In this document: piece after piece, positions 1 through 64,000 of the stretch
Numbering within the stretch: the first letter of the stretch is position 1
How the letters are laid out: every line of letters starts with the position of its first letter
Origin: Stackebrandtia sp.
GTDB taxonomy: Bacteria; Actinomycetota; Actinomycetes; Mycobacteriales; Micromonosporaceae
Direction: 5' to 3'
Length of the DNA stretch: 64,000 nt
NCBI RefSeq assembly: GCF_035643755.1
Contig: NZ_DASQPW010000297.1
Coordinates: forward strand, 13,785-77,784
Position numbers and translations under genes: made by a program
The notes under the pieces: model-generated
Told to the model about the DNA's origin: nothing
The model's input: the letters and a program-made list of their open reading frames with translations, nothing else
Database searches by the model: none

Positions 1-82
1 TCGGCCAAACTCATCGCGCGCGATCGGGGCGATCGTGGCGGCTAGGCTCGCCGCAACGACACCGTGGAAGGGAAGCACCGCC

Positions 83-547
83 ATGAAGACCGTCATCGTG
101 TGCCATTCGGAGTCGCACGGCAACACCCGGCGCGTCGCCGAGGCCATCGGCGGGCCGCTGGAGGCCGAGGTGGTCGCGCTCGACGACGTCGACGCGGCGG
201 AACTGCCCGCGAGCGACCTGGTGGGTTTCGGTTCCGGGATCTTCCTGCGCGCCTTCCATCCCCGCCTGCGACGGTTCGTCGACGCGCTGGCCGACGGCGG
301 CGGGCGCCGGGCCTTCGTGTTCGCCACCAGCGGGCTGCCCGAGGGCGGCTACCAACGCTTCGGCCGCCCACTGGTGCGCCAACTCGAGTCCAGGAATTTC
401 GACGTGGTGGACACCTTCTCGTGCCGCGGCTTCGACACCTGGTTCCCGTTCAAGATCGTCGGCGGCATCAGGAAGGGCCGCCCCGACGCCTGCGACCTGG
501 ACGCGGCGCGGGAGTTCGGTCGGCGGCTGCGCGACCGCCGGGGTTGA
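83..547 (+). CDS. Flavodoxin family protein
   Basis: MKTVIVCHSESHGNT FMN-binding loop, GFGSGIF, VFATSG; ATG at 83 inside the 35..547 ORF. Confidence 0.85.
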   Translation: MKTVIVCHSESHGNTRRVAEAIGGPLEAEVVALDDVDAAELPASDLVGFGSGIFLRAFHPRLRRFVDALADGGGRRAFVFATSGLPEGGYQRFGRPLVRQLESRNFDVVDTFSCRGFDTWFPFKIVGGIRKGRPDACDLDAAREFGRRLRDRRG

Positions 548-552
548 GCACC

Positions 553-1350
553 TCAGTCGTCGCCGGGCCAGTGCCAGTCGCGGACCTCGACGACGGCCTC
601 GACGGGTATCGGCCCGTAGATGTGCGGATATTTCTCCTCGCCCAGGCCAGGCGATTCGTAGCGCACCACGGCGCCGAGTTTGGCGTGGTCGATCACCAGC
701 ACCACCAGGTCGACGTCGGGTCGGTCCCCGTACTGGAACTCGGCGACGGGGCCGAGCTGACGTTCCAGGGACGTGTGGATGAAGCCCTCCTCCTCGAGCC
801 GCTTGCCACGGGTGGACCAGCGGTAGCTTCCCTCGGCCACGGCCTCCTTCCACAGCCGACGCTCGGTGAGGTGGAGCAGCCTGGTTGATTCGCCGCCCGT
901 GGCTTCGTCCGTGTCCATGGACGACAGCGTAACGGCGTGGCCGAACGCGATGATCGCGATCAACACCAACACGACAACGTCCGCGACCCCCGCCGCCGAC
1001 AGGTCGGGGGAGCCGTGCACGCCCAGGCGCGTCACGATCATCGCGGCACCGAGCAGCGCCAGCGCCGCCGCGAGCCCCGCGTACGCGGCGGGAACCCTGG
1101 CGGGGGCGAAGATCCCGACGACCATCAGTCCCAACAGGACGAAGAACGCCACCCATACCAGCATCCCGACGGGGCCCTGGACCTCGAGCAGTGGCCCGTA
1201 GGAGACGGTGACCCCGTCGCGGGTTTCGGGCCGGTACTCGGGAACGAACACCGCAAGGCCGCCGACGACCAGCAGGACGGCGTAGACGACGCGCAGGCCC
1301 GCGAACCATACGGGCGAGCGCGGGCCGGGTGGCGAGTCGGGGGCGGTCAT
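553..1350 (-). CDS. Membrane protein (about 4 TM) fused to a C-terminal DUF952 domain
   Basis: Hydrophobic N-half; C-half has LLHL..W..A...G.Y..STRG..LEEEGFIHTS and YPHIYGPIPVEAV, typical of DUF952. Confidence 0.75.
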   Translation of the reverse strand: MTAPDSPPGPRSPVWFAGLRVVYAVLLVVGGLAVFVPEYRPETRDGVTVSYGPLLEVQGPVGMLVWVAFFVLLGLMVVGIFAPARVPAAYAGLAAALALLGAAMIVTRLGVHGSPDLSAAGVADVVVLVLIAIIAFGHAVTLSSMDTDEATGGESTRLLHLTERRLWKEAVAEGSYRWSTRGKRLEEEGFIHTSLERQLGPVAEFQYGDRPDVDLVVLVIDHAKLGAVVRYESPGLGEEKYPHIYGPIPVEAVVEVRDWHWPGDD

Positions 1351-1405
1351 GCCGCCAGGTTATGGGACGCCGTCCACATCGGGATCGGTGAGCCGCCGCG
1401 CCGGG

Positions 1406-2614
1406 TCACCAGGTCACGGGCAGCTCATACACCCCGTAGACCGAACCGTCGTGCTTGAACGGAATCGCGTCCATGGTGGTGGCGAGGCGCAGGCCGGGGA
1501 TTCGCCGGTAGAGGGTCCCGTACACCACCTGGAGTTCCATGCGGGCCAAGGGTTGGCCGAGGCACTGGTGAACGCCGAACCCGAACGCGACGTGGCGGCG
1601 GGAGTTGCGGCCGACGTCCAGGGCGTCGGGGTCGTCGAAGACCTCGGGATCGCGGTTGGCGACGTCGTTGGCCATGATGAGCCCGTCCCCGGCGCGAATC
1701 GTCTCCCCGGCGATCTCGATGTCCTCCAACGCCACCCGACGCCGTCCGCTGTGGGTGATGTTGAGATAGCGCAGGAGTTCCTCCACCGCGGAGTCCACCA
1801 GCCCGGGGTCGGTGGTGTCGCGCAGCCGGCCCAGCTGCTCGGGGTTTTCCAGCAGCGCCAGGGTGCCCAGCGCGATCATGTTCGCGGTGGTCTCGTGCCC
1901 GGCGATCAGCAGCAGCACGCCCATCTGGGCGGCCTCGGACCGGGTGAGCTCCCCGGCGGCGACGCGTTCGGCCAGAGTGGACAGCAGATCGTCGCCGGGC
2001 TGGGCGAGCTTGTCGCCGACCAGGCCGTCCAGGTACTCGGCCAGCCGCCCGTGGGCGGCGGTGCGCTCCTCGGGGGCGGCGGTGCGCCTGATGATGGTGC
2101 TGCTGTTGTCCTGGAAGAAGTCGTGATCCGCGTACGGCACCCCCAGCAGGGCGCAGATCACCAGCGAGGGAACCGGAAGCGCGAACGCCTCCACCAGGTC
2201 GACCGGCCTCGGACCGGCCAGCATCGCGTCGATCAGGTCGTCGACGATGCCCTGGACCCTCGGCCGCAGCTGCCTGACCCGCTTGATCATGAACGGCGCG
2301 GTCACCATGCGGCGCAGCCGGGCGTGTTCGGGGTCGTCCATCAGGATGAAGCTGATCCGGTTGCCGCGCACCGGGGCCTGGCTGGGATAGCCGGGGCGGG
2401 TGGCGTCGGCGCTGACCCGCTCGTCGCCCAGCAGCGCCCGCTGCTCGGCGTAGCGGGTGACCAGCCACGGGGTGCTGCCGTCCCACAGCCGCACCCTGCT
2501 CAGGGGGGCGGCCTCGCGCAGCGAGGTGAGATCCGGGGGCGGATCGAACGGGCAGGTCGCGGCCCGCGACATCGGGAACCGCGGAACCTCGGTGGGTGGA
2601 GCGATGTCGGTCAT
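1406..2614 (-). CDS. Cytochrome P450 (CYP105-like)
   Basis: AGHETT I-helix, EELLR (ExxR), FGFGVHQCLG heme motif; GGAGGA RBS before ATG 2614. Confidence 0.95.
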   Translation of the reverse strand: MTDIAPPTEVPRFPMSRAATCPFDPPPDLTSLREAAPLSRVRLWDGSTPWLVTRYAEQRALLGDERVSADATRPGYPSQAPVRGNRISFILMDDPEHARLRRMVTAPFMIKRVRQLRPRVQGIVDDLIDAMLAGPRPVDLVEAFALPVPSLVICALLGVPYADHDFFQDNSSTIIRRTAAPEERTAAHGRLAEYLDGLVGDKLAQPGDDLLSTLAERVAAGELTRSEAAQMGVLLLIAGHETTANMIALGTLALLENPEQLGRLRDTTDPGLVDSAVEELLRYLNITHSGRRRVALEDIEIAGETIRAGDGLIMANDVANRDPEVFDDPDALDVGRNSRRHVAFGFGVHQCLGQPLARMELQVVYGTLYRRIPGLRLATTMDAIPFKHDGSVYGVYELPVTW

Positions 2615-2641
2615 GGATTCCTCCATTGAGTACTCTCCGGT

Positions 2642-2842
2642 TCAGGCGTTGGCGTCGACGCTGATCGCCGCGCCGGGGCAGACGTTGGCGGCCTCGAGCA
2701 TCGTGTCGCGCAGGGCCTCGGCCGGGCGGGGCTCCAGCAGCACCACGATCCCGTCGTCGTCGCGCTGGTCGAACACCTGGGGAGCGAGCATGACGCAGGT
2801 GCCCGCGCCGCAACACTTCTCTTCGTCCACTGTGATCTTCAT
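2642..2842 (-). CDS. Ferredoxin (3Fe-4S type, P450 partner)
   Basis: CCGAGTC...CPGAAI, 66 aa, adjacent to P450. Confidence 0.93.
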   Translation of the reverse strand: MKITVDEEKCCGAGTCVMLAPQVFDQRDDDGIVVLLEPRPAEALRDTMLEAANVCPGAAISVDANA

Positions 2843-2857
2843 GGGGTTCCTTGTCGT

Positions 2858-3502
2858 TCAGCGGGTGATGGGCGCCAGCCACAGCCCGGTGATCGCGTCG
2901 ATCAGCCCGGAACCGGCGTCGTGCCAGTTGGATCGCGGGGTGGCGGTGTTCTCGGCCAGCGCGCGTTCCCGTTCGGCGAGCATGTGGACCATGAGCTGCC
3001 GTCCCATGTCCTCGCGTTCGGCGCGCACCTCGGCCGGCAGGTCGGGGAGGCAGCGGCGCATCCCGTGCAGGATCTGGTGCAGCGACGGCGCCTCCAGCGC
3101 CTCCTGGACCATGATCGGGCGCAGCGCCGGGTCGGTCATGACCTGGGCGCCGAACCGGGCGTACCAGGTCGGGATGCCCAGGGACGCCTGGTGATCGGTG
3201 GCGGGGCGCACCAGGCACGTCACCCACGCGCGCAGCTCCGCGGAACCGGCGCACGCGGCCACCATCGGGGTGCGGCGGCTCTCGGTGTCGGCGGCGTGCT
3301 TGCGCACGATGGCGCGCACCAGGTCGGCCTTGGTACCGAAGTGGTATCCGACGGCGGCGTTGTTGCCCTGCCCGGCGGCCTCGCTGATGCCGCGGTTGGA
3401 CACCGCGTACACGCCGTGCTCGGCGAAGAGCCGCTCGGCGGCGGTCAGGATGAGATCCCGCGTGGCGGCGACCTTCTCGGAGCGGATCGTCCTTTGTGAC
3501 AT
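2858..3502 (-). CDS. TetR family transcriptional regulator
   Basis: ILTAAERLFAEHGVYAVSNRGISEAAGQGNNAAVGYHFGTK HTH; C-terminal part of the 2858..4642 ORF, starting MSQRTIRS. Confidence 0.9.
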   Translation of the reverse strand: MSQRTIRSEKVAATRDLILTAAERLFAEHGVYAVSNRGISEAAGQGNNAAVGYHFGTKADLVRAIVRKHAADTESRRTPMVAACAGSAELRAWVTCLVRPATDHQASLGIPTWYARFGAQVMTDPALRPIMVQEALEAPSLHQILHGMRRCLPDLPAEVRAEREDMGRQLMVHMLAERERALAENTATPRSNWHDAGSGLIDAITGLWLAPITR

Positions 3503-3504
3503 GT

Positions 3505-4710
3505 TCACCACCGCACCGGGACCTCGCGCAGCCCGCCCACCACGAGCCCCTCGACCCGGCGCAGCCGCTCCACCGGCACCGCCAGCTCGAGACCGGGCAT
3601 CCGGCGCAGCAGCACCTCCAGCACGGCCTGCAGCTCGGTGCGCGCCAATGCCTGCCCCAGACAGGAATGCGCACCCGCGCCGAAGGCCAGGTGCGGATTG
3701 GGGCTGCGGCCCAGGTCCATGTCGGCGGCGTTGTCGAAGGCGGACTCGTCGCGGTTGGCCGCCGCCATGCTGCACACCACGGTCGAGCCTCCCGCCACGG
3801 TGGCGCCGGCGATCTCGGCGTCGTCGGGGATGAAGCGCGGCATGCCGAAGCCCGCGTTGGCGTCGAACCGCAGCGCCTCCTCCACCGCGGTGCGCACCAG
3901 CGAGCGGTCGGCCACCAGCCGCTCCCAGCGTTCGCGCGGCGACAGCAGCATCGCGACCATCTTGCCGATCATGTTCGCGGTGGTCTCGTGCCCGGCGATG
4001 AGCAGGCCCTGCCCGGTGGCGATCAGTTCGGCGTCGGACATCGGGTAGTCGGCGTCGGCGATGAGCGTCGACAACAGGTCGTCGCGGGGCGCGGCGCGCT
4101 TGGCGTCCACATGGGACTTCAGGTACGCGATGAATGCCGCCTGCGCCTCGGCGACCTGCCGCGGCGTGAACCGGTCCAGGCTGAGCATGGCGTCGGACCA
4201 GCCGGAGAACGAGTCGCGGTCGGCGTCGGGGACGCCCAGCAGCTCGCAGATCACCCACACCGGCAGCGGGAAACCCAGGCGCGCCTTGAGATCCGCCGGT
4301 TGCCCGTCGGCGACCATCTCGTCGATGAGCCGCTCGGCCATGTCCTCGATGCCCGGCCGCAGCGCCGCCATCCGCTTGGCGGTGAACCACTTGCCGATGG
4401 CGCGGCGCCAGCGCTGGTGCTCGGGCCCGCCGTTCGGGATGGACGCCGCCATCTCGCTGTTGAACACCCCGCCGGATTCGTTCGCGGTGATCCGGGCGGC
4501 GTCGGGATTGTGCGTCGGGCGGGAGAACCGCGGGTCGGACAGCACCTGTTTGACGTCGGCGTGGCGGGTCAGCAGGGACGCGGCGTCCCCGCTGGGCAGC
4601 CTCACCTCGGCGATCGGGCAGCCGCGCCGCAGCCGCTCCCACTCGGATGGCGGCTCAAGCGCCGCATCGCCGACAATGGGGTAATGCAGGGTCGTTTCGT
4701 TGTGGCTCAC
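3505..4710 (-). CDS. Cytochrome P450 (CYP107-like)
   Basis: AGHETT, EEALR, FGAGAHSCLG. Confidence 0.95.
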   Translation of the reverse strand: MSHNETTLHYPIVGDAALEPPSEWERLRRGCPIAEVRLPSGDAASLLTRHADVKQVLSDPRFSRPTHNPDAARITANESGGVFNSEMAASIPNGGPEHQRWRRAIGKWFTAKRMAALRPGIEDMAERLIDEMVADGQPADLKARLGFPLPVWVICELLGVPDADRDSFSGWSDAMLSLDRFTPRQVAEAQAAFIAYLKSHVDAKRAAPRDDLLSTLIADADYPMSDAELIATGQGLLIAGHETTANMIGKMVAMLLSPRERWERLVADRSLVRTAVEEALRFDANAGFGMPRFIPDDAEIAGATVAGGSTVVCSMAAANRDESAFDNAADMDLGRSPNPHLAFGAGAHSCLGQALARTELQAVLEVLLRRMPGLELAVPVERLRRVEGLVVGGLREVPVRW

Positions 4711-4766
4711 CGTGTCTCCTCGCCGGGCGGTTCGTGGCTCGGGTTCAGTAAAGTGGTTCTGCTACG

Positions 4767-4788
4767 TTAAGTCAAGCAGTTGATTTAA
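4767..4788. promoter_or_regulatory. Probable TetR operator
   Basis: TTAAGTCAA-GCAG-TTGATTTAA imperfect palindrome in the divergent P450/MFS intergenic region. Confidence 0.65.
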
Positions 4789-4836
4789 ATTGCCGCGACG
4801 CGGGTCCCCCAGCCTCACCCCACGAAAGGCCCTCCC

Positions 4837-6282
4837 ATGTCCTCGTCCCGAGCCAATCCCCTGGTCATGGTGCTGGCCTTCGCGGGAATCGTGGTCTCCT
4901 TGATGCAGACCGTCGTGATCCCGTTGGTGCCAAGGCTTCCCGGGCTCCTGGACGCCACGCCGTCCGATGCCAACTGGGCGATCACCGCCACCCTGCTGGC
5001 CGGCGCGGTCGCCACGCCGATGATGGGGCGCCTGGGGGACATGTACGGCAAGCGCCGCATGCTGCTGCTCAGCCTGTCCCTCATGGTCGTCGGCTCGGTG
5101 ATCGCCGCGCTGTCCGGCTCCCTGCCGGGCATGGTCGCCGGGCGCACCCTCCAGGGCCTCGCCGCGGGGGTCATTCCGCTGGGGATCAGCATCATGCGCG
5201 ACGAACTGCCGCGCGAACGGCTCGGCGGTGCCACGGCCCTGATGAGCGCCTCGCTCGGCGTGGGCGGCGCGCTCGGCCTGCCCGCCGCGGCGTTCCTCGC
5301 CGAGCACGCCGACTGGCACGCGCTGTTTTGGACCTCCGCCGCGCTGGGAACCGTCGCGACCCTCCTGGTGGTGGCCCTGGTGCGCGAATCCCCGGTGCGC
5401 AGCGGCGGACGCTTCGACCTGCTGGGCGCCGCCGGGCTGTCGGCCGGTCTACTGTGTCTGCTCCTGGCGATCTCCAAGGGCGCCGACTGGGGCTGGACCA
5501 GCGGCACCACGCTGGGCCTGTTCGGCGCGACCGTGGTCGTCTTGCTGGTGTGGGGCTGGTGGCAGCTGCGCGCCGCCGAACCCCTGGTGGACCTGCGGGT
5601 CAGCTCCCGCCGCCAGGTGCTGCTGACCAACCTCGCCTCGGCGGTCTTCGGCTTCTCGATGTTCGCGATGTCCCTGGTGCTGCCGCAGGTGCTGCAGCTG
5701 CCCAAGGCCACGGGATACGGCCTGGGACAGGGTCTGCTGTCGGTCGGCCTCGTGATGGCGCCGTCCGGCCTGGTGATGATGGCCATGGCCCCGGTGTCGG
5801 CGCGGATCTCCAAACTCAAGGGCCCCAAGTGGACCCTGCTCACCGGCGCCGTCGTGGTAGCCGTCGGCTACGGCCTGGGCGCCGCGTGGATGTCGCAGAT
5901 CTGGCAGCTGGTGGGCGTCTCCGCGCTGATCGGCGCCGGAATCGGCATCGCCTACGGCGCGATGCCCGCCCTGGTCATGGCCGCGGTCCCGGTGTCGGAG
6001 ACGGCGGCCGCCAACAGCCTCAACACCCTGATGCGCTCGATCGGCACGTCGACCTCCAGCGCGGTGGCCGGGGTCGTCCTGGCCCAGCTCACCGTCTCGT
6101 TCGCCGGACACACGCTGCCCGCCGAGAACGGCTTCCGGCTCGTCATGGTGATCGGCGCCGCCGCGGCCGTGATCGCGCTGGGCTTCGCGTCCTTCCTGCC
6201 CGCTCGCGCCCCCGCCGTCGACGAAACCGACCTGGGCAAAACGCCAGATTTGGTATACCATTTGCCGCCGCGGAGTGAGTGA
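4837..6282 (+). CDS. MFS transporter (14-TM DHA2-like)
   Basis: GRLGDMYGKRR motif A, many TM segments. Confidence 0.9.
   Translation: MSSSRANPLVMVLAFAGIVVSLMQTVVIPLVPRLPGLLDATPSDANWAITATLLAGAVATPMMGRLGDMYGKRRMLLLSLSLMVVGSVIAALSGSLPGMVAGRTLQGLAAGVIPLGISIMRDELPRERLGGATALMSASLGVGGALGLPAAAFLAEHADWHALFWTSAALGTVATLLVVALVRESPVRSGGRFDLLGAAGLSAGLLCLLLAISKGADWGWTSGTTLGLFGATVVVLLVWGWWQLRAAEPLVDLRVSSRRQVLLTNLASAVFGFSMFAMSLVLPQVLQLPKATGYGLGQGLLSVGLVMAPSGLVMMAMAPVSARISKLKGPKWTLLTGAVVVAVGYGLGAAWMSQIWQLVGVSALIGAGIGIAYGAMPALVMAAVPVSETAAANSLNTLMRSIGTSTSSAVAGVVLAQLTVSFAGHTLPAENGFRLVMVIGAAAAVIALGFASFLPARAPAVDETDLGKTPDLVYHLPPRSE
6241..6263. promoter_or_regulatory. Probable GntR/FadR-type operator, copy 1
   Basis: ACGCCAGATTTGGTATACCATTT with TGGTATACCA core palindrome at 6251-6260; an inverted copy lies at 8778-8802. 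Confidence 0.7.
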
Positions 6283-6299
6283 GAAGAGGAAGGAGCGCC

Positions 6300-7577
6300 G
6301 TGGCGTCGCGGGAACCAGCTGGCGTTGCGGTGTCCGAACGCGGCGGGCGGCTGAAGGCGGTGGCGTCGCTGCGCGACTCGCCGCGTTTTCGCCTGTTGTG
6401 GGCATCGAACCTGTTCTTCTTCGGCGGCGCCTGGATGCAGACGCTCGTGCTGGGCTGGGTGGTTTACGACACCACGCACTCGGAGTTCCAGCTGGCGGTG
6501 TTCACCGCCGCCCGGCTCGCCCCGATGCTGCTGGGGCCCCTGGCGGGCGTGATGTCGGACCGCCACGACCGGGTCAGGCTGCTCATGATCGCCTGCGGCT
6601 GGGGGCTGAGCGCGGTGATGGTCGTGGCCGCCATGACCTCGCTGGGCATCGTGCCGTACTGGGCGCTGGTCCTGAGCGGACTGGCCATCGGCATGGCCCA
6701 CTCGCCGTCGCAGCCCGCCCGCATGTCGCTGGTCCTGGACCTGGTGGGCCGCGACAACCTCAGCAACGCCAACGCCCTGAACTCCATGGCCATGAACATG
6801 ACCCAGGTGTTCGGGCCCGCCGCCGGCGGCGCCCTGCTCAGCACCGTCGGCGCGCCCGCGGCACTGTGGATCTCCGCGGGCTGGTACGCGGCGTCGCTGG
6901 CCCTGTTGTGGCCGCTGCGCCGCACCGCGCGCACCGCCCCGCCCGTGCCCGAACCCGTGCTGCGCATGCTCTCGGGCGGCATCCGCTCCATTGTGACCAA
7001 TCGCCTGGCCTCGGCCGTCCTGCTCATCACCCTGGCCGCCAACGTCTTCCTGTGGCCGATCTACCAGGGCTTCATGCCGGTGTTCGCCAAGTCCAATCTC
7101 GGCCTGGACGCCGCCGGGCTCGGGTGGCTGCTGACCTTCAGCGGCATCGGCGGCCTCATCGGTTCCGTCGTGATCGCCGCCATGGGCGACTTCAGGTTCA
7201 AGGGCGGCGTCTTCCTCGTCGGCACCGCGATCTGGGCAACGCTGTGGTCGCTGTTCGCCCTGTCCCACCTGGTCGTGACGTCCTTCGCCCTGATGGCCGC
7301 GATCGGCGTCATGAGCTCCGCCTTCGCCGTCCTGCAAACCACCCTGCTGCTCATGACCACCGACCCCGCGATCCAGGGCCGCGCGCTGGGCGTCCAGGAG
7401 CTCGCCATCGGCGTCATGCCGGTGTCCTCGCTGGCGCTGGGCGCCGCCGCCCAGACGATCGGCGTCGGCCCCACCACGTTCCTGAGTGGACTCTGTCTGA
7501 TCGCGATCCTCGTCGGCATCACCGTGTGGGTCCCGAAGCTGTTGACATACGGCAGCCCCGCACCGGTCGCCCCCTGA
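6300..7577 (+). CDS. MFS transporter
   Basis: About 12 TM, GVMSDRHDRVR motif A; AAGGAG RBS before GTG 6300 (ORF opens at 6279). Confidence 0.88.
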   Translation: MASREPAGVAVSERGGRLKAVASLRDSPRFRLLWASNLFFFGGAWMQTLVLGWVVYDTTHSEFQLAVFTAARLAPMLLGPLAGVMSDRHDRVRLLMIACGWGLSAVMVVAAMTSLGIVPYWALVLSGLAIGMAHSPSQPARMSLVLDLVGRDNLSNANALNSMAMNMTQVFGPAAGGALLSTVGAPAALWISAGWYAASLALLWPLRRTARTAPPVPEPVLRMLSGGIRSIVTNRLASAVLLITLAANVFLWPIYQGFMPVFAKSNLGLDAAGLGWLLTFSGIGGLIGSVVIAAMGDFRFKGGVFLVGTAIWATLWSLFALSHLVVTSFALMAAIGVMSSAFAVLQTTLLLMTTDPAIQGRALGVQELAIGVMPVSSLALGAAAQTIGVGPTTFLSGLCLIAILVGITVWVPKLLTYGSPAPVAP

Positions 7578-7585
7578 CCCGACGG

Positions 7586-8773
7586 TCAGAAGGTCAGCTC
7601 GCCGTCGACCGCCGCCACGGTGCCGCCCGCGATCACCATCGCGCGCCTCGGGCAGCGCGTCAGCGCGTCGGCGACGTTCTCGGCGTCCAGCAGGACGATG
7701 TCGGCGCGGGCGCCCGCCACCAGGTCGTGGATGTCGCGATGGACGTAACCGGCGGCGCGCGACGTCGCCAGCTCCACGACGTAGGCGAGATCGGCGTCGC
7801 CGCGCTGGCCGTGCAGCCGCGCGAAGTTCTGCGCCACCAGCAGGATGTCGCCGTCGCCGAAGGGGGACCACAGGTCGCGGATGCCGTCGGTGCCCAGCCC
7901 GACCGGGATGCCGCGCTCGCGCATCCCGCGCCACGGCAGCGGCGCGGTCCCCGGGGGAGCCACCGTCGCCCAACCGATGCCCGCCTCGGCGAACCGGTCC
8001 AGCAGTTCCCGTTGGCGCGCCGCGGGCAACTCGCCGAGCGCGAAGCCGTGCGAGATGGTGACCTTGCCCCGCAAACCATTGGCGCGCACCCGTTCGGCGA
8101 CCAGCTCATACTGGAACGCCCCGAGCTCGCCGCGGTCGTGAATGTGGATGTCGATGCCGACGCCGCGGCGCACCGCGATGTCGAACAGGCCGTCGAGCTG
8201 CGCCACCGGATCGCGGTCGATCGAGCACGGGTCGATGCCGCCGATGCTGGTGGCGCCCGCGGCGGCAGCCTCGTCCAGCAGCTTGAGCACGCCGTCGCGC
8301 CGCACCACCCCGTCCTGCGGGAACGCCACGACCTCCAGCTCCAGGCGGTCGCCCAGCGCCTCCACCGCCTCGCGCACCACCTCGATGCCGCGCAGCCCGA
8401 CGCCCAGGTCGACGTCGACGTGGCTGCGCACCGCGGTGGTGCCGTGCCGCAGGAACTCCCGCAGCACCGCCGCGGTGGAGTTCGGGCTCGGGATGCCCAG
8501 CGCGCCGCGCTCGGCCCGCTCGTGGGCGATGCGTCCGGCGGTGGTGTTGTCACCGCCGTAGGACACCCACGGCTGCCCCCACCAGCTCTTGTCCACGTGC
8601 GCGTGCGCGTTGATGAACCCCGGCAGCGCCAGCAGGCCACGCCCGTCGATCGGCTCGCCCCGCGGCGCCGCCGAACCGGCCGCCTCGACCGCGCTGATGG
8701 CGCCGCCGGACATCACGATGTCCACCGGTGCGGCGCCCCACGGGCGCACGTTCGTCAGTGTCTTGACTCCCAT
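7586..8773 (-). CDS. Amidohydrolase, cytosine deaminase/creatinine deaminase-like
   Basis: LPGFINAHAHVDK (HxH), VAFPQDG, IDIHIHD, SHGFAL, GTDGIRDLWSPFG. Confidence 0.88.
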   Translation of the reverse strand: MGVKTLTNVRPWGAAPVDIVMSGGAISAVEAAGSAAPRGEPIDGRGLLALPGFINAHAHVDKSWWGQPWVSYGGDNTTAGRIAHERAERGALGIPSPNSTAAVLREFLRHGTTAVRSHVDVDLGVGLRGIEVVREAVEALGDRLELEVVAFPQDGVVRRDGVLKLLDEAAAAGATSIGGIDPCSIDRDPVAQLDGLFDIAVRRGVGIDIHIHDRGELGAFQYELVAERVRANGLRGKVTISHGFALGELPAARQRELLDRFAEAGIGWATVAPPGTAPLPWRGMRERGIPVGLGTDGIRDLWSPFGDGDILLVAQNFARLHGQRGDADLAYVVELATSRAAGYVHRDIHDLVAGARADIVLLDAENVADALTRCPRRAMVIAGGTVAAVDGELTF

Positions 8774-8777
8774 GCCG

Positions 8778-8802
8778 AAAATGGTATACCAAAATCCGGC
8801 GT
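8778..8802. promoter_or_regulatory. Probable GntR/FadR-type operator, copy 2
   Basis: AAAATGGTATACCAAAATCCGGCGT, directly upstream of the amidohydrolase start. Confidence 0.7.
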
Positions 8803-9440
8803 CAGCGATCCGCCCCGGAACCCTCGGCCCTGCGACGCTCGGCACGCGCGTGCTGGTCGGCCAGCCGCTCCACCCCCGCGACGTCCCGCGCGGCGATCGC
8901 CTCGTACAACCGCCGATGCTCCTCGGCGATACCCAGCAGATCGTCGTGCTGGGCCAACAGCCACCGCATCCGGCTGCGCATCACCCCGGCGATCTCGCCG
9001 AGCAATTCGTTGGCCGCCAAGGACGTCACCGCCTCGTGAAAGTCCGCCGCCGCCCGCCTCGCCCGCACCGCGTCGGCGGCCACCGCCGCCGCCAGCTCCA
9101 CGTCCAACACCTCCCGCAGCGCCTCCAACCCCTCCCGGGTGCGCCGCTGCGCCGCCAACCGAAACGTCAACACCTCCAGCGCCGCCCGCACCTCGTTGAG
9201 ATCGGCGATGTCCGACGACGTGAACTCCCGCACCACCGACCAACTGCGCGGCCGCGGCGTCACCAGACCCTCGGCCACCAGCACCTTCAACGCGTCGCGC
9301 ACCGGCAGGCGGCTCACCCCGAGGTCCGCCGCCAACTCCCGCTCCACCAGCCTGGCGCCCGGCGGCCTCACGCCGTCCAAAATGTCGTCGCGGATCCGAC
9401 GCGTGACCCGCTCCGACTCAAGCTCCTCGGACCCCGGCAT
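8802..9440 (-). CDS. GntR family regulator (FCD domain)
   Basis: IRDDILDG..PPGARLVERELAADLGVSRLPVRDAL; DFHEAV..LAAN. Confidence 0.92.
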   Translation of the reverse strand: MPGSEELESERVTRRIRDDILDGVRPPGARLVERELAADLGVSRLPVRDALKVLVAEGLVTPRPRSWSVVREFTSSDIADLNEVRAALEVLTFRLAAQRRTREGLEALREVLDVELAAAVAADAVRARRAAADFHEAVTSLAANELLGEIAGVMRSRMRWLLAQHDDLLGIAEEHRRLYEAIAARDVAGVERLADQHARAERRRAEGSGADR

Positions 9441-9579
9441 GCCTGACTGTCCTATCTATTCCAACGTGCGACGCCATACACCCTCTCATGCCGCGCCACG
9501 CGCGTCGGTGGAGCAATCACCGCAAAGACCCGCCAGCCAGCGGGCCGCTCACTAAACTCCGAACTCGAGGTGACCCGCT

Positions 9580-10470
9580 ATGTCCCTTCCGATCTGCGTC
9601 GGCTACGACGGCTCCGACAGTTGCCTACCGGCCGTGAGATGGGCGGCGAAGGAGGCGCTGATCCGCCGCCGCCCGCTGGAGATCCTCTACGCGTTCCCGG
9701 TCGCGCCGATCGGCGGCGGGCGCGACGCGTCGATGCTGTGGCCCGAATCGCGCGACCTCACCCACTACGACGCCCAGCGGATGCTGGACGAGGTGCTGGA
9801 GCGCGTCGGCAAGGTGAACCCGGGCATCGACGTCACCAGCAAGCTGCTGGACTCGGTGAACCCCGCCGCGACCCTGATCTCGCGGTCACGGCGCAGCGAA
9901 CTCATGGTGGTGGGCAGCCGCGGCCGTGGCGGGTTCGCCGGGCTGCTGCTGGGCAGCACCAGCACCCGGCTGGCCACGCGCGGGCACTGCCCCGTGGTCG
10001 TCGTGCGCGAACACGACGCGACCGGGCCGCACGCGGGCCAGGTCGTGGTGGGGGTGGACACGTCGCCGCGCTCGACTCCCGTGCTGGACTTCGGCTTCGC
10101 CGAGGCCGCTGCGGCCGGGGTCGACCTGGTGGCCGTGCACGCGTGGGAGTACCCGTGGAACCTGGCGACCACCGACGTGGCGGTGGTGGTCCTCGACGTC
10201 GAGGAGGCCGCCGCCCGCGAGGAACAGATGCTCAGCGAGGCGCTGGCCGGGTACCAGGAGAGGTACCCGAACGTCAATGTGGTGCGCCGCCTCGAGCGCG
10301 GGCTGCCGCGCACGGTGCTGCGGGAGCTGTCGGCCGGGGCCCACCTGCTGGCCGTCGGGTCGCGCGGCCACGGGCAGCTCGCGGGCATGGTGCTGGGCTC
10401 GGTCAGCATGTCGCTGCTGCTGCACGCCCGGGCGCCGGTCGTGGTGCTGCGTCAGCGCGACGACGACTGA
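9580..10470 (+). CDS. Universal stress protein (tandem USP domains)
   Basis: Two VG.DGS/VGVD..S...VVGSRG.G...G.LLGS repeats. Confidence 0.93.
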   Translation: MSLPICVGYDGSDSCLPAVRWAAKEALIRRRPLEILYAFPVAPIGGGRDASMLWPESRDLTHYDAQRMLDEVLERVGKVNPGIDVTSKLLDSVNPAATLISRSRRSELMVVGSRGRGGFAGLLLGSTSTRLATRGHCPVVVVREHDATGPHAGQVVVGVDTSPRSTPVLDFGFAEAAAAGVDLVAVHAWEYPWNLATTDVAVVVLDVEEAAAREEQMLSEALAGYQERYPNVNVVRRLERGLPRTVLRELSAGAHLLAVGSRGHGQLAGMVLGSVSMSLLLHARAPVVVLRQRDDD

Positions 10471-10598
10471 GTGGGCGCGTCGACGTCGGCCGCCGCATCA
10501 CCCGTCGCTTCGCCATGGACGAATTCACCGACGCCTATCAGGTCTTCGGCGCCCCGAACGACACCGGCGCCCCGACAGTGGTTCTGACTAGTCGATAG
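10467..10598 (+). pseudogene. Relic 3' end of a zinc-dependent alcohol dehydrogenase-like gene
   Basis: GRVDVGRRITRRFAMDEFTDAYQVFGAPNDTGAPTVVLTSR* resembles the MDR/ADH C-terminus (ITH.F.LD....AY..F.....GA.KVVL); the rest of the gene is missing. Confidence 0.6.
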
Positions 10599-10657
10599 TC
10601 TTCGGCTCACACGTTCGTGGCATACTCGGTCGCCAATGGTTACCAGGGGAGGGGCGC

Positions 10658-12253
10658 ATGCACCGCGATCAGTTGCTGGGCAACCGTTATCGGCTGGAGA
10701 AGCCGGTCGGTTCCGGCGGCATGGGTGAGGTCTGGCAGGCCACGGACCAGGCCCTGAACCGCACGGTGGCGGCCAAGATCCTGCATCCCGCCCTGGGTGC
10801 CGACGCGCAGTTCCGGGAGAGATTCCTCCGCGAGGCGCGGACGCTCGCCAAGCTGTCGTCGCCGGGCATTGTGAACATCTTCGACGCCCGCGAGGAGACC
10901 ACCGAGGACGGTTCCCACGTCTTCTACCTGGTCATGGACTACGTGACCGGCCGCCCGCTGTCGGAGCTGTTGCGCGAGCAGGGGCGGATGGACGCCGCGT
11001 GGGTGATGTCCATGGTGGCGAAGGTGGCCGCCGGCCTCAACGCCGCCCACCACGCCGGGGTGGTGCACCGCGACGTCAAGCCCCAGAACATCCTGGTCGA
11101 CGACGACGGCACGGCCACCATCGTGGACTTCGGCATCGCCCGCACCCACGGCCAGACCGGCCTCACCATGACCGGCACCGTCATGGGGACGGTCACCTAC
11201 GCGTCTCCCGAGCAGTTGCAGGACGAGGACCTCACCGGCGCATCGGACGTCTACTCCCTGGGCGTGGTCGCCTACGAATGCCTCACCGGCAACCCGCCGT
11301 TCCAGGGCGGCACCACCGCCGCCACCATCACCGGGCACCTCACCCAGCCGCCGCCCCCGCTGCCGGTCGACGTGCCCGTGCCCGTCGCCGAGGTGGTGAT
11401 GCGGGCCCTGGCCAAGACCCCCGCCGAGCGCTACCCCTCGGCGTCGGCGTTCGCGCACGACTGCCGCCAGGCCGCGTCGGGACGGATGCCGCTGCCGCCC
11501 GCCACCGAGGCCATCCCGGCCCCGCCATCGCCCCCTCGACCGGCGCCGCAGCCCGCCCCGCAACCCGCGGCGGCCCGGGCGCCGATGCCGACCAACCCCA
11601 TGCCGGTCGCCGAACCCGACTACCGCCCCGTGCCCACCCCCGCAAAGCCCAAGCCCAACAAGCCACGGCGGCGCCGCGGCCGCGCCGTGCTGGTCACGCT
11701 GTTGATCCTGCTCCTCATCGCCGGCGCCGCCGCGGCGTACGTGTACTGGCCCAAGGGGCGCGGCAACGCGGCATCGCCGAACAACACCGACTCGACGTCG
11801 CAGTCCTCGTCGCCACCGGCGAAGGCCCCCGACGGCGTCACCAAAGAACCCACCCAGGTCATCAGCGTCGCCACCGGCAAGTGCCTCGACATCGGCAGTC
11901 TCGGCGTCACCACCCCCGACTGCTCCGAGGACAACCACAAGACGTTCACCTTCACGCGGGTCGCCAATGCCAGCCCCAACAACAACGTCTACTTCTTTGA
12001 GGACGAGGGCGACAAGTGCGTCAATGTCGACCCGAAGGGGCCGAAGCTCTCCGATGGAGAGTGCACGAAGGACTCGCGCTGGCGCCTGACCTGGATCAGG
12101 ACCGCGGACGGATGGGATGTGTGGAAGATCCAGCACCCCGCCGGCACGGACCACCTGTGCCTGATGGCCGACAACACCAAGCTCGGAGTCGGGCTCGCGG
12201 AGTGCGACAACACCAAGAAGTCCCGCTGGCGCACCGTGTCCGCGTCCTCGTGA
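10658..12253 (+). CDS. Ser/Thr protein kinase with TM and ricin-B-like extracellular domain
   Basis: GSGGMGEV, VAAK, HRDVKPQN, DFG, YASPE; Pro-rich linker, TM, then ATGKCLDI...W repeats. Confidence 0.92.
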   Translation: MHRDQLLGNRYRLEKPVGSGGMGEVWQATDQALNRTVAAKILHPALGADAQFRERFLREARTLAKLSSPGIVNIFDAREETTEDGSHVFYLVMDYVTGRPLSELLREQGRMDAAWVMSMVAKVAAGLNAAHHAGVVHRDVKPQNILVDDDGTATIVDFGIARTHGQTGLTMTGTVMGTVTYASPEQLQDEDLTGASDVYSLGVVAYECLTGNPPFQGGTTAATITGHLTQPPPPLPVDVPVPVAEVVMRALAKTPAERYPSASAFAHDCRQAASGRMPLPPATEAIPAPPSPPRPAPQPAPQPAAARAPMPTNPMPVAEPDYRPVPTPAKPKPNKPRRRRGRAVLVTLLILLLIAGAAAAYVYWPKGRGNAASPNNTDSTSQSSSPPAKAPDGVTKEPTQVISVATGKCLDIGSLGVTTPDCSEDNHKTFTFTRVANASPNNNVYFFEDEGDKCVNVDPKGPKLSDGECTKDSRWRLTWIRTADGWDVWKIQHPAGTDHLCLMADNTKLGVGLAECDNTKKSRWRTVSASS

Positions 12254-12321
12254 TCCACCGATGAGTTTCGCCGCTCCGCGCGGTCTACCCTTCGAAACTC
12301 ATCGCGAGGAGCCTGGACGCC

Positions 12322-12807
12322 ATGAACACCGAAACCGTCAGCGCCACCCTGGCCTTCCCCGCGCCCGCCGCGATGGTGTTCGCGGCACTGGCCGATCCCA
12401 CGACCCACGCCGCCATCGACGGCACCGGTTGGGTCCGGGGATCCATCAACCAGGCTCCGCTGTCCACAGTGGGCCAGATCTTCCGGATGCGCATGTACCA
12501 CGCCGACCACCCCGACGGCGACTACCGCACGGTCAACAAGGTCGTCGTCTTCGACCGACCCCGCGCGATCGCCTGGACGACCGGCCAGGAACTGGACGAC
12601 GGCGAGCGGGAATTCGGCGGCTGGATCTGGCGCTACGACCTCGCACCCGTCGACGAGTCCACGACGGAGGTCACGCACACCTACGACTGGTCGGCGGTGC
12701 CCCGGTACGTCCGCGACCGCGGCATCACCTTTCCCCCCTTCGGTCCCGGCCACCTCGCCAACTCACTGCGCCACCTGCGCGACCTCATCACCGAGGCTTC
12801 GCGGTGA
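12322..12807 (+). CDS. SRPBCC/polyketide cyclase-like protein
   Basis: VFAALADP..H.AIDGTGWV...IAW...GGWIWRYDL...VTHTYDWS; GAGGAG RBS. Confidence 0.75.
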   Translation: MNTETVSATLAFPAPAAMVFAALADPTTHAAIDGTGWVRGSINQAPLSTVGQIFRMRMYHADHPDGDYRTVNKVVVFDRPRAIAWTTGQELDDGEREFGGWIWRYDLAPVDESTTEVTHTYDWSAVPRYVRDRGITFPPFGPGHLANSLRHLRDLITEASR

Positions 12808-13435
12808 ACACCAGGTGCGTGACCCCGCTGGGGGTCGAGACCGCCTCGATGTCGTAGGAGTCCTCAAGCGACTCCAGGCCGTCCCACAGCCGAACCCCGC
12901 GGCCCAGCACCATGGGCACCTGCACCACGTGCATGAAGTCGACCAGCCCCGCGGCGAGGAAGTCGCGGCACACGGTCGGCCCGCCCCCGATCCGCACGTC
13001 CCCGCCGTCGGCGGCCTCGCGCGCGGCGGTCAACGCCTCGCTCGGCGCGGCGTCGAGGAAGTGGAACGTGGTGCCGCCGGCCATCTCGATGGACGGCCGC
13101 GGCCGATGCGTCAGCACGAACACCGGGGTGTGGAACGGCGGGTTCGGGCCCCACCACCCCTTCCAGCCGGCGTCGTCCTGCCACCCGGGCGGCCCGAACT
13201 TTCCCGCGCCCATGATCTCGGCCCCGATCCCGGGCTCGAACCACGCCGCGATCGCGTTGTCGACGCCGCGACCGCCGCCCTCCTCCCCGGTCTGCTGGTG
13301 GAAGAACCGGGTGCGAACCATCCACTCGTGCAGCCGATGTCCGGCGTGCCCGAACGGGTCGTCGAGGCTCAGCCCCTCCCCGGTGGCGAACCCGTCGAGC
13401 GAGATCGAGAAGTTGTGGATGCGTGCCTCGGACAT
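12788..13435 (-). CDS. Dihydrofolate reductase/RibD C-terminal family protein
   Basis: ISLDGF, IMGAGKF, PVFVLTH, IGGG...FLAAGLVD...PMVLGRGVRL; start at 13435 or 13441. Confidence 0.88.
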   Translation of the reverse strand: MSEARIHNFSISLDGFATGEGLSLDDPFGHAGHRLHEWMVRTRFFHQQTGEEGGGRGVDNAIAAWFEPGIGAEIMGAGKFGPPGWQDDAGWKGWWGPNPPFHTPVFVLTHRPRPSIEMAGGTTFHFLDAAPSEALTAAREAADGGDVRIGGGPTVCRDFLAAGLVDFMHVVQVPMVLGRGVRLWDGLESLEDSYDIEAVSTPSGVTHLVFTAKPR

Positions 13436-13632
13436 GGTCATGGTCTCCCTGTGTTCCATCGACGGTGGGATCCCAGCATGCACCGAATATCCGTGCCCAG
13501 CACGGATACGGCGCCGTGGCTTCGGTGGAAGGCTTGCCGACGTCTCCCGAACGTTCCGGCGATCGGGAGGGTATCCAGCCGAAACACCCGGTGTGGCGAG
13601 CGCCGTGCCGGCACTTTATGAGGAGGAATCGG

Positions 13633-13794
13633 ATGACTCTTGTTGTGCCTTCGCGCGAGGACCTGCGCGGTGAGCTGACTGTGGACGAGGGCCCCGCGGC
13701 GGTGGCGGCCGAGCACCAGGCGGGCGCCGCGTGCATGTACCAGGTGCAGGTCGCGTTGTCGGTTGACGACGTCAGCCCGGTCACCGAAAGCTGA
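13633..13794 (+). CDS. Putative RiPP precursor peptide (53 aa)
   Basis: GAGGAGGA RBS then ATG 13633; MTLVVPSREDLRGELTVDEGPAAVAAEHQAGAACMYQVQVALSVDDVSPVTES; directly upstream of ycaO-tfuA on the same strand. Confidence 0.75.
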   Translation: MTLVVPSREDLRGELTVDEGPAAVAAEHQAGAACMYQVQVALSVDDVSPVTES

Positions 13795-13800
13795 CCGCGA

Positions 13801-13847
13801 CCCGGTCACGTCCACGTCGAACGCGGAGTCGCGGGGACGTGACCGGG
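13801..13847 (+). terminator. Stem-loop between the precursor gene and ycaO (mRNA stabiliser or attenuator)
   Basis: Perfect 13-bp inverted repeat CCCGGTCACGTCC (13801-13813) / GGACGTGACCGGG (13835-13847). Confidence 0.65.
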
Positions 13848-13871
13848 CTTCCATTGGGGAATGAGGATGCC

Positions 13872-15068
13872 ATGATCGGCACTGACACGAATCTGGCCGT
13901 GCGGGGCGTACCGGTGGACGACGCGGCGTACAAGAGCGTCGTGGCCGGTACACATCGGACGTGCGCCCCGGAGCGGACGCTGGCGCGGATCGTGCCGTTG
14001 TTGCCGCGCATGGGCATCACTCGGCTGTCGGACGTGACCTGGCTGGACGACATCGGGGTGCCGGTCTTTCAGGCGGTGCGGCCCAACTCGTACACGATCT
14101 CGGTGTCGCAGGGCAAGGGGCTGACCCCGGACCTGGCGAAGGTGTCGGCGGCGATGGAGTCGATCGAGACGTGGCACGCCGAACGCCTGCCGCCCGGCGA
14201 CACCCGCGACACCGTGGCGGCGATCGCGCCCGAGCTCGACTATGGACTGGACGAGTTGCCGCTGTTGCCCCGGCATCACCTGAACCCCGGCGCCACGGTG
14301 GAATGGGGTCGGGCCCGCCGGTTGATCGACGGCACCGACACGTTGGTGCCGATGGAGTGCCTGCGATTGGACGGGCGCACCTCGGCTCGATGGCAGCTGC
14401 CGCTGTTTCACACCACGAGCAACGGGCTGGCCAGCGGCAACACCGTCGGCGAGGCGACGCTTCACGCGCTGTACGAGGTCATTGAGCGGGACGCGATCGC
14501 CCGCGCCGCCACCGCCGACGGCACGGTCGTGGTGGACCTCGACAGCGTCGGCGGCGACGCCGCGGAACTCATCGAACGGTTGCGGGCGGCGGAGGTCGCG
14601 GTGCGGGTGGACGTGTTGCCGAGCCCCACGGGTGTGGCGTGCGTTCGGGCCAGGATCGTCAGCGACGCGTTTCCCTACGTGTTCGAGGGAATGGGCGCCC
14701 ACCTCGACCGGGACGTGGCGTTCTGCCGCGCCGTCACGGAGGCCGTCCAGTCGCGGGTGACCGCGATTTCGGGCGCCCGCGACGACATGCGCGGCGACTG
14801 GTACCGGCGGGCCGGGTTGGTGGCCGCCGGGCGGTCCGGGACGCCGGATCTCGAGCCGCTGTACCGCAACCCGGTTCGGACCGCCTTCGGCGACGTCCCA
14901 TCGGTGCGCCACGCGACGCTGGGCGAGGACCTGACGCGGGTGGCCCACCTGGTGCGCGGGCATACGGGGCGGGATCCGTTGGTGGTGGACCATACCCGGC
15001 CGGACATCGGGATCGCGGTGGTGCGCGTGGTGTGCCCGGGTCTGCGCTACAACCCCGAGGCCGGGTGA
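13872..15068 (+). CDS. ycaO: YcaO-family protein, TfuA-associated (thioamide-forming type)
   Basis: GITRLSDVTWLDDIGVPV, SQGKG..AKVSAAMESIE, SNGLASGN...ALYEVIERDA, AVTEAVQSR...ISGARDD, C-terminal VVCPGL; GAGGA RBS before ATG 13872. Confidence 0.95.
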   Translation: MIGTDTNLAVRGVPVDDAAYKSVVAGTHRTCAPERTLARIVPLLPRMGITRLSDVTWLDDIGVPVFQAVRPNSYTISVSQGKGLTPDLAKVSAAMESIETWHAERLPPGDTRDTVAAIAPELDYGLDELPLLPRHHLNPGATVEWGRARRLIDGTDTLVPMECLRLDGRTSARWQLPLFHTTSNGLASGNTVGEATLHALYEVIERDAIARAATADGTVVVDLDSVGGDAAELIERLRAAEVAVRVDVLPSPTGVACVRARIVSDAFPYVFEGMGAHLDRDVAFCRAVTEAVQSRVTAISGARDDMRGDWYRRAGLVAAGRSGTPDLEPLYRNPVRTAFGDVPSVRHATLGEDLTRVAHLVRGHTGRDPLVVDHTRPDIGIAVVRVVCPGLRYNPEAG

Positions 15069-15072
15069 GGGC

Positions 15073-16455
15073 ATGACACGGCGAGTGCTGTTTTGCGGGC
15101 CGAGCCTGCCGGACGCGGGCGAGCTGCTGGCGGACGACGACATCGAGCTGCTGCCGCCGATCGCGGCCGGCGACCTGCTGGGCCTGTCGGCCGGACAGGG
15201 CGACGTCATCGGGATCGTCGACGGGTACTTCCATCAGACGCGTTCGGTGCGGCACAAGGAGATCCTGGCCGTCATGGACGACGGCGCGCGGGTGCTGGGC
15301 GCCGCGAGCCTCGGCGCGTTGCGGGCCGCAGAGCTGGACACCCTCGGGATGGAGGGGGTGGGGCGCGTCTACCGGGACTACCGGGACGGCGTCCTGACCG
15401 CCGACGACGAGGTGACCCTCACCCATGGACCGGCCGACACCCGGTATCGGCGGATGTCGGAGCCCCTGGTGAACATTCGGGCGACCCTCGACGCGGCGGT
15501 CGACGCGGGGCTCGTGCCGCCGGACGAAGCGCGGGCGCTGGTGGAGCGGCTGGCGGCGATGCCCTACTCGCAGCGCACCTTCCCCCGGCTTTCGGCGCTG
15601 GCCGCCGCGCGGGGATTGCCGGACGACATGGTGCGGCGGCTGGACGGGTTCTGCCGCGGGCATGCGGTGGATCGCAAGCGGTCGGACGCGGTGGAGCTGG
15701 TGCACCGGCTGCGCGAGACGGCGCCGGTGGCCGTCAAGCGGTCGCCGGTGAGCCGGACGATCTTCCTGCACGCGTGGCAGGTCGCGGCGGCGGGCGGCGA
15801 CGCGGGCGACGGCGCCGGTTGGGTCGCCGACCTGTCGGTGTTGCGGATCTGTCAGGCCCTGGCGGACGACTATCCCGGGCTGCACCGCGCGACCGTGCTG
15901 CGGCGGTTGGCCGACGAGTGCCGGGCAACCTGCGGCGGCACCACCGGTGACGTCGAGGATGTGGCGATCGCGCACGGGGTGCACCGGGGCATCTACCCTC
16001 CCCTGGACGCATCGGCCGACTGGTCCTTTCTGGATGGATGGCTGTCCGGTGTGGAGCGGAACCACTGGGGCCCGCGCGCGCGGGTGCTCGCCTTCCTGGT
16101 GCGCGGCTTTCGGGTGGCGCCGGGGATCATCGACGATCTCGGCGCGATAGGCGAGCTGCTGTCGCGGCCCGACCTGGTGCGGCGGGCGCGGCGGATCGCC
16201 GGTTACGCCCGCGAGGTCAACCGGGGCGCCGCCGACAGCGAACCCGGCTTCTCGGTGGCGGCGATTCCGTCGGGGCGCGTCGTCGACTGGCTGTGCCGCC
16301 GCTGGCACACCACGCGCGAAGAGTTGCCCTACCGCGTCATGGACCGCGGTCTCGACACCGTGGACACCATGGTGGCGGGCGCGCGGCCGTACTACCTGCT
16401 GGCCACGTACAACCCTCACGCCGCGGCGCTGTCGATCGCGGAGGACGCCCCATGA
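15073..16455 (+). CDS. tfuA: TfuA-like protein with long C-terminal extension
   Basis: VLFCGPSL, PPIAAGDL, IGIVDGYF...SVRHKEIL, GAASLGALRAAEL, DDEV, SEPLVNIRATL. Confidence 0.93.
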   Translation: MTRRVLFCGPSLPDAGELLADDDIELLPPIAAGDLLGLSAGQGDVIGIVDGYFHQTRSVRHKEILAVMDDGARVLGAASLGALRAAELDTLGMEGVGRVYRDYRDGVLTADDEVTLTHGPADTRYRRMSEPLVNIRATLDAAVDAGLVPPDEARALVERLAAMPYSQRTFPRLSALAAARGLPDDMVRRLDGFCRGHAVDRKRSDAVELVHRLRETAPVAVKRSPVSRTIFLHAWQVAAAGGDAGDGAGWVADLSVLRICQALADDYPGLHRATVLRRLADECRATCGGTTGDVEDVAIAHGVHRGIYPPLDASADWSFLDGWLSGVERNHWGPRARVLAFLVRGFRVAPGIIDDLGAIGELLSRPDLVRRARRIAGYAREVNRGAADSEPGFSVAAIPSGRVVDWLCRRWHTTREELPYRVMDRGLDTVDTMVAGARPYYLLATYNPHAAALSIAEDAP

Positions 16456-17213
16456 GTTCGGCACGCGCCGCCGCGGCGTTCGACCGGGGGTACGCCGCCA
16501 TCGCCGCCTCGGCGCGCCACGGCGAGCTGTTCAGCCGGGCGCTGGGCCTGCCGCCGGAGGTCGCGGCGAACTCCTTTCTCACCGCCGAGGCACTCGACGA
16601 CATCGCCGCGGCGCTGGGCATCGGCGCCGGCGACCGGCTGGCCGACCTCGGCTGCGGACGGGGCGGGCCCGGTCTGTGGCTCGCCCGCCGGCTCGGGGCC
16701 GCGCTGGACGGCGTCGACTTCTCGGCGGTCGCGGTGTGGCAGGCGGGCGAACGCGCCCAAGGGTTTGGACTCGCCGACCGCTCGTCCTTCCGCGTCGGCG
16801 ACCTGTGCGACACGGGGTTGCCGAGCGGGCGGGCGGGAGCGGCGGTGTGCGTCGACGCGTTTCACTTCGCGGCCGATCACGACGCCGAGGCCGCCGAGGC
16901 GTGGCGGATCCTGCGGCCCGGCGGGCGATACGTCCTGACGAACTGGGAACCCGTCGCCGCCGACGACGCGCGGGTGCCGCCGCCGCTGCGGCTCGACTTC
17001 GCGCGGATCCTCACCGCGGCGGGGTTTCGGGCCGTGACGGTGTCGAAACGGCCCGACCTGGAGGCCGCCCAGCGGGCGCTGTTCGCCGCCGTGCTGGCCA
17101 CCGAGCCCGGCGACGACCCCGCGATCCGGGCGCTACGCGCCGAGGCCGCGGCGGTGGACGGCTGGGCGGGGCTCATGCGCCGCGTCCTCGTGGTCGCCGA
17201 AAAACCCGCCTGA
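16452..17213 (+). CDS. Class I SAM-dependent methyltransferase
   Basis: ADLGCGRGG motif I, GVDFS, RILRPGG; ATGA overlap with the tfuA stop. Confidence 0.9.
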   Translation: MSSARAAAAFDRGYAAIAASARHGELFSRALGLPPEVAANSFLTAEALDDIAAALGIGAGDRLADLGCGRGGPGLWLARRLGAALDGVDFSAVAVWQAGERAQGFGLADRSSFRVGDLCDTGLPSGRAGAAVCVDAFHFAADHDAEAAEAWRILRPGGRYVLTNWEPVAADDARVPPPLRLDFARILTAAGFRAVTVSKRPDLEAAQRALFAAVLATEPGDDPAIRALRAEAAAVDGWAGLMRRVLVVAEKPA

Positions 17214-17220
17214 AACGGTG

Positions 17221-18447
17221 CTACCCCAGGCGCATCCCCGAGATGGCCCTGGCGATCACGAGCCGCTGGATCTCGCTGGTGCCCTCGAAGATCGTGTAGA
17301 TCTTGGCGTCGCGGTACCAGCGCTCCACGGGATGGTCGCGGGAGAACCCCGCCCCACCGAGGATCTGCACGGCCTTCTCCGTCGTGCGGATCGCCACCTC
17401 GCCCGCCTTCAGCTTGGACATCGACCCCTCGCCGGCGTCGAAGCTCTTGTCGTTGCGGCCCATCCAGGCCGCGCGCCACACGAGCAGGCGGGCGCAGTCG
17501 ATCTCGGTCTTCATGTCGGCCAGGGCGAAGCCGATCGCCTGGTTGGCGATGATGGGTCGTCCGAATTGGACGCGCTGCTTGGCGTAGTCCAGGGCGTACT
17601 CGTACGCGGCGCGGGCGATGCCCACGGCCTGGGCGCCGACGGTGGGTCGGGTGAGTTCGAAGGTGCGCATCGCCGCCTGCTGCCCCTGGCCAGGCTGGGT
17701 GGCGGCCTCGCGGGCGCGGGCGAGGCGGGCGTCGAGCTTTTCCTTGCCGCCCAACAGGCATCGGCCCGGAACGCGGACGTCGTCGAGGAAGACGTCGGCG
17801 GTGTGGGAGGCGCGCAGGCCCAGCTTGCGGATCTTGGTGGGGCTGGACAGCCCCGGCGTGCCCGGGGGGACGACGAAGGCGGCCTGGCCGCGGGACCCGA
17901 GCTCGGCGTCGACGGAGGCGGTGACGACATGGACGGTGGCGATGCCCGCGTTGGTGCCCCAGGCCTTCTGTCCGTTGAGGACCCATTCGTCGGTGGCCTC
18001 GTCGTAGCGGGCGCGGGTGCGCATGGAGGCGACGTCGGAGCCCGCCTCGGGTTCGGAGCTGCAGAAGGCGGCGACCTTGGGGTCGTCGGCGTCGCCGTAG
18101 CACTGGGGGACCCACTCCACGAGCTGGTCGGGGGTTCCCGAACCGTAGATCGCGGCCACCGCCAGGGAGGTGCCGAAGATGGACAGCCCGATTCCCGCGT
18201 CGCCCCAGAAGAGCTCCTCGTTGACCAGGGGCAGGCTCAGCCCGCTGGGGTCGGCCCAGAACTGGGCCAGGGACTCGAATCCGTACAGACCGATCTTGGC
18301 GGCCTCGGCGATGATCGGCCAGGGGGTCTCCTCGCGTTCGTCCCATTCGGACGCCGCGGGGCGGATCACGTCGGCGGCGAAGCCGTGCGCCCATTCCTGG
18401 ACGTCGCGCTGGTCCTGCGACAGCTCGAGGCTGAATCCGTCGTTCAT
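17221..18447 (-). CDS. Acyl-CoA dehydrogenase
   Basis: FCSSEPEAGSD, LNGQKAW, YAKQRVQFG, YRDAKIYTIFEGTSEIQR; start MNDGFSLELS. Confidence 0.95.
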   Translation of the reverse strand: MNDGFSLELSQDQRDVQEWAHGFAADVIRPAASEWDEREETPWPIIAEAAKIGLYGFESLAQFWADPSGLSLPLVNEELFWGDAGIGLSIFGTSLAVAAIYGSGTPDQLVEWVPQCYGDADDPKVAAFCSSEPEAGSDVASMRTRARYDEATDEWVLNGQKAWGTNAGIATVHVVTASVDAELGSRGQAAFVVPPGTPGLSSPTKIRKLGLRASHTADVFLDDVRVPGRCLLGGKEKLDARLARAREAATQPGQGQQAAMRTFELTRPTVGAQAVGIARAAYEYALDYAKQRVQFGRPIIANQAIGFALADMKTEIDCARLLVWRAAWMGRNDKSFDAGEGSMSKLKAGEVAIRTTEKAVQILGGAGFSRDHPVERWYRDAKIYTIFEGTSEIQRLVIARAISGMRLG

Positions 18448-18455
18448 CGGGTCTC

Positions 18456-18914
18456 CTAGGCCTTGGGGATGTTGAACAGATTGGACAGACCCGCCGCGAA
18501 TCCGATGTCGCCCGTCAGCTTCAGCTTGCCGGTGAAGAACATCGTGGTGGGGGAGGAGTTGCCGGAGGCCAGCTTGAGGAATTGGGTGCCGTTGAGCCGG
18601 ATCGTCACGCGGGCCTCCTCCTTGGGCTCGTTCGTGACGGTGCACGTGCCGCCGGAGAGGACGGTCTCGTAGTGGTCGTAGCCGCCCCCGGGCCTGTCGA
18701 GGATCTTCCAGTGGATGACGGCCTTGGTCTTGCGGTTGCCGGAGTACTGGTCGCCCATGCGGCCGAAGACCTCCGACAGCACCCGCCCGCGAATCTCGGC
18801 GTCGGCCATGATCGCGTCGATCTGGTCGGCGGGGGCGTTGCGCACCAGGGAGGCGAAGTCGGCGGGGGTGATAGTGGACAGATCGACGTCGCCGATCGGG
18901 TCGTCGCTGGTCAT
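18456..18914 (-). CDS. SCP2 sterol-carrier domain protein
   Basis: FLKLASGN.SPTTMFFTGKLKLTGDIGFA SCP2 signature. Confidence 0.88.
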   Translation of the reverse strand: MTSDDPIGDVDLSTITPADFASLVRNAPADQIDAIMADAEIRGRVLSEVFGRMGDQYSGNRKTKAVIHWKILDRPGGGYDHYETVLSGGTCTVTNEPKEEARVTIRLNGTQFLKLASGNSSPTTMFFTGKLKLTGDIGFAAGLSNLFNIPKA

Positions 18915-18941
18915 GACGGAACCTTTCTGCGTCCGACATTT

Positions 18942-18973
18942 TCTTACTTTGGAGTAAGATTACCGGAGGGTAA
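18942..18973. promoter_or_regulatory. Tandem TetR (FdmR-like) operator sites
   Basis: TCTTACT-TTGG-AGTAAGA (18942-18959) then TTACC-GGAG-GGTAA (18960-18973), between the divergent SCP2 and tetR genes. Confidence 0.7.
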
Positions 18974-18979
18974 GGTAGC

Positions 18980-19642
18980 ATGACAAGAGTGACTTCTCAA
19001 AAATCCGCCGCCTCCCACGGCCCCGGCAAGGCCCGGGTGCCCCGCGCGGTGCGGGAACAGCAAATGCTGGACGCCTCCGTGGAGGCGTTCGCCGCCAACG
19101 GGTATCACGGCGCGGGGGTGGAGGAGATCGCCGCGATCGCGGGCATCTCCAAACCCATGATCTACCTGTACTTCGGGTCCAAGGAGGAGCTGTTCGTCGC
19201 GTGCATCCGCCGCGAGGCCGGCCGCCTCATGGACATGATCGCCGGCGTGGTGCGCGCCGAGGACCCGGCCGAACGACAGCTGTGGAGCGCCCTGGAGGGG
19301 TTCTTCACCTTCGTATCCGACCACAGGGGAGCCTGGACGGTGCTGTACCGCCAGGCCCGCATCCAGGGGGGACAGTCCACTCGCGAGGTCGACGCGATGC
19401 GCGGCCGCACCATCGACCTGATCGGCGAGCTGCTGGCGCGCGCCGCCTCCTCCGAGCCCGGCCCCGAGGCCGTGATGGCCGCCCACGCGCTGGTGGGCGC
19501 GTGCGAGTCGCTGGCCGACTGGATGCTGGACAACCCCGACACCGACCCGAAGACCACGGCCAAGCAGCTGTCCCACTTCGCCTGGCCCGGGCTGTCCAAG
19601 CTCATGGAGGCCACCCGCGCCAGGCAGCGCGGCGAGGCGTGA
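18980..19642 (+). CDS. TetR family regulator of the fatty-acid cluster (FdmR/Rv0238-like)
   Basis: RVPRAVREQQMLDA..EAF...GYH...VEEIA..AGISKPMIYLYFGSKEELF. Confidence 0.88.
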   Translation: MTRVTSQKSAASHGPGKARVPRAVREQQMLDASVEAFAANGYHGAGVEEIAAIAGISKPMIYLYFGSKEELFVACIRREAGRLMDMIAGVVRAEDPAERQLWSALEGFFTFVSDHRGAWTVLYRQARIQGGQSTREVDAMRGRTIDLIGELLARAASSEPGPEAVMAAHALVGACESLADWMLDNPDTDPKTTAKQLSHFAWPGLSKLMEATRARQRGEA

Positions 19643-19647
19643 ATCCC

Positions 19648-20325
19648 TTACCAGGCAACGGGTTCGCCGTCGCGGAAGAACCCGCCGGTCGGCCCGTCGC
19701 CGGGCAGGGTCGCGGCCCACACGATCCCGACCGCCCCGTCGGCGACCGGGCGCCCGCCCGCGCCGCCCATGTCCGTGGCGACCCAGCCCGGGCACACGGC
19801 GTTGACCAGTATCGCGTCGCCGCGCAGCTCGTCGGCGAGAATCCGCGTCAGCGCGTTGAGCGCCGCCTTCGACACCGAATAGGCGGGGGTCCCGCCGCCC
19901 ATGCTCGCCAACGATCCGCCCTCGCTGGACACGTTGACCACGCGCGCGGATCCGCCGCTTCGCAGCAGCGGCAGGAACTCCCGCACCATCCGCCATGGAC
20001 CGTACACATTGGTCTCCATCGCGTCACGGACCACGCCCAGATCCGCGCTGACACCGCGTTGCCAGGTGTCGTAAAGGATCGCGGCGTTGTTGACCAGGAC
20101 ATCCAGGCGCCCGTGCCGCCGGGACACCGCGTCGACCGCCGCGGTGACGCTGGCGGGATCGGTCACGTCCAGTGCGAGCGGCTCCACGCCGAGCTCGACC
20201 GCCGCCGCGCGCGCCCCGCCCGCGTCCCGCGCGGTCAGGACGACCGTGTGACCCAGAGCCGCCAGCTGGCGGCACACCTCGCGCCCGATGCCGCGGTTGC
20301 CGCCGGTGACCAGACAGATCGTCAT
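19648..20325 (-). CDS. SDR family oxidoreductase (carbonyl reductase-like)
   Basis: TGGNRGIG, NNAA, YSVSK, PGWVATDM. Confidence 0.92.
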   Translation of the reverse strand: MTICLVTGGNRGIGREVCRQLAALGHTVVLTARDAGGARAAAVELGVEPLALDVTDPASVTAAVDAVSRRHGRLDVLVNNAAILYDTWQRGVSADLGVVRDAMETNVYGPWRMVREFLPLLRSGGSARVVNVSSEGGSLASMGGGTPAYSVSKAALNALTRILADELRGDAILVNAVCPGWVATDMGGAGGRPVADGAVGIVWAATLPGDGPTGGFFRDGEPVAW

Positions 20326-20336
20326 GGGGACAGATC

Positions 20337-21215
20337 TTAGGAAGCCTCGCCGAGCGACACCATCGATCCGCTCAGATAGTGACGCTGACCGCGCTGTGCG
20401 ATGAGCGCGAACTCCCAGCCCGCGTCGGCGCGGCGGGTGCACAGCGCCACGTCCTTGGCGGGCAACGACACCGGGGCCCGAAAGCGGGCGCTCAGCCGCC
20501 GCGGCGCCTCGCCCGCGCGCGATTCCAGGGCCGCGACGCAGCGCGCCACGCTCCACATGCCGTGGACGATGGGGCGCTTCATGCCGTAGATCCGGGCGGT
20601 CGCCGGGTACAGGTGGATCGGGTTGTAGTCCCCGGACACCTCGGCGTAGCGGCGCCCCGCGTCGGCGGGAACCCTCCACAATGCCTCGAAGTCGGACAGC
20701 GTCACCGACTCCCCGGGCGCCGCGGCCGGAGGGGCGGCGTCGGGCGGCGGTTGCTTGACGCGGTACAGGAAGGTGCTGCGCTGCGTCCACACCGTCTCGC
20801 CGTCCACCGTGGCGTCGTTGAGCAGGTCGAAGGTGACGCCACGGCGGTGCGCGGCGAGGTTGTCGGCGCGCACCCGAATCGAGAACCGTTGCCCCGCCGG
20901 GATCTGGCGCAGCTCGGTGATCTCGTCGCCGAAGTGCAGCATCCCCATGGCGGTGAACGGGAACGGCCGCGACATCATCAGCCGCAGCCCCAGCCGCATG
21001 CTGGCCAGGTGGGGGTAGGTGATGGGCAGGTACGACGTCACCCGATAGCCGGTGAGCCGCCGATACGCCGTCAGGTGGGCGGGGTCGGCGACGATGTCGT
21101 CCATCCGGGACTCCGCCGCGGGCAGCACCGCGGCCATGGGGTCGCCGCGGTGTTTGGTGGCCAGGGACATCGCGGCGCGCGGCGCCAGTCCCGCCAGGTG
21201 GGTCAGCATGGCCAT
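20337..21215 (-). CDS. MaoC-type (R)-specific dehydratase (HtdX-like)
   Basis: YAEVSGDYNPIHL...IVHGMW hydratase-2 motif; follows fabG4. Confidence 0.88.
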   Translation of the reverse strand: MAMLTHLAGLAPRAAMSLATKHRGDPMAAVLPAAESRMDDIVADPAHLTAYRRLTGYRVTSYLPITYPHLASMRLGLRLMMSRPFPFTAMGMLHFGDEITELRQIPAGQRFSIRVRADNLAAHRRGVTFDLLNDATVDGETVWTQRSTFLYRVKQPPPDAAPPAAAPGESVTLSDFEALWRVPADAGRRYAEVSGDYNPIHLYPATARIYGMKRPIVHGMWSVARCVAALESRAGEAPRRLSARFRAPVSLPAKDVALCTRRADAGWEFALIAQRGQRHYLSGSMVSLGEAS

Positions 21216-21228
21216 CAGCCCTCGCCCT

Positions 21229-22563
21229 TCACGATCCCAGGAAGCTTTGCCCGCACACGCGAACAACATTGCCGTTGACGCCGCCGGAACCGGGATGTGC
21301 CAGCCACGCCACGGTTTCGGCGACGTCGATCGGCAGCCCGCCCTGCGCCAGACTGGACAGTCGGCGCCCGACCTCGCGCAGTGCCAGGGGCATCTTCGCG
21401 GTCATGCGGGTCTCGATGAAGCCCGGGGCCACCGCGTTGACGGTGATGCCGGACGCCGCCGCCCGCGGCGACAGCGAGCCCACCATGCCGATCAGCCCGG
21501 CCTTGGAGGCGGCGTAGTTGGCCTGGCCCCGATTGCCGGCGATGCCCATCACCGACGACGTCACCACGATCCGGCCGCCGTCGCGGATCAGCTCGCGCCG
21601 CAACAGGTCCTCGGTGATGCGCAGCGGCGCGGCGAGGTTGACGGCCAGCACGCCGTCCCACTGCTCGGCGCGCATCCCGGCCAGGGTCTTGTCGCGGGTG
21701 ATGCCCGCGTTGTGCACCACGATGTCCACCCCGCCGTGCCGCTCCGACAGCCGGGCGGCCAGGGTGGCGGGCGCGTCGTCGGCGGTGATGTCCAGCTGCA
21801 TCGCCGTGCCCGAGATCTCGCCGGCCACCTCGGACAGCTTCTCCCCGGCGGCGGGCACGTCCAGGCACATCACGTGGGCGCCGAGCCGGGACAGCAACTG
21901 CGCGGTGGTGGCACCGATGCCTTGGGCCGCACCGGTCACCAGCGCGACCTTGCCGTCCAGCGGGTGTGCCCGGTGATACCTGTCCGCCTCAAAAGCTCCG
22001 ATGTGGACCACCTGCCCGGACACAAAGGCCGAGCGCGCCGACAGGAAGAAGCGCAGGCTGGATTCGAGCGCGGACGTGTCGTGGGTGTCGACCCGCAGCA
22101 GCTGGGCGGTGCCCCCCGCGCGCAGCTCCTTGCCGACGGTGCGGACGAACCCGTCGAGGGCGGCCTGCGCGGCGGCGTGCTCGGTGGCCTGGTCTTCTCG
22201 TACCTCCAGGCCCAACACCAGCACCCGCCCGCACGCGGTCAGCCGCCGGACGGCCGGGTGGAAGAAGTCGTACAGCTGCCGCAGCCCCGCCACCGAGTCG
22301 ATGCCGGTGGCGTCGAAGACCACGGCCCCGTAGTGTGCGTCCTCGGACTCGCTGAGATGCACCTGCGCGCCCAGCTCCGTCTCCAACGCCTCGCCCAGGC
22401 CCTTGAGGAGGCCGGTGTCCTTGCCGCCCAACAGCACCGGGCCGTGGACGTCGGGGTCACCGGTGTCGTGGCGGCGGAGCTTCGCCGGTGCCGGTAGCCC
22501 GAGCCGGCGCACGATGGCGCGGCCGGTGCCGGTGTTGGCGAATCCCCGATAGCGGTCGGTCAT
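21229..22563 (-). CDS. fabG: 3-oxoacyl-ACP/CoA reductase, FabG4-type
   Basis: N-terminal extension plus TGAAQGIG, HNAGITRDK, YAASK. Confidence 0.9.
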   Translation of the reverse strand: MTDRYRGFANTGTGRAIVRRLGLPAPAKLRRHDTGDPDVHGPVLLGGKDTGLLKGLGEALETELGAQVHLSESEDAHYGAVVFDATGIDSVAGLRQLYDFFHPAVRRLTACGRVLVLGLEVREDQATEHAAAQAALDGFVRTVGKELRAGGTAQLLRVDTHDTSALESSLRFFLSARSAFVSGQVVHIGAFEADRYHRAHPLDGKVALVTGAAQGIGATTAQLLSRLGAHVMCLDVPAAGEKLSEVAGEISGTAMQLDITADDAPATLAARLSERHGGVDIVVHNAGITRDKTLAGMRAEQWDGVLAVNLAAPLRITEDLLRRELIRDGGRIVVTSSVMGIAGNRGQANYAASKAGLIGMVGSLSPRAAASGITVNAVAPGFIETRMTAKMPLALREVGRRLSSLAQGGLPIDVAETVAWLAHPGSGGVNGNVVRVCGQSFLGS

Positions 22564-22595
22564 GGGCGTCTCCTCGAGGTCGGCGCTGAGGTAAC

Positions 22596-22611
22596 CTTAC
22601 TCGCGAGTAAG
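22596..22611. promoter_or_regulatory. TetR (FdmR-like) operator
   Basis: Perfect palindrome CTTACTCGCGAGTAAG between the divergent fabG4 and thiolase genes; same consensus as 18943-18958. Confidence 0.75.
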
Positions 22612-22644
22612 ATAACGCGCAAGGCACCGACCGAAGAGGTACCC

Positions 22645-23937
22645 ATGTCGAACAACCGCGCCGTGCGCCCCGTGGCCGTCATCGGGGGCAACCGGATTCC
22701 CTTCGCCAAGTCGAACGGTCCCTACGCGCACGCCTCCAATCAGGACATGCTGACCACCGCCCTGAACGGACTCGTCAGCCGCTTCGGCTTGTCGGGCGCG
22801 CGGCTGGACGAGGTCGCCGGGGGCGCGGTGTTGAAGCACAGCCGCGACTTCAACCTCACGCGCGAATCCGTGCTGGGCTCCCGCCTCGACCCCACCACGC
22901 CCGCCTTCGACCTGCAACGCGCCTGCGGCACCAGCCTCGAGGCCACCACGGCGGTGGCCAACAAGATCGCGTTGGGCCAGATCGACGCGGGCGTCGCCTG
23001 CGGCGTCGACACCACCTCCGACGCCCCGATCGGCGTCAACGAGGACTTCCGCCGCCTGCTACTGGACTTCAACCGCGCCAAGAGCCTCGGCAAGCGCCTG
23101 GGCATGGTCACCCGCCTGCGCCCCAAGCAGGTGGTGCCCGAGATCCCGCGCAACGCCGAGCCCCGCACCGGCCTGTCCATGGGGGAGCACGCCGCCCGCA
23201 CCGCCACCAAGTGGGGGATCACCCGCGAGGCCCAGGACTCACTCGCCGTCACCAGCCACCAGCGGCTGGCCGCCGCCTACGACCGCGGCTTCTTCGACGA
23301 CCTGGTCACCGGCTACCTCGGCGTCACCCGCGACGGCCTGCTGCGCGGCGACACCACCGCCGAGAAGCTCGCCCGGCTGCGCCCGGTTTTCGGCGGGCCC
23401 GACGGCACCATGACGGCGGGCAACTCCTCGCCGCTGTCCGACGGCGCCGCCACCGTGCTGCTGTCCAGCGACGCCTGGGCGAAGGAGCGCCGCCTCCCGG
23501 TGGCCGCCCACCTCGTCGACGTCCAGGCCGGCGCCGTCGATTTCGTCGGCGGCGACGACGGCCTGCTCACCGCGCCGGTGTTCATCGTCCCGAAGCTGTT
23601 GGCGCGCAACAACCTCAAACTGTCCGATTTCGACTTCATCGAGATGCACGAGGCCTTCGCCTCCCAGGTGCTGGCGACGCTGGCGGCCTGGGAGGACGCC
23701 GAGTTCTGCGCCACCCGTCTCGGGCTGGACGCACCCCTGGGCGGCGTCGACCGCGATCGCCTCAACGTCAACGGCTCCTCGCTGGCCACCGGCCACCCCT
23801 TCGCCGCCACCGGCGCCCGGATCGTGGCCACCGCCGCGAAACTCCTGGCGGACAAGGGATCGGGACGAGCCCTGATCTCGATCTGCGCGGCCGGGGGACA
23901 GGGCGTCACGGCGATCCTGGAACGCCAGGCGCGATGA
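22645..23937 (+). CDS. Acetyl-CoA C-acyltransferase (FadA2-like thiolase)
   Basis: QRACGTS, HEAFA, GHPFAATG, ICAAGGQG. Confidence 0.93.
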   Translation: MSNNRAVRPVAVIGGNRIPFAKSNGPYAHASNQDMLTTALNGLVSRFGLSGARLDEVAGGAVLKHSRDFNLTRESVLGSRLDPTTPAFDLQRACGTSLEATTAVANKIALGQIDAGVACGVDTTSDAPIGVNEDFRRLLLDFNRAKSLGKRLGMVTRLRPKQVVPEIPRNAEPRTGLSMGEHAARTATKWGITREAQDSLAVTSHQRLAAAYDRGFFDDLVTGYLGVTRDGLLRGDTTAEKLARLRPVFGGPDGTMTAGNSSPLSDGAATVLLSSDAWAKERRLPVAAHLVDVQAGAVDFVGGDDGLLTAPVFIVPKLLARNNLKLSDFDFIEMHEAFASQVLATLAAWEDAEFCATRLGLDAPLGGVDRDRLNVNGSSLATGHPFAATGARIVATAAKLLADKGSGRALISICAAGGQGVTAILERQAR

Positions 23938-24637
23938 TCTCGGCCAGCCGCGCCGAGGCCCGCAGCAGCGCCAGCCAGCGCCGGGATATCGCGTCGGCGT
24001 GGGCGCCGAGCGCCTCGGCGCTGCGTCCGACGTCTTCGAGGTCGCGCACGGCCGCGATGGCTTGGCGCACATCGGGAATCCGGTACCCCGCCGCCCGCAG
24101 CGCCGCGACGATCCGCGCGTGGCGCACCGCCGCCACCTGGTAGCGGCGCGCCGTTCCCGCGCGGGTGCGCGCGTGCTCCGGCTCCACCAGGCCCTCCCGC
24201 TCCCAGAAGCGAAGCGTCGACGCCCGCACCCCCAGCGCCTGCGACAGCTGCGTGATGGTCATGGCGTCGGCCGCCTCGGGCTCGGCGTCGGTGCGCGCCT
24301 CGGCCCCGATCGCCTCCAGGGCCCGCCGCGCGGCCAGCGCCCGGTCCCGTTGCCGTCGCAGCCGTGTGTGAAGGGACCCCGCCAGCTCGGTGGCCTCGCC
24401 CAGCGGCAGGCGACGGATGGCGCTCATGACGCCCCGGGCGTCGACGGGCCCCACGGCGAACGCGAGATCGCGATAGGCGCGCAGGTCGGCGACGTGCCCG
24501 GCGTCGAACCGCCGATACCCGTTGTCCGCCCGCGCGGCGGGGGAGATGACGCCGAGCCCCTCGAGGTCGCGGATCTGCTGGGCCGAGTACCCCGTCGTGG
24601 CGGCAACGTCCTTCACCGTCAGCACCAAACCCTCCAT
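23906..24637 (-). CDS. MerR family regulator with two HTH domains (TioE-like)
   Basis: DVAA.TGYSAQQIRDLE..G.I..A.R.DNGYR and MTITQLSQALGVRASTLRFWEREGL; start position uncertain. Confidence 0.85.
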   Translation of the reverse strand: MEGLVLTVKDVAATTGYSAQQIRDLEGLGVISPAARADNGYRRFDAGHVADLRAYRDLAFAVGPVDARGVMSAIRRLPLGEATELAGSLHTRLRRQRDRALAARRALEAIGAEARTDAEPEAADAMTITQLSQALGVRASTLRFWEREGLVEPEHARTRAGTARRYQVAAVRHARIVAALRAAGYRIPDVRQAIAAVRDLEDVGRSAEALGAHADAISRRWLALLRASARLAEIIAPGVPGSP

Positions 24638-24643
24638 AAGCAC

Positions 24644-24661
24644 TTCAAGTTCACGCTTGAA
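24644..24661. promoter_or_regulatory. Probable MerR operator
   Basis: TTCAAG-N6-CTTGAA in the very short divergent intergenic gap. Confidence 0.5.
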
Positions 24662-24663
24662 CC

Positions 24664-25215
24664 ATGAGTATGAATCAGATTCTCGACACCGTCCGAGGCT
24701 TCGACGGCGTGCTGGAGCTCGCTCCCGCTCGGGGCGGGCCGTTCCCCGAGATCGCCTGGGGCGACCACTTCTTCTACTACGCGCCCGACGGTCGCGTCCC
24801 CGAGCGCCAGCAGCCCTACGCGACCGTCGTGACGAAGAACTACCCCGGCGACGCCGCGTGCGACCTCGACCGTCCCGATCGCTGGCGGCTCAACATTCAC
24901 GTCGGCAAGAAGGCGCTCACCGAACTCCTCGGCGGCTGCGCCGATGCCGATGATCACCGTGGCGGCCATGACGACTCGCAAGAACTCGCCATACCCCGGA
25001 ACCTCGGCGGCGAGCGGCCGCGCGACCGGGACGATCGCGGCGCCGCCGTCGACCTCAGCGCCGTCGACACCGTGCTGCCGCACCCGCTGTACCGGGCGCA
25101 GGGCTGGATCGCGATCGTCAACCCGGGCCCGCGGACCCTCGCGCTGGCGCGCCGCCTGCTGCGCGAGGCCCATGACGCCGCGCGACGCCGAGCCGAACGG
25201 CGCGCCGCGCGCGGC
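24664..25215 (+). CDS. DUF6194-like protein; no in-frame stop at the expected end
   Basis: WGDHFFYYAPDG..P...QPYATVVTKNYPGD, WRLNIHVG, LPHPLY..QGWIAIVNPG; the frame stays open to 28650. Confidence 0.6.
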
Positions 25216-27672
<2,457 letters not shown>

Positions 27673-27687
27673 GGGACGGTCTCCTCA

Positions 27688-28296
27688 TCACGCGTGGTGG
27701 GCGGCACCCATGCCCGCGGTGCCGGGGCGGTGATGTCGGGTCGCCCCGCGCATCCTCAGACCCAGGACCAACGTGAACACGCCCCAGGCGACCGCCAGCG
27801 CCCCGATCACCAGGACCATCGCCAGCGCCCCGGTCCCGGGGTTGACGAACAGCACGATCCCCAGGGCGATCCCCGCCAGTCCGTCCAGGACCAGCAGCCA
27901 GTTGCCGGTCATCTCGCCGCGCAGCCGCCACGCCGTCAACAGATGCATGGCGCCGGTGACGATGGCCCACGCCGCGATCATGATGAGCAGCATGACGGCG
28001 GTGATGCCCGGCCACGCGAACGCGATCAGTCCGGCCACGATGCCGACGATGCCCATGACGACCATGATCCAGCGCTCGCCGCCGCGCCCGGTGAAGGCCA
28101 TCGCCAGCGTGGAGATTCCGTCCACAAAGGCGTAGGCGCCCCACAGGATCACCAGGGCGACCAGGGTGACGCCGGGCCATACCAGCGCCATGATGCCGAA
28201 GACCAGCGCGATGACGCCGCGAAACACCAGCAGCCCCCAGCTGCGGGCCAACAGGTCGTTCATGGCCGCGGTGGTCTCGTTTCCCGGCGTACTCAT
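27688..28296 (-). CDS. HdeD family (DUF308) membrane protein
   Basis: SWGLLVFRGVIALVFGIMALVWPG.T...L..LWGAYAFVDG; ATGA overlap with the dps stop. Confidence 0.88.
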   Translation of the reverse strand: MSTPGNETTAAMNDLLARSWGLLVFRGVIALVFGIMALVWPGVTLVALVILWGAYAFVDGISTLAMAFTGRGGERWIMVVMGIVGIVAGLIAFAWPGITAVMLLIMIAAWAIVTGAMHLLTAWRLRGEMTGNWLLVLDGLAGIALGIVLFVNPGTGALAMVLVIGALAVAWGVFTLVLGLRMRGATRHHRPGTAGMGAAHHA

Positions 28297-28883
28297 GACT
28301 TCACCAGCGGAGTGTCCACAAGGTGCTCCGCCAGGAACCACGACTGCAGTTCGCCGGTCCGGATCACCTGGGACACCAGCAGATCGTTGGTGCCGTCGTC
28401 GCCCATCTCGTCGGCCCGCTTGGCCGCGTCGTGGCAGGCGATCAGGATGGTCTCGTGGGCCTCCAGCAGCCGCGACACCATGGCCGGGACCTCCTCGGCG
28501 CCGTCGGGCGGCCGCTTCACCACGGTGATCTCGCTGACATGCCGGGGATCGCCCACGGCCACCCCGCCCAGGGTCTGCACCCGCTCGGCGATGGCGTCGA
28601 CCAGCTCCAGTTGCTCACCGGCGTGCTTGTCCAGCAACAGATGCAGCTGATAGAAGGTGGGGCCGCGCATCAACCAGTGATGCTTCTTGTAGAGGCTGTA
28701 AAGGATCTGGGTGTCGGCGAGGATCTGGTTGAGGCGCTCGGCCGAGTACATGCGGGTGTCATAGGACAGTCCCACCGGGAACTGCCGCACCGTGCCGAAC
28801 TTCTGGATCTCGACGCCCTTTTGGTGCAGCATCGGCTGGGACTGCAGCTGCTTATCGGGTTTTGACGTGGATTTGGTGGACAT
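28293..28883 (-). CDS. dps: Dps family DNA-protection protein
   Basis: KKHHWLMRGPTFYQLHLLLDKH...DAIAERVQTLGG ferroxidase motif. Confidence 0.93.
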   Translation of the reverse strand: MSTKSTSKPDKQLQSQPMLHQKGVEIQKFGTVRQFPVGLSYDTRMYSAERLNQILADTQILYSLYKKHHWLMRGPTFYQLHLLLDKHAGEQLELVDAIAERVQTLGGVAVGDPRHVSEITVVKRPPDGAEEVPAMVSRLLEAHETILIACHDAAKRADEMGDDGTNDLLVSQVIRTGELQSWFLAEHLVDTPLVKS

Positions 28884-28950
28884 GCGAAGAACCCCCCTTT
28901 TGCCCCGACTCTAGGACAGGGACGCGGGGGGCGTCACGCATTCGCCAATG

Positions 28951-29499
28951 TCAAGAGGCCAATCCGTCGATCACTTCGGCGGCGTCCAGCGACCGCAGGA
29001 AATCCCCGCTCACCAGCAGCTTCGCTCCCCGGGTGCCCCCGCCGACCACCAGCTCCGGCGCCGCGGCGACGCGCGAGTCGATGAGCAGCGGCCAGCCGGG
29101 CGGCAGCCCCACGGGAGTGATGCCGCCGTACTCCATCCCGGTGGCCTCCACGGCCTCGGCCATGGGCGCGAACGATGCCTTGCGGGCGTCCAATCTCTTG
29201 CGCACCACCGTGTTGACGTTGACGCGGGTGGTGGCCAGGGCCAGGCAGGCCGCGTAGCCGACCTCGCCGCCGCGCTTGCCCGCCACGATGACGCAGTTGG
29301 CCGACGCCTCCAGCGGCACCCCGTAGTGCTCGCAGAACTCGGCGGTGTCGGCGAGGCCCGCGTCGATCTCGGCGACGCCTACGCCCGCCGCCGCCTCCGG
29401 CCCCGCGCCCTCCAGGGCCTTGACCACCGGCGGTGCCAGCAGTCCGGCGCGCTCCAGGGCCGGCGCCACGGTCAGGCTGCCGTTGATCGTCCAGTTCAT
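28951..29499 (-). CDS. YbaK/EbsC family aminoacyl-tRNA editing protein
   Basis: ADTAEFCEHY...SANCVIVAGKR...TGMEYGGITPVGLP. Confidence 0.87.
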   Translation of the reverse strand: MNWTINGSLTVAPALERAGLLAPPVVKALEGAGPEAAAGVGVAEIDAGLADTAEFCEHYGVPLEASANCVIVAGKRGGEVGYAACLALATTRVNVNTVVRKRLDARKASFAPMAEAVEATGMEYGGITPVGLPPGWPLLIDSRVAAAPELVVGGGTRGAKLLVSGDFLRSLDAAEVIDGLAS

Positions 29500-29514
29500 C
29501 GGGTTCCTTTCGCC

Positions 29515-30627
29515 TCAGCCGAAGGGTACCCAGGTGGTTTCGGTGGTGTACTCGGCCAGGGCGTCGGGCAGCGGCGCCGCGCCCAGACCCGGCCCCGTGG
29601 GCACCCGGACGCGCCCGTCGGCCTCGAGGACGAAGGGCGCGGTGATGTCGCGGGCGTAGTAGCGCGCCGAGGCGGAGGTGTCGCCGGGCAGGGTGAAGTT
29701 GGGCAGTGCCGCCAGCGCCAGGTTGGCCGCTCGCCCCACCCCGGTCTCCAGCATTCCGCCGCACCACACGGCCACGCCGTTGGCGGCGCACACGTCGTGG
29801 ACGCGGCGCGCCTCGAGGTATCCGCCGACCCGACCCGGCTTGATGTTCACAATGGACGTGGCCCCCAGGGCGATGGCGTCGGCCGCCGCGCGCGCCGACA
29901 CGATGGACTCGTCCAGGCACATCGGGGTGCTCAGCCGCCGGGCCAGCGCGGCGTGCCCGCGCAGGTCGTCCTCGGGCAGCGGCTGCTCGATGAGCAGCAG
30001 GTCGAAGGGGTCGAGCCGCGCCAGATGCCGGGCGTCGGCCAGCCGGTACGCGGTGTTGGCGTCGACCTGCAACGCCAGCGCGTCGCCGAAGCGCTCCCGC
30101 ACCGCCCGCACCGGCTCCACGTCCCAGCCGGGTTCGATCTTCAGCTTGATGCGCACATAGCCCTGGGACAGGTAGCCGTCCACGGCGTCCAGCAGCTCGG
30201 GGATGGAGTCCATGATCCCCACCGACACCCCGGCGGGCACGGCCTCGGCCACCCCGCCGAGAAAGTCGGTGAGGGACGTCGCGGTCTCGCGCAGCCGCAG
30301 GTCCAGCACCGCCATCTCGATGGCGGCCTTGGCCATCGGGTGACCCTTGAACGGCGCGAGGCGCCGCTCGACGTCCCAGGCCCGCAGCCCGGGGTCGCCG
30401 CCCAACGCGGGCAGGAAGTGCCGTGTCAGCACGTCGCGGCACCCGTCGACGTACTCGCTGGAGTAGCGCGGGTCGCTGTCGGCGACGCACTCGCCCCAGC
30501 CCTCGCCGTCGTCGGTGACCACCCGCAGCAGCAGCGCGTCGCGGACGGTCTCGGTGCCGAAGGAGGTGCGAAACGGCGCCACCAGCGGCAGCGCGACGCG
30601 GCGCAGTTCGACGCCCGTGATCCTCAT
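29515..30627 (-). CDS. N-succinyl/N-acylamino acid racemase / o-succinylbenzoate synthase (enolase superfamily)
   Basis: PFRTSFG, RIKLKIEPGWD, VDAN, IEQP, LDES, NIKPGRVGG, WCGGMLETG, LPGDTSAS. Confidence 0.92.
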   Translation of the reverse strand: MRITGVELRRVALPLVAPFRTSFGTETVRDALLLRVVTDDGEGWGECVADSDPRYSSEYVDGCRDVLTRHFLPALGGDPGLRAWDVERRLAPFKGHPMAKAAIEMAVLDLRLRETATSLTDFLGGVAEAVPAGVSVGIMDSIPELLDAVDGYLSQGYVRIKLKIEPGWDVEPVRAVRERFGDALALQVDANTAYRLADARHLARLDPFDLLLIEQPLPEDDLRGHAALARRLSTPMCLDESIVSARAAADAIALGATSIVNIKPGRVGGYLEARRVHDVCAANGVAVWCGGMLETGVGRAANLALAALPNFTLPGDTSASARYYARDITAPFVLEADGRVRVPTGPGLGAAPLPDALAEYTTETTWVPFG

Positions 30628-31301
30628 GGCCCCTCCACAACGTAGTGTCCGCCGCGGGTGACGCCCGTGATGACCTGTCCGGCACGCAAGAGCGGCAACA
30701 GGGCCTCGCGCAGCGCCGCGCGCGGCAGCGGCGGAACCCGCGGGTCGCCGTCGGGTTCGGGCAATCCCCGCGTGATGGCGGTGACGACGCGCGGCGAATT
30801 CACCCGCCAGTCGACCAGCAGCCGGTCGGTGGGGACGTTGGTGTTGAAGGCGTCGTCCATCGAGCCGTAGAAGTCGGGCAGGTAATCGATGGCCTTGGCG
30901 CCCAAGCGATGCAGATTGAACCGCGCATTGGGCAGCCGCGCCGGGTCGAACGTCCACCGGATCGAGTCGATCCCGCGCTCGATCGCCCAGTCGCGCTGAT
31001 GCAGCTTGATCGCGTACCCCACACCCTTGCCGCGCATGGATTCCGCTACCCCGACGACGTCGGAGTGCAGATGCCCGTCGGGCCCGCAATACGCCACCGC
31101 CCCCGCCACCAGCTTGCCGTCGGCGAGGGCCCCCGCGACGTAGTTTCCGGCGAATTCGATGGCGCGCAAGGCATGCGGGGCGAAGATATAAGAGGTGTCG
31201 CGGACCTGCCAGATGTCGGCCAGCAGATCCGCCAGGTCCTCGCAGTCGTCCATGCCGCGCATGAGACGGATCTCGAGGCCGTCGACGGCGTCGGGGCTCA
31301 T
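30624..31301 (-). CDS. GNAT acyltransferase (amino-acid N-succinyltransferase-like)
   Basis: LHSDVVGV...RGKGVGYAIKLHQR.WA...I.WTFDP...NARFNL..LGA...Y..DFYG...DRL.V.W; overlaps the NSAR start. Confidence 0.85.
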   Translation of the reverse strand: MSPDAVDGLEIRLMRGMDDCEDLADLLADIWQVRDTSYIFAPHALRAIEFAGNYVAGALADGKLVAGAVAYCGPDGHLHSDVVGVAESMRGKGVGYAIKLHQRDWAIERGIDSIRWTFDPARLPNARFNLHRLGAKAIDYLPDFYGSMDDAFNTNVPTDRLLVDWRVNSPRVVTAITRGLPEPDGDPRVPPLPRAALREALLPLLRAGQVITGVTRGGHYVVEGP

Positions 31302-31319
31302 GGCCGCACGCTACCGCGT

Positions 31320-32567
31320 TCAGCTCGGGTTCGTCGAGGCCCGCCGCGCGAACAGGGCGAACACCGGGACCGCGACGATGATCGCCGCGACCATCACCGT
31401 CACCATGCTCGACAGGGTGACGCCGCCGCTGGCCGTCCAGGTGGCCAGGGTCGGGATGCTCCCACCGAGGGTGAACTGCAGGGTCCCCAGCAACGCCGAA
31501 CCGGTACCGGCCACCGCCGCGGGCTGGCTGGCCAGCGCCAGCGACTGGCAGTTGGGGTAGACCAGGCCGAGGCTGAACATCATGGCGAACAGGAACACCG
31601 TCAGCCAGACCAGGTTGCCGCCGCCGGTGACGCCCAGCACCCCCAGCACGGCCACGGCCACCAGCGCCCCGCCGATCCCGGTGACGAGGCGGCGCCCGGT
31701 CTCGACCTTGCCGATCAGCAGCCCGTTGAGCTGGTTGCCGGCCAACAGGCCGATGGTGTTGATCGCGAAGATCAGGCTGTACTCCTGGGCGCTGGCGCCC
31801 AACTGGTGCTGCGACACCACCGAGAACGTCGAGATGTAGGTGAACATCCCGCCGAACATCAGCGCCAGGGTCAGGGCAGGGCCGATGAACCGGGCGTCGG
31901 TCACCAGGCCGCGCACGGTGGAGGCCATGGTGCCGAGGTTCATGCCGCGCCGCTTCTCGGGCGGGAGGCTCTCGGGCAGCAGGAAGTACACCAGCACGAG
32001 GCTGATCGCCGAGACACCGGTGAGGAAACCGAAGCCCAGCTGCCACGGCCCGAACTTCAGCATCTGGGCGCCGAGGATCGGCCCCAGCAGCGGCGCCAGC
32101 ATCGACACCAGGACCAGCCGGGAGAAGAACTTGGTGATGCCGTCGCCGTCGAAGTGGTCGCGGACCACGGCGCGGGCGATCACGGCACCGGCGGCACCGG
32201 CCAGGCCCTGTACGAACCGCAGCGCGATGAACACCCCGGCCGACGGCACGAACATGCACAGCGCCGACGCCACGACGAACACGGCCAGCCCGACGATCAG
32301 CGGCCTGCGCCGTCCCCAGGCGTCCGACATCGGGCCGATGATGAGCTGCCCGAGGGCCAGCCCGATCATGGCGGCGGTCAGGGTGAGCTGAATCTGTGAG
32401 CCCGAGGCGTTGAGATCCGAGGCGATGGTGGGGAAGGCGGGAAGGTACATGTCCGTCGCGAGTGGACCGGTTGCGGTGATCACTCCGAGAATGAGTACCA
32501 ATAGGACGATGTAGCGGCGGGGGTGCGCGGTCCGTTGGGAAGACAGGGACGTTGCGGGGGAGGGCAC
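31320..32567 (-). CDS. Bcr/CflA family MFS efflux transporter
   Basis: PLATDMYLPAFP, GPMSDAWGRRRP, LPESL. Confidence 0.9.
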   Translation of the reverse strand: MPSPATSLSSQRTAHPRRYIVLLVLILGVITATGPLATDMYLPAFPTIASDLNASGSQIQLTLTAAMIGLALGQLIIGPMSDAWGRRRPLIVGLAVFVVASALCMFVPSAGVFIALRFVQGLAGAAGAVIARAVVRDHFDGDGITKFFSRLVLVSMLAPLLGPILGAQMLKFGPWQLGFGFLTGVSAISLVLVYFLLPESLPPEKRRGMNLGTMASTVRGLVTDARFIGPALTLALMFGGMFTYISTFSVVSQHQLGASAQEYSLIFAINTIGLLAGNQLNGLLIGKVETGRRLVTGIGGALVAVAVLGVLGVTGGGNLVWLTVFLFAMMFSLGLVYPNCQSLALASQPAAVAGTGSALLGTLQFTLGGSIPTLATWTASGGVTLSSMVTVMVAAIIVAVPVFALFARRASTNPS

Positions 32568-32762
32568 GGCGAATCCTCGTGACGCGAAGGGTGAGTGCGG
32601 GGCGCGTCCCGGCCACGGTGTCGAGACGTTCGACGGCGACGTTACGCCCGATTGACCTCGGTGAACAGTGAATTGAGAGCGGCGCCACCGCCGCGGGAGT
32701 AATGACCAATCACGACAGTGCCTATTACCTGGGATGGCGCGCCCGGGCGGTGGTGGAGATCA

Positions 32763-33545
32763 TCATCCCGCCGCCGACGGCATAAAGTCCCTTAAGGACT
32801 CTATCGGCGGCTCCAGGCTTCCCGACTTCAACGTGACCGTGTCGCGATATCCCAGCCTGCGGTACAGCCGGTGCGTGGCGTCCTCGCCCACATAGGACCC
32901 CAGTGCCACCATCGGGTGTCCATCCTGGAGCAACTGGCGGGTCACCCACGACGTGATCGCCGAACCCAGGCCCCGCCTGCGGGCCCCTGGGTGGACGCAG
33001 ATCGACCCCAGCATCGGCCCGATGCCGTCGCCCGTGGAGGCCACGCCGCAGGCCACGATCCGTCCGTCGTCGTCGGTCGCCCCGAACCAGCGCTGGCCCG
33101 GTACCGCGGCGTCGGGGCGGTTCGAGGCGCCCGGGAACGCCCGCTCGATCAGGGCCTCCAGCTCCTCGTGGTCGGCGTCGCGAAACCACCGACAGGCCCC
33201 CTCGGCATCGGTGACGGGCGGGGCCGTGCGGGTGTGGAACCACACCCACTGGCCCACCCCGGACGGACGTATCGAGTCAGGAAGGTGGCCCAGTACCGCG
33301 GCGGGAACCGTGATGCGGTGCGGGCGGAACTCGGCGACCGCCGCCTCGCACAGCCGGGCGGCGGCGGCGGGCTGGCCGTACCCGAGCAGCAGACGCCTGC
33401 CGGTGGAGCGGCGATGCCACGCCACCGCGCCGTCGGCGGCGATGCCCGTGGCGCTGGTGGCGGCGAAGCAGGACACGAAGGGATCGCCGCCCGACGCGGC
33501 GATGATCGCGTCGCGCCCGCGCACGACGGTGTAAGGGGCATCCAC
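32763..33545 (-). CDS. GNAT family acetyltransferase
   Basis: ICVHPGARRRGLGS...LYRRLGY; start position uncertain. Confidence 0.8.
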   Translation of the reverse strand: MDAPYTVVRGRDAIIAASGGDPFVSCFAATSATGIAADGAVAWHRRSTGRRLLLGYGQPAAAARLCEAAVAEFRPHRITVPAAVLGHLPDSIRPSGVGQWVWFHTRTAPPVTDAEGACRWFRDADHEELEALIERAFPGASNRPDAAVPGQRWFGATDDDGRIVACGVASTGDGIGPMLGSICVHPGARRRGLGSAITSWVTRQLLQDGHPMVALGSYVGEDATHRLYRRLGYRDTVTLKSGSLEPPIESLRDFMPSAAG

Positions 33546-33631
33546 GCCGCCAATGCTTGCATCACGGTGGCCGGCGGGCAATCGCGCAGGCGTGTCGATC
33601 GGACCACACGGAAGCCGCGACGCTACAGTGG

Positions 33632-33647
33632 TCGAACGAACGTTCGC
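33632..33647. promoter_or_regulatory. LexA (SOS) box upstream of ruvC
   Basis: TCGAAC-GAAC-GTTCGC matches the actinobacterial TCGAAC-N4-GTTCGA consensus; follows a TACAGT -10 element. Confidence 0.8.
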
Positions 33648-33664
33648 GGCGAGGAGGTGGGCAG

Positions 33665-34195
33665 GTGAGAGTGCTGGGGATCGATCCCGGCCTGACTCGC
33701 TGCGGCGTCGGCATCGTCGAGGGGGAGCCGGGGCGGCCGTGCCGCCTGGTCGGCGTCCACGTGATCCGCACCGACCCCGACGACCCCATCGACGCGCGCC
33801 TGTTGCGTGTGGACACTCAGCTGGCCCAGTATCTTCGCGACTATCGACCCGACGCGGTGGCCGTGGAGCGGGTCTTCAGCCAGCACAACGTCGCCAGCGT
33901 CATCGGCACCGCCCAGGCCTCGGCCGTGGCCGTGCTGTCCGGGGCGCGCGCCGGTGTCAGTGTCGCCACCTACACTCCCAGCGAGGCCAAGGCCGCCATC
34001 ACCGGTTCCGGTGTGGCCGACAAGAAGCAGATGACCACGATGGTGACCAAACTGTTGCGACTGGACGCACCGCCCAAGCCCGCCGACGCGGCCGACGCCC
34101 TGGCGTTGGCCATCTGTCACGTGTGGCGCGGCGGCACCCAGGCCCGTTTCGCGGCGGCCCGTGCCGCCCTGGACCGCAAGGGGACCCGCCGATGA
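33665..34195 (+). CDS. ruvC: Holliday junction resolvase RuvC
   Basis: RVLGIDPGLTRCG, VAVERVF, DAADALALA; GAGGAGG RBS. Confidence 0.96.
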   Translation: MRVLGIDPGLTRCGVGIVEGEPGRPCRLVGVHVIRTDPDDPIDARLLRVDTQLAQYLRDYRPDAVAVERVFSQHNVASVIGTAQASAVAVLSGARAGVSVATYTPSEAKAAITGSGVADKKQMTTMVTKLLRLDAPPKPADAADALALAICHVWRGGTQARFAAARAALDRKGTRR

Positions 34196-34797
34196 TCGCC
34201 AGCGTCACCGGCACCGTGCAAAGCGTCGGCACCGGCGCGGCCGTGGTCTCGGTCGGCGGGGTCGGCCTGTCGGTGCGCGTCACGCCCGCCGCCCTGGCCA
34301 ACCTGCGCGTGGGGCGCGAGGCCACCCTGCACACCACCCTCGTCGTCCGGGAGGAATCCCTCACCCTGTACGGCTTCGCCCGCGCCGACGAACGCGACCT
34401 CTTCGAGCTGCTGCAGACCTCCAGCGGGGTCGGCCCCCGGCTGGCGCAGGCCGCGCTCACCGTGCACGCCCCGGGCGTGGTGAAACAGGCCATCGCCACC
34501 GGCGACACCACCACCCTGACCCGCATCCCCGGCGTCGGCAAGAAGGGCGCCGAGCGCCTCGTGCTGGAGCTGGCCGACAAGATCGGACCCGTCGGCGCCC
34601 CCGCCGCCGACTCCGTACCCCACGGCGACCGGCCCCCCGCCTGGCGCGACCAGGTCCAGCAGGGGCTCATCGCCCTGGGTTGGTCCACAAAGGAAGCGAA
34701 CACTGCCGTCGCCCGGCTCGACACCCAGGTCGACGGCGGGGCCACCGACGTTCCCGGCCTGCTGAAGCAGGCGATCCGGCTGTTGGGTAAGAACTGA
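34192..34797 (+). CDS. ruvA: Holliday junction branch migration protein RuvA
   Basis: [32 protein letters not shown]. Confidence 0.96.
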
Positions 34798-35885
34798 TGG
34801 ACGAATACGGCGAGGACCCGTACGAGCCCGACATCGTGTCGCCGCGCGCCCAGCCCACCGAGGCCGGCGCCGAGGCCGGGGTGCGTCCGGCCAAACTGGA
34901 CGAACTGATCGGCCAGTCGCGGGTGCGCGAACAGCTCGAGCTGCTGCTGTCCGGCGCCAAGGGACGCGACGCCGCCCCCGACCACATCCTGCTGTCCGGC
35001 CCGCCCGGGCTCGGCAAGACCACCCTGGCCATGATCGTGTCCGCCGAACTCGGGGTGGCGCTGCGCCAGACCTCCGGGCCCGCCATCGAACGCTCCGGCG
35101 ACCTGGCGGCCGTCCTCACCTCCCTGGGCCCCGGCGACGTGCTGTTCATCGACGAGATCCACCGCATCGCCCGCCCCGCCGAGGAACTGCTCTACACCGC
35201 CATGGAGGACTTCCGGGTCGACGTCATGGTCGGCAAGGGCCCCGGCGCCACCGCGATCCCGCTGGACCTCGAGCCGTTCACCCTGGTCGGCGCCACCACC
35301 CGCTCGGGCCTGCTCACCGGCCCGCTGCGCGACCGCTTCGGCTTCGTCGGCCAGCTCGACTTCTACGACACGCCCGACCTCGAGGCCATCGTCCACCGCA
35401 CCGCCCGCATCCTCGCCGTCGAGATCACCGCCGACGGCGCCGCCGAGATCGCCGGGCGTTCCCGCGGCACCCCCCGCATCGCCAACCGGCTGCTGCGCCG
35501 GGTCCGCGACTTCGCGCAGGTCCGCGCCGACGGCGTCATCGACCGCGACATCGCGCACCGGGCGCTGGCCCTGTACGACGTCGACCGCATCGGCCTGGAC
35601 CGCCTCGACCGCGCCGTGCTGTCGGCGCTGGTGGAGTCGTTCGGCGGCGGGCCGGTGGGGCTGACCACGCTGGCGGTGGCGGTGGGTGAGCAACCGGATA
35701 CCGTGGAGGAGGTGTGCGAGCCGTACCTGGTCCGCGCCGGGCTGTTGGCCCGCACCCCGCGGGGACGCGTGGCCACCGTGCACGGCTGGCGCCACCTGGG
35801 CCGCACCCCGCCGGCGTCCTCGGCCGCGGGCGTGGCGCGGGCGGCGTTGTTCGACACCGAGACCCTCGACGACGACCAGGGATGA
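34797..35885 (+). CDS. ruvB: Holliday junction helicase RuvB
   Basis: [33 protein letters not shown]. Confidence 0.97.
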
Positions 35886-35983
35886 CGCGCCGGTTGTGGT
35901 CGTGTTCACGTACTGATATTGGCAAGCTAAACTCCGCAGACGTTCCGTCAATCCGTTCGTCCGTCATTTGAAAGGCGCTGCAC

Positions 35984-36436
35984 GTGCTTCTCCTCGCAGA
36001 CAAGGCCCCGGTCCTCGCGGCCAAAGGTTCCAGCCTGAGCGGCCTGGTCATGCCAGGCATCATCATCCTGTTGATGGTGGCCATGTACTTCTTCATGATC
36101 CGGCCGCAGAACAAGAAGCGCCGCGAAATGATGGAGAAGCAGCGCCAGTCCGGTCCCGGCGACACCATCGTGACCATCGGCGGCCTGCACGCGACGATCA
36201 TCGACGCCGACGATTCCACCGTGACCCTCGAGGTCGCTCCCGGCGTGATGTGCGTGTACGAACGCGCCGCCGTCGCGCGGGTCATCAGCGACGACGAGCC
36301 CACCACCGTCGACTCCACGGCCTCGGAGGCCTCCGAGGACTCCGAGCCCGCCGACGACGAGGAGCAGGTTCCCGCCAGCGCGGTCGTGGATCTCAAGGCG
36401 GACAAGAAGTCGGCCACGGACGGTACCCAGAACTGA
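35984..36436 (+). CDS. yajC: Preprotein translocase subunit YajC
   Basis: YFFMIRPQ.KKR, PGDTIVTIGGL. Confidence 0.92.
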   Translation: MLLLADKAPVLAAKGSSLSGLVMPGIIILLMVAMYFFMIRPQNKKRREMMEKQRQSGPGDTIVTIGGLHATIIDADDSTVTLEVAPGVMCVYERAAVARVISDDEPTTVDSTASEASEDSEPADDEEQVPASAVVDLKADKKSATDGTQN

Positions 36437-36510
36437 CACCCCCGCCACCGCGGTGCTCCCCTGGTGCCGCGGCGGCATGTCCGGCATCTAAGTAAGGAGA
36501 GTGGACGGCT

Positions 36511-38496
36511 GTGGCTCCAAAGCGGACAAAAGCGGCCCGGGGACGCAAGAGTGTCACCCGCAAACAACTGCGGGTGGCCCCGTACTTCGTGTCGCTAATC
36601 GTTGTCTTGGGGTTGGTGTGGCTGTCGGCAGTGGCCAGTGCCGGATTCACCAAGTTCCCCACCCCCAAGCTCGGCCTCGACCTGCAGGGCGGGGTCACCA
36701 TGACCCTGAAGGCCTCGTTGCCCAACGGGGACGCCCCCGACCCCGACCGCATGGAGCAGGCCCGCCAGATCATCGAGAACCGGGTCAACGGCACCGGTGT
36801 GGCGGAGCCCGAGGTCTTCATCGACAACGGCAGGAACATCGTCGTCAACGTGGCGGGCAAGGACACCAAGCCCGACCAGCTGCGCCAGGTGGGTGCCCCG
36901 GCACAGCTGCGCTTCCGCGAGGTGCTGCAGGGCCCGCAGGAGGACTACACCGAGCAGAACCCGAAGGACTTCCAGAACTCCGGCAAGAACTCCGACGACA
37001 AGTCCGACTCCAAGTCGAGCGACTCCAAGATCGGCTCCTCGGACTCGCCGTCGGACTCCGGCAGCGGCTCCAGCTCGAGCTCCAAGCCGTCAAGCGACTC
37101 CTCGTCGTCGGCCGACAAGAACAACGGTGAGGACCCGGCGAAGGAAAACGCCAGCATCAAGAAGCAGCGCGCCGCGGTCTACAAGAAGATCAACGAGATG
37201 GGCAAGAAACAGGACCCCAAGCAGAAGCAGAAGCTGGTCGACATCGCCAAGAGCTTCGCCTCGCAGGCCGCGTCCATGGCGCAGCAGGGCCAGCCCATCA
37301 CCAAGGACCAGATCAAGCAGTCCGGGCTGATGAAGACGTTGAAGCCCTTCGGCAAGTTGAAGCCGGACGAGGTGGCCGTGCTGCCGCCGAGCATGCAGCT
37401 GTACACGCCCACCATCGGCTGCGGCCAGCTCAACGGCCGCACCCCGGGCGCGGTGGCGGAGGTCAACGAGCAGGTCGTGGCGTGCAACCGTCCCAGCGAC
37501 GCCGAGATCTCCCAGGCCAAGAAGGCCAAGAAGCCGGTGCCGTACGTGAAGTACCTGCTGGCCAAGGCCCGCGTCGTCGGCGAGGACGTCTCCTCGGCGG
37601 GCGTGCAGAGCGACCCGCAGCAGGCCGGCAAGTTCGCCGTGGGCCTGGACTTCAAGAGCAAGAGCACCAAGAAGTGGCAGTCGCTGGCCAACGACACGGT
37701 CGGCAAGAAGGTCGCCATCGTGCTGGACAACGAGGTGATCTCGGCCCCCGTGACCGAGCAGGGCGCCGGCAGCGGCGGCCAGGTGCAGATCTCCGGCGAC
37801 TTCAGCTCCGACGACGCCAACCTGCTGGCCGAGCAGTTGAAGTACGGCTCGCTCCCGGCGTCGTTCACCGTGGAGACCATCGACGAGGTGTCGGCGACCC
37901 TCGGCCTGTCCCAGATGAAGGCGGGCATGTTGGCCGGCGGCATCGGCGTGGCCCTGGTGATCCTGTACTGCCTGGTGTACTACCGGGTGATGGGTCTGGT
38001 GGTGATCGCCAGCCTCGGCGCCTCCGGCGCGATCCTGTACCCCGCCATCGCGATGCTCGGCGCCCAGATCGGCTTCACGCTGACGTTGGCGGGTATCGCC
38101 GGATTCATTGTGGCCATTGGTATCACGGCGGACTCCTTTGTGGTCTTCTTCGAACGACTAAAGGACGAGATGAAGGAGGGCAGATCGACGCGCAGCGCCG
38201 TGCCGCGGGCGTGGACCCGGGCCAGGCGCACGATTCTGTCGGCCGACACCGTCCAGATCATCGGCGCCATCGTGCTGTACTTCCTGGCCATCGGCGTGGT
38301 GAAGGGCTTCGCGTTCACCCTGGGTCTATCGACCCTTGTGGACATCGCGGTGGTGTTCCTGTTCACCCACCCGCTGGTGTCGTGGCTGTCGCGCTTCCGC
38401 TTGCTGAACAACGAGAGCCTGTCGGGCCTGCACACCAAGCGGCGAAATTCCCCCGACGCCCCCGCCGGCGCCGTCACCCTGTCGAAGGAGTCGTAG
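36511..38496 (+). CDS. secD: Protein translocase subunit SecD
   Basis: LGLDLQGG, AIVLDNEVISAP, LKYGSLP, GITADSFVVFFER. Confidence 0.96.
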   Translation: MAPKRTKAARGRKSVTRKQLRVAPYFVSLIVVLGLVWLSAVASAGFTKFPTPKLGLDLQGGVTMTLKASLPNGDAPDPDRMEQARQIIENRVNGTGVAEPEVFIDNGRNIVVNVAGKDTKPDQLRQVGAPAQLRFREVLQGPQEDYTEQNPKDFQNSGKNSDDKSDSKSSDSKIGSSDSPSDSGSGSSSSSKPSSDSSSSADKNNGEDPAKENASIKKQRAAVYKKINEMGKKQDPKQKQKLVDIAKSFASQAASMAQQGQPITKDQIKQSGLMKTLKPFGKLKPDEVAVLPPSMQLYTPTIGCGQLNGRTPGAVAEVNEQVVACNRPSDAEISQAKKAKKPVPYVKYLLAKARVVGEDVSSAGVQSDPQQAGKFAVGLDFKSKSTKKWQSLANDTVGKKVAIVLDNEVISAPVTEQGAGSGGQVQISGDFSSDDANLLAEQLKYGSLPASFTVETIDEVSATLGLSQMKAGMLAGGIGVALVILYCLVYYRVMGLVVIASLGASGAILYPAIAMLGAQIGFTLTLAGIAGFIVAIGITADSFVVFFERLKDEMKEGRSTRSAVPRAWTRARRTILSADTVQIIGAIVLYFLAIGVVKGFAFTLGLSTLVDIAVVFLFTHPLVSWLSRFRLLNNESLSGLHTKRRNSPDAPAGAVTLSKES

Positions 38497-38500
38497 TCCC

Positions 38501-39676
38501 GTGAGTTTTCGCGACACCCTGGGCCGGCTGTACAGCGGCGACACCAAGGTCAACTTCATCGGCAAGCGGCGGGCGTGGTACCTGGTGTCGCTGGTGCTGA
38601 TGCTGGTGTGCGTCGGCGGCATGGGGCTGAGGAACTTCAACCTCGGCATCGAGTTCGTCGGCGGCACCCAGTTCCAGGCCACCGTGGTGCAAGGCATCAG
38701 CGCCGACCAGGTGCAAAAGACGGTGGAGTCGACCGGAGTCCAGGTCGCCTCCTCGCAGACGGCCGGCAGCGGTAGCGACGAGAAGTACATCGTCCACACC
38801 GACGGCGACCTGTCGAACAAGCAGCAGGAGAACATCAAGAAGGCGATGAGCGAGAAGCTGAAGGGCGAGGAGATCTCGGTCTCCAACGTCAGCTCCTCGT
38901 GGGGCTCCAGCGTCTCCCAGCAGGCGATCATCGCCCTGGTGGTGTCGCTGGTCCTGATCACCGCGTATCTGTGGTGGCGATACGAACGCAAGATGGCGGG
39001 GGCGGCGCTGATCGCGTTGGCTCACGACCTGGTGCTGACGGCGGGCATCTACGCCCTGGTCGGCTTCGAGGTCACGCCGTCCACTGTGGTTGGTATCCTG
39101 ACGATCCTGGGCTACTCCCTGTACGACACGGTCGTGGTGTTCGACAAGGTGCACGAGAACACCCGCGACGTGTTCTCCCAGCAGCGCTTCACGTACGCCG
39201 ACGGCGCCAACCTGGCCATCAACCAGACCCTGATGCGCTCCATCAACACCTCGCTGATCGGCCTGTTGCCGGTGGCGGGCCTGTTGTTCGTGGGCGCCGG
39301 GCTGCTGGGCGTGGGCACCCTGAAGGACCTGGCGCTGGTGTTGTTCGTCGGCATGCTGACCGGCGCGTACTCCTCGCTGTTCCTGGCCACCCCGCTGACG
39401 GTCGACTTCAAGCTGCGTGAGCCGCGGCTGAAGGAGCACACCCGCAAGGTGGAGTCGAAGCGGGCCGCCAGCGGCGAGTCCGACGTGGACGTCGCCGCCG
39501 CGGTGGAGAAGTCGGTCGCCGAGACCGAGGACGATGCCGAGACCGACGACGCCGACGAACCGGCGGAGGAGACGCCCCCGGTGCGTCCCAAGGCGATGAG
39601 CGGCGCCGGAGGCCCCCGCCCGGGGGCCAGGCCCGCGACCAAGCGCACCACCGCGAAGAAAAAGAAGAAGCGCTAG
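38501..39676 (+). CDS. secF: Protein translocase subunit SecF
   Basis: NLGIEFVGG, GYSLYDTVVVFD, NQTLMRSINTS. Confidence 0.96.
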   Translation: MSFRDTLGRLYSGDTKVNFIGKRRAWYLVSLVLMLVCVGGMGLRNFNLGIEFVGGTQFQATVVQGISADQVQKTVESTGVQVASSQTAGSGSDEKYIVHTDGDLSNKQQENIKKAMSEKLKGEEISVSNVSSSWGSSVSQQAIIALVVSLVLITAYLWWRYERKMAGAALIALAHDLVLTAGIYALVGFEVTPSTVVGILTILGYSLYDTVVVFDKVHENTRDVFSQQRFTYADGANLAINQTLMRSINTSLIGLLPVAGLLFVGAGLLGVGTLKDLALVLFVGMLTGAYSSLFLATPLTVDFKLREPRLKEHTRKVESKRAASGESDVDVAAAVEKSVAETEDDAETDDADEPAEETPPVRPKAMSGAGGPRPGARPATKRTTAKKKKKR

Positions 39677-39691
39677 ACGCCGAACAATCCG

Positions 39692-39725
39692 AAGGGGCCG
39701 CCGGGAACTCTCCCGACGGCCCCTT
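39692..39725. terminator. Terminator hairpin between convergent genes
   Basis: AAGGGGCCGCCGGGA...TCCCGACGGCCCCTT. Confidence 0.75.
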
Positions 39726-39738
39726 GGCATGCGAGTGG

Positions 39739-39987
39739 TTATCGGTCACCCATGCCCGTGACGTCCTTGATCTTCTCGGCGGCGGTGTCGATCTTGTCCT
39801 CGTACTTACCGCCGGTCTTCTCGTTGATGAAGTCGGCGCCCTTGTCGACCATGTTGTCGTTGCCGGCGTCCGCGCCCTTGGCCTGGCCCTTGGTCTCGGC
39901 CATCTTGCCTTCGGTCTTGCCCTTCATCTTCTCGACCTTGCCCTCGGCCTTGTCCTTGAGTTCTTCGAACTTGTCCGAGATACCCAT
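39739..39987 (-). CDS. Small hydrophilic protein, MT0933-like/CsbD-like
   Basis: MGISDKFEELKDKAE...VDKGADFINEKTGGKYEDKID; AGGAGG RBS. Confidence 0.8.
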   Translation of the reverse strand: MGISDKFEELKDKAEGKVEKMKGKTEGKMAETKGQAKGADAGNDNMVDKGADFINEKTGGKYEDKIDTAAEKIKDVTGMGDR

Positions 39988-40072
39988 GGTTGTGCCTCCT
40001 AAGCGGGTGTCGGAGTCACGTCCCACGCTAGGGCGCGACTCCTGCCGGCACAGCGAAACCCGCGAAAAAGGC

Positions 40073-42448
<2,376 letters not shown>

Positions 42449-42552
42449 CTACGCAGCTCCTCAACACCTCAAGGTTGAAAGCCCATCGTAGTGCGCGGGT
42501 GGAGCGATCGGCGATCGCCACGGGATGTGGCGACCGCCCGGGGCCGATGGAT

Positions 42553-43476
42553 TTAACCCATGCCACCCATCTGCTGTTGCTGCTGCTGAAGTTGTTCTTC
42601 CTTGGAGAGCCAGGCCTTCTTCTTGGCGATCTTCTTCACCACGTCGAGACCGGAGGTCACCTTGCCCAGGATGGTGTAGTCGGGCTTGAGGTAGGTGTCC
42701 TTGTAGACGATGAAGAACTGGCTGCCGTTGGAGTCGGGCTGGCTGGGGTTGGCCATGGCGATGGTGCCCGCCAGGTAGTTGGCCTTCGGCGACTTGCCCG
42801 CCTTCTTGTCCTTCTTGGACTGGTCCTTGGCGGTGTCCTTGGGGAAGTTCTCGTCCTTGGTGACGTAGGTGGGGCCGCCCTGGCCGGTTCCGGAGGGGTC
42901 GCCGCACTGCAGCACGTAGATGTTGGCGGTGGTCAGCCGGTGGCACTTGGACTTGTCGAAGAAGTTCTTGCCGACCAGGTAGTTGAAGCTGGCGGCGTTG
43001 CAGGGGGCCTTGGAGTCGTCGATGTCGATCTTGATGGTGCCCTGCGACAGCTTGATGGTCCAGTGCTGGACGCCGGTGTCGGGCTTCTTGCCGTTGCCCG
43101 GGGTGCCGACGTTCTTCAGATGCTTGTTGGCCTTGACCTCGTCCTTGGACGACTTCTTGTACGTGCAGCTGACGCTGCCGGCCGAGGTCGCGGCGGGCTT
43201 GGACATCGACATGTCCTTCACCAGCACCTTGTCCTTGGGGTGGCCGTCGTCGGCGACCACGCGCCCGTCGGTCTTCTTGTCGGCGGAGTCGCTGGACACC
43301 GCGTTGCTGATCACCTTGAAGAAGAAGAATCCGATGCCGCCCAGCACCGCGACGGCGAGGATGGTCGCCAAGGTGACCTGTACCCGGCGCTTGCGCTTGG
43401 CGGCGGCGGCCTTTTCGGCCATCCGCGCCTCCAGTTTGGCGCGCGCGGCCTCTCGCTTGTCTCGCGGTTGTGCCAC
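42553..43476 (-). CDS. Membrane-anchored cyclophilin PPIase (PpiB-like)
   Basis: CHRLT...VLQCGDPSGTGQGGP, GTIAMAN, NGSQFFIVY. Confidence 0.92.
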   Translation of the reverse strand: MAQPRDKREAARAKLEARMAEKAAAAKRKRRVQVTLATILAVAVLGGIGFFFFKVISNAVSSDSADKKTDGRVVADDGHPKDKVLVKDMSMSKPAATSAGSVSCTYKKSSKDEVKANKHLKNVGTPGNGKKPDTGVQHWTIKLSQGTIKIDIDDSKAPCNAASFNYLVGKNFFDKSKCHRLTTANIYVLQCGDPSGTGQGGPTYVTKDENFPKDTAKDQSKKDKKAGKSPKANYLAGTIAMANPSQPDSNGSQFFIVYKDTYLKPDYTILGKVTSGLDVVKKIAKKKAWLSKEEQLQQQQQQMGGMG

Positions 43477-43523
43477 CGAAGGTCTCCGATCGTGCGTGGT
43501 TGGTGATGTGAGGGGTGGGTCGT

Positions 43524-43838
43524 CTACTTCTTGCTGCTCGAGGATTCCTTGCCCGACGGCGAGGACGACGAGGACTTGCTGGCGCTGGAGCTCGGCGACG
43601 GCGAGGAGGAGTGGCTCGCCGAGGTGCTGTGGTCGGACTTCGGCGTGGACTTGTCGTGGCCGTCGAACACGCCCATGAACCAGGCCACGCCCACACCGAC
43701 GAGAAGCACGATGAGCACGCCGACGCCCGCCTTGATCTGGCGGCCGCGGCGCACCGACGCCGCACGGCGGGCCAGTTGGCGCTCGTATTTGGCCCGCGCG
43801 AGCTCGCGCGCCCTCGCCTTGCCCTTGCTGGAGGTCAC
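43524..43838 (-). CDS. Small TM protein resembling the PpiB N-terminal anchor, with no cyclophilin domain
   Basis: RARELARAKYERQLARRA...RR, TM segment, Ser-rich tail. Confidence 0.7.
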   Translation of the reverse strand: MTSSKGKARARELARAKYERQLARRAASVRRGRQIKAGVGVLIVLLVGVGVAWFMGVFDGHDKSTPKSDHSTSASHSSSPSPSSSASKSSSSSPSGKESSSSKK

Positions 43839-43999
43839 CTGCCGATACCCCTTTGACGCATTGTCGCTTCGTGAACCGGGTCGGTTCTGGTGGCGCAGTT
43901 TATACGCCAAACCCAAGTGCGCTCACGCGACGGTGGTGGGTACGCTGAGCCCCGCAAGGCCGGAAAGGCCGGATAAACCGGGCGGAATAGGACGAAACG

Positions 44000-44701
44000 G
44001 TGCTGATCGAGGGCCTGACGGCCGAGGCATTCGCCACAAATTGTTATGTGGTCGCGCCCCGGGCGGGCGGGGAGTGCGTCGTCGTCGATCCCGGGATCGG
44101 GGTCGGTCCCCGCCTGGACGCGGTGCTGGAGCACCACGGGCTGCGCCCGGTGGCCGTCGCCCTCACCCACGGGCACCTCGACCACACCTTCTCGGTGACG
44201 CCCGTGTGCGGCGCGCGGGACATTCCCGCCTACATTCACGCCGCCGACGTCCACCAGCTCGCCGACCCGCTGTCGGGCCTGACTCCGGACCTGGTGGCCG
44301 CGATCGGCGGCCAGCTGGAGTGGACCGAGCCCGAGGCGATCGCCGAGCTGCCCGACAACGGCGTGATCACCCTGGCGGGCCTGGAGATCACCGTCGACCA
44401 CGCGCCCGGCCACACCCCGGGATCGGTGCTGTTCCGGCTTCCCGGCGGCGAGGACGCCGCGCCGTACTGCCTGTCGGGGGACGTGTTGTTCGCCGGTTCC
44501 ATCGGCCGCACCGACTACCCCGGCGGCGACCCGGCGGCCATGGACGACTCGCTGCGCACCAAGATCCTGCCGCTGGACGACGACACCGTGGTGCTTCCCG
44601 GGCACGGGCCGCGCACCACCATCGGCGACGAGCGCCGCACCAACCGCTTCCTGCGACAGGTCGATGAGGGCCATATGCGGGCACCGACGCGCGGAAACTA
44701 G
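44000..44701 (+). CDS. MBL-fold hydrolase (glyoxalase II-like, Rv2581c-like)
   Basis: THGHLDH, PGHTPGS, SGDVLFAGSIGRTD, PGHG; upstream of hisS. Confidence 0.92.
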   Translation: MLIEGLTAEAFATNCYVVAPRAGGECVVVDPGIGVGPRLDAVLEHHGLRPVAVALTHGHLDHTFSVTPVCGARDIPAYIHAADVHQLADPLSGLTPDLVAAIGGQLEWTEPEAIAELPDNGVITLAGLEITVDHAPGHTPGSVLFRLPGGEDAAPYCLSGDVLFAGSIGRTDYPGGDPAAMDDSLRTKILPLDDDTVVLPGHGPRTTIGDERRTNRFLRQVDEGHMRAPTRGN

Positions 44702-44755
44702 CCCGCCGGTGCCGAGCGCCGCCCACCCATCGATTCGTCCACAGGAGACATATCC

Positions 44756-46108
44756 ATGAGCCGTCCCGCGCCCCTGTCCGGGTTTCCCGAACTGCTTCCC
44801 GAGCAACGCATCGTCGAACAGAAGGTGGTCGCCAAGCTCGCCCGCACCTTCGAACTGCACGGTTTCGCCTCCGTCAACACCCGCGCCGTCGAGCCGCTGG
44901 ATCAGCTGCTGCGCAAGGGAGAGACGTCCAAGGAGGTGTACGTGCTGCGTCGCCTCCAGGCCGACGCGGAGTCGGCCGACGCCGGCCTGGGCCTGCACTT
45001 CGACCTGACCGTGCCGTTCGCGCGCTACGTGCTGGAGAACGCCGGAAAACTGCAGTTTCCCTTCCGCCGCTACCAGATCCAGCCGTGCTGGCGCGGCGAA
45101 CGGCCCCAGGAGGGGCGCTTCAGGGAGTTCTGGCAGGCCGACATCGACATCGTCGACCGCGACACCCTGCCGACGCACTACGATGTGGAGATCCCGCTGG
45201 TGGTGGGCGACGCGCTGCGGTCGCTTCCCTTGCCGCCCATGACGATCCACACCAACAACCGCAAGCTGTCGCAGGGCTTCTACCGGGGCCTGGGCATCGA
45301 CGACCCGGCCGAGGCGATCCGCGCCATCGACAAGATCGACAAGATCGGCCCGTCCGGCGTGGCCACGCTGTTGGCCGACAACGTCGGCGCCACCGACGAC
45401 CAGGTGAAGGCGTGCCTGGCGCTGGCCGACATCTCCAGCGACGACGCGTCCTTCGTGGACGACGTGCGGGCCCTGGGCGTCAGCGATCCCCTGCTGGACG
45501 AGGGGCTCGAGGAGCTGGCCGCGGTGGTGGAGGGCGCCGCCGCGCAGCACCCCGGCCTGGTGAAGGCCGACCTGCGGATCGCCCGCGGCCTGGACTACTA
45601 CACCGGCACCGTCTACGAGACCTTCATGTCCGGTTACGAGAACCTGGGCGCGGTGTGCTCGGGCGGCCGCTACGACAACCTGGCCAGCGAGGGCAAGTTC
45701 CGCTTCCCCGGCGTGGGCATCTCGCTGGGGGTGTCGAGGATCCTGGTGCCGCTGTTGGGATCCGGCGCGCTGCGGGCGACCCGCCCGGTGCCCACGTGCG
45801 TGTTGGTGGCGCTGGCCGACGACGACGCCCGGCCGCGCTCGCGCGAGCTGGCGCGGCGGCTGCGCGAGCGCGACATCGCCTGCGAGGTGGCGCCGTCCCC
45901 GCAGAAGTACGGCAAGCAGATCCGCTTCGCCGAGCGGCGCGGGATTCCGTTCGTGCTGTTCGATTCCGGCGACGGCGTCACGGAGATGCGCGACATCCGT
46001 TCGGGGGAGCAGGTCGCCGTCGACGTCGACACCTGGGCCCCGCCCGCCGGCGACGCCCGCCCCGACATCGTCGCGGGGGACCGACCGACATTAATCGCTG
46101 ATTTGTAA
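44756..46108 (+). CDS. hisS: Histidine--tRNA ligase
   Basis: FDLTVPFAR, RGERPQEGRFREFWQ.D, RGLDYYTG, GGRYD. Confidence 0.97.
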   Translation: MSRPAPLSGFPELLPEQRIVEQKVVAKLARTFELHGFASVNTRAVEPLDQLLRKGETSKEVYVLRRLQADAESADAGLGLHFDLTVPFARYVLENAGKLQFPFRRYQIQPCWRGERPQEGRFREFWQADIDIVDRDTLPTHYDVEIPLVVGDALRSLPLPPMTIHTNNRKLSQGFYRGLGIDDPAEAIRAIDKIDKIGPSGVATLLADNVGATDDQVKACLALADISSDDASFVDDVRALGVSDPLLDEGLEELAAVVEGAAAQHPGLVKADLRIARGLDYYTGTVYETFMSGYENLGAVCSGGRYDNLASEGKFRFPGVGISLGVSRILVPLLGSGALRATRPVPTCVLVALADDDARPRSRELARRLRERDIACEVAPSPQKYGKQIRFAERRGIPFVLFDSGDGVTEMRDIRSGEQVAVDVDTWAPPAGDARPDIVAGDRPTLIADL

Positions 46109-46120
46109 CGTTTATATATC

Positions 46121-46155
46121 TAAAGAGTGCAATAAATATCTGGTCACACTCTTTA
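46121..46155. promoter_or_regulatory. Inverted repeat in an AT-rich promoter island
   Basis: TAAAGAGTG-N17-CACTCTTTA upstream of the DoxX gene. Confidence 0.55.
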
Positions 46156-46218
46156 CAGTTGTCGCCGGGCTTTCCATACTGAGCGCGAACGATCCCTCCC
46201 TGACTGGAAGGCCCGGCA

Positions 46219-46773
46219 ATGACCAGCACCGCAGCACACTCGCAACCCCTGTCCGACACCACGACCGCCGCCCCGCCCGCGTGGCGCCCGGGACCGGTGG
46301 CCCGCCTCACCCTCGCGGTGGCCCGGATCTGTCTGGGATGGATCTTCCTGTGGGCCTTCGTGGACAAGATGTTCGGCCTGGGGTACGGCACGCCCGCCTC
46401 CGGCGCGTGGATCCACGGCGCCAGCCCCACCGCCGGATACCTCGGCGGCGTCAGGGGCAGCTTCGCGCACCTGTTCTCGTCCATGAGCGGGCAGGCGTGG
46501 GCCGACTGGCTCTACATGGTCGGCATGGGCGGCCTGGGCGTGGCCTTCGTCCTGGGCATCGGCATGCGCGTCGCCTCGATCGGCGGGATCGCGCTGTTGG
46601 GCATGCTGTGGCTGTCGTCGCTGCCCCTGGACACCAACCCGTTCATGGACCAGCACCTGGTCTACCTGGTCACGGCCTTCGCGCTGACGGCCTGCCGCGC
46701 CGGCGACACCCTGGGCCTGGGGAAGTGGTGGGCAGGGACCGGCCTGGTGCGGGCCCTGCCCTTCCTGCGTTGA
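46219..46773 (+). CDS. DoxX family membrane protein
   Basis: RICLGWIFLWAFVDKMFGLG, W..GASPT.GYL, NPFMDQH, AGDTLGLG.WW. Confidence 0.85.
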   Translation: MTSTAAHSQPLSDTTTAAPPAWRPGPVARLTLAVARICLGWIFLWAFVDKMFGLGYGTPASGAWIHGASPTAGYLGGVRGSFAHLFSSMSGQAWADWLYMVGMGGLGVAFVLGIGMRVASIGGIALLGMLWLSSLPLDTNPFMDQHLVYLVTAFALTACRAGDTLGLGKWWAGTGLVRALPFLR

Positions 46774-46782
46774 GGAAACGCC

Positions 46783-47526
46783 CTACAGGTTCTTGATGCA
46801 CAGCACGAAGCGCGGCGTCTGGCTCGGGTCCAGAATGTACAACGTGTAGTCGTAGTCGGCGCTGACGGCCTCGCATTCCTTGGCCGCCGCCTCCTGCGTG
46901 TTGTCGGTGCTGGCCGGGTCGTCGATCCGCTTGTTGATCTGGCCGTACGCACTGGGGTCGGAGCAATCGACCTTCTTGGTGTCGGCGACGTCGGAGGGGT
47001 TGTCGACGCAGTCGCCCTCCTGCGCGTACAGCGGCGAATCCCCGGAGCTGTCGGAGGAGTACGGGTCGGAACTGGGCAGTTCCTCCGAAGACGACGACTC
47101 CGACGACGAGCTGGACGACTCCGACGAGGAATTGTCGTCGGCGGAGTTGTGACCAACGCTCCTGAGCAGGAAGAAACCGCCGACACCCAGGGCGATGACC
47201 ACCACCACGACGGCACCGATGATCAGTGCGATCTTTCCGCCGTTGTTGGACGGCGGCTGCTGCGGGGGCATGAATCCGCCGCCCATGTCGGGCGGGGGAG
47301 GAGGCCCGAAACCGCCGCCGCCCCCGGGCTGCCCCAGCGGGGGGCCGTACGGGTCGGCGGGGTAACCCCCGGGCCCGCTGGTGGGCGCGTACGGGTCGGA
47401 CGACCCCGGCCACCCGGGCTGGGCGGACACCGGGTCGGGCCCCGGTGGCGGCGGGTATTGTCCCGGCTGGAACGACGGGGGCTGCTGGCCGGGCTGTTGC
47501 GAGTAGTCCGGCGGAGGGTACGACAT
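46783..47526 (-). CDS. Pro/Gln-rich TM protein with one Cys-containing extracellular domain (LppU/SCO3897-like)
   Basis: Pro-rich N-terminus, TM, GDCV...KVDCSDP.A...C...VLCI. Confidence 0.7.
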   Translation of the reverse strand: MSYPPPDYSQQPGQQPPSFQPGQYPPPPGPDPVSAQPGWPGSSDPYAPTSGPGGYPADPYGPPLGQPGGGGGFGPPPPPDMGGGFMPPQQPPSNNGGKIALIIGAVVVVVIALGVGGFFLLRSVGHNSADDNSSSESSSSSSESSSSEELPSSDPYSSDSSGDSPLYAQEGDCVDNPSDVADTKKVDCSDPSAYGQINKRIDDPASTDNTQEAAAKECEAVSADYDYTLYILDPSQTPRFVLCIKNL

Positions 47527-47651
47527 TTGCCTGCTCCCAGAAATAACGTCTTTGAGGTTCGGGGGCTCACTGTAACGCGGTGCTGTAACCGGTGCCGAGG
47601 CTTGCGCACATGTCGATTCATGGACGGCACGACTTGGGGAGACAAGCAACG

Positions 47652-47680
47652 ACCCCGGGGGCGTGAACCCCCCGGGGCCG
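47652..47680. terminator. Probable terminator hairpin
   Basis: CCCCGGGGG-cgtgaa-CCCCCGGGG downstream of the 47704..48585 gene. Confidence 0.6.
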
Positions 47681-47703
47681 AATCGTAAGTGACTACTCTG
47701 CGA

Positions 47704-48585
47704 TCACGAAACGTCGGTGGTGCAGATGAACCAGTCGAACGGTCCGGAGTCCTGCGGCTCGCTGAAGTAGCTCTTGGCGTTGTCGCTACAGACCTCGGCC
47801 GAGGCGTCCGTCGGGTCGTTGGTGCTCGTCTGCGGTTTCTCCTTGGCGTCGGTGATCTTGTACTTCGCCGACGGGTCGGAGCAGTCCACGATCTGGAAGT
47901 ACTCCGAGGTGTCGGAGGCCCAGCAGTCGCCGACCTGACCGGGCATCTCGCCGTACTTCGCGGTCTTGATGTCGAGCGGGTCCAGACACAGCAGCCAGTC
48001 GAGGCCGCCGCCGTGGCTGTTCTCCTGATACATGTAGGTCGCCGCGGCGGTGCCGTCGCACGCCTTGGAGGCGGCCTTTTCCGCGTCGGTCTCGGTGGGG
48101 TCGTCGTCGCGCCCCACCACCTTGAAGTAGGCGTCCTTGGCGGAGCACTTCACGACCGTCACGTCGCTGGCGTCGGTGGACACCTTGCTGGAGAACTTGG
48201 TCGTGCAGTCGCCCTTGTCGGCGACCTCGGTGTCACCGGTGGCCTCGGCGACGCCGTCGTCGAGCACCACACGCAGCAGGACCTTGCCGGCGAACACCAG
48301 CACGAGCACGACGATCACGGCGATGATGCCGCCGATCGTCTTGCCGACCTTCTTACCACCGCTGGGTGGGGGAGGAACGGGTCCGCCGGCCTGGGGATTG
48401 CTGGGGAAACCGCTGGGCTGCTGCCCGTAGGGCTGGCCGCCGCCGGGCTGGGGGTTGCTGGGGAAACCGCTGGGAGTGCCCCCGGCGGGGCCGGGCGGGG
48501 GAGGTGCCGGTTGTCCGTATCCGTTGTTGGCGTACGGGTCCGGCTGTTGGGGGTAGCCACCCTGGTAGGGCGGTGGCTGGGTCAT
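47704..48585 (-). CDS. Paralogous Pro/Gln-rich TM protein with two Cys-containing domains (LppU/SCO3897-like)
   Basis: Two GDC...V.CS...A.YK...C...W..C repeats. Confidence 0.7.
   Translation of the reverse strand: MTQPPPYQGGYPQQPDPYANNGYGQPAPPPPGPAGGTPSGFPSNPQPGGGQPYGQQPSGFPSNPQAGGPVPPPPSGGKKVGKTIGGIIAVIVVLVLVFAGKVLLRVVLDDGVAEATGDTEVADKGDCTTKFSSKVSTDASDVTVVKCSAKDAYFKVVGRDDDPTETDAEKAASKACDGTAAATYMYQENSHGGGLDWLLCLDPLDIKTAKYGEMPGQVGDCWASDTSEYFQIVDCSDPSAKYKITDAKEKPQTSTNDPTDASAEVCSDNAKSYFSEPQDSGPFDWFICTTDVS
48391..48474. repeat. 27-bp direct repeat, two copies, encoding PSGFPSNPQ
   Basis: 48391-48417 and 48448-48474, one mismatch. Confidence 0.8.
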
Positions 48586-48862
48586 ATTCTTCTCCGTTGT
48601 CGTTCTTGCTGGTGTCGGTGCGAAACAGGGGTTGGTTGGGGTGCACGCGACACGCCGAGATTAGTAGTGCCGGATCAGTAATCGGATCGTGGCCTGAGCA
48701 TCGAAATGCCCGAATTTCGGGATCAACTGTTCGCCGGCGTGGTGCTTCGCCTACACTGGTACGACTACGGGCCGACGTCGTCCCGGCAAATCCCCAGCTC
48801 ACACCGGATATACCGGCTCTTTACGGTGTGCGCGCCAGCGACGTTGAAGGAGGCTCGACCGC

Positions 48863-53351
<4,489 letters not shown>

Positions 53352-53359
<8 letters not shown>

Positions 53360-54815
53360 CGCGAAGGGATTCATGAAGCACCCCCGCGCCAACCCGCCCC
53401 GCCGGCCGGTGCCGGTGCGGCTGCTCGACTGGCGCGAGGTATATGAGACCGGCGATCCCGCCGAGCTGCGCGAACAGGCTTCGCGCTGTATGGACTGCGG
53501 GATTCCCTTCTGCCACAACGGTTGCCCGCTGGGCAACAAGATCCCGGAGTGGAACGACCTGGTGCGCTCCGGCCGCCTCGACGCCGCGGCGGTGTCCCTG
53601 CACTCCACCAACAACTTCCCGGAGTTCACCGGGCGGCTGTGCCCGGCGCCGTGCGAGGCCGCGTGCGTCCTGGACATCGCCGACGACCCCGTGGCCATCA
53701 AGCGCGTCGAGTCCGACATCGCCGACCACGCCCTGGCCGACGGCGCCGTCCCGCGCCCGGCCGGGCACTCCACGGGCAGGTCGGTGGGGATCGTGGGTTC
53801 GGGCCCGGCGGGCCTGGCCGCGGCGCAACAGCTGGCCCGCGCCGGTCACGCCGTGACCGTGTACGAACGCGACGACGCCGTCGGAGGCCTGCTGCGCTAC
53901 GGGATCCCCGACTTCAAGCTCGAAAAGCGCCACGTGGACCTCCGGGTGGAGCAGCTGCGCGGCGAGGGCGTGGACTTCGTGTGCGACTGCGAGATCGGCG
54001 TCGACGTGTCCATGCGGGACCTGCGGTCGCGCCACGACGCCGTCCTGTTGGCGACCGGCGCCCTGGAGGCCCGCGACACCGATGTGGACGGTCGCGGTCT
54101 GGGCGGGGTCCACCTGGCCATGGACCATCTGGTGGGGGCCAACCGGGTGGTGGCGGGCCGGGCGCCGTTCGCGCCGGTCGACGCGCGCGGCAAGCACGTC
54201 GTCATCATCGGCGGCGGCGACACCGCGGCCGACTGCGTCGGCGTGGCGCACCGCCAGGGCGCGGTCTCGGTGACCCAGCTCGACCTGTACCCCGAGCCGC
54301 CCTCCCGCCGCGTCGACTCCCGCGACCCGTGGCCGGTGTGGCCCACCGTGTTGCGCAACTACCCCGCCCACGAGGAGGGCGGCCGCCGCGTGTTCGCCAC
54401 CGCGGCGTTCTCCTTCATCGGCGACGACCGACACCACGTGCGGCACATGCGCGTCAACGAGGTCACCGTCGACAAGAGCGGCGGCCGCCGGACCGTCACC
54501 CCGGTGCCCGGCACGACCCGCGACCTGCCGTGCGACCTGGTGCTCCTGGCCATCGGCTTCGCAGGAACCGAGGAGCAGCCCCTGCTGCGCCAGTCGCGCC
54601 TGTCGCGCCGCGGCGGCGTCATCGACTGCGGCGACGACTGGCAGACCGACGCCGAGGGCGTGTTCGTCGCCGGCGACGCCCACCGGGGCGCCTCCCTCAT
54701 CGTGTGGGCGATCGCCGAGGGCCGCGCCGCCGCGGCGGCCATGCACCGGTACCTCGGCGGCGCCCGGCCGCTCCCGTCCCCAGTGGAGGCCGACGCGCGC
54801 CCGCTGGCCGCCTAG
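53352..54815 (+). CDS. gltD: Glutamate synthase small subunit
   Basis: [38 protein letters not shown]. Confidence 0.97.
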
Positions 54816-54971
54816 GGTCTGTCGGCGTGGGTCTTCGTGCGGCGAGAAGTCCTGGACCGAGGCCGACGACAACGCCGCCAGGCGAAGCGTCCAGGGACTT
54901 CGGCTCGCTTGCGAGTCGAAGCATGAAGCAGAGCGCGGACTGCCGAGATGACCCGCGGGACGGACCCCAAG
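54812..54971. mobile_element. MITE-like/REP-like structured element (about 160 bp)
   Basis: Imperfect terminal inverted repeats CTAGGGTCTGTCGGCGTGGGTCTTC / GATGACCCGCGGGACGGACCCCAAG, plus internal hairpins; no transposase. Confidence 0.5.
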
Positions 54972-55014
54972 GTCTGGTGGGCAATCACGCCCGTCGAACG
55001 GTTACGGTGGCCTC

Positions 55015-55440
55015 GTGTCAAGCGACCACGGTGACCTCCCGCCCGACGACAACGGTGGCGACGACAACGATCACACCGACGCCTCGCGGCGCGACATGTT
55101 GGCCGCCCGCGAGACCCTGGACAGGGTGCGCCGTGAAATGCCGTTCCGCAAGGCGCTGTGGGGTTTCCGGCTCTACTACATCGGCGTGTTGTCCAGTGTG
55201 GGCGCGGCCCTGGTGACCTGCTTCGGCGGCCCCGACGCCGCGATCGTCGTCATCCCCGTCGGGCTGCCGCTGGGCGTGGCCGGTTACCTGTACGGCTACC
55301 TCCTGCTGAAGAGCGAGCTGCGGGCGTTCATGGCCGACGCGTCGTCCGAGGTGTGGCATTCCCGGCGCGATCGCAAGAACGTCTGGCAGCTGTCCATCCT
55401 GCGGGACTCCTTCATGGGAAGACTGCGCGATGAGCCTTAA
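55015..55440 (+). CDS. Hypothetical protein with two TM segments
   Basis: GC-rich third codon positions, two hydrophobic helices; family not recognised. Confidence 0.6.
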   Translation: MSSDHGDLPPDDNGGDDNDHTDASRRDMLAARETLDRVRREMPFRKALWGFRLYYIGVLSSVGAALVTCFGGPDAAIVVIPVGLPLGVAGYLYGYLLLKSELRAFMADASSEVWHSRRDRKNVWQLSILRDSFMGRLRDEP

Positions 55441-55502
55441 CCTGCGTTAACGTACCGCCCGCGTGAATCGGCCGACATTTTTGTGGACTAGGGTCTTGTT
55501 AC

Positions 55503-56924
55503 GTGAATCGACGCGCCAAGATCGTTTGCACTCTCGGACCAGCCACCGCCACCCCCGACCGCGTACGCGGCCTCGTCGAGGCCGGAATGGACGTGGCACG
55601 GCTCAACTTCAGTCACGGCACCCATGCCGACCACGAATCCGTGTACCGCATGGTGCGCAAGGCCGCCTCCGACGCCGGACGCGGCGTGGGCATCCTCGCC
55701 GACCTCCAGGGGCCCAAGATCCGGCTGGAGACCTTCGCCGAGGGCCAGGTGGAGTGGAACACCGGCGACCACGTCGTCATCACCTCCGAGGACGTGGAGG
55801 GCACCGCCAAACGCGTCGGCGTCACCTACAAGAAGCTGCCCGAGGAGGTGCACGCCGGCGACCGGCTGCTGGTCGACGACGGGCGGCTCGTCCTGGAGGT
55901 CATCGACGTCGACGACACCGACATCCAGTGCCTGGTGGTCGAGGGCGGCCCCGTATCCAACCACAAGGGACTGTCGCTGCCGAACGTCGCCATCAGCGTC
56001 CCCGCCATGTCCGAGAAGGACTCCGAGGACCTGCGCTTCGCGCTTCGCCTCGGCGTCGACCTCGTGGCGCTGTCGTTCGTGCGCGCCGAAAGCGACGTCG
56101 AACCCGTCCGCGCCATTATGTCCGAAATGGATGTTCGGCGCCCGGTGCTGGCCAAGGTCGAAAAGCCCGAGGCCGTGGAGCGCCTGGAATCCATCGTGCT
56201 GGCCTTCGACGGCGTCATGGTCGCCCGCGGCGACCTCGGCGTCGAACTGCCGCTGGAACAGGTGCCGCTGGTCCAAAAGCGCGCCGTCCAGATGTGCCGC
56301 GAGAACGCCAAACCCGTCATCGTGGCCACCCAGATGCTCGACTCCATGATCAACAACGCCCGCCCCACCCGCGCCGAGACCTCCGACGTCGCCAACGCCG
56401 TCCTCGACGGCGCCGACGCCGTCATGCTGTCCGGCGAGACCAGCGTCGGCAAGTACCCCGTCGGCACCGTGCGCACCATGGCCCGCATCGTCGAATCCAT
56501 CGAGTCGGGGGAATTCACCGCCCCGAAGCTCGAACATGACCCCCGCACCCAGGGCGGCGCCCTCACCTCGGCGGCCTCCCGGGTCGCCCGCGCCGTCGAC
56601 GCCAAGGCCCTGGTCGCCTTCAGCCAGACCGGCGACACGGTGCGCAGGCTGTCGCGCCTGCACTGCCCCCTGCCGCTGCTGGCCTTCACGCCCGAGGACA
56701 CCACCCGCAGCCAGCTCGCCCTGTCGTGGGGCGTCGAGGCGTATCTGGTGCCGTTCGTCCACCACACCGACGAGATGTTCGAGCAGGTCGACGGCGCCCT
56801 GGTGGAGCTCGGCAAGGCCCGCGAGGGTGACCTGGTCGTCATTGTCGCCGGTTCCCCTCCCGGCACCCCCGGTTCGACAAATACCCTTCGGGTACATCGC
56901 ATCGGATTGGCGGACATGGATTGA
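55503..56924 (+). CDS. pyk: Pyruvate kinase
   Basis: KIVCTLGPA, ARLNFSHG, DLQGPKIR, MVARGDLGVE, VMLSGET. Confidence 0.98.
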   Translation: MNRRAKIVCTLGPATATPDRVRGLVEAGMDVARLNFSHGTHADHESVYRMVRKAASDAGRGVGILADLQGPKIRLETFAEGQVEWNTGDHVVITSEDVEGTAKRVGVTYKKLPEEVHAGDRLLVDDGRLVLEVIDVDDTDIQCLVVEGGPVSNHKGLSLPNVAISVPAMSEKDSEDLRFALRLGVDLVALSFVRAESDVEPVRAIMSEMDVRRPVLAKVEKPEAVERLESIVLAFDGVMVARGDLGVELPLEQVPLVQKRAVQMCRENAKPVIVATQMLDSMINNARPTRAETSDVANAVLDGADAVMLSGETSVGKYPVGTVRTMARIVESIESGEFTAPKLEHDPRTQGGALTSAASRVARAVDAKALVAFSQTGDTVRRLSRLHCPLPLLAFTPEDTTRSQLALSWGVEAYLVPFVHHTDEMFEQVDGALVELGKAREGDLVVIVAGSPPGTPGSTNTLRVHRIGLADMD

Positions 56925-57817
56925 GCGAGATTCTCACCGGACAGTCGGCAGTGGACGAGCTGCTGAACGTCCTGGACCTGGAGGCCATCGAGGTCAACAT
57001 CTTCCGCGGCATCGGCCCGCGGGTGTCGCCGCAGCGGGTGTTCGGCGGCCAGGTCGCCGGCCAGGCGCTGGTCGCCGCGGGCCGCACCGTCGAGGGCGAC
57101 CGGCGGGTGCACTCGCTGCACGGCTACTTCGTGCGCCCCGGCGACTCCACCAAGCCCATCGTGTACGAGGTGGACCGCATCAGGGACGGGCGGTCGTTTT
57201 CGGTGCGGCGCGTCGTCGCGGTGCAAAACGGCCACACCATCTTCTTCATGTCCGCGTCGTTCCACACGGGGGAGGACGGCCTGGAACACTCCGAGGCCGA
57301 ACCCGCCGACGTCCCCGAGCCGACCTCGGTGCCGAATCTCGCCGCCAGCCTCGCCGACCACCCCGACCGCCTCGAGGTGTGGGGACGCGTGCCGCGCCCC
57401 ATCGACGTGCGCTACGTCGGCGAGTCGGGGTACGCCGTGCACGGCGAACGCGAGGCCGGAAACCAACAGCGCGTGTGGATGCGGGTGGACGGGAAGCTGC
57501 CCGACGACCCGCTGCTGCACGTGTGCGTGCTGACCTACGCCAGCGACCTCACCCTGCTGGACACCGTGCTCAACCGCCACGGCGAGGTGTGGGGCGCGGG
57601 CGGATACCTCGGCACCAGTCTCGACCACGCCATGTGGTTCCACCGCCCCTTCCGCGCCGACGAATGGTTCCTGTTCGACTCCACCAGCCCGTCGGCCTCG
57701 GCGGGCCGCGGCCTGGCCACCGGCCAGTTCTACACCGCCGACGGACGCCACATCGCCTCGGCCGTCCAAGAGGGACTGTTGCGGGCGATGCCCGTGGCGC
57801 CCCCCGGCGTGCCGTAG
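56921..57817 (+). CDS. tesB: Acyl-CoA thioesterase II
   Basis: VFGGQVAGQAL, HSLHGYF, YASD, SLDHAMWFH, QEGL. Confidence 0.95.
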   Translation: MSEILTGQSAVDELLNVLDLEAIEVNIFRGIGPRVSPQRVFGGQVAGQALVAAGRTVEGDRRVHSLHGYFVRPGDSTKPIVYEVDRIRDGRSFSVRRVVAVQNGHTIFFMSASFHTGEDGLEHSEAEPADVPEPTSVPNLAASLADHPDRLEVWGRVPRPIDVRYVGESGYAVHGEREAGNQQRVWMRVDGKLPDDPLLHVCVLTYASDLTLLDTVLNRHGEVWGAGGYLGTSLDHAMWFHRPFRADEWFLFDSTSPSASAGRGLATGQFYTADGRHIASAVQEGLLRAMPVAPPGVP

Positions 57818-57882
57818 ACGCCCGCGAAGAATCCGCAGGATACGGTGCGGGTATCCGAACCGGATAGGCGACAATGTCATCT

Positions 57883-58332
57883 ATGCGTCTATCCGCCCGA
57901 GTCGACTACGCCCTGCGCGCCGCCGTTGAACTGACCGTGTCGAGCCCGGCATGGACGCCCGCCGAGAAGGTCGCCGCCGCCGCCGACATCCCCGGCAAGT
58001 TCTGCGAATCCATCCTGCTGCAGCTGCGCCGCGGCGGTCTCATCGAATCCCGCCGCGGCCCCGACGGCGGCCACCGCCTGGCCCGCCCCGCCCGCGACAT
58101 CACCCTGGCCGACATCATCCGCGTCGTCGACGGCCCCCTCGTCGGCGTCCGCGGCCGCCGCCCCGAACACGTCGACTACTCCGGCGCCGCCCACGCCCTC
58201 CAGGACGTGTGGATCGCGCTGCGCGCCAGCGAACGCAAGATCCTCGAATCGGTCACCCTGGCCAACGTCTCCAGCGGCAAACTCCCCACCGCCGTCCGCA
58301 AGCTCACCGAGGACCCCGCCGCCTGGTCCTGA
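57883..58332 (+). CDS. Rrf2 family regulator
   Basis: MRLSARVDYALRA, L..LRRGGLIESRRGPDGG..LARPA..ITLADIIR.VDGPL. Confidence 0.92.
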   Translation: MRLSARVDYALRAAVELTVSSPAWTPAEKVAAAADIPGKFCESILLQLRRGGLIESRRGPDGGHRLARPARDITLADIIRVVDGPLVGVRGRRPEHVDYSGAAHALQDVWIALRASERKILESVTLANVSSGKLPTAVRKLTEDPAAWS

Positions 58333-58434
58333 CGCCGCACCCGGGCATCGGCTGTTTCGCGCGCCCAGTGGCGCAGCTCACCTCGACGTATCATCGCTAC
58401 ACGGGTACCCGCCAGCAGCGAAGGGAACGTCATC

Positions 58435-59394
58435 ATGAGCCGACCATTCGCCTCCAGCGCCGACCTGACGGCGAAGAAGCAGACCCTGGAGCTGCTGGCC
58501 GACGGCGTGTACGCCCTGACCGCCGAGGGCGACCCCAACGTCGCGGCCATCGAGGGAGAAGACTTCCTCGTGTGCTTCGAGGCGATGGCCACCCCGCACG
58601 CCGCCCGAAAATGGCTCGAGGAACTCCACCACCACACCGACAAACCCGTGCGCTACCTGGTGCTCAGCCACTACCACGCGGTGCGCGTCCTGGGCGCCTC
58701 CGCCTTCGGCACCGACGCCATCATCGCCCACGACAACACCCGCGCCCTCATCGCCGAACGCGGAAAGGCCGACTGGGAAAGCGAACTGGGGCGGATGCCG
58801 CGCCTGTTCGACCACCCCCAGTCCATACCGGGACTGACCTGGCCCACCATCACCTTCACCGACTCCATGACCATCCAGCTGGGCGGCGACCGCGGCGAAC
58901 TCGTCCTGGCCCACTGCGGATACGGACACACCGAGGGCGACATCATCGCCTGGCTGCCGAAGCAGAAGATCCTGTTCGCGGGCGACCTCGTCGAAACCCA
59001 GGCCGCACTGTACACAGGAGACGCCTACCACCAGCGCTGGGCGACGTCCACACTCGACCACGTCGCGTCCTTCGAGGCCGAGATCCTGGTCGGCGGGCGC
59101 GGCGCCTGCGCCCACGGCCGCGCCGCCGTCGACGCCTCCATCGCCCAGACCCGCGACTTCCTCGACACCATGCTGCGCGAGGTCGGCAAGATCCACGCCG
59201 CCGACGGCGACCTGCGCGAGGCCTTCGCCACCGTCCACAATGCCCTGGAACCCGAATACGGCGCCTGGCCGATCTTCGAACACTGCCTGCCGTTCAACGT
59301 CAGCCGCCTGTGGGACGAACTGTCGGGCATCACCCGCCCCCGCGTGTGGACCGCCGAACGCGACCGCGACATCTGGGCCACCCTCGAGGAATAA
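58435..59394 (+). CDS. MBL-fold protein with atypical HYHAVR motif
   Basis: SHYHAVRVLGA, GHTEGD, LFAGDLVE, IFEHCLPFNV. Confidence 0.85.
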   Translation: MSRPFASSADLTAKKQTLELLADGVYALTAEGDPNVAAIEGEDFLVCFEAMATPHAARKWLEELHHHTDKPVRYLVLSHYHAVRVLGASAFGTDAIIAHDNTRALIAERGKADWESELGRMPRLFDHPQSIPGLTWPTITFTDSMTIQLGGDRGELVLAHCGYGHTEGDIIAWLPKQKILFAGDLVETQAALYTGDAYHQRWATSTLDHVASFEAEILVGGRGACAHGRAAVDASIAQTRDFLDTMLREVGKIHAADGDLREAFATVHNALEPEYGAWPIFEHCLPFNVSRLWDELSGITRPRVWTAERDRDIWATLEE

Positions 59395-59407
59395 AGGGAG
59401 CCACCCG

Positions 59408-60973
59408 ATGAACCAGTTCGGTTGGCCACCAAGCGTTCGCGCGACAACGCCGCGCGCCGCGGCCCGGGCGATCGTCATCGGCGCGGGACCCGTCGGACAG
59501 ACCACCGCGCTGCTGCTGGCCCGCTGGGGACTGGCCGTGGAGCTGCTGGACGCCGCGCCCCGACGCGACGCCGTCGGCTCCAAGTCGATCTGCCAACAAC
59601 GCGACGTCCTGGACATCTGGTCGGCCGTCGGCGCGCCCGACATCGCCGCCGAGGGTCTCACCTGGACCACCGCCCGCACCTTCTACCGCGACCGCGAAAT
59701 CCACCGCTGGAGCTTCGCGCCCACGACGGGCACGCCGCCGTTCGTCAACATCTCCCAAACCCGCACCGAACACCACCTCGACCGCGCCATCGCCCGCCAG
59801 CCGCGCATCCGCGTCACCTTCGACGCCCGCGCCACCGCCATCACCGACCACGGCACCCACCCGCGCGTCCGCCTCGCCGACGGGCGCGCCCTGGCCGCCG
59901 ACTACGTCGTGGCCTGCACCGGCGCCCGCGACGGGGGACTGCGCGACAGCCTCGGCATCACCTTCGACGGCACCACCCACCCCGACCGCTTCCTGATCTG
60001 CGACATCGCCGCCGACCTCCCCGGCCACGCCCACGAACGCCACTTCCACTTCGACCCCTCGGCCAACCCCGGGCGCCAGATCCTCATCCACCCCTGCCCC
60101 CAGGACACCTACCGCATCGACTGGCAGGTCGCCGAGAACTACCGGGCCGACCGCGACGACCTCGACGCCCGCATCCGCGCCGTCCTCGGCGACACCCCCT
60201 ACCGCCTACTGTGGAACACCGCCTACCGCTTCCACTCCCGCATCGCCTCCACCCTCCACACCGGACGCGTCCTGCTCGCCGGCGACGCCGCCCACCTGTG
60301 CGCCCCCTTCGGCGCCCGCGGCCTCAACTCGGGCATCGCCGACGCCGAAAACGCCGCCTGGAAGATCGCCGCCCACGCCCACGGCTGGGCCGCCCCCGAC
60401 ATCCTCGCCACCTACCACACCGAACGCCACGCCGCCGCCCGCGAAAACCAGTCCGTCGTCGACGCCACCATGGACCTCCTCGCCCCCACCACCCCCCAAT
60501 CCCGACATCGCCGCCGCGCCACCCTCACCGCCGCCGCCAACGATCCCGCCCGCGCCGCCGCCATCGACTCGGGACGATTCGCCGAGCCCTACTGGTACGA
60601 CGCCTCGCCCCTCACCACACCCGACCCCACCCGCGCCGCCCCCGGGCGACCCCCCAAGGGCCAACCCCAGCCCGCCGCGCCCGGCACCATCACCCCGGAC
60701 ACCCCGCTGCCCGACGCCACCCCGCTGCGCCAGGCGCTGCGCGGCCACTTCACCCTCCTGACCACCCAAGCCGCCTCCCACGCCCCGCCACCGCTGCGCA
60801 CCCTCACCCTCACGCCCGCCACCGCCGAGACCATCGGCATGCGACCGAACGAGACCTGGCTCGTGCGCCCCGACGCCCACCTCGCCGCCACCCTCACCAC
60901 CCCCACCCCCGACGACGTCACCGCCGCGCTACGCCGCGCGGTCGCCCGGCACCCGGCCCCCCAACCCCGCTAA
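59408..60973 (+). CDS. FAD-dependent monooxygenase (aromatic hydroxylase family)
   Basis: GAGPVG, LAGDAAH..APFGARGLNSG..DAEN..WK, LVRPD.H. Confidence 0.9.
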   Translation: MNQFGWPPSVRATTPRAAARAIVIGAGPVGQTTALLLARWGLAVELLDAAPRRDAVGSKSICQQRDVLDIWSAVGAPDIAAEGLTWTTARTFYRDREIHRWSFAPTTGTPPFVNISQTRTEHHLDRAIARQPRIRVTFDARATAITDHGTHPRVRLADGRALAADYVVACTGARDGGLRDSLGITFDGTTHPDRFLICDIAADLPGHAHERHFHFDPSANPGRQILIHPCPQDTYRIDWQVAENYRADRDDLDARIRAVLGDTPYRLLWNTAYRFHSRIASTLHTGRVLLAGDAAHLCAPFGARGLNSGIADAENAAWKIAAHAHGWAAPDILATYHTERHAAARENQSVVDATMDLLAPTTPQSRHRRRATLTAAANDPARAAAIDSGRFAEPYWYDASPLTTPDPTRAAPGRPPKGQPQPAAPGTITPDTPLPDATPLRQALRGHFTLLTTQAASHAPPPLRTLTLTPATAETIGMRPNETWLVRPDAHLAATLTTPTPDDVTAALRRAVARHPAPQPR

Positions 60974-61134
60974 ACTCCCGAATTCGTGCCTCCCCAACGG
61001 CGCGAGCTTGCCACCGACGTACCCCGCTGCCAGGATGGGACGCCTAACAGGCTTCGCCGACGCGCACCGACCCACGGGGAGACCACCACACCCCTGCCGA
61101 CCACGACGGTTCCACACCAACGGAGAGAGAAACC

Positions 61135-61656
61135 ATGACCTACCCAGGACAGGCACCATCCTTCCTGCCCCCCGCGCCCCCGTCCCGGCCCTCGCGCGCC
61201 GGCGGCATCATCCTGCTCCTGGCCGGCCTGCTGGGCGTCGGCGCGGCCTTCGTGTCCTATATCAACATCGAGGGCTTTGACCAGACCATCAGCCTCAAGT
61301 ACATGTTCGACGAGATTGGCAAGAGCAGCGCCCCCGCCCCGGGCGGCCTCGACAACCCGCAGTTCTGGTTCCTGGCCGCCGTCGGCGCGGGCGGCGCCGC
61401 CGTTCTCTTTGGACTCATCGGCCTGGCCGGCAACAAGGGCGTCAACATCACCGCCGGCATCTTCGGCCTCCTGGCCGCCATCGGCATGGCCTACCCCCCG
61501 ATCTGGGCCTTCACCGGCGCCAGCCTCTCCGACATGGCCAAGCACGCCGGCGACATCCTCAAGATCCTCGGCCCCGGCTACTACATGCTGACCGGCGGGG
61601 CGTTCCTCGCCCTCATCGGAGCGGTCATCGCCTTCATCGGCTCCGCCAAGAAATAA
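61135..61656 (+). CDS. Hypothetical membrane protein (about 4 TM)
   Basis: Hydrophobic helices, GGAGAG RBS, followed by a hairpin. Confidence 0.75.
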   Translation: MTYPGQAPSFLPPAPPSRPSRAGGIILLLAGLLGVGAAFVSYINIEGFDQTISLKYMFDEIGKSSAPAPGGLDNPQFWFLAAVGAGGAAVLFGLIGLAGNKGVNITAGIFGLLAAIGMAYPPIWAFTGASLSDMAKHAGDILKILGPGYYMLTGGAFLALIGAVIAFIGSAKK

Positions 61657-61668
61657 CCCCAAACCACT

Positions 61669-61698
61669 GTGGGCACCGGACGGATGTCCGGTGCCCAC
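61669..61698. terminator. Terminator hairpin between convergent genes
   Basis: GTGGGCACCGGAC-ggat-GTCCGGTGCCCAC, perfect 13-bp stem between the membrane gene and the tRNA. Confidence 0.8.
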
Positions 61699-61708
61699 GG
61701 CTATGCGG

Positions 61709-61782
61709 TGCCCTGGGTGGGATTCGAACCCACACTGTATGGATTTTGAGACCATCTTCTCTGCCAGTTGGAATACCAGGGC
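61709..61782 (-). tRNA. tRNA-Leu (CAA), 74 nt, CCA not fully encoded
   Basis: Acceptor GCCCTGG/CCAGGGC, D-loop TGGCA, anticodon loop CTCAAAA, T-arm GTGGG-TTCGAAT-CCCAC. Confidence 0.93.
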
Positions 61783-61959
61783 GTACCCCCGCGCGGCGCC
61801 TCATCATAGCGGCACCCGCGCGCCACTGTAGGCAGCCCCTCCCGTGGGCGCAACGCGTTTGTGGCGTCCCAGTCGTCAATACTCCCGCGCCCGGGTGCGC
61901 CCTGACCCGTTAGGCTTTGGGCTTCCGCTGACGTAATCGCTGGAAAGGTGCCACGGGCC

Positions 61960-62574
61960 ATGACGGGCAATGCCGCCGACGCCGCCGTTCGCCGAGTGTT
62001 GATCGCCGAGGATGAGGGGTTGATTCGGCTCGACCTGGCCGAGATGTTGACCGAGGAGGGGTATGAGGTCGCCGCGGAGGCCGCCGACGGGGAGACGGCG
62101 GTGCGGTTGGCGGAGGAGAAGCGCCCCGATTTGGTGATCTGCGATATCCAGATGCCGATTATGGATGGGCTGCAGGCCGCCGAGAAGATCGTGGCGGCGC
62201 GGATCGCGCCGGTGGTGATTCTGACGGCATTCAGTCAACGGGATCTGATTGAGCGGGCGCGTAACGCCGGGGCGATGGCGTACCTGGTGAAGCCTTTTCA
62301 AAAGAGCGATCTGGTGCCGGCGATCGAATTGTCGATGGCGCGATTCGCGGAGATGACGGCGCTGGAGCGTGAGGTCGCGGGGTTGGCGGAGCGGCTCGAG
62401 GTGCGCAAGTTGGTGGATCGGGCGAAGGGCTTGTTGATGACGCGGTACGGGATGGGTGAGCCCGACGCGTTTCGGTGGATCCAGCGGGCGGCGATGGATC
62501 ATCGTCTGTCCATGAAGGATGTTTCGGTGCGGATCGTCGAGGAGTCGCAACCGGGGGCCGAGGAGACCGAGTAG
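61960..62574 (+). CDS. pdtaR: ANTAR-domain response regulator PdtaR
   Basis: IAEDE.LIRLDL, DIQMP, LTAFSQRDL, RKLVDRAKGLLM...IQRAAMD.R; adjacent to tRNA-Leu as in mycobacteria. Confidence 0.9.
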   Translation: MTGNAADAAVRRVLIAEDEGLIRLDLAEMLTEEGYEVAAEAADGETAVRLAEEKRPDLVICDIQMPIMDGLQAAEKIVAARIAPVVILTAFSQRDLIERARNAGAMAYLVKPFQKSDLVPAIELSMARFAEMTALEREVAGLAERLEVRKLVDRAKGLLMTRYGMGEPDAFRWIQRAAMDHRLSMKDVSVRIVEESQPGAEETE

Positions 62575-62763
62575 GGCCTGGTGTGGCCATGGCCTCAAAA
62601 CGGTAACGATGCGTCGCGATTCGGCCGTGACGCTTCTTTATGGCGGGATTCTTGGATATTGTCCAGCCTCATCAGGTGATTGATCGCACCTGTGTTGTTC
62701 GACATCGTGCCTGGACTGTGCGGTGCGAACCAGTGTCCGATGAGGCGAGAAGGGCGAGAAACC

Positions 62764-63915
62764 GTGAAACGGAAAGTATCCCGGTTGCTGGCGTTGACGG
62801 CCGCGGCGGCGACGCTCGCGGGTGCGCTGACGGCGTGTGGCAATCCGAACGCGAGCGGCGGCGGCGACTGTAAAGACGCCAAGTACGCGATTGGCAACAT
62901 GGGGGCGTTGTCGGGTCCGAACGCTGGTTTGGGCACGGTGATGCGCGATGGTGCCAAGACCGCGATCGACTTGTACAACAAGAAGCACTCCGACGCCAAG
63001 GTATGCCTTGTGGAGGAAGACTCGCAGGGCAACGAGAAGGACGCCCCGGGTGTGGCGAAGCAGCTGGTGAAGAACAAGAAGGTGCTGGGCGTTGTGGGCC
63101 CGGGCTTCTCGGGTGAGTCGATGGCGGCCGACCCGATCTTCGACGAGGCCGGCCTGACCATCATCTCGGGTTCGGCGACGGCCCCCGAGCTGGCCGAAAA
63201 GGGCTGGAAGGTGTTCCACCGCACGATCGGTAACGACGCGGTCCAGGGTCCCGCGGACGCGAAGTTCATCGAGGAGACCCTGAAGGCCAAGAAGGTCTTC
63301 GTGGTCGACGACAAGACCGCCTACGGTGCGGGCCTGTCGAAGACGCTGCAGAAGGCGCTGGGCGACAAGGTCGTCGGCACCGAGCACTCCAAGACCAAGC
63401 AGACCGAGTTCGGCCCGATCATCTCGAAGGTCAAGCAGGCCAAGCCGGACGTGATCTTCTACTCCGGGTACTACCCCGAGGGTGGTCCGTTCGCCGACCA
63501 GCTGCGCAAGGCGGGCGTGAAGGCCACGTTCGTCGGCCCCGACGGTCTCAAGGACGAGAACTTCATCAAGGGTGCCGGTAAGGCGCACGCCGAGGGCACC
63601 ATCCTCACCTGCCCGTGCATTCCCGGTGAGAAGGCCAAGGGCACCTTCGCCAAGGACTTCAAGAAGGACATCGGCGAGGCGCCGGGCACCTACGGTGCCG
63701 AGGCCTTCGACGCGGCGAACGTGTTCCTGGACGGCATCAACTCCGGCATCAAGGACCGCAAGGCCATGTTGGACTACGTCAACAAGTACGACAAGGACGG
63801 CGCCAGCAAGCACATCAAGTTCGACTCCAAGGGCAACATCGAAGAGGACGTTGTCTGGACTTACAAGGTGAAGGACGGCAAGATCGTCGCGAATGCGCCG
63901 ATCGAGATGTCATAA
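62764..63915 (+). CDS. Branched-chain amino acid ABC transporter substrate-binding lipoprotein (LivJ/K-like)
   Basis: Lipobox LTAC, GALSGPNA.LG, VVGPGFSGES, SATAPEL, DDKTAYG.GL. Confidence 0.9.
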   Translation: MKRKVSRLLALTAAAATLAGALTACGNPNASGGGDCKDAKYAIGNMGALSGPNAGLGTVMRDGAKTAIDLYNKKHSDAKVCLVEEDSQGNEKDAPGVAKQLVKNKKVLGVVGPGFSGESMAADPIFDEAGLTIISGSATAPELAEKGWKVFHRTIGNDAVQGPADAKFIEETLKAKKVFVVDDKTAYGAGLSKTLQKALGDKVVGTEHSKTKQTEFGPIISKVKQAKPDVIFYSGYYPEGGPFADQLRKAGVKATFVGPDGLKDENFIKGAGKAHAEGTILTCPCIPGEKAKGTFAKDFKKDIGEAPGTYGAEAFDAANVFLDGINSGIKDRKAMLDYVNKYDKDGASKHIKFDSKGNIEEDVVWTYKVKDGKIVANAPIEMS

Positions 63916-63928
63916 CCTGTTTTTTCTT

Positions 63929-63975
63929 CGAGGGCACGAACCCCACATCACGACGGTGTCGGGTTCGTGCCTTCG
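63929..63975 (+). terminator. Stem-loop after the substrate-binding gene
   Basis: CGAGGGCACGAACCC...GGGTTCGTGCCTTCG. Confidence 0.7.
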
Positions 63976-64000
63976 GTGAGACTGACCTCGCGGATTGGTA

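Follow-up and report, generated by a model that had tools for sequence, protein, structure and literature searches.

A short, easily missed gene of Stackebrandtia very likely specifies a precursor peptide in an uncharacterised family of thioamide RiPPs

Introduction

Thioamide peptides are rare, and several of them are bioactive. According to the accessible text of PMC13185837, the sulfide comes from ThiS-COSH through the action of TfuA, and YcaO makes the thioamide by way of an O-phosphorylated intermediate. A minimal set of precursor, YcaO and TfuA (varA, varY and varT of S. varsoviensis) is enough to make the thioamide of the thiovarsolins, whose short internal cores are trimmed out with no dedicated protease required, as described in the available part of PMC6511847. 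Thioamidation by YcaO/TfuA is also the first step towards the thioamitides, such as thioviridamide and thiostreptamide S4, and it stands beside a cleaved C-terminal follower in the std cluster of S. thermodiastaticus (PMC13174530, accessible portion). The McrA thioglycine system of methanogens contributes the nearest solved homologues of both enzymes considered here (MJ1094, 6PE3; TfuA, 6XP8), but it has a short TfuA and a protein substrate. Also among the systems closest to our locus is RiPPER Network 21 (Santos-Aberturas 2019, PMC6511847, Dataset 4), found in Glycomyces harbinensis, Micromonospora citrea and Streptomyces bingchenggensis and, in the part of that source available, predicted only. 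Within the literature searched, which excluded subscription journals and included some sources in part, we found no characterised product of Network 21 or of the family reported here; the accessible text of PMC12710340 makes no mention of TfuA, and the searchable part of the PMC8120280 supplement held no match for the family.

Here we analyse a 64,000-nucleotide stretch of Stackebrandtia sp. DNA (the window), in which a reading made from the sequence alone had pointed to a 53-aa candidate precursor inside a longer open reading frame. We conclude that this ORF, which is easy to overlook, is very likely a precursor gene belonging to an uncharacterised family of thioamide RiPPs, one that was partly foreshadowed by Network 21.

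Results

The cluster consists of four genes in 3.6 kb of the forward strand: the 53-aa precursor peptide gene (13633..13794, with its TGA stop at 13792-13794), a ycaO gene for a stand-alone thioamide-type YcaO (13872..15068; 398 aa, PF02624 E 2.6e-66), a long tfuA gene (15073..16455; 460 aa, PF07812 E 4.4e-45) and a gene for a class I SAM methyltransferase (16452..17213; 253 aa, PF13649/PF08241). The gap between ycaO and tfuA is 4 nt, and the tfuA stop and methyltransferase start overlap as ATGA. A divergent RibD_C (DHFR-like) gene (12788..13441, reverse strand), for which no tie to the cluster was found, forms the upstream boundary; downstream, the methyltransferase gene meets a convergent acyl-CoA dehydrogenase gene, which ends in a terminator-like hairpin (window 17207-17232, reverse strand) that overlaps the methyltransferase stop. 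Further upstream, window 10658-12253 (forward strand) encodes a Ser/Thr kinase in which a ricin-type lectin domain is weakly indicated at the C-terminus, with no link to the cluster. The 77-nt gap between the precursor stop and ycaO contains a stem-loop directly after the stop (13801..13847, forward strand; -37.2 kcal/mol, z -2.34, 3 of 200 shuffles as good), and a post-stop hairpin with z below -2 occurs at 15 of the 20 family loci surveyed, L015 being set aside as its scanned interval was placed 3 nt late. The stem-loop is likely an mRNA stabiliser or attenuator. A search for a sigma-70-like promoter, by a model whose coverage does not extend to actinomycete promoters, found none. A single ycaO and a single tfuA were found in the source genome (88% complete), and four ThiS-family genes lie elsewhere in it; among its 86,936 segments there was no convincing second precursor copy, the best other matches reaching E 0.08 for the leader and E 0.7 for the full profile. 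None of seven congeneric genomes matched TfuA or YcaO, so the cluster is patchy in its distribution. The locus is listed in one DNA record, which shows no differences but may be the source assembly itself and lends no independent support; no RNA record is listed for it.

The frame of the peptide opens earlier, at GTG 13423, to give a 123-aa ORF that had been suspected of being spurious. Its 70-codon in-frame extension (13423..13632, forward strand) spans the divergent intergenic region, runs over the start of the RibD_C gene, has a flat GC content by codon position (GC1/2/3 = 0.63/0.63/0.66) and scores -0.64 per codon, whereas the 53 codons have GC1/2/3 = 0.77/0.45/0.85 and a codon log-likelihood of +0.22 per codon, with the five other frames across them scoring from -0.06 to -1.6. 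The extension thus scores as non-coding, and the suspicion was justified: the 123-aa ORF from 13423 is ruled out. The strong ribosome-binding site claimed for ATG 13633 is there too (GAGGAGGA, 13620..13627, forward strand, 5 nt from the ATG), and the translation is exactly as given. Among the 161 ATG-started ORFs of 40-65 aa in the 64-kb window, 37 do as well by codon score, four have a GGAGG ribosome-binding site and three have both, and composition and ribosome-binding site alone are modest to weak support for a gene. Conservation, described below, is the decisive evidence that the gene is real. The peptide has a pI of about 4 and ends T-E-S; its only His, Cys and Tyr (His28, Cys34 and Tyr36) do lie in the middle as first described, and it has neither a C-terminal Cys nor a repeat. 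Pfam and NCBIfam hold no family for it, or for the 23 members of our profile A2.

A phmmer search with the 53-aa peptide matched only itself and was uninformative, given a word index that misses relatives at 43% identity. Loci were instead collected via the long TfuA, and the region upstream of ycaO was read for short peptides. This neighbourhood mining gave 63 distinct related peptides in 37 clusters below 70% identity, some of which came from profile searches without DNA context; those with DNA context lie just upstream of the ycaO genes of one supported clade. The family is characterised by an N-terminal leader, L-x-L-P-T/S-x-x-E-L-x-x-E-L, and an acidic-hydrophobic motif at the C-terminus. 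Our first leader regular expression was drawn after seeing the Stackebrandtia peptide and was therefore circular, so three better tests were made. A leader HMM built from 15 other leaders, with the Stackebrandtia peptide left out, was run against 33,261 six-frame segments and recovered that peptide at E 0.0016. At E<=1.6 it had 10 non-seed matches, this one included, and every one of them lies 186-327 nt upstream of a same-strand ycaO. In the whole genome of Amycolatopsis minnesotensis, the peptide profile alone found a second locus (L201), with the peptide between a methyltransferase gene and ycaO; the two family clusters of this genome belong to separate subfamilies, and only one of them has a methyltransferase close by. 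Profile A2 matched seven of 14 later-fetched loci (E<=4e-5), in each case directly before ycaO, and had no match at the other seven, where one match is a repeat of an earlier locus and one miss (L206) comes from an unpublished genome, which also counts as a miss in the search of congeneric genomes and carries none of the positive claims. In a quick tree of YcaO sequences, with 50 hand-chosen rows (23 leader loci, of which L106 was assigned by eye, and 27 other long-TfuA loci; frameshifted or partial ycaO omitted, and the Kribbella YcaO fetched afterwards), a single clade of 30 rows (SH-aLRT 97) takes in every one of the 23 loci that bear the leader, and none of the 20 rows outside it carries the leader. 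The seven clade members without a leader peptide include several beside other RiPP genes, so possession of these enzymes does not imply this leader. A search of 400 genomes of the phylum with the peptide profile gave two weak matches inside long frames (E 0.002-0.003), and the Stackebrandtia peptide is a singleton at 90% identity. Related peptides precede related enzymes in many soil actinomycetes, and the short gene is conserved, co-located and co-varying with ycaO and tfuA. Together with the Kribbella relative described next, these results make it highly probable that the 53-aa ORF encodes a real RiPP precursor and substrate of the adjacent YcaO/TfuA, as the sequence-only reading had proposed.

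The closest peptide, of 57 aa, precedes the closest YcaO (62.5% identical) in Kribbella sp. NPDC005582 and is identical at 23 of 54 positions (43%) end to end; none of 5000 shuffles reached the score of the post-leader alignment. The next-closest comes from A. minnesotensis L028, the sister in the YcaO tree, for which 19 of 5000 shuffles reached the post-leader score. Twelve residues (M1, V4, P6, S7, E14, L15, D18, G31, Q37, L42, D45 and D46) are invariant in all three; C34 and Y36 are kept only in Kribbella, and H28 only in L028. By leader HMM and column counts, residues 1-16 (13633..13680, forward strand; L-V-V-P-S-x-x-D-L-x-x-E-L) form a conserved leader, predicted to bind the enzymes. Residues 42-53 (13756..13791, forward strand; L-S-x-D-D-hydrophobic-x-P) form a conserved C-terminal block, and between the two lies a candidate core of about residues 27-41 (13711..13755, forward strand), which has uncertain boundaries and includes G31 and Q37. 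The segment of residues 26-37 matches Kribbella weakly (140 of 5000 shuffles as good), as against the strong match of residues 38-53 (1 of 5000), and the Ala run of the middle is not conserved. Aligning homologous peptides had been suggested as a way to find a conserved core; what proved to be conserved is the leader and the C-terminal block, and the middle is the least conserved part. Across the family, an aromatic residue lies 14-21 residues from the end in 34 of 37 clusters. The C-terminus follows D/E-hydrophobic-x-G-x, and 33 of the 37 clusters have D/E at -5 and 26 have Gly at -2; both stand at a fixed distance from the end, and length changes fall in the middle segment. The Stackebrandtia and Kribbella peptides have Pro in place of the Gly, and their acidic-hydrophobic pair lies 2-3 residues further in, with a longer tail.

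Azole- and azoline-forming YcaOs of the SagD type carry a C-terminal PxPxP. The YcaO encoded here lacks it, no E1-like partner or oxidase genes were found in the operon, and the match to the SagD-type model TIGR03604 is 89 bits against a cut-off of 219; nor are the cut-offs of TIGR03266 (200 of 365 bits) and NF033432 (195.5 of 235.2 bits) reached. Its nearest solved structure is MJ1094 (E 6e-53), and its conserved motifs, which we take to be ATP-binding, are intact. Also intact are TfuA Ser79 and Lys202, which are kept in at least 90% of 44 homologues and align to the matching motifs of 6XP8, a match that covers profile positions 4-216 of TfuA. We infer that they are the Ser-Lys pair described in the accessible text of PMC13185837.

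The TfuA domain proper occupies about residues 1-216, followed by an unnamed C-terminal domain (residues 225-460; 15745..16452, forward strand) that is mostly helical in a predicted model with pLDDT 94 and pTM 0.90 and has invariant W323, R344, W411, R425 and G426. A profile of this domain is present in 79 fetched loci, and the domain is more widespread than the leader; by the same profile it is absent from the thioamitide locus L187, with its 241-aa TfuA, and from the Network-22-like locus L188. We found no Pfam match for it, no Foldseek match at E<=0.001 and no Foldseek or Atlas match beyond its own family. The best VIA Z was 3.9, and several SurA/trigger-factor-like chains reached Z 2-3.2, weak or missing fold matches that show neither difference nor novelty. 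Pfam gave no match to a PqqD-like RRE, and the fold searches of the TfuA C-terminal domain list no RRE, in results that contain no clear match at all. Because no RRE was detected in the operon, this domain is a natural candidate for peptide recognition, a role that we assign to residues 225-460 only tentatively.

In Kribbella sp. NPDC005582 the methyltransferase is fused to TfuA in one protein of 701 aa (P0007; L200:4532-6637, reverse strand), which shares 55% identity with the methyltransferase of the window over its final 243 residues, and this fusion ties the Stackebrandtia-type methyltransferase to the pathway. The Kribbella cluster has three genes and an adjoining, convergent M20 peptidase gene. 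Across the family, a methyltransferase was found at 16 of 29 leader loci, and five of the 13 loci without one hold under 5 kb. There are three types: the Stackebrandtia type at three loci, a second class I type at eight and a PF10017 type at five (one a partial match), with no pairwise match between types at E<=0.001. The nearest solved relatives of the Stackebrandtia enzyme are small-molecule enzymes such as MitM. Two close relatives, L016 and L019, and only these, have sulfate-activation genes (PAPS-reductase-domain and CysN/CysC-like) directly upstream of the methyltransferase gene on the same strand, possibly a local sulfur supply.

Discussion

If the peptide is a real precursor, its layout is probably leader-core-follower with an internal core, as first proposed. 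The conserved leader agrees with that proposal, and the follower is plausible; the suggested core boundaries do not fare as well, with the strongest post-leader match lying beyond them, and to judge from the alignments, constraint on the C-terminal part is no weaker than on HQAGAACMY. A different possibility is that the core is C-terminal, running from about residue 32 to the end or confined to the last 8-12 residues, with no follower and with thioamidation near the D-D-hydrophobic motif. This would account for the C-terminal block being the best-conserved part outside the leader, and for the family's D/E and Gly keeping their distance from the end while the middle varies in length; in the std cluster, moreover, the thioamidated residue lay in the C-terminal motif that was most conserved, but part of that motif was cleaved off as a follower (PMC13174530, accessible portion). 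Against it stands a set of duplications: P0164, P0169 (two peptides related to each other and without DNA context) and L015 each carry two tandem copies of a middle D-S-x-W segment but a single leader and tail, which favours leader-core-follower, as in multi-core precursors, though the Stackebrandtia peptide itself does not have the D-S-x-W element on which this argument rests. The Pro in place of Gly and the extended tail of the Stackebrandtia peptide also sit poorly with a C-terminal core, which we regard as doubtful, and we lean towards leader-core-follower. The doubled L015 gene (L015:4528-4752, Actinoallomurus purpureus) has an in-frame TAG at the Trp position of its first copy and may possibly be a pseudogene.

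It is also conceivable, and in our view unlikely, that the peptide serves the YcaO/TfuA pair as an adaptor or regulator and that the pair thioamidates another protein, as with McrA or uL16. Conservation concentrated at both ends would suit binding elements, there is no conserved protease or exporter in the cluster, and the nearest solved YcaO is from a methanogen, with protein-modifying YcaOs on record in the available part of PMC13063428. Against this, the variable middle, the two precursor copies per locus in L022, L103 and L108, the subfamily-specific methyltransferases and the post-stop hairpin fit precursors, and the scores stay below the McrA-type NCBIfam cut-offs. A cluster that was acquired horizontally and is decaying, with a drifted peptide and no product, which would fit the lack of matches in the seven congeneric genomes, the singleton status and the departure from the family C-terminal motif, is the most improbable of these explanations, as all four frames are intact, catalytic motifs are present, and the post-leader sequence is conserved with Kribbella, the same deviations included.

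Read as a precursor, the peptide resembles Network 21 in having the same L-P-T/S-x-x-E-L-x-x-E leader directly before ycaO-long tfuA, with enzymes of the same long-TfuA/YcaO clade, and our family profile recovered the Glycomyces harbinensis Network 21 peptide. Five peptides of the subfamily ending in H-G-A are Network 21 members among the predicted clusters of Dataset 4, and the Amycolatopsis and S. violaceorubidus relatives appear in the all-peptides sheet, as far as the available part of PMC6511847 goes; the leader spellings of the Stackebrandtia branch were not found in that part of Dataset 4. The Stackebrandtia peptide differs from Network 21 in that it has neither D-S/T-x-W nor P-A-D-V-H-G (of the tail, D-V alone aligns), shares no more than about 37% identity with that subfamily, and is accompanied by a methyltransferase of the PF13649 rather than the PF10017 type; with the Kribbella and A. 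minnesotensis peptides it forms a branch separate from the Network 21 subfamily. The sequence-only reading was right to set the peptide apart from thiovarsolins and thioamitides. Unlike the former, it has no APR or A-P-R/A-P-I-R units and no VarO. Unlike the latter, it lacks the C-terminal Cys of the AviCys ring, and its operon has no kinase/HopA1 dehydratase or decarboxylase genes; the thioamitide precursor model NF033415 found no match in the source genome (88% complete). By eye the leader shares an S-x-x-E/D-L-x-x-x-L spacing with thioamitide leaders, but the similarity is not significant (hhalign probability 0.4%), and comparisons with the Network 22 leader (L012) and at L188 were likewise not significant. 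The operon differs from std in having no MNIO, RRE partner, carbamoyltransferase-peptidase or SNKEWQE motif, as these are described in the accessible portion of PMC13174530.

We rate the whole reading, a precursor with leader-core-follower layout in a four-gene RiPP operon (precursor, ycaO, long tfuA, methyltransferase), at slightly better than even; it builds on the gene order, the peptide conservation, the enzyme families and the TfuA-methyltransferase fusion in a relative. Weighing on the other side are the weakly conserved middle, the tail deviations shared with Kribbella, the clade members that lack the peptide and the leader loci at which no methyltransferase was found. Transcription of the operon would start in the divergent intergenic region, with the stem-loop keeping the peptide mRNA in excess. 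YcaO/TfuA would bind the peptide by its acidic leader (residues 1-16) and by its D-D-hydrophobic tail, most plausibly via the extra TfuA domain; TfuA would free sulfide from a thiocarboxylated ThiS-type carrier encoded elsewhere, and YcaO, with ATP, would phosphorylate backbone amide oxygens to give one or a few thioamides within about residues 27-41. The particular residues that we name as modified are far less probable than the layout itself. Gly and Ala had been put forward as thioamidation sites: Gly31 is kept in both nearest relatives and the bonds around it are our best guess, but the Ala run finds no such support. The SAM enzyme would then methylate the modified peptide. His, Cys or a freed N-terminus had been named as candidate sites; His28 is weakened by its replacement in Kribbella, which has an orthologous methyltransferase, whereas Cys34 is kept there. 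Our best guess is the Tyr36 hydroxyl, since Tyr36 is kept in Kribbella, where the same methyltransferase is kept (it is absent from L028, with no methyltransferase within the locus), and since a PF13649 enzyme is a Tyr O-methyltransferase in thiostreptamide (bioRxiv 2020.12.17.423248, accessible part), an argument that draws on three or four loci and a family-level analogy. The next guess would be Cys34 or the freed N-terminus. Host proteases would trim leader and tail, as the cluster has no conserved protease or exporter. By analogy, the likeliest role of the product would be as an antimicrobial or signalling compound.

We find it tempting to speculate, as a distinctly long shot, that the extra TfuA domain is a new non-RRE module clamping leader and follower, and that the methyltransferase, which would have been taken up on three occasions from unlike lineages and is fused to TfuA in one case, S-methylates the thioamide; the resulting thioimidate would ready the core for release without a protease. 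No report combining thioimidate, methyltransferase, thioamide and RiPP was found in the literature searched, which excluded subscription journals. Only if this clamp and thioimidate reading were true would the locus offer a new biological principle; otherwise it is a natural-product and enzymology lead. The leader-defined family unites Network 21 with scattered peptides, 63 in 37 clusters, served by the long TfuA, and solving it would show how RRE-less YcaO/TfuA pairs choose their peptide and what three dissimilar methyltransferases add. The compact cluster, with a culturable near-twin in Kribbella sp. NPDC005582, would be cheap to express.

Several other loci deserve mention in their own right. 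At L095:5611-11509 (reverse strand), a same-clade YcaO and long TfuA follow asparagine-synthase-like and ThcOx/nitroreductase genes, and no leader-motif peptide was found. JmjC-like oxygenases lie beside the long-TfuA/YcaO pair at L032:8383-9381 and L102:99-1481, and at L031:3016-3168 a Cys-rich 50-aa peptide occurs with nitroreductase and JmjC genes, a long TfuA and an apparently frameshifted ycaO. A divergent thioviridamide-like peptide, below the NF033415 cut-off and ending His-Cys, is encoded at L186:1501-1833 (reverse strand). In Streptomyces sp. NPDC021093 (L029, about 4286-4670), three short Thr/Val-rich peptides, which we take to resemble SapB/AmfS lanthipeptide precursors, stand directly before the long-TfuA/YcaO pair, and a thioamide-lanthipeptide hybrid is possible there.

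What the first reader, a model, noticed from the sequence alone, without database searches (positions are those of the whole stretch)
13633..17213. Compact, probably uncharacterised YcaO-TfuA-methyltransferase thioamide RiPP cluster
Seen: four co-directional genes, namely a 53-aa ORF, ycaO, tfuA (4 nt after the ycaO stop) and a SAM methyltransferase (ATGA overlap). They are bounded by a divergent RibD-like gene and a convergent acyl-CoA dehydrogenase. Established: YcaO with TfuA installs backbone thioamides (methyl-coenzyme M reductase thioglycine, thioviridamide-type thioamitides, thiovarsolins). This YcaO ends in PGL...PEAG, not the PxPxP tail of azoline-forming YcaOs, and no E1/ocin-ThiF partner or dehydrogenase is present. 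Inference: the product is a thioamidated, methylated peptide. The cluster lacks the HFCD decarboxylase, kinase/HopA1 and LanC-like genes of thioamitides, so it fits no class I recognise.
Basis: partly seen in the sequence, partly recalled or inferred. Interest (0 to 1): 0.92.

Follow-up and report, generated by a model that had tools for sequence, protein, structure and literature searches.

The report
Orphan thioamide-methyl peptide gene cassette
Four intact neighbouring genes in an actinobacterium encode a short peptide and three enzymes that likely swap a backbone oxygen of that peptide for sulfur and likely add a methyl group; close relatives were predicted by genome mining in 2019 and no product was found in the papers searched, so it is a sound but not unique natural-product lead.

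Summary
A 53-aa ORF, ycaO, tfuA and a SAM methyltransferase (MT) lie as described, with intact frames and conserved motifs. The peptide is a real precursor: 20 of 28 loci with a full-length relative of this TfuA carry a peptide with the same N-terminal motif upstream of ycaO. Kribbella has the same layout with TfuA fused to the MT. An MT of one of three distinct types flanks 19 of 24 related loci. The cluster is a divergent sister of RiPPER Network 21 (PMC6511847 supplement), predicted in 2019: TfuA 50% identical, peptides 23-30%. It is therefore a YcaO-TfuA (thioamitide, broad sense) cassette built like the minimal thiovarsolin set, not a class-less system. No product was found in the papers searched. 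New here: TfuA carries a 240-residue helical extension with no Pfam match and no clear PDB match, absent from 39 of 39 archaeal TfuAs; it may bind the leader (untested). The scan noted similar compact clusters with other precursors on other DNA. Interest 0.42.

The parts
13620..13626 (+). Shine-Dalgarno-like GAGGAGG before the precursor start
   Evidence: sequence
13633..13794 (+). Precursor peptide, 53 aa, pI 4.05: conserved N-terminal motif (residues 1-15, inferred leader), hypervariable middle, conserved C-terminal part (YQVQVALSVDDV)
13872..15068 (+). YcaO, 398 aa (alternative GTG start 13839), stand-alone thioamide type; S92/E96/E99 and N184/E202/E205/R206/D207 invariant in 19 aligned relatives
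15073..15735 (+). TfuA core domain (residues 1-221); same fold as M. acetivorans TfuA 6XP8 (Z 26.7, rmsd 2.5 over 212 residues, 40% identity); S79 and K202 invariant in 29 of 29
15736..16455 (+). TfuA C-terminal extension (residues 222-460), mostly helical, pLDDT 94; no Pfam or NCBIfam family, no clear PDB match; candidate leader-binding domain (inferred)
16452..17213 (+). Class I SAM-dependent methyltransferase, 253 aa; 55% identical to the MT fused to TfuA in Kribbella L012
17206..17232 (.). Hairpin where the MT meets the convergent acyl-CoA dehydrogenase gene; terminator-like on the - strand, not above chance (2 found, 1.2 expected)

Best explanation
This is a self-contained peptide-modification cassette: the 53-aa peptide is likely the substrate, YcaO and TfuA are predicted to convert one or more of its backbone amides to thioamides, and the methyltransferase likely methylates the same peptide. 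Steps: (1) YcaO and TfuA form a complex and bind the N-terminal acidic helix motif of the peptide, residues about 3-15 (inferred; the TfuA extension is my candidate binding site, untested). (2) YcaO uses ATP to phosphorylate a backbone carbonyl oxygen and TfuA supplies sulfide from a thiocarboxylated ThiS-type carrier encoded elsewhere in the genome (established for the family, PMC13185837; four ThiS-family genes and one full ThiF/MoeB-family gene are in the genome; which carrier is used is unknown). (3) The modified site most likely lies in residues about 29-42 (QAGAACMYQVQVAL), where small residues resemble thioamitide cores and conservation resumes (inferred, about 55%); LSVDDV is either the tail of the product or a follower motif. 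(4) The MT adds a methyl group; my guess is the alpha-amine or a side chain of the core (target not determined). (5) Host proteases release a short product, as no protease or exporter is encoded; thiovarsolins are made from varAYT alone in a heterologous host (PMC6511847).
For: Intact co-directional genes with tight spacing. YcaO scores 200 bits on the McrA-thioamidation model against 89 on the azole SagD model, both under their cut-offs; its best solved relative is the thioamide-forming archaeal YcaO 6PE3. TfuA core superposes on 6XP8. All 28 loci with full-length TfuA have ycaO directly upstream; 20 of 28 have a same-motif peptide upstream, and one more a weak match downstream. The peptide label clusters on the YcaO tree (3 changes against 22 in shuffles, 0 of 500), and the window is sister to Kribbella (SH-aLRT 98). 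Kribbella encodes TfuA and the MT as one 701-aa protein. An MT flanks 19 of 24 related peptide-bearing loci: window type 3, a second type 13, Methyltransf_33 type 3, one of those partial. Background: 47 Methyltransf_25 genes in the 5.0-Mb genome, about 1% of genes.
Against: No product, mass shift or expression data. The MT belongs to a common family (319 hits, most of the 120 listed near 50% identity, neighbourhoods unknown), and the Kribbella fusion partner (55%) is no closer than the best of them (58%). 5 of 24 related loci show no MT by my queries (L013, L016, L026 with a truncated contig, L028, L204). The 24 loci are not independent: 10 are one Amycolatopsis clade. 7 of 28 TfuA loci have other peptides or none found, plus extra enzymes, so the enzymes alone do not fix the product. 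No characterised bacterial YcaO or TfuA was in my tree. Synonymous and non-synonymous changes among close peptide pairs are about equal (38 against 35, non-independent pairs), only moderate purifying selection.
Confidence: 0.7

Rival explanations
1. The peptide is thioamidated, but the methyltransferase does not act on it: it is a passenger, or it methylates another target such as a cellular molecule for self-protection.
For: The MT family is widespread; its best solved relatives are small-molecule MTs such as MitM (E 6e-19); three MT types interchange; 5 of 24 loci show none.
Against: ATGA overlap here; fusion to TfuA in Kribbella; 19 of 24 loci against about 1% of genes.
Confidence: 0.17
2. 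YcaO/TfuA thioamidate a folded host protein, as for McrA or uL16, and the small ORF is an adaptor or subunit, not the substrate.
For: Protein thioamidation by YcaO is established (PMC5589413, PMC13063428). No protease or exporter in the cassette. Both ends of the peptide are conserved, as a binding partner's might be.
Against: The cluster is patchy: YcaO not found in 7 of 7 congeners (one of them, G006, is unpublished) nor, at E 1e-80, in 400 sampled genomes of the class. Related TfuA loci carry different peptides with tailoring enzymes, and one locus has two divergent peptide copies, as RiPP loci do. Scores are below the McrA-type cut-offs.
Confidence: 0.06
3. YcaO makes an amidine, azoline or macrocycle, not a lasting thioamide (for example through a thioamide or S-methyl thioimidate intermediate).
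For: YcaO chemistry depends on the nucleophile (established knowledge). The peptide has Cys, Ser and Thr. The TfuA-MT fusion would suit a coupled step.
Against: The characterised YcaO-TfuA pairs listed in PMC13174530 give thioamides; low azole-model score; no E1 partner or dehydrogenase among the flanking genes; Cys is not conserved across the family.
Confidence: 0.05
4. The cassette is a silent or decaying acquisition that makes nothing.
For: Not found in congeners; relatives with a split ycaO exist (L037; plasmid locus L219).
Against: All four frames are open, the invariant residues are kept, and enzyme GC3 of 0.91-0.92 matches the flanking genes.
Confidence: 0.02

Closest known systems
RiPPER Network 21 (predicted YcaO-TfuA precursor family; Glycomyces harbinensis, Micromonospora citrea, Streptomyces bingchenggensis; PMC6511847 Supplementary Dataset 4)
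   Same: About 50-aa precursor with the N-terminal P[ST]xx[EDK]L motif directly before ycaO-tfuA; long TfuA (50% identity to SDD31385 over 454 aa); Glycomyces loci with such peptides fall in the same YcaO clade (SH-aLRT 97); a locus holding two Network 21 peptides has YcaO 58% and TfuA 49% identical and an MT beside one peptide copy.
   Different: The peptide is only 23-30% identical to the named members; its C-terminus reads YQVQVALSVDDV, not FKF...VDPADVHGA; the MT is Methyltransf_25/11 downstream of tfuA, not Methyltransf_33 upstream. No product of Network 21 was found in the papers searched.
Thiovarsolins (varAYTO, Streptomyces varsoviensis; PMC6511847)
   Same: Minimal logic: precursor, YcaO, TfuA and one tailoring enzyme suffice for production. 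By eye, a similar leader helix, [STND]xx[EDQ]LxxxL.
   Different: No repeated core and no APR motif; an MT stands in place of the heme-oxygenase-like VarO.
Thioviridamide-like thioamitides (thioviridamide, thiostreptamide S4, thioholgamide; PMC8153245)
   Same: YcaO-TfuA pair; Ala-rich stretch in the presumed core; methyltransferase tailoring; similar leader helix by eye.
   Different: No C-terminal Cys, no AviCys machinery (kinase, HopA1-like, decarboxylase), no cysteine protease gene.
Archaeal McrA thioamidation (YcaO 6PE3, TfuA 6XP8; PMC5589413)
   Same: Core enzymes and their folds.
   Different: Substrate is a protein; the archaeal TfuA ends at about 217 aa, without the extension (0 of 39 archaeal loci).

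Membership tests
YcaO-TfuA thioamidated RiPPs (thioamitides, broad sense of PMC9576775) | Adjacent ycaO and tfuA genes | tested here: met
YcaO-TfuA thioamidated RiPPs (thioamitides, broad sense of PMC9576775) | A linked precursor peptide conserved with the enzymes | tested here: met
YcaO-TfuA thioamidated RiPPs (thioamitides, broad sense of PMC9576775) | Catalytic residues kept | tested here: met
   Invariant YcaO E96/E99/N184/E202/E205/R206 and TfuA S79/K202 align with 6PE3 and 6XP8. Their role as ATP-binding motif and as the Ser-Lys pair is recalled; the primary TfuA paper was not held.
YcaO-TfuA thioamidated RiPPs (thioamitides, broad sense of PMC9576775) | Backbone thioamide in the product | not testable with these tools
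   needs MS or NMR
Thioviridamide-like thioamitides (narrow sense) | C-terminal Cys and AviCys macrocycle enzymes | tested here: not met
   Peptide ends PVTES; none of the 8 flanking proteins scanned is of these families; Network 5 thioamitide precursors end in HC.
Thiovarsolins | Repeated APR-type core and VarO-like enzyme | tested here: not met
RiPPER Network 21 | Precursor identity at the networking cut-off (40% is stated for Figures S2-S4; I assume it for the TfuA networks) | tested here: not met
   23-30% to four named members
RiPPER Network 21 | Related TfuA and shared peptide architecture | tested here: met
Azol(in)e-forming YcaO (LAP/TOMM) | SagD-family score, E1/RRE partner, proline-rich PxPxP tail (tail motif recalled) | tested here: not met
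   TIGR03604 89 bits against a cut-off of 219; tail PGLRYNPEAG; no partner gene
McrA-glycine thioamidation system | TIGR03266 and NF033432 equivalog cut-offs | tested here: not met
   200 against 365 bits; 195.5 against 235.2 bits
SurA/PrsA-type chaperone domain (for the TfuA extension) | Structural match over most of the domain | tested here: inconclusive
   SurA, PrsA, PEB4 and trigger-factor chains fill 8 of 50 rows but only at Z 2.2-3.3, rmsd 3.9-5.4 over 69-113 residues; best row overall Z 3.6

The most novel reading that the evidence does not exclude
The 240-residue TfuA extension is an undescribed leader-binding domain, an RRE substitute of a fold without a clear solved relative, used across bacterial YcaO-TfuA pathways to grip a shared acidic helix in the leader. 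In this family the precursor is clamped at both ends (leader and follower) around a hypervariable core, which is thioamidated and methylated by a TfuA-coupled methyltransferase. That would give a portable three-enzyme tool for site-directed thioamidation and a new product class.
Probability: 0.25. Interest if true: 0.68.

Novelty: new variant of a known kind. Interest (0 to 1): 0.42.

Why it matters
The chemistry is known, but PMC13174530 lists only five product types made by YcaO-TfuA pairs and this family is none of them. The cassette is 3.6 kb, has one precursor, and has named strains with the same layout (Kribbella, Glycomyces, Amycolatopsis), so it is an easy reconstitution target. How bacterial YcaO-TfuA pairs recognise their leader was not described in the papers I searched; the extension and the shared leader helix make that directly testable. 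It is one of many orphan TfuA families, which caps the interest.

Tried and rejected
Fold of the TfuA extension: Foldseek gave no match at E 0.001, VIA-align none at Z 5 or more among 48,161 chains, the profile search of PDB sequences one row at E 0.13, Pfam and NCBIfam nothing consistent over 50 members, and the ESM Atlas only a 52-member TfuA-like cluster. This does not show the fold is new. The SurA-like idea stays a weak lead. Complex prediction of peptide with the extension was not available, so binding is untested. No RNA holder is listed for the stretch. No sigma-70-like promoter was found, which says little in this host. No second precursor copy in the own genome, 87.6% complete; one YcaO and one TfuA only. 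A profile from the 16 more distant peptides does not find the window's peptide. The leader-helix motif count (28 of 44 against 0.5 in shuffles) is post hoc and not a test of the link to thioamitide leaders, which is by eye. The 29-of-29 count for the extension in actinobacteria is partly circular, as the query held the extension. P0297 is a repeat-derived false hit and was dropped. A tree with characterised bacterial enzymes (TvaH, VarY) could not be built, as no tool returned them. Literature: 8 searches found no characterised product of this family; subscription papers are mostly not held, the RiPPER supplement is cut before the Network 21 figure and Table S1, and the held supplement of PMC8120280 had no hit for six leader motifs but is only 34,194 characters, so its peptide table was probably not seen. 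Earlier scan notes held nothing on this family by sequence or place.
Full report
Observation. The 53-aa ORF runs 13633-13794 behind GAGGAGG. ycaO ends at 15068 (PF02624, 224.6 bits), tfuA starts 4 nt later (PF07812, 152.8 bits) and overlaps the methyltransferase (MT) by ATGA. A RibD_C gene diverges upstream and an acyl-CoA dehydrogenase converges downstream. The genome holds one YcaO and one TfuA. GC3 of the enzymes (0.91-0.92) matches the flanking genes. The YcaO was not found in 7 of 7 congeners (this count includes the unpublished G006), and in the single-contig congener G007 the flanking genes are scattered, so this is an accessory cassette.

The enzymes. YcaO scores higher on the McrA-thioamidation model (200 bits, cut-off 365) than on the azole SagD model (89, cut-off 219), and its best solved relative is 6PE3. 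The motifs around E96/E99 and N184/E202/E205/R206 are invariant in 19 aligned sequences; their ATP-binding role is recalled. TfuA residues 2-219 superpose on 6XP8 (Z 26.7, rmsd 2.5, 212 residues), with S79 and K202 invariant in 29 of 29; a Ser-Lys pair is named in PMC13185837 (part 1 read), but the residue numbers are my inference. Four ThiS-family genes and one full-length ThiF-family gene elsewhere in the genome could supply sulfur.

The peptide is real. A scan of species genomes kept 80 of 89 TfuA loci; 28 match over nearly the full length, all actinobacterial, all with ycaO directly upstream. Of the 28, 20 have a 43-57-aa ORF before ycaO with an N-terminal [LIV]P[ST]xx[EDQK][LV] motif, one (L039) has a weak match after tfuA, and 7 have other peptides or none found. 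Three more loci came from relatives (G102, G096, G827). A profile made without the window's peptide ranks it first of 70,526 genome segments (E 0.015), but loses it when the four nearest relatives are also removed. A search of 5.8 billion proteins with a 7-member profile gave 28 hits, 27 of them family members. Across those, pairwise identity is 0.49 at the N-terminus, 0.17 in the middle and 0.45 at the C-terminus. On a YcaO tree of 107 rows (duplicates, the split L037, the unpublished L100 and 48 metagenome rows left out) the window is sister to Kribbella (SH-aLRT 98), inside a 9-row clade (97) with the Glycomyces-type loci and two loci without the peptide; the peptide label needs 3 changes against 22 in shuffles. 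Kin share labels, so this shows clustering, not co-evolution.

The methyltransferase belongs. Kribbella L012 has the same order, with TfuA and a 55%-identical MT in one 701-aa frame, on record at NCBI as one protein. Among 24 related peptide-bearing loci, 19 have a flanking MT: 3 of the window's type, 13 of a second type (29% to the window's over 134 aa at best), 3 of Methyltransf_33 type, one of them partial. Five have none by my queries. About 1% of genes in the own genome are Methyltransf_25 (47 matches). Against this: the loci are not independent, the window's MT family is common, and its solved relatives act on small molecules, so N-, O- or S-methylation cannot be told apart.

The TfuA extension. 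Residues 222-460 fold confidently (pLDDT 94, pTM 0.89) but match no Pfam or NCBIfam family and no solved structure clearly (best Z 3.6; SurA/PrsA-type chains recur at Z 2.2-3.3). The domain occurs in 451 clusters at 50% identity; of the best 150, 125 carry a whole or partial TfuA core in front, and most of the other 25 look like fragments. It is absent from 39 of 39 archaeal TfuAs and present in 29 of 29 actinobacterial loci, the second count being partly circular. It is thus a general feature of many bacterial TfuAs, not special to this window. Since these cassettes encode no RRE, it is a natural candidate for leader binding. By eye, the window's leader (SREDLRGEL) has the spacing of thioamitide leaders (SPEELQAFL) and of the thiovarsolin leader (NPEQLQGFL) in the RiPPER supplement. 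This is a hint only; the complex could not be predicted.

Mechanism. Shown: gene layout, family membership of the enzymes, conservation of the peptide, the fusion. Established for the families: ATP-dependent amide activation by YcaO and sulfide delivery by TfuA (PMC13185837); thioamidation as first, gatekeeping step (PMC8153245, passages). Inferred: the peptide is the substrate (about 0.87); the MT acts on it (about 0.8 given that); the site lies in residues 29-42 (about 0.55); host proteases release the product. Overall 0.7 for a thioamidated and methylated peptide.

Comparison with what is known. It works like the minimal thiovarsolin set, where varAYT alone gives product (PMC6511847, results part 2 and methods section 10 read, supplement parts 388, 390, 391, 392 and term searches). 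It is not a thiovarsolin or a thioviridamide-like thioamitide. Its nearest described relatives are predictions: RiPPER Network 21, one of 15 networks the authors counted as precursor families. The window's TfuA is 50% identical to a Network 21 TfuA, its peptide 23-30% to named members. Five peptides of the wider family are in RiPPER's all-peptides sheet. PMC13174530 (passages) lists thioviridamide-like compounds, thiovarsolins, thiopeptides, chimeric lanthipeptides and the std product as the characterised YcaO-TfuA types. PMC9576775 (passages) uses 'thioamitide' for any such RiPP and reports a cluster with an MT whose methylation was not seen, a caution for step 4. PMC8120280 (parts 2-3 read) counts 613 TfuA cluster families. 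PMC13063428, PMC5589413, PMC12951456 and PMC10125368 were seen as passages. Eight searches found no product of this family; subscription papers and the cut part of the RiPPER supplement could change that. Earlier scan notes on compact TfuA-YcaO-MT clusters with 92-aa precursors concern other families and were not checked.

Verdict. Real, intact and most likely a thioamidated, methylated RiPP of an uncharacterised family, a divergent sister of a family predicted in 2019. New variant of a known kind. Interest 0.42; 0.68 if the extension proves to be a new leader-binding domain (probability 0.25).

Noticed in passing
L024 3672-10548 and L030 3570-10578: Streptomyces loci with a class III lanthipeptide synthetase-like gene, three tandem Thr-rich precursors, YcaO, long TfuA and an O-methyltransferase: a probable lanthipeptide-thioamide hybrid.
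   Followed up: no
L031 6562-15548: Actinomadura locus: Cys-rich precursor, YcaO-TfuA, a second YcaO and a nitroreductase-type enzyme; a probable azole-plus-thioamide peptide.
   Followed up: no
L037 and L038, about 6000-10230: YcaO with an Ala/Thr-rich N-terminal extension, flanked by nitroreductase and JmjC genes; no separate precursor found upstream; ycaO of L037 is in three frames.
   Followed up: partly
L015, L123, L036, L206: The same YcaO-TfuA clade also occurs with JmjC plus a second YcaO (L015, L123) or with a radical SAM gene (L036; L206 looks alike), so the pair is a reusable module.
   Followed up: no
L222 4987-14121 (G827): Two divergent precursor copies 5 kb apart: one beside a Methyltransf_33-type gene, one before ycaO-tfuA.
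   Followed up: partly
L219 3194-6428: Mobilizable Streptomyces plasmid with an MT, a ycaO annotated in two pieces and a long tfuA; a route for spread of the cassette.
   Followed up: partly
window 12200-17230: Variable patch: in the single-contig congener G007 the acyl-CoA dehydrogenase block, the RibD-like gene and the cyclase-like gene lie megabases apart and the cassette is not found.
   Followed up: partly
window 10658-12253: Ser/Thr protein kinase with a weak C-terminal ricin-type lectin match (E 2e-4, under the Pfam cut-off).
   Followed up: no
L047-L084 (11 proteobacterial loci): 9 of 11 proteobacterial TfuAs also have a 167-283-residue tail, but only 1 matches the actinobacterial extension profile: a more distant version or a different domain.
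   Followed up: no
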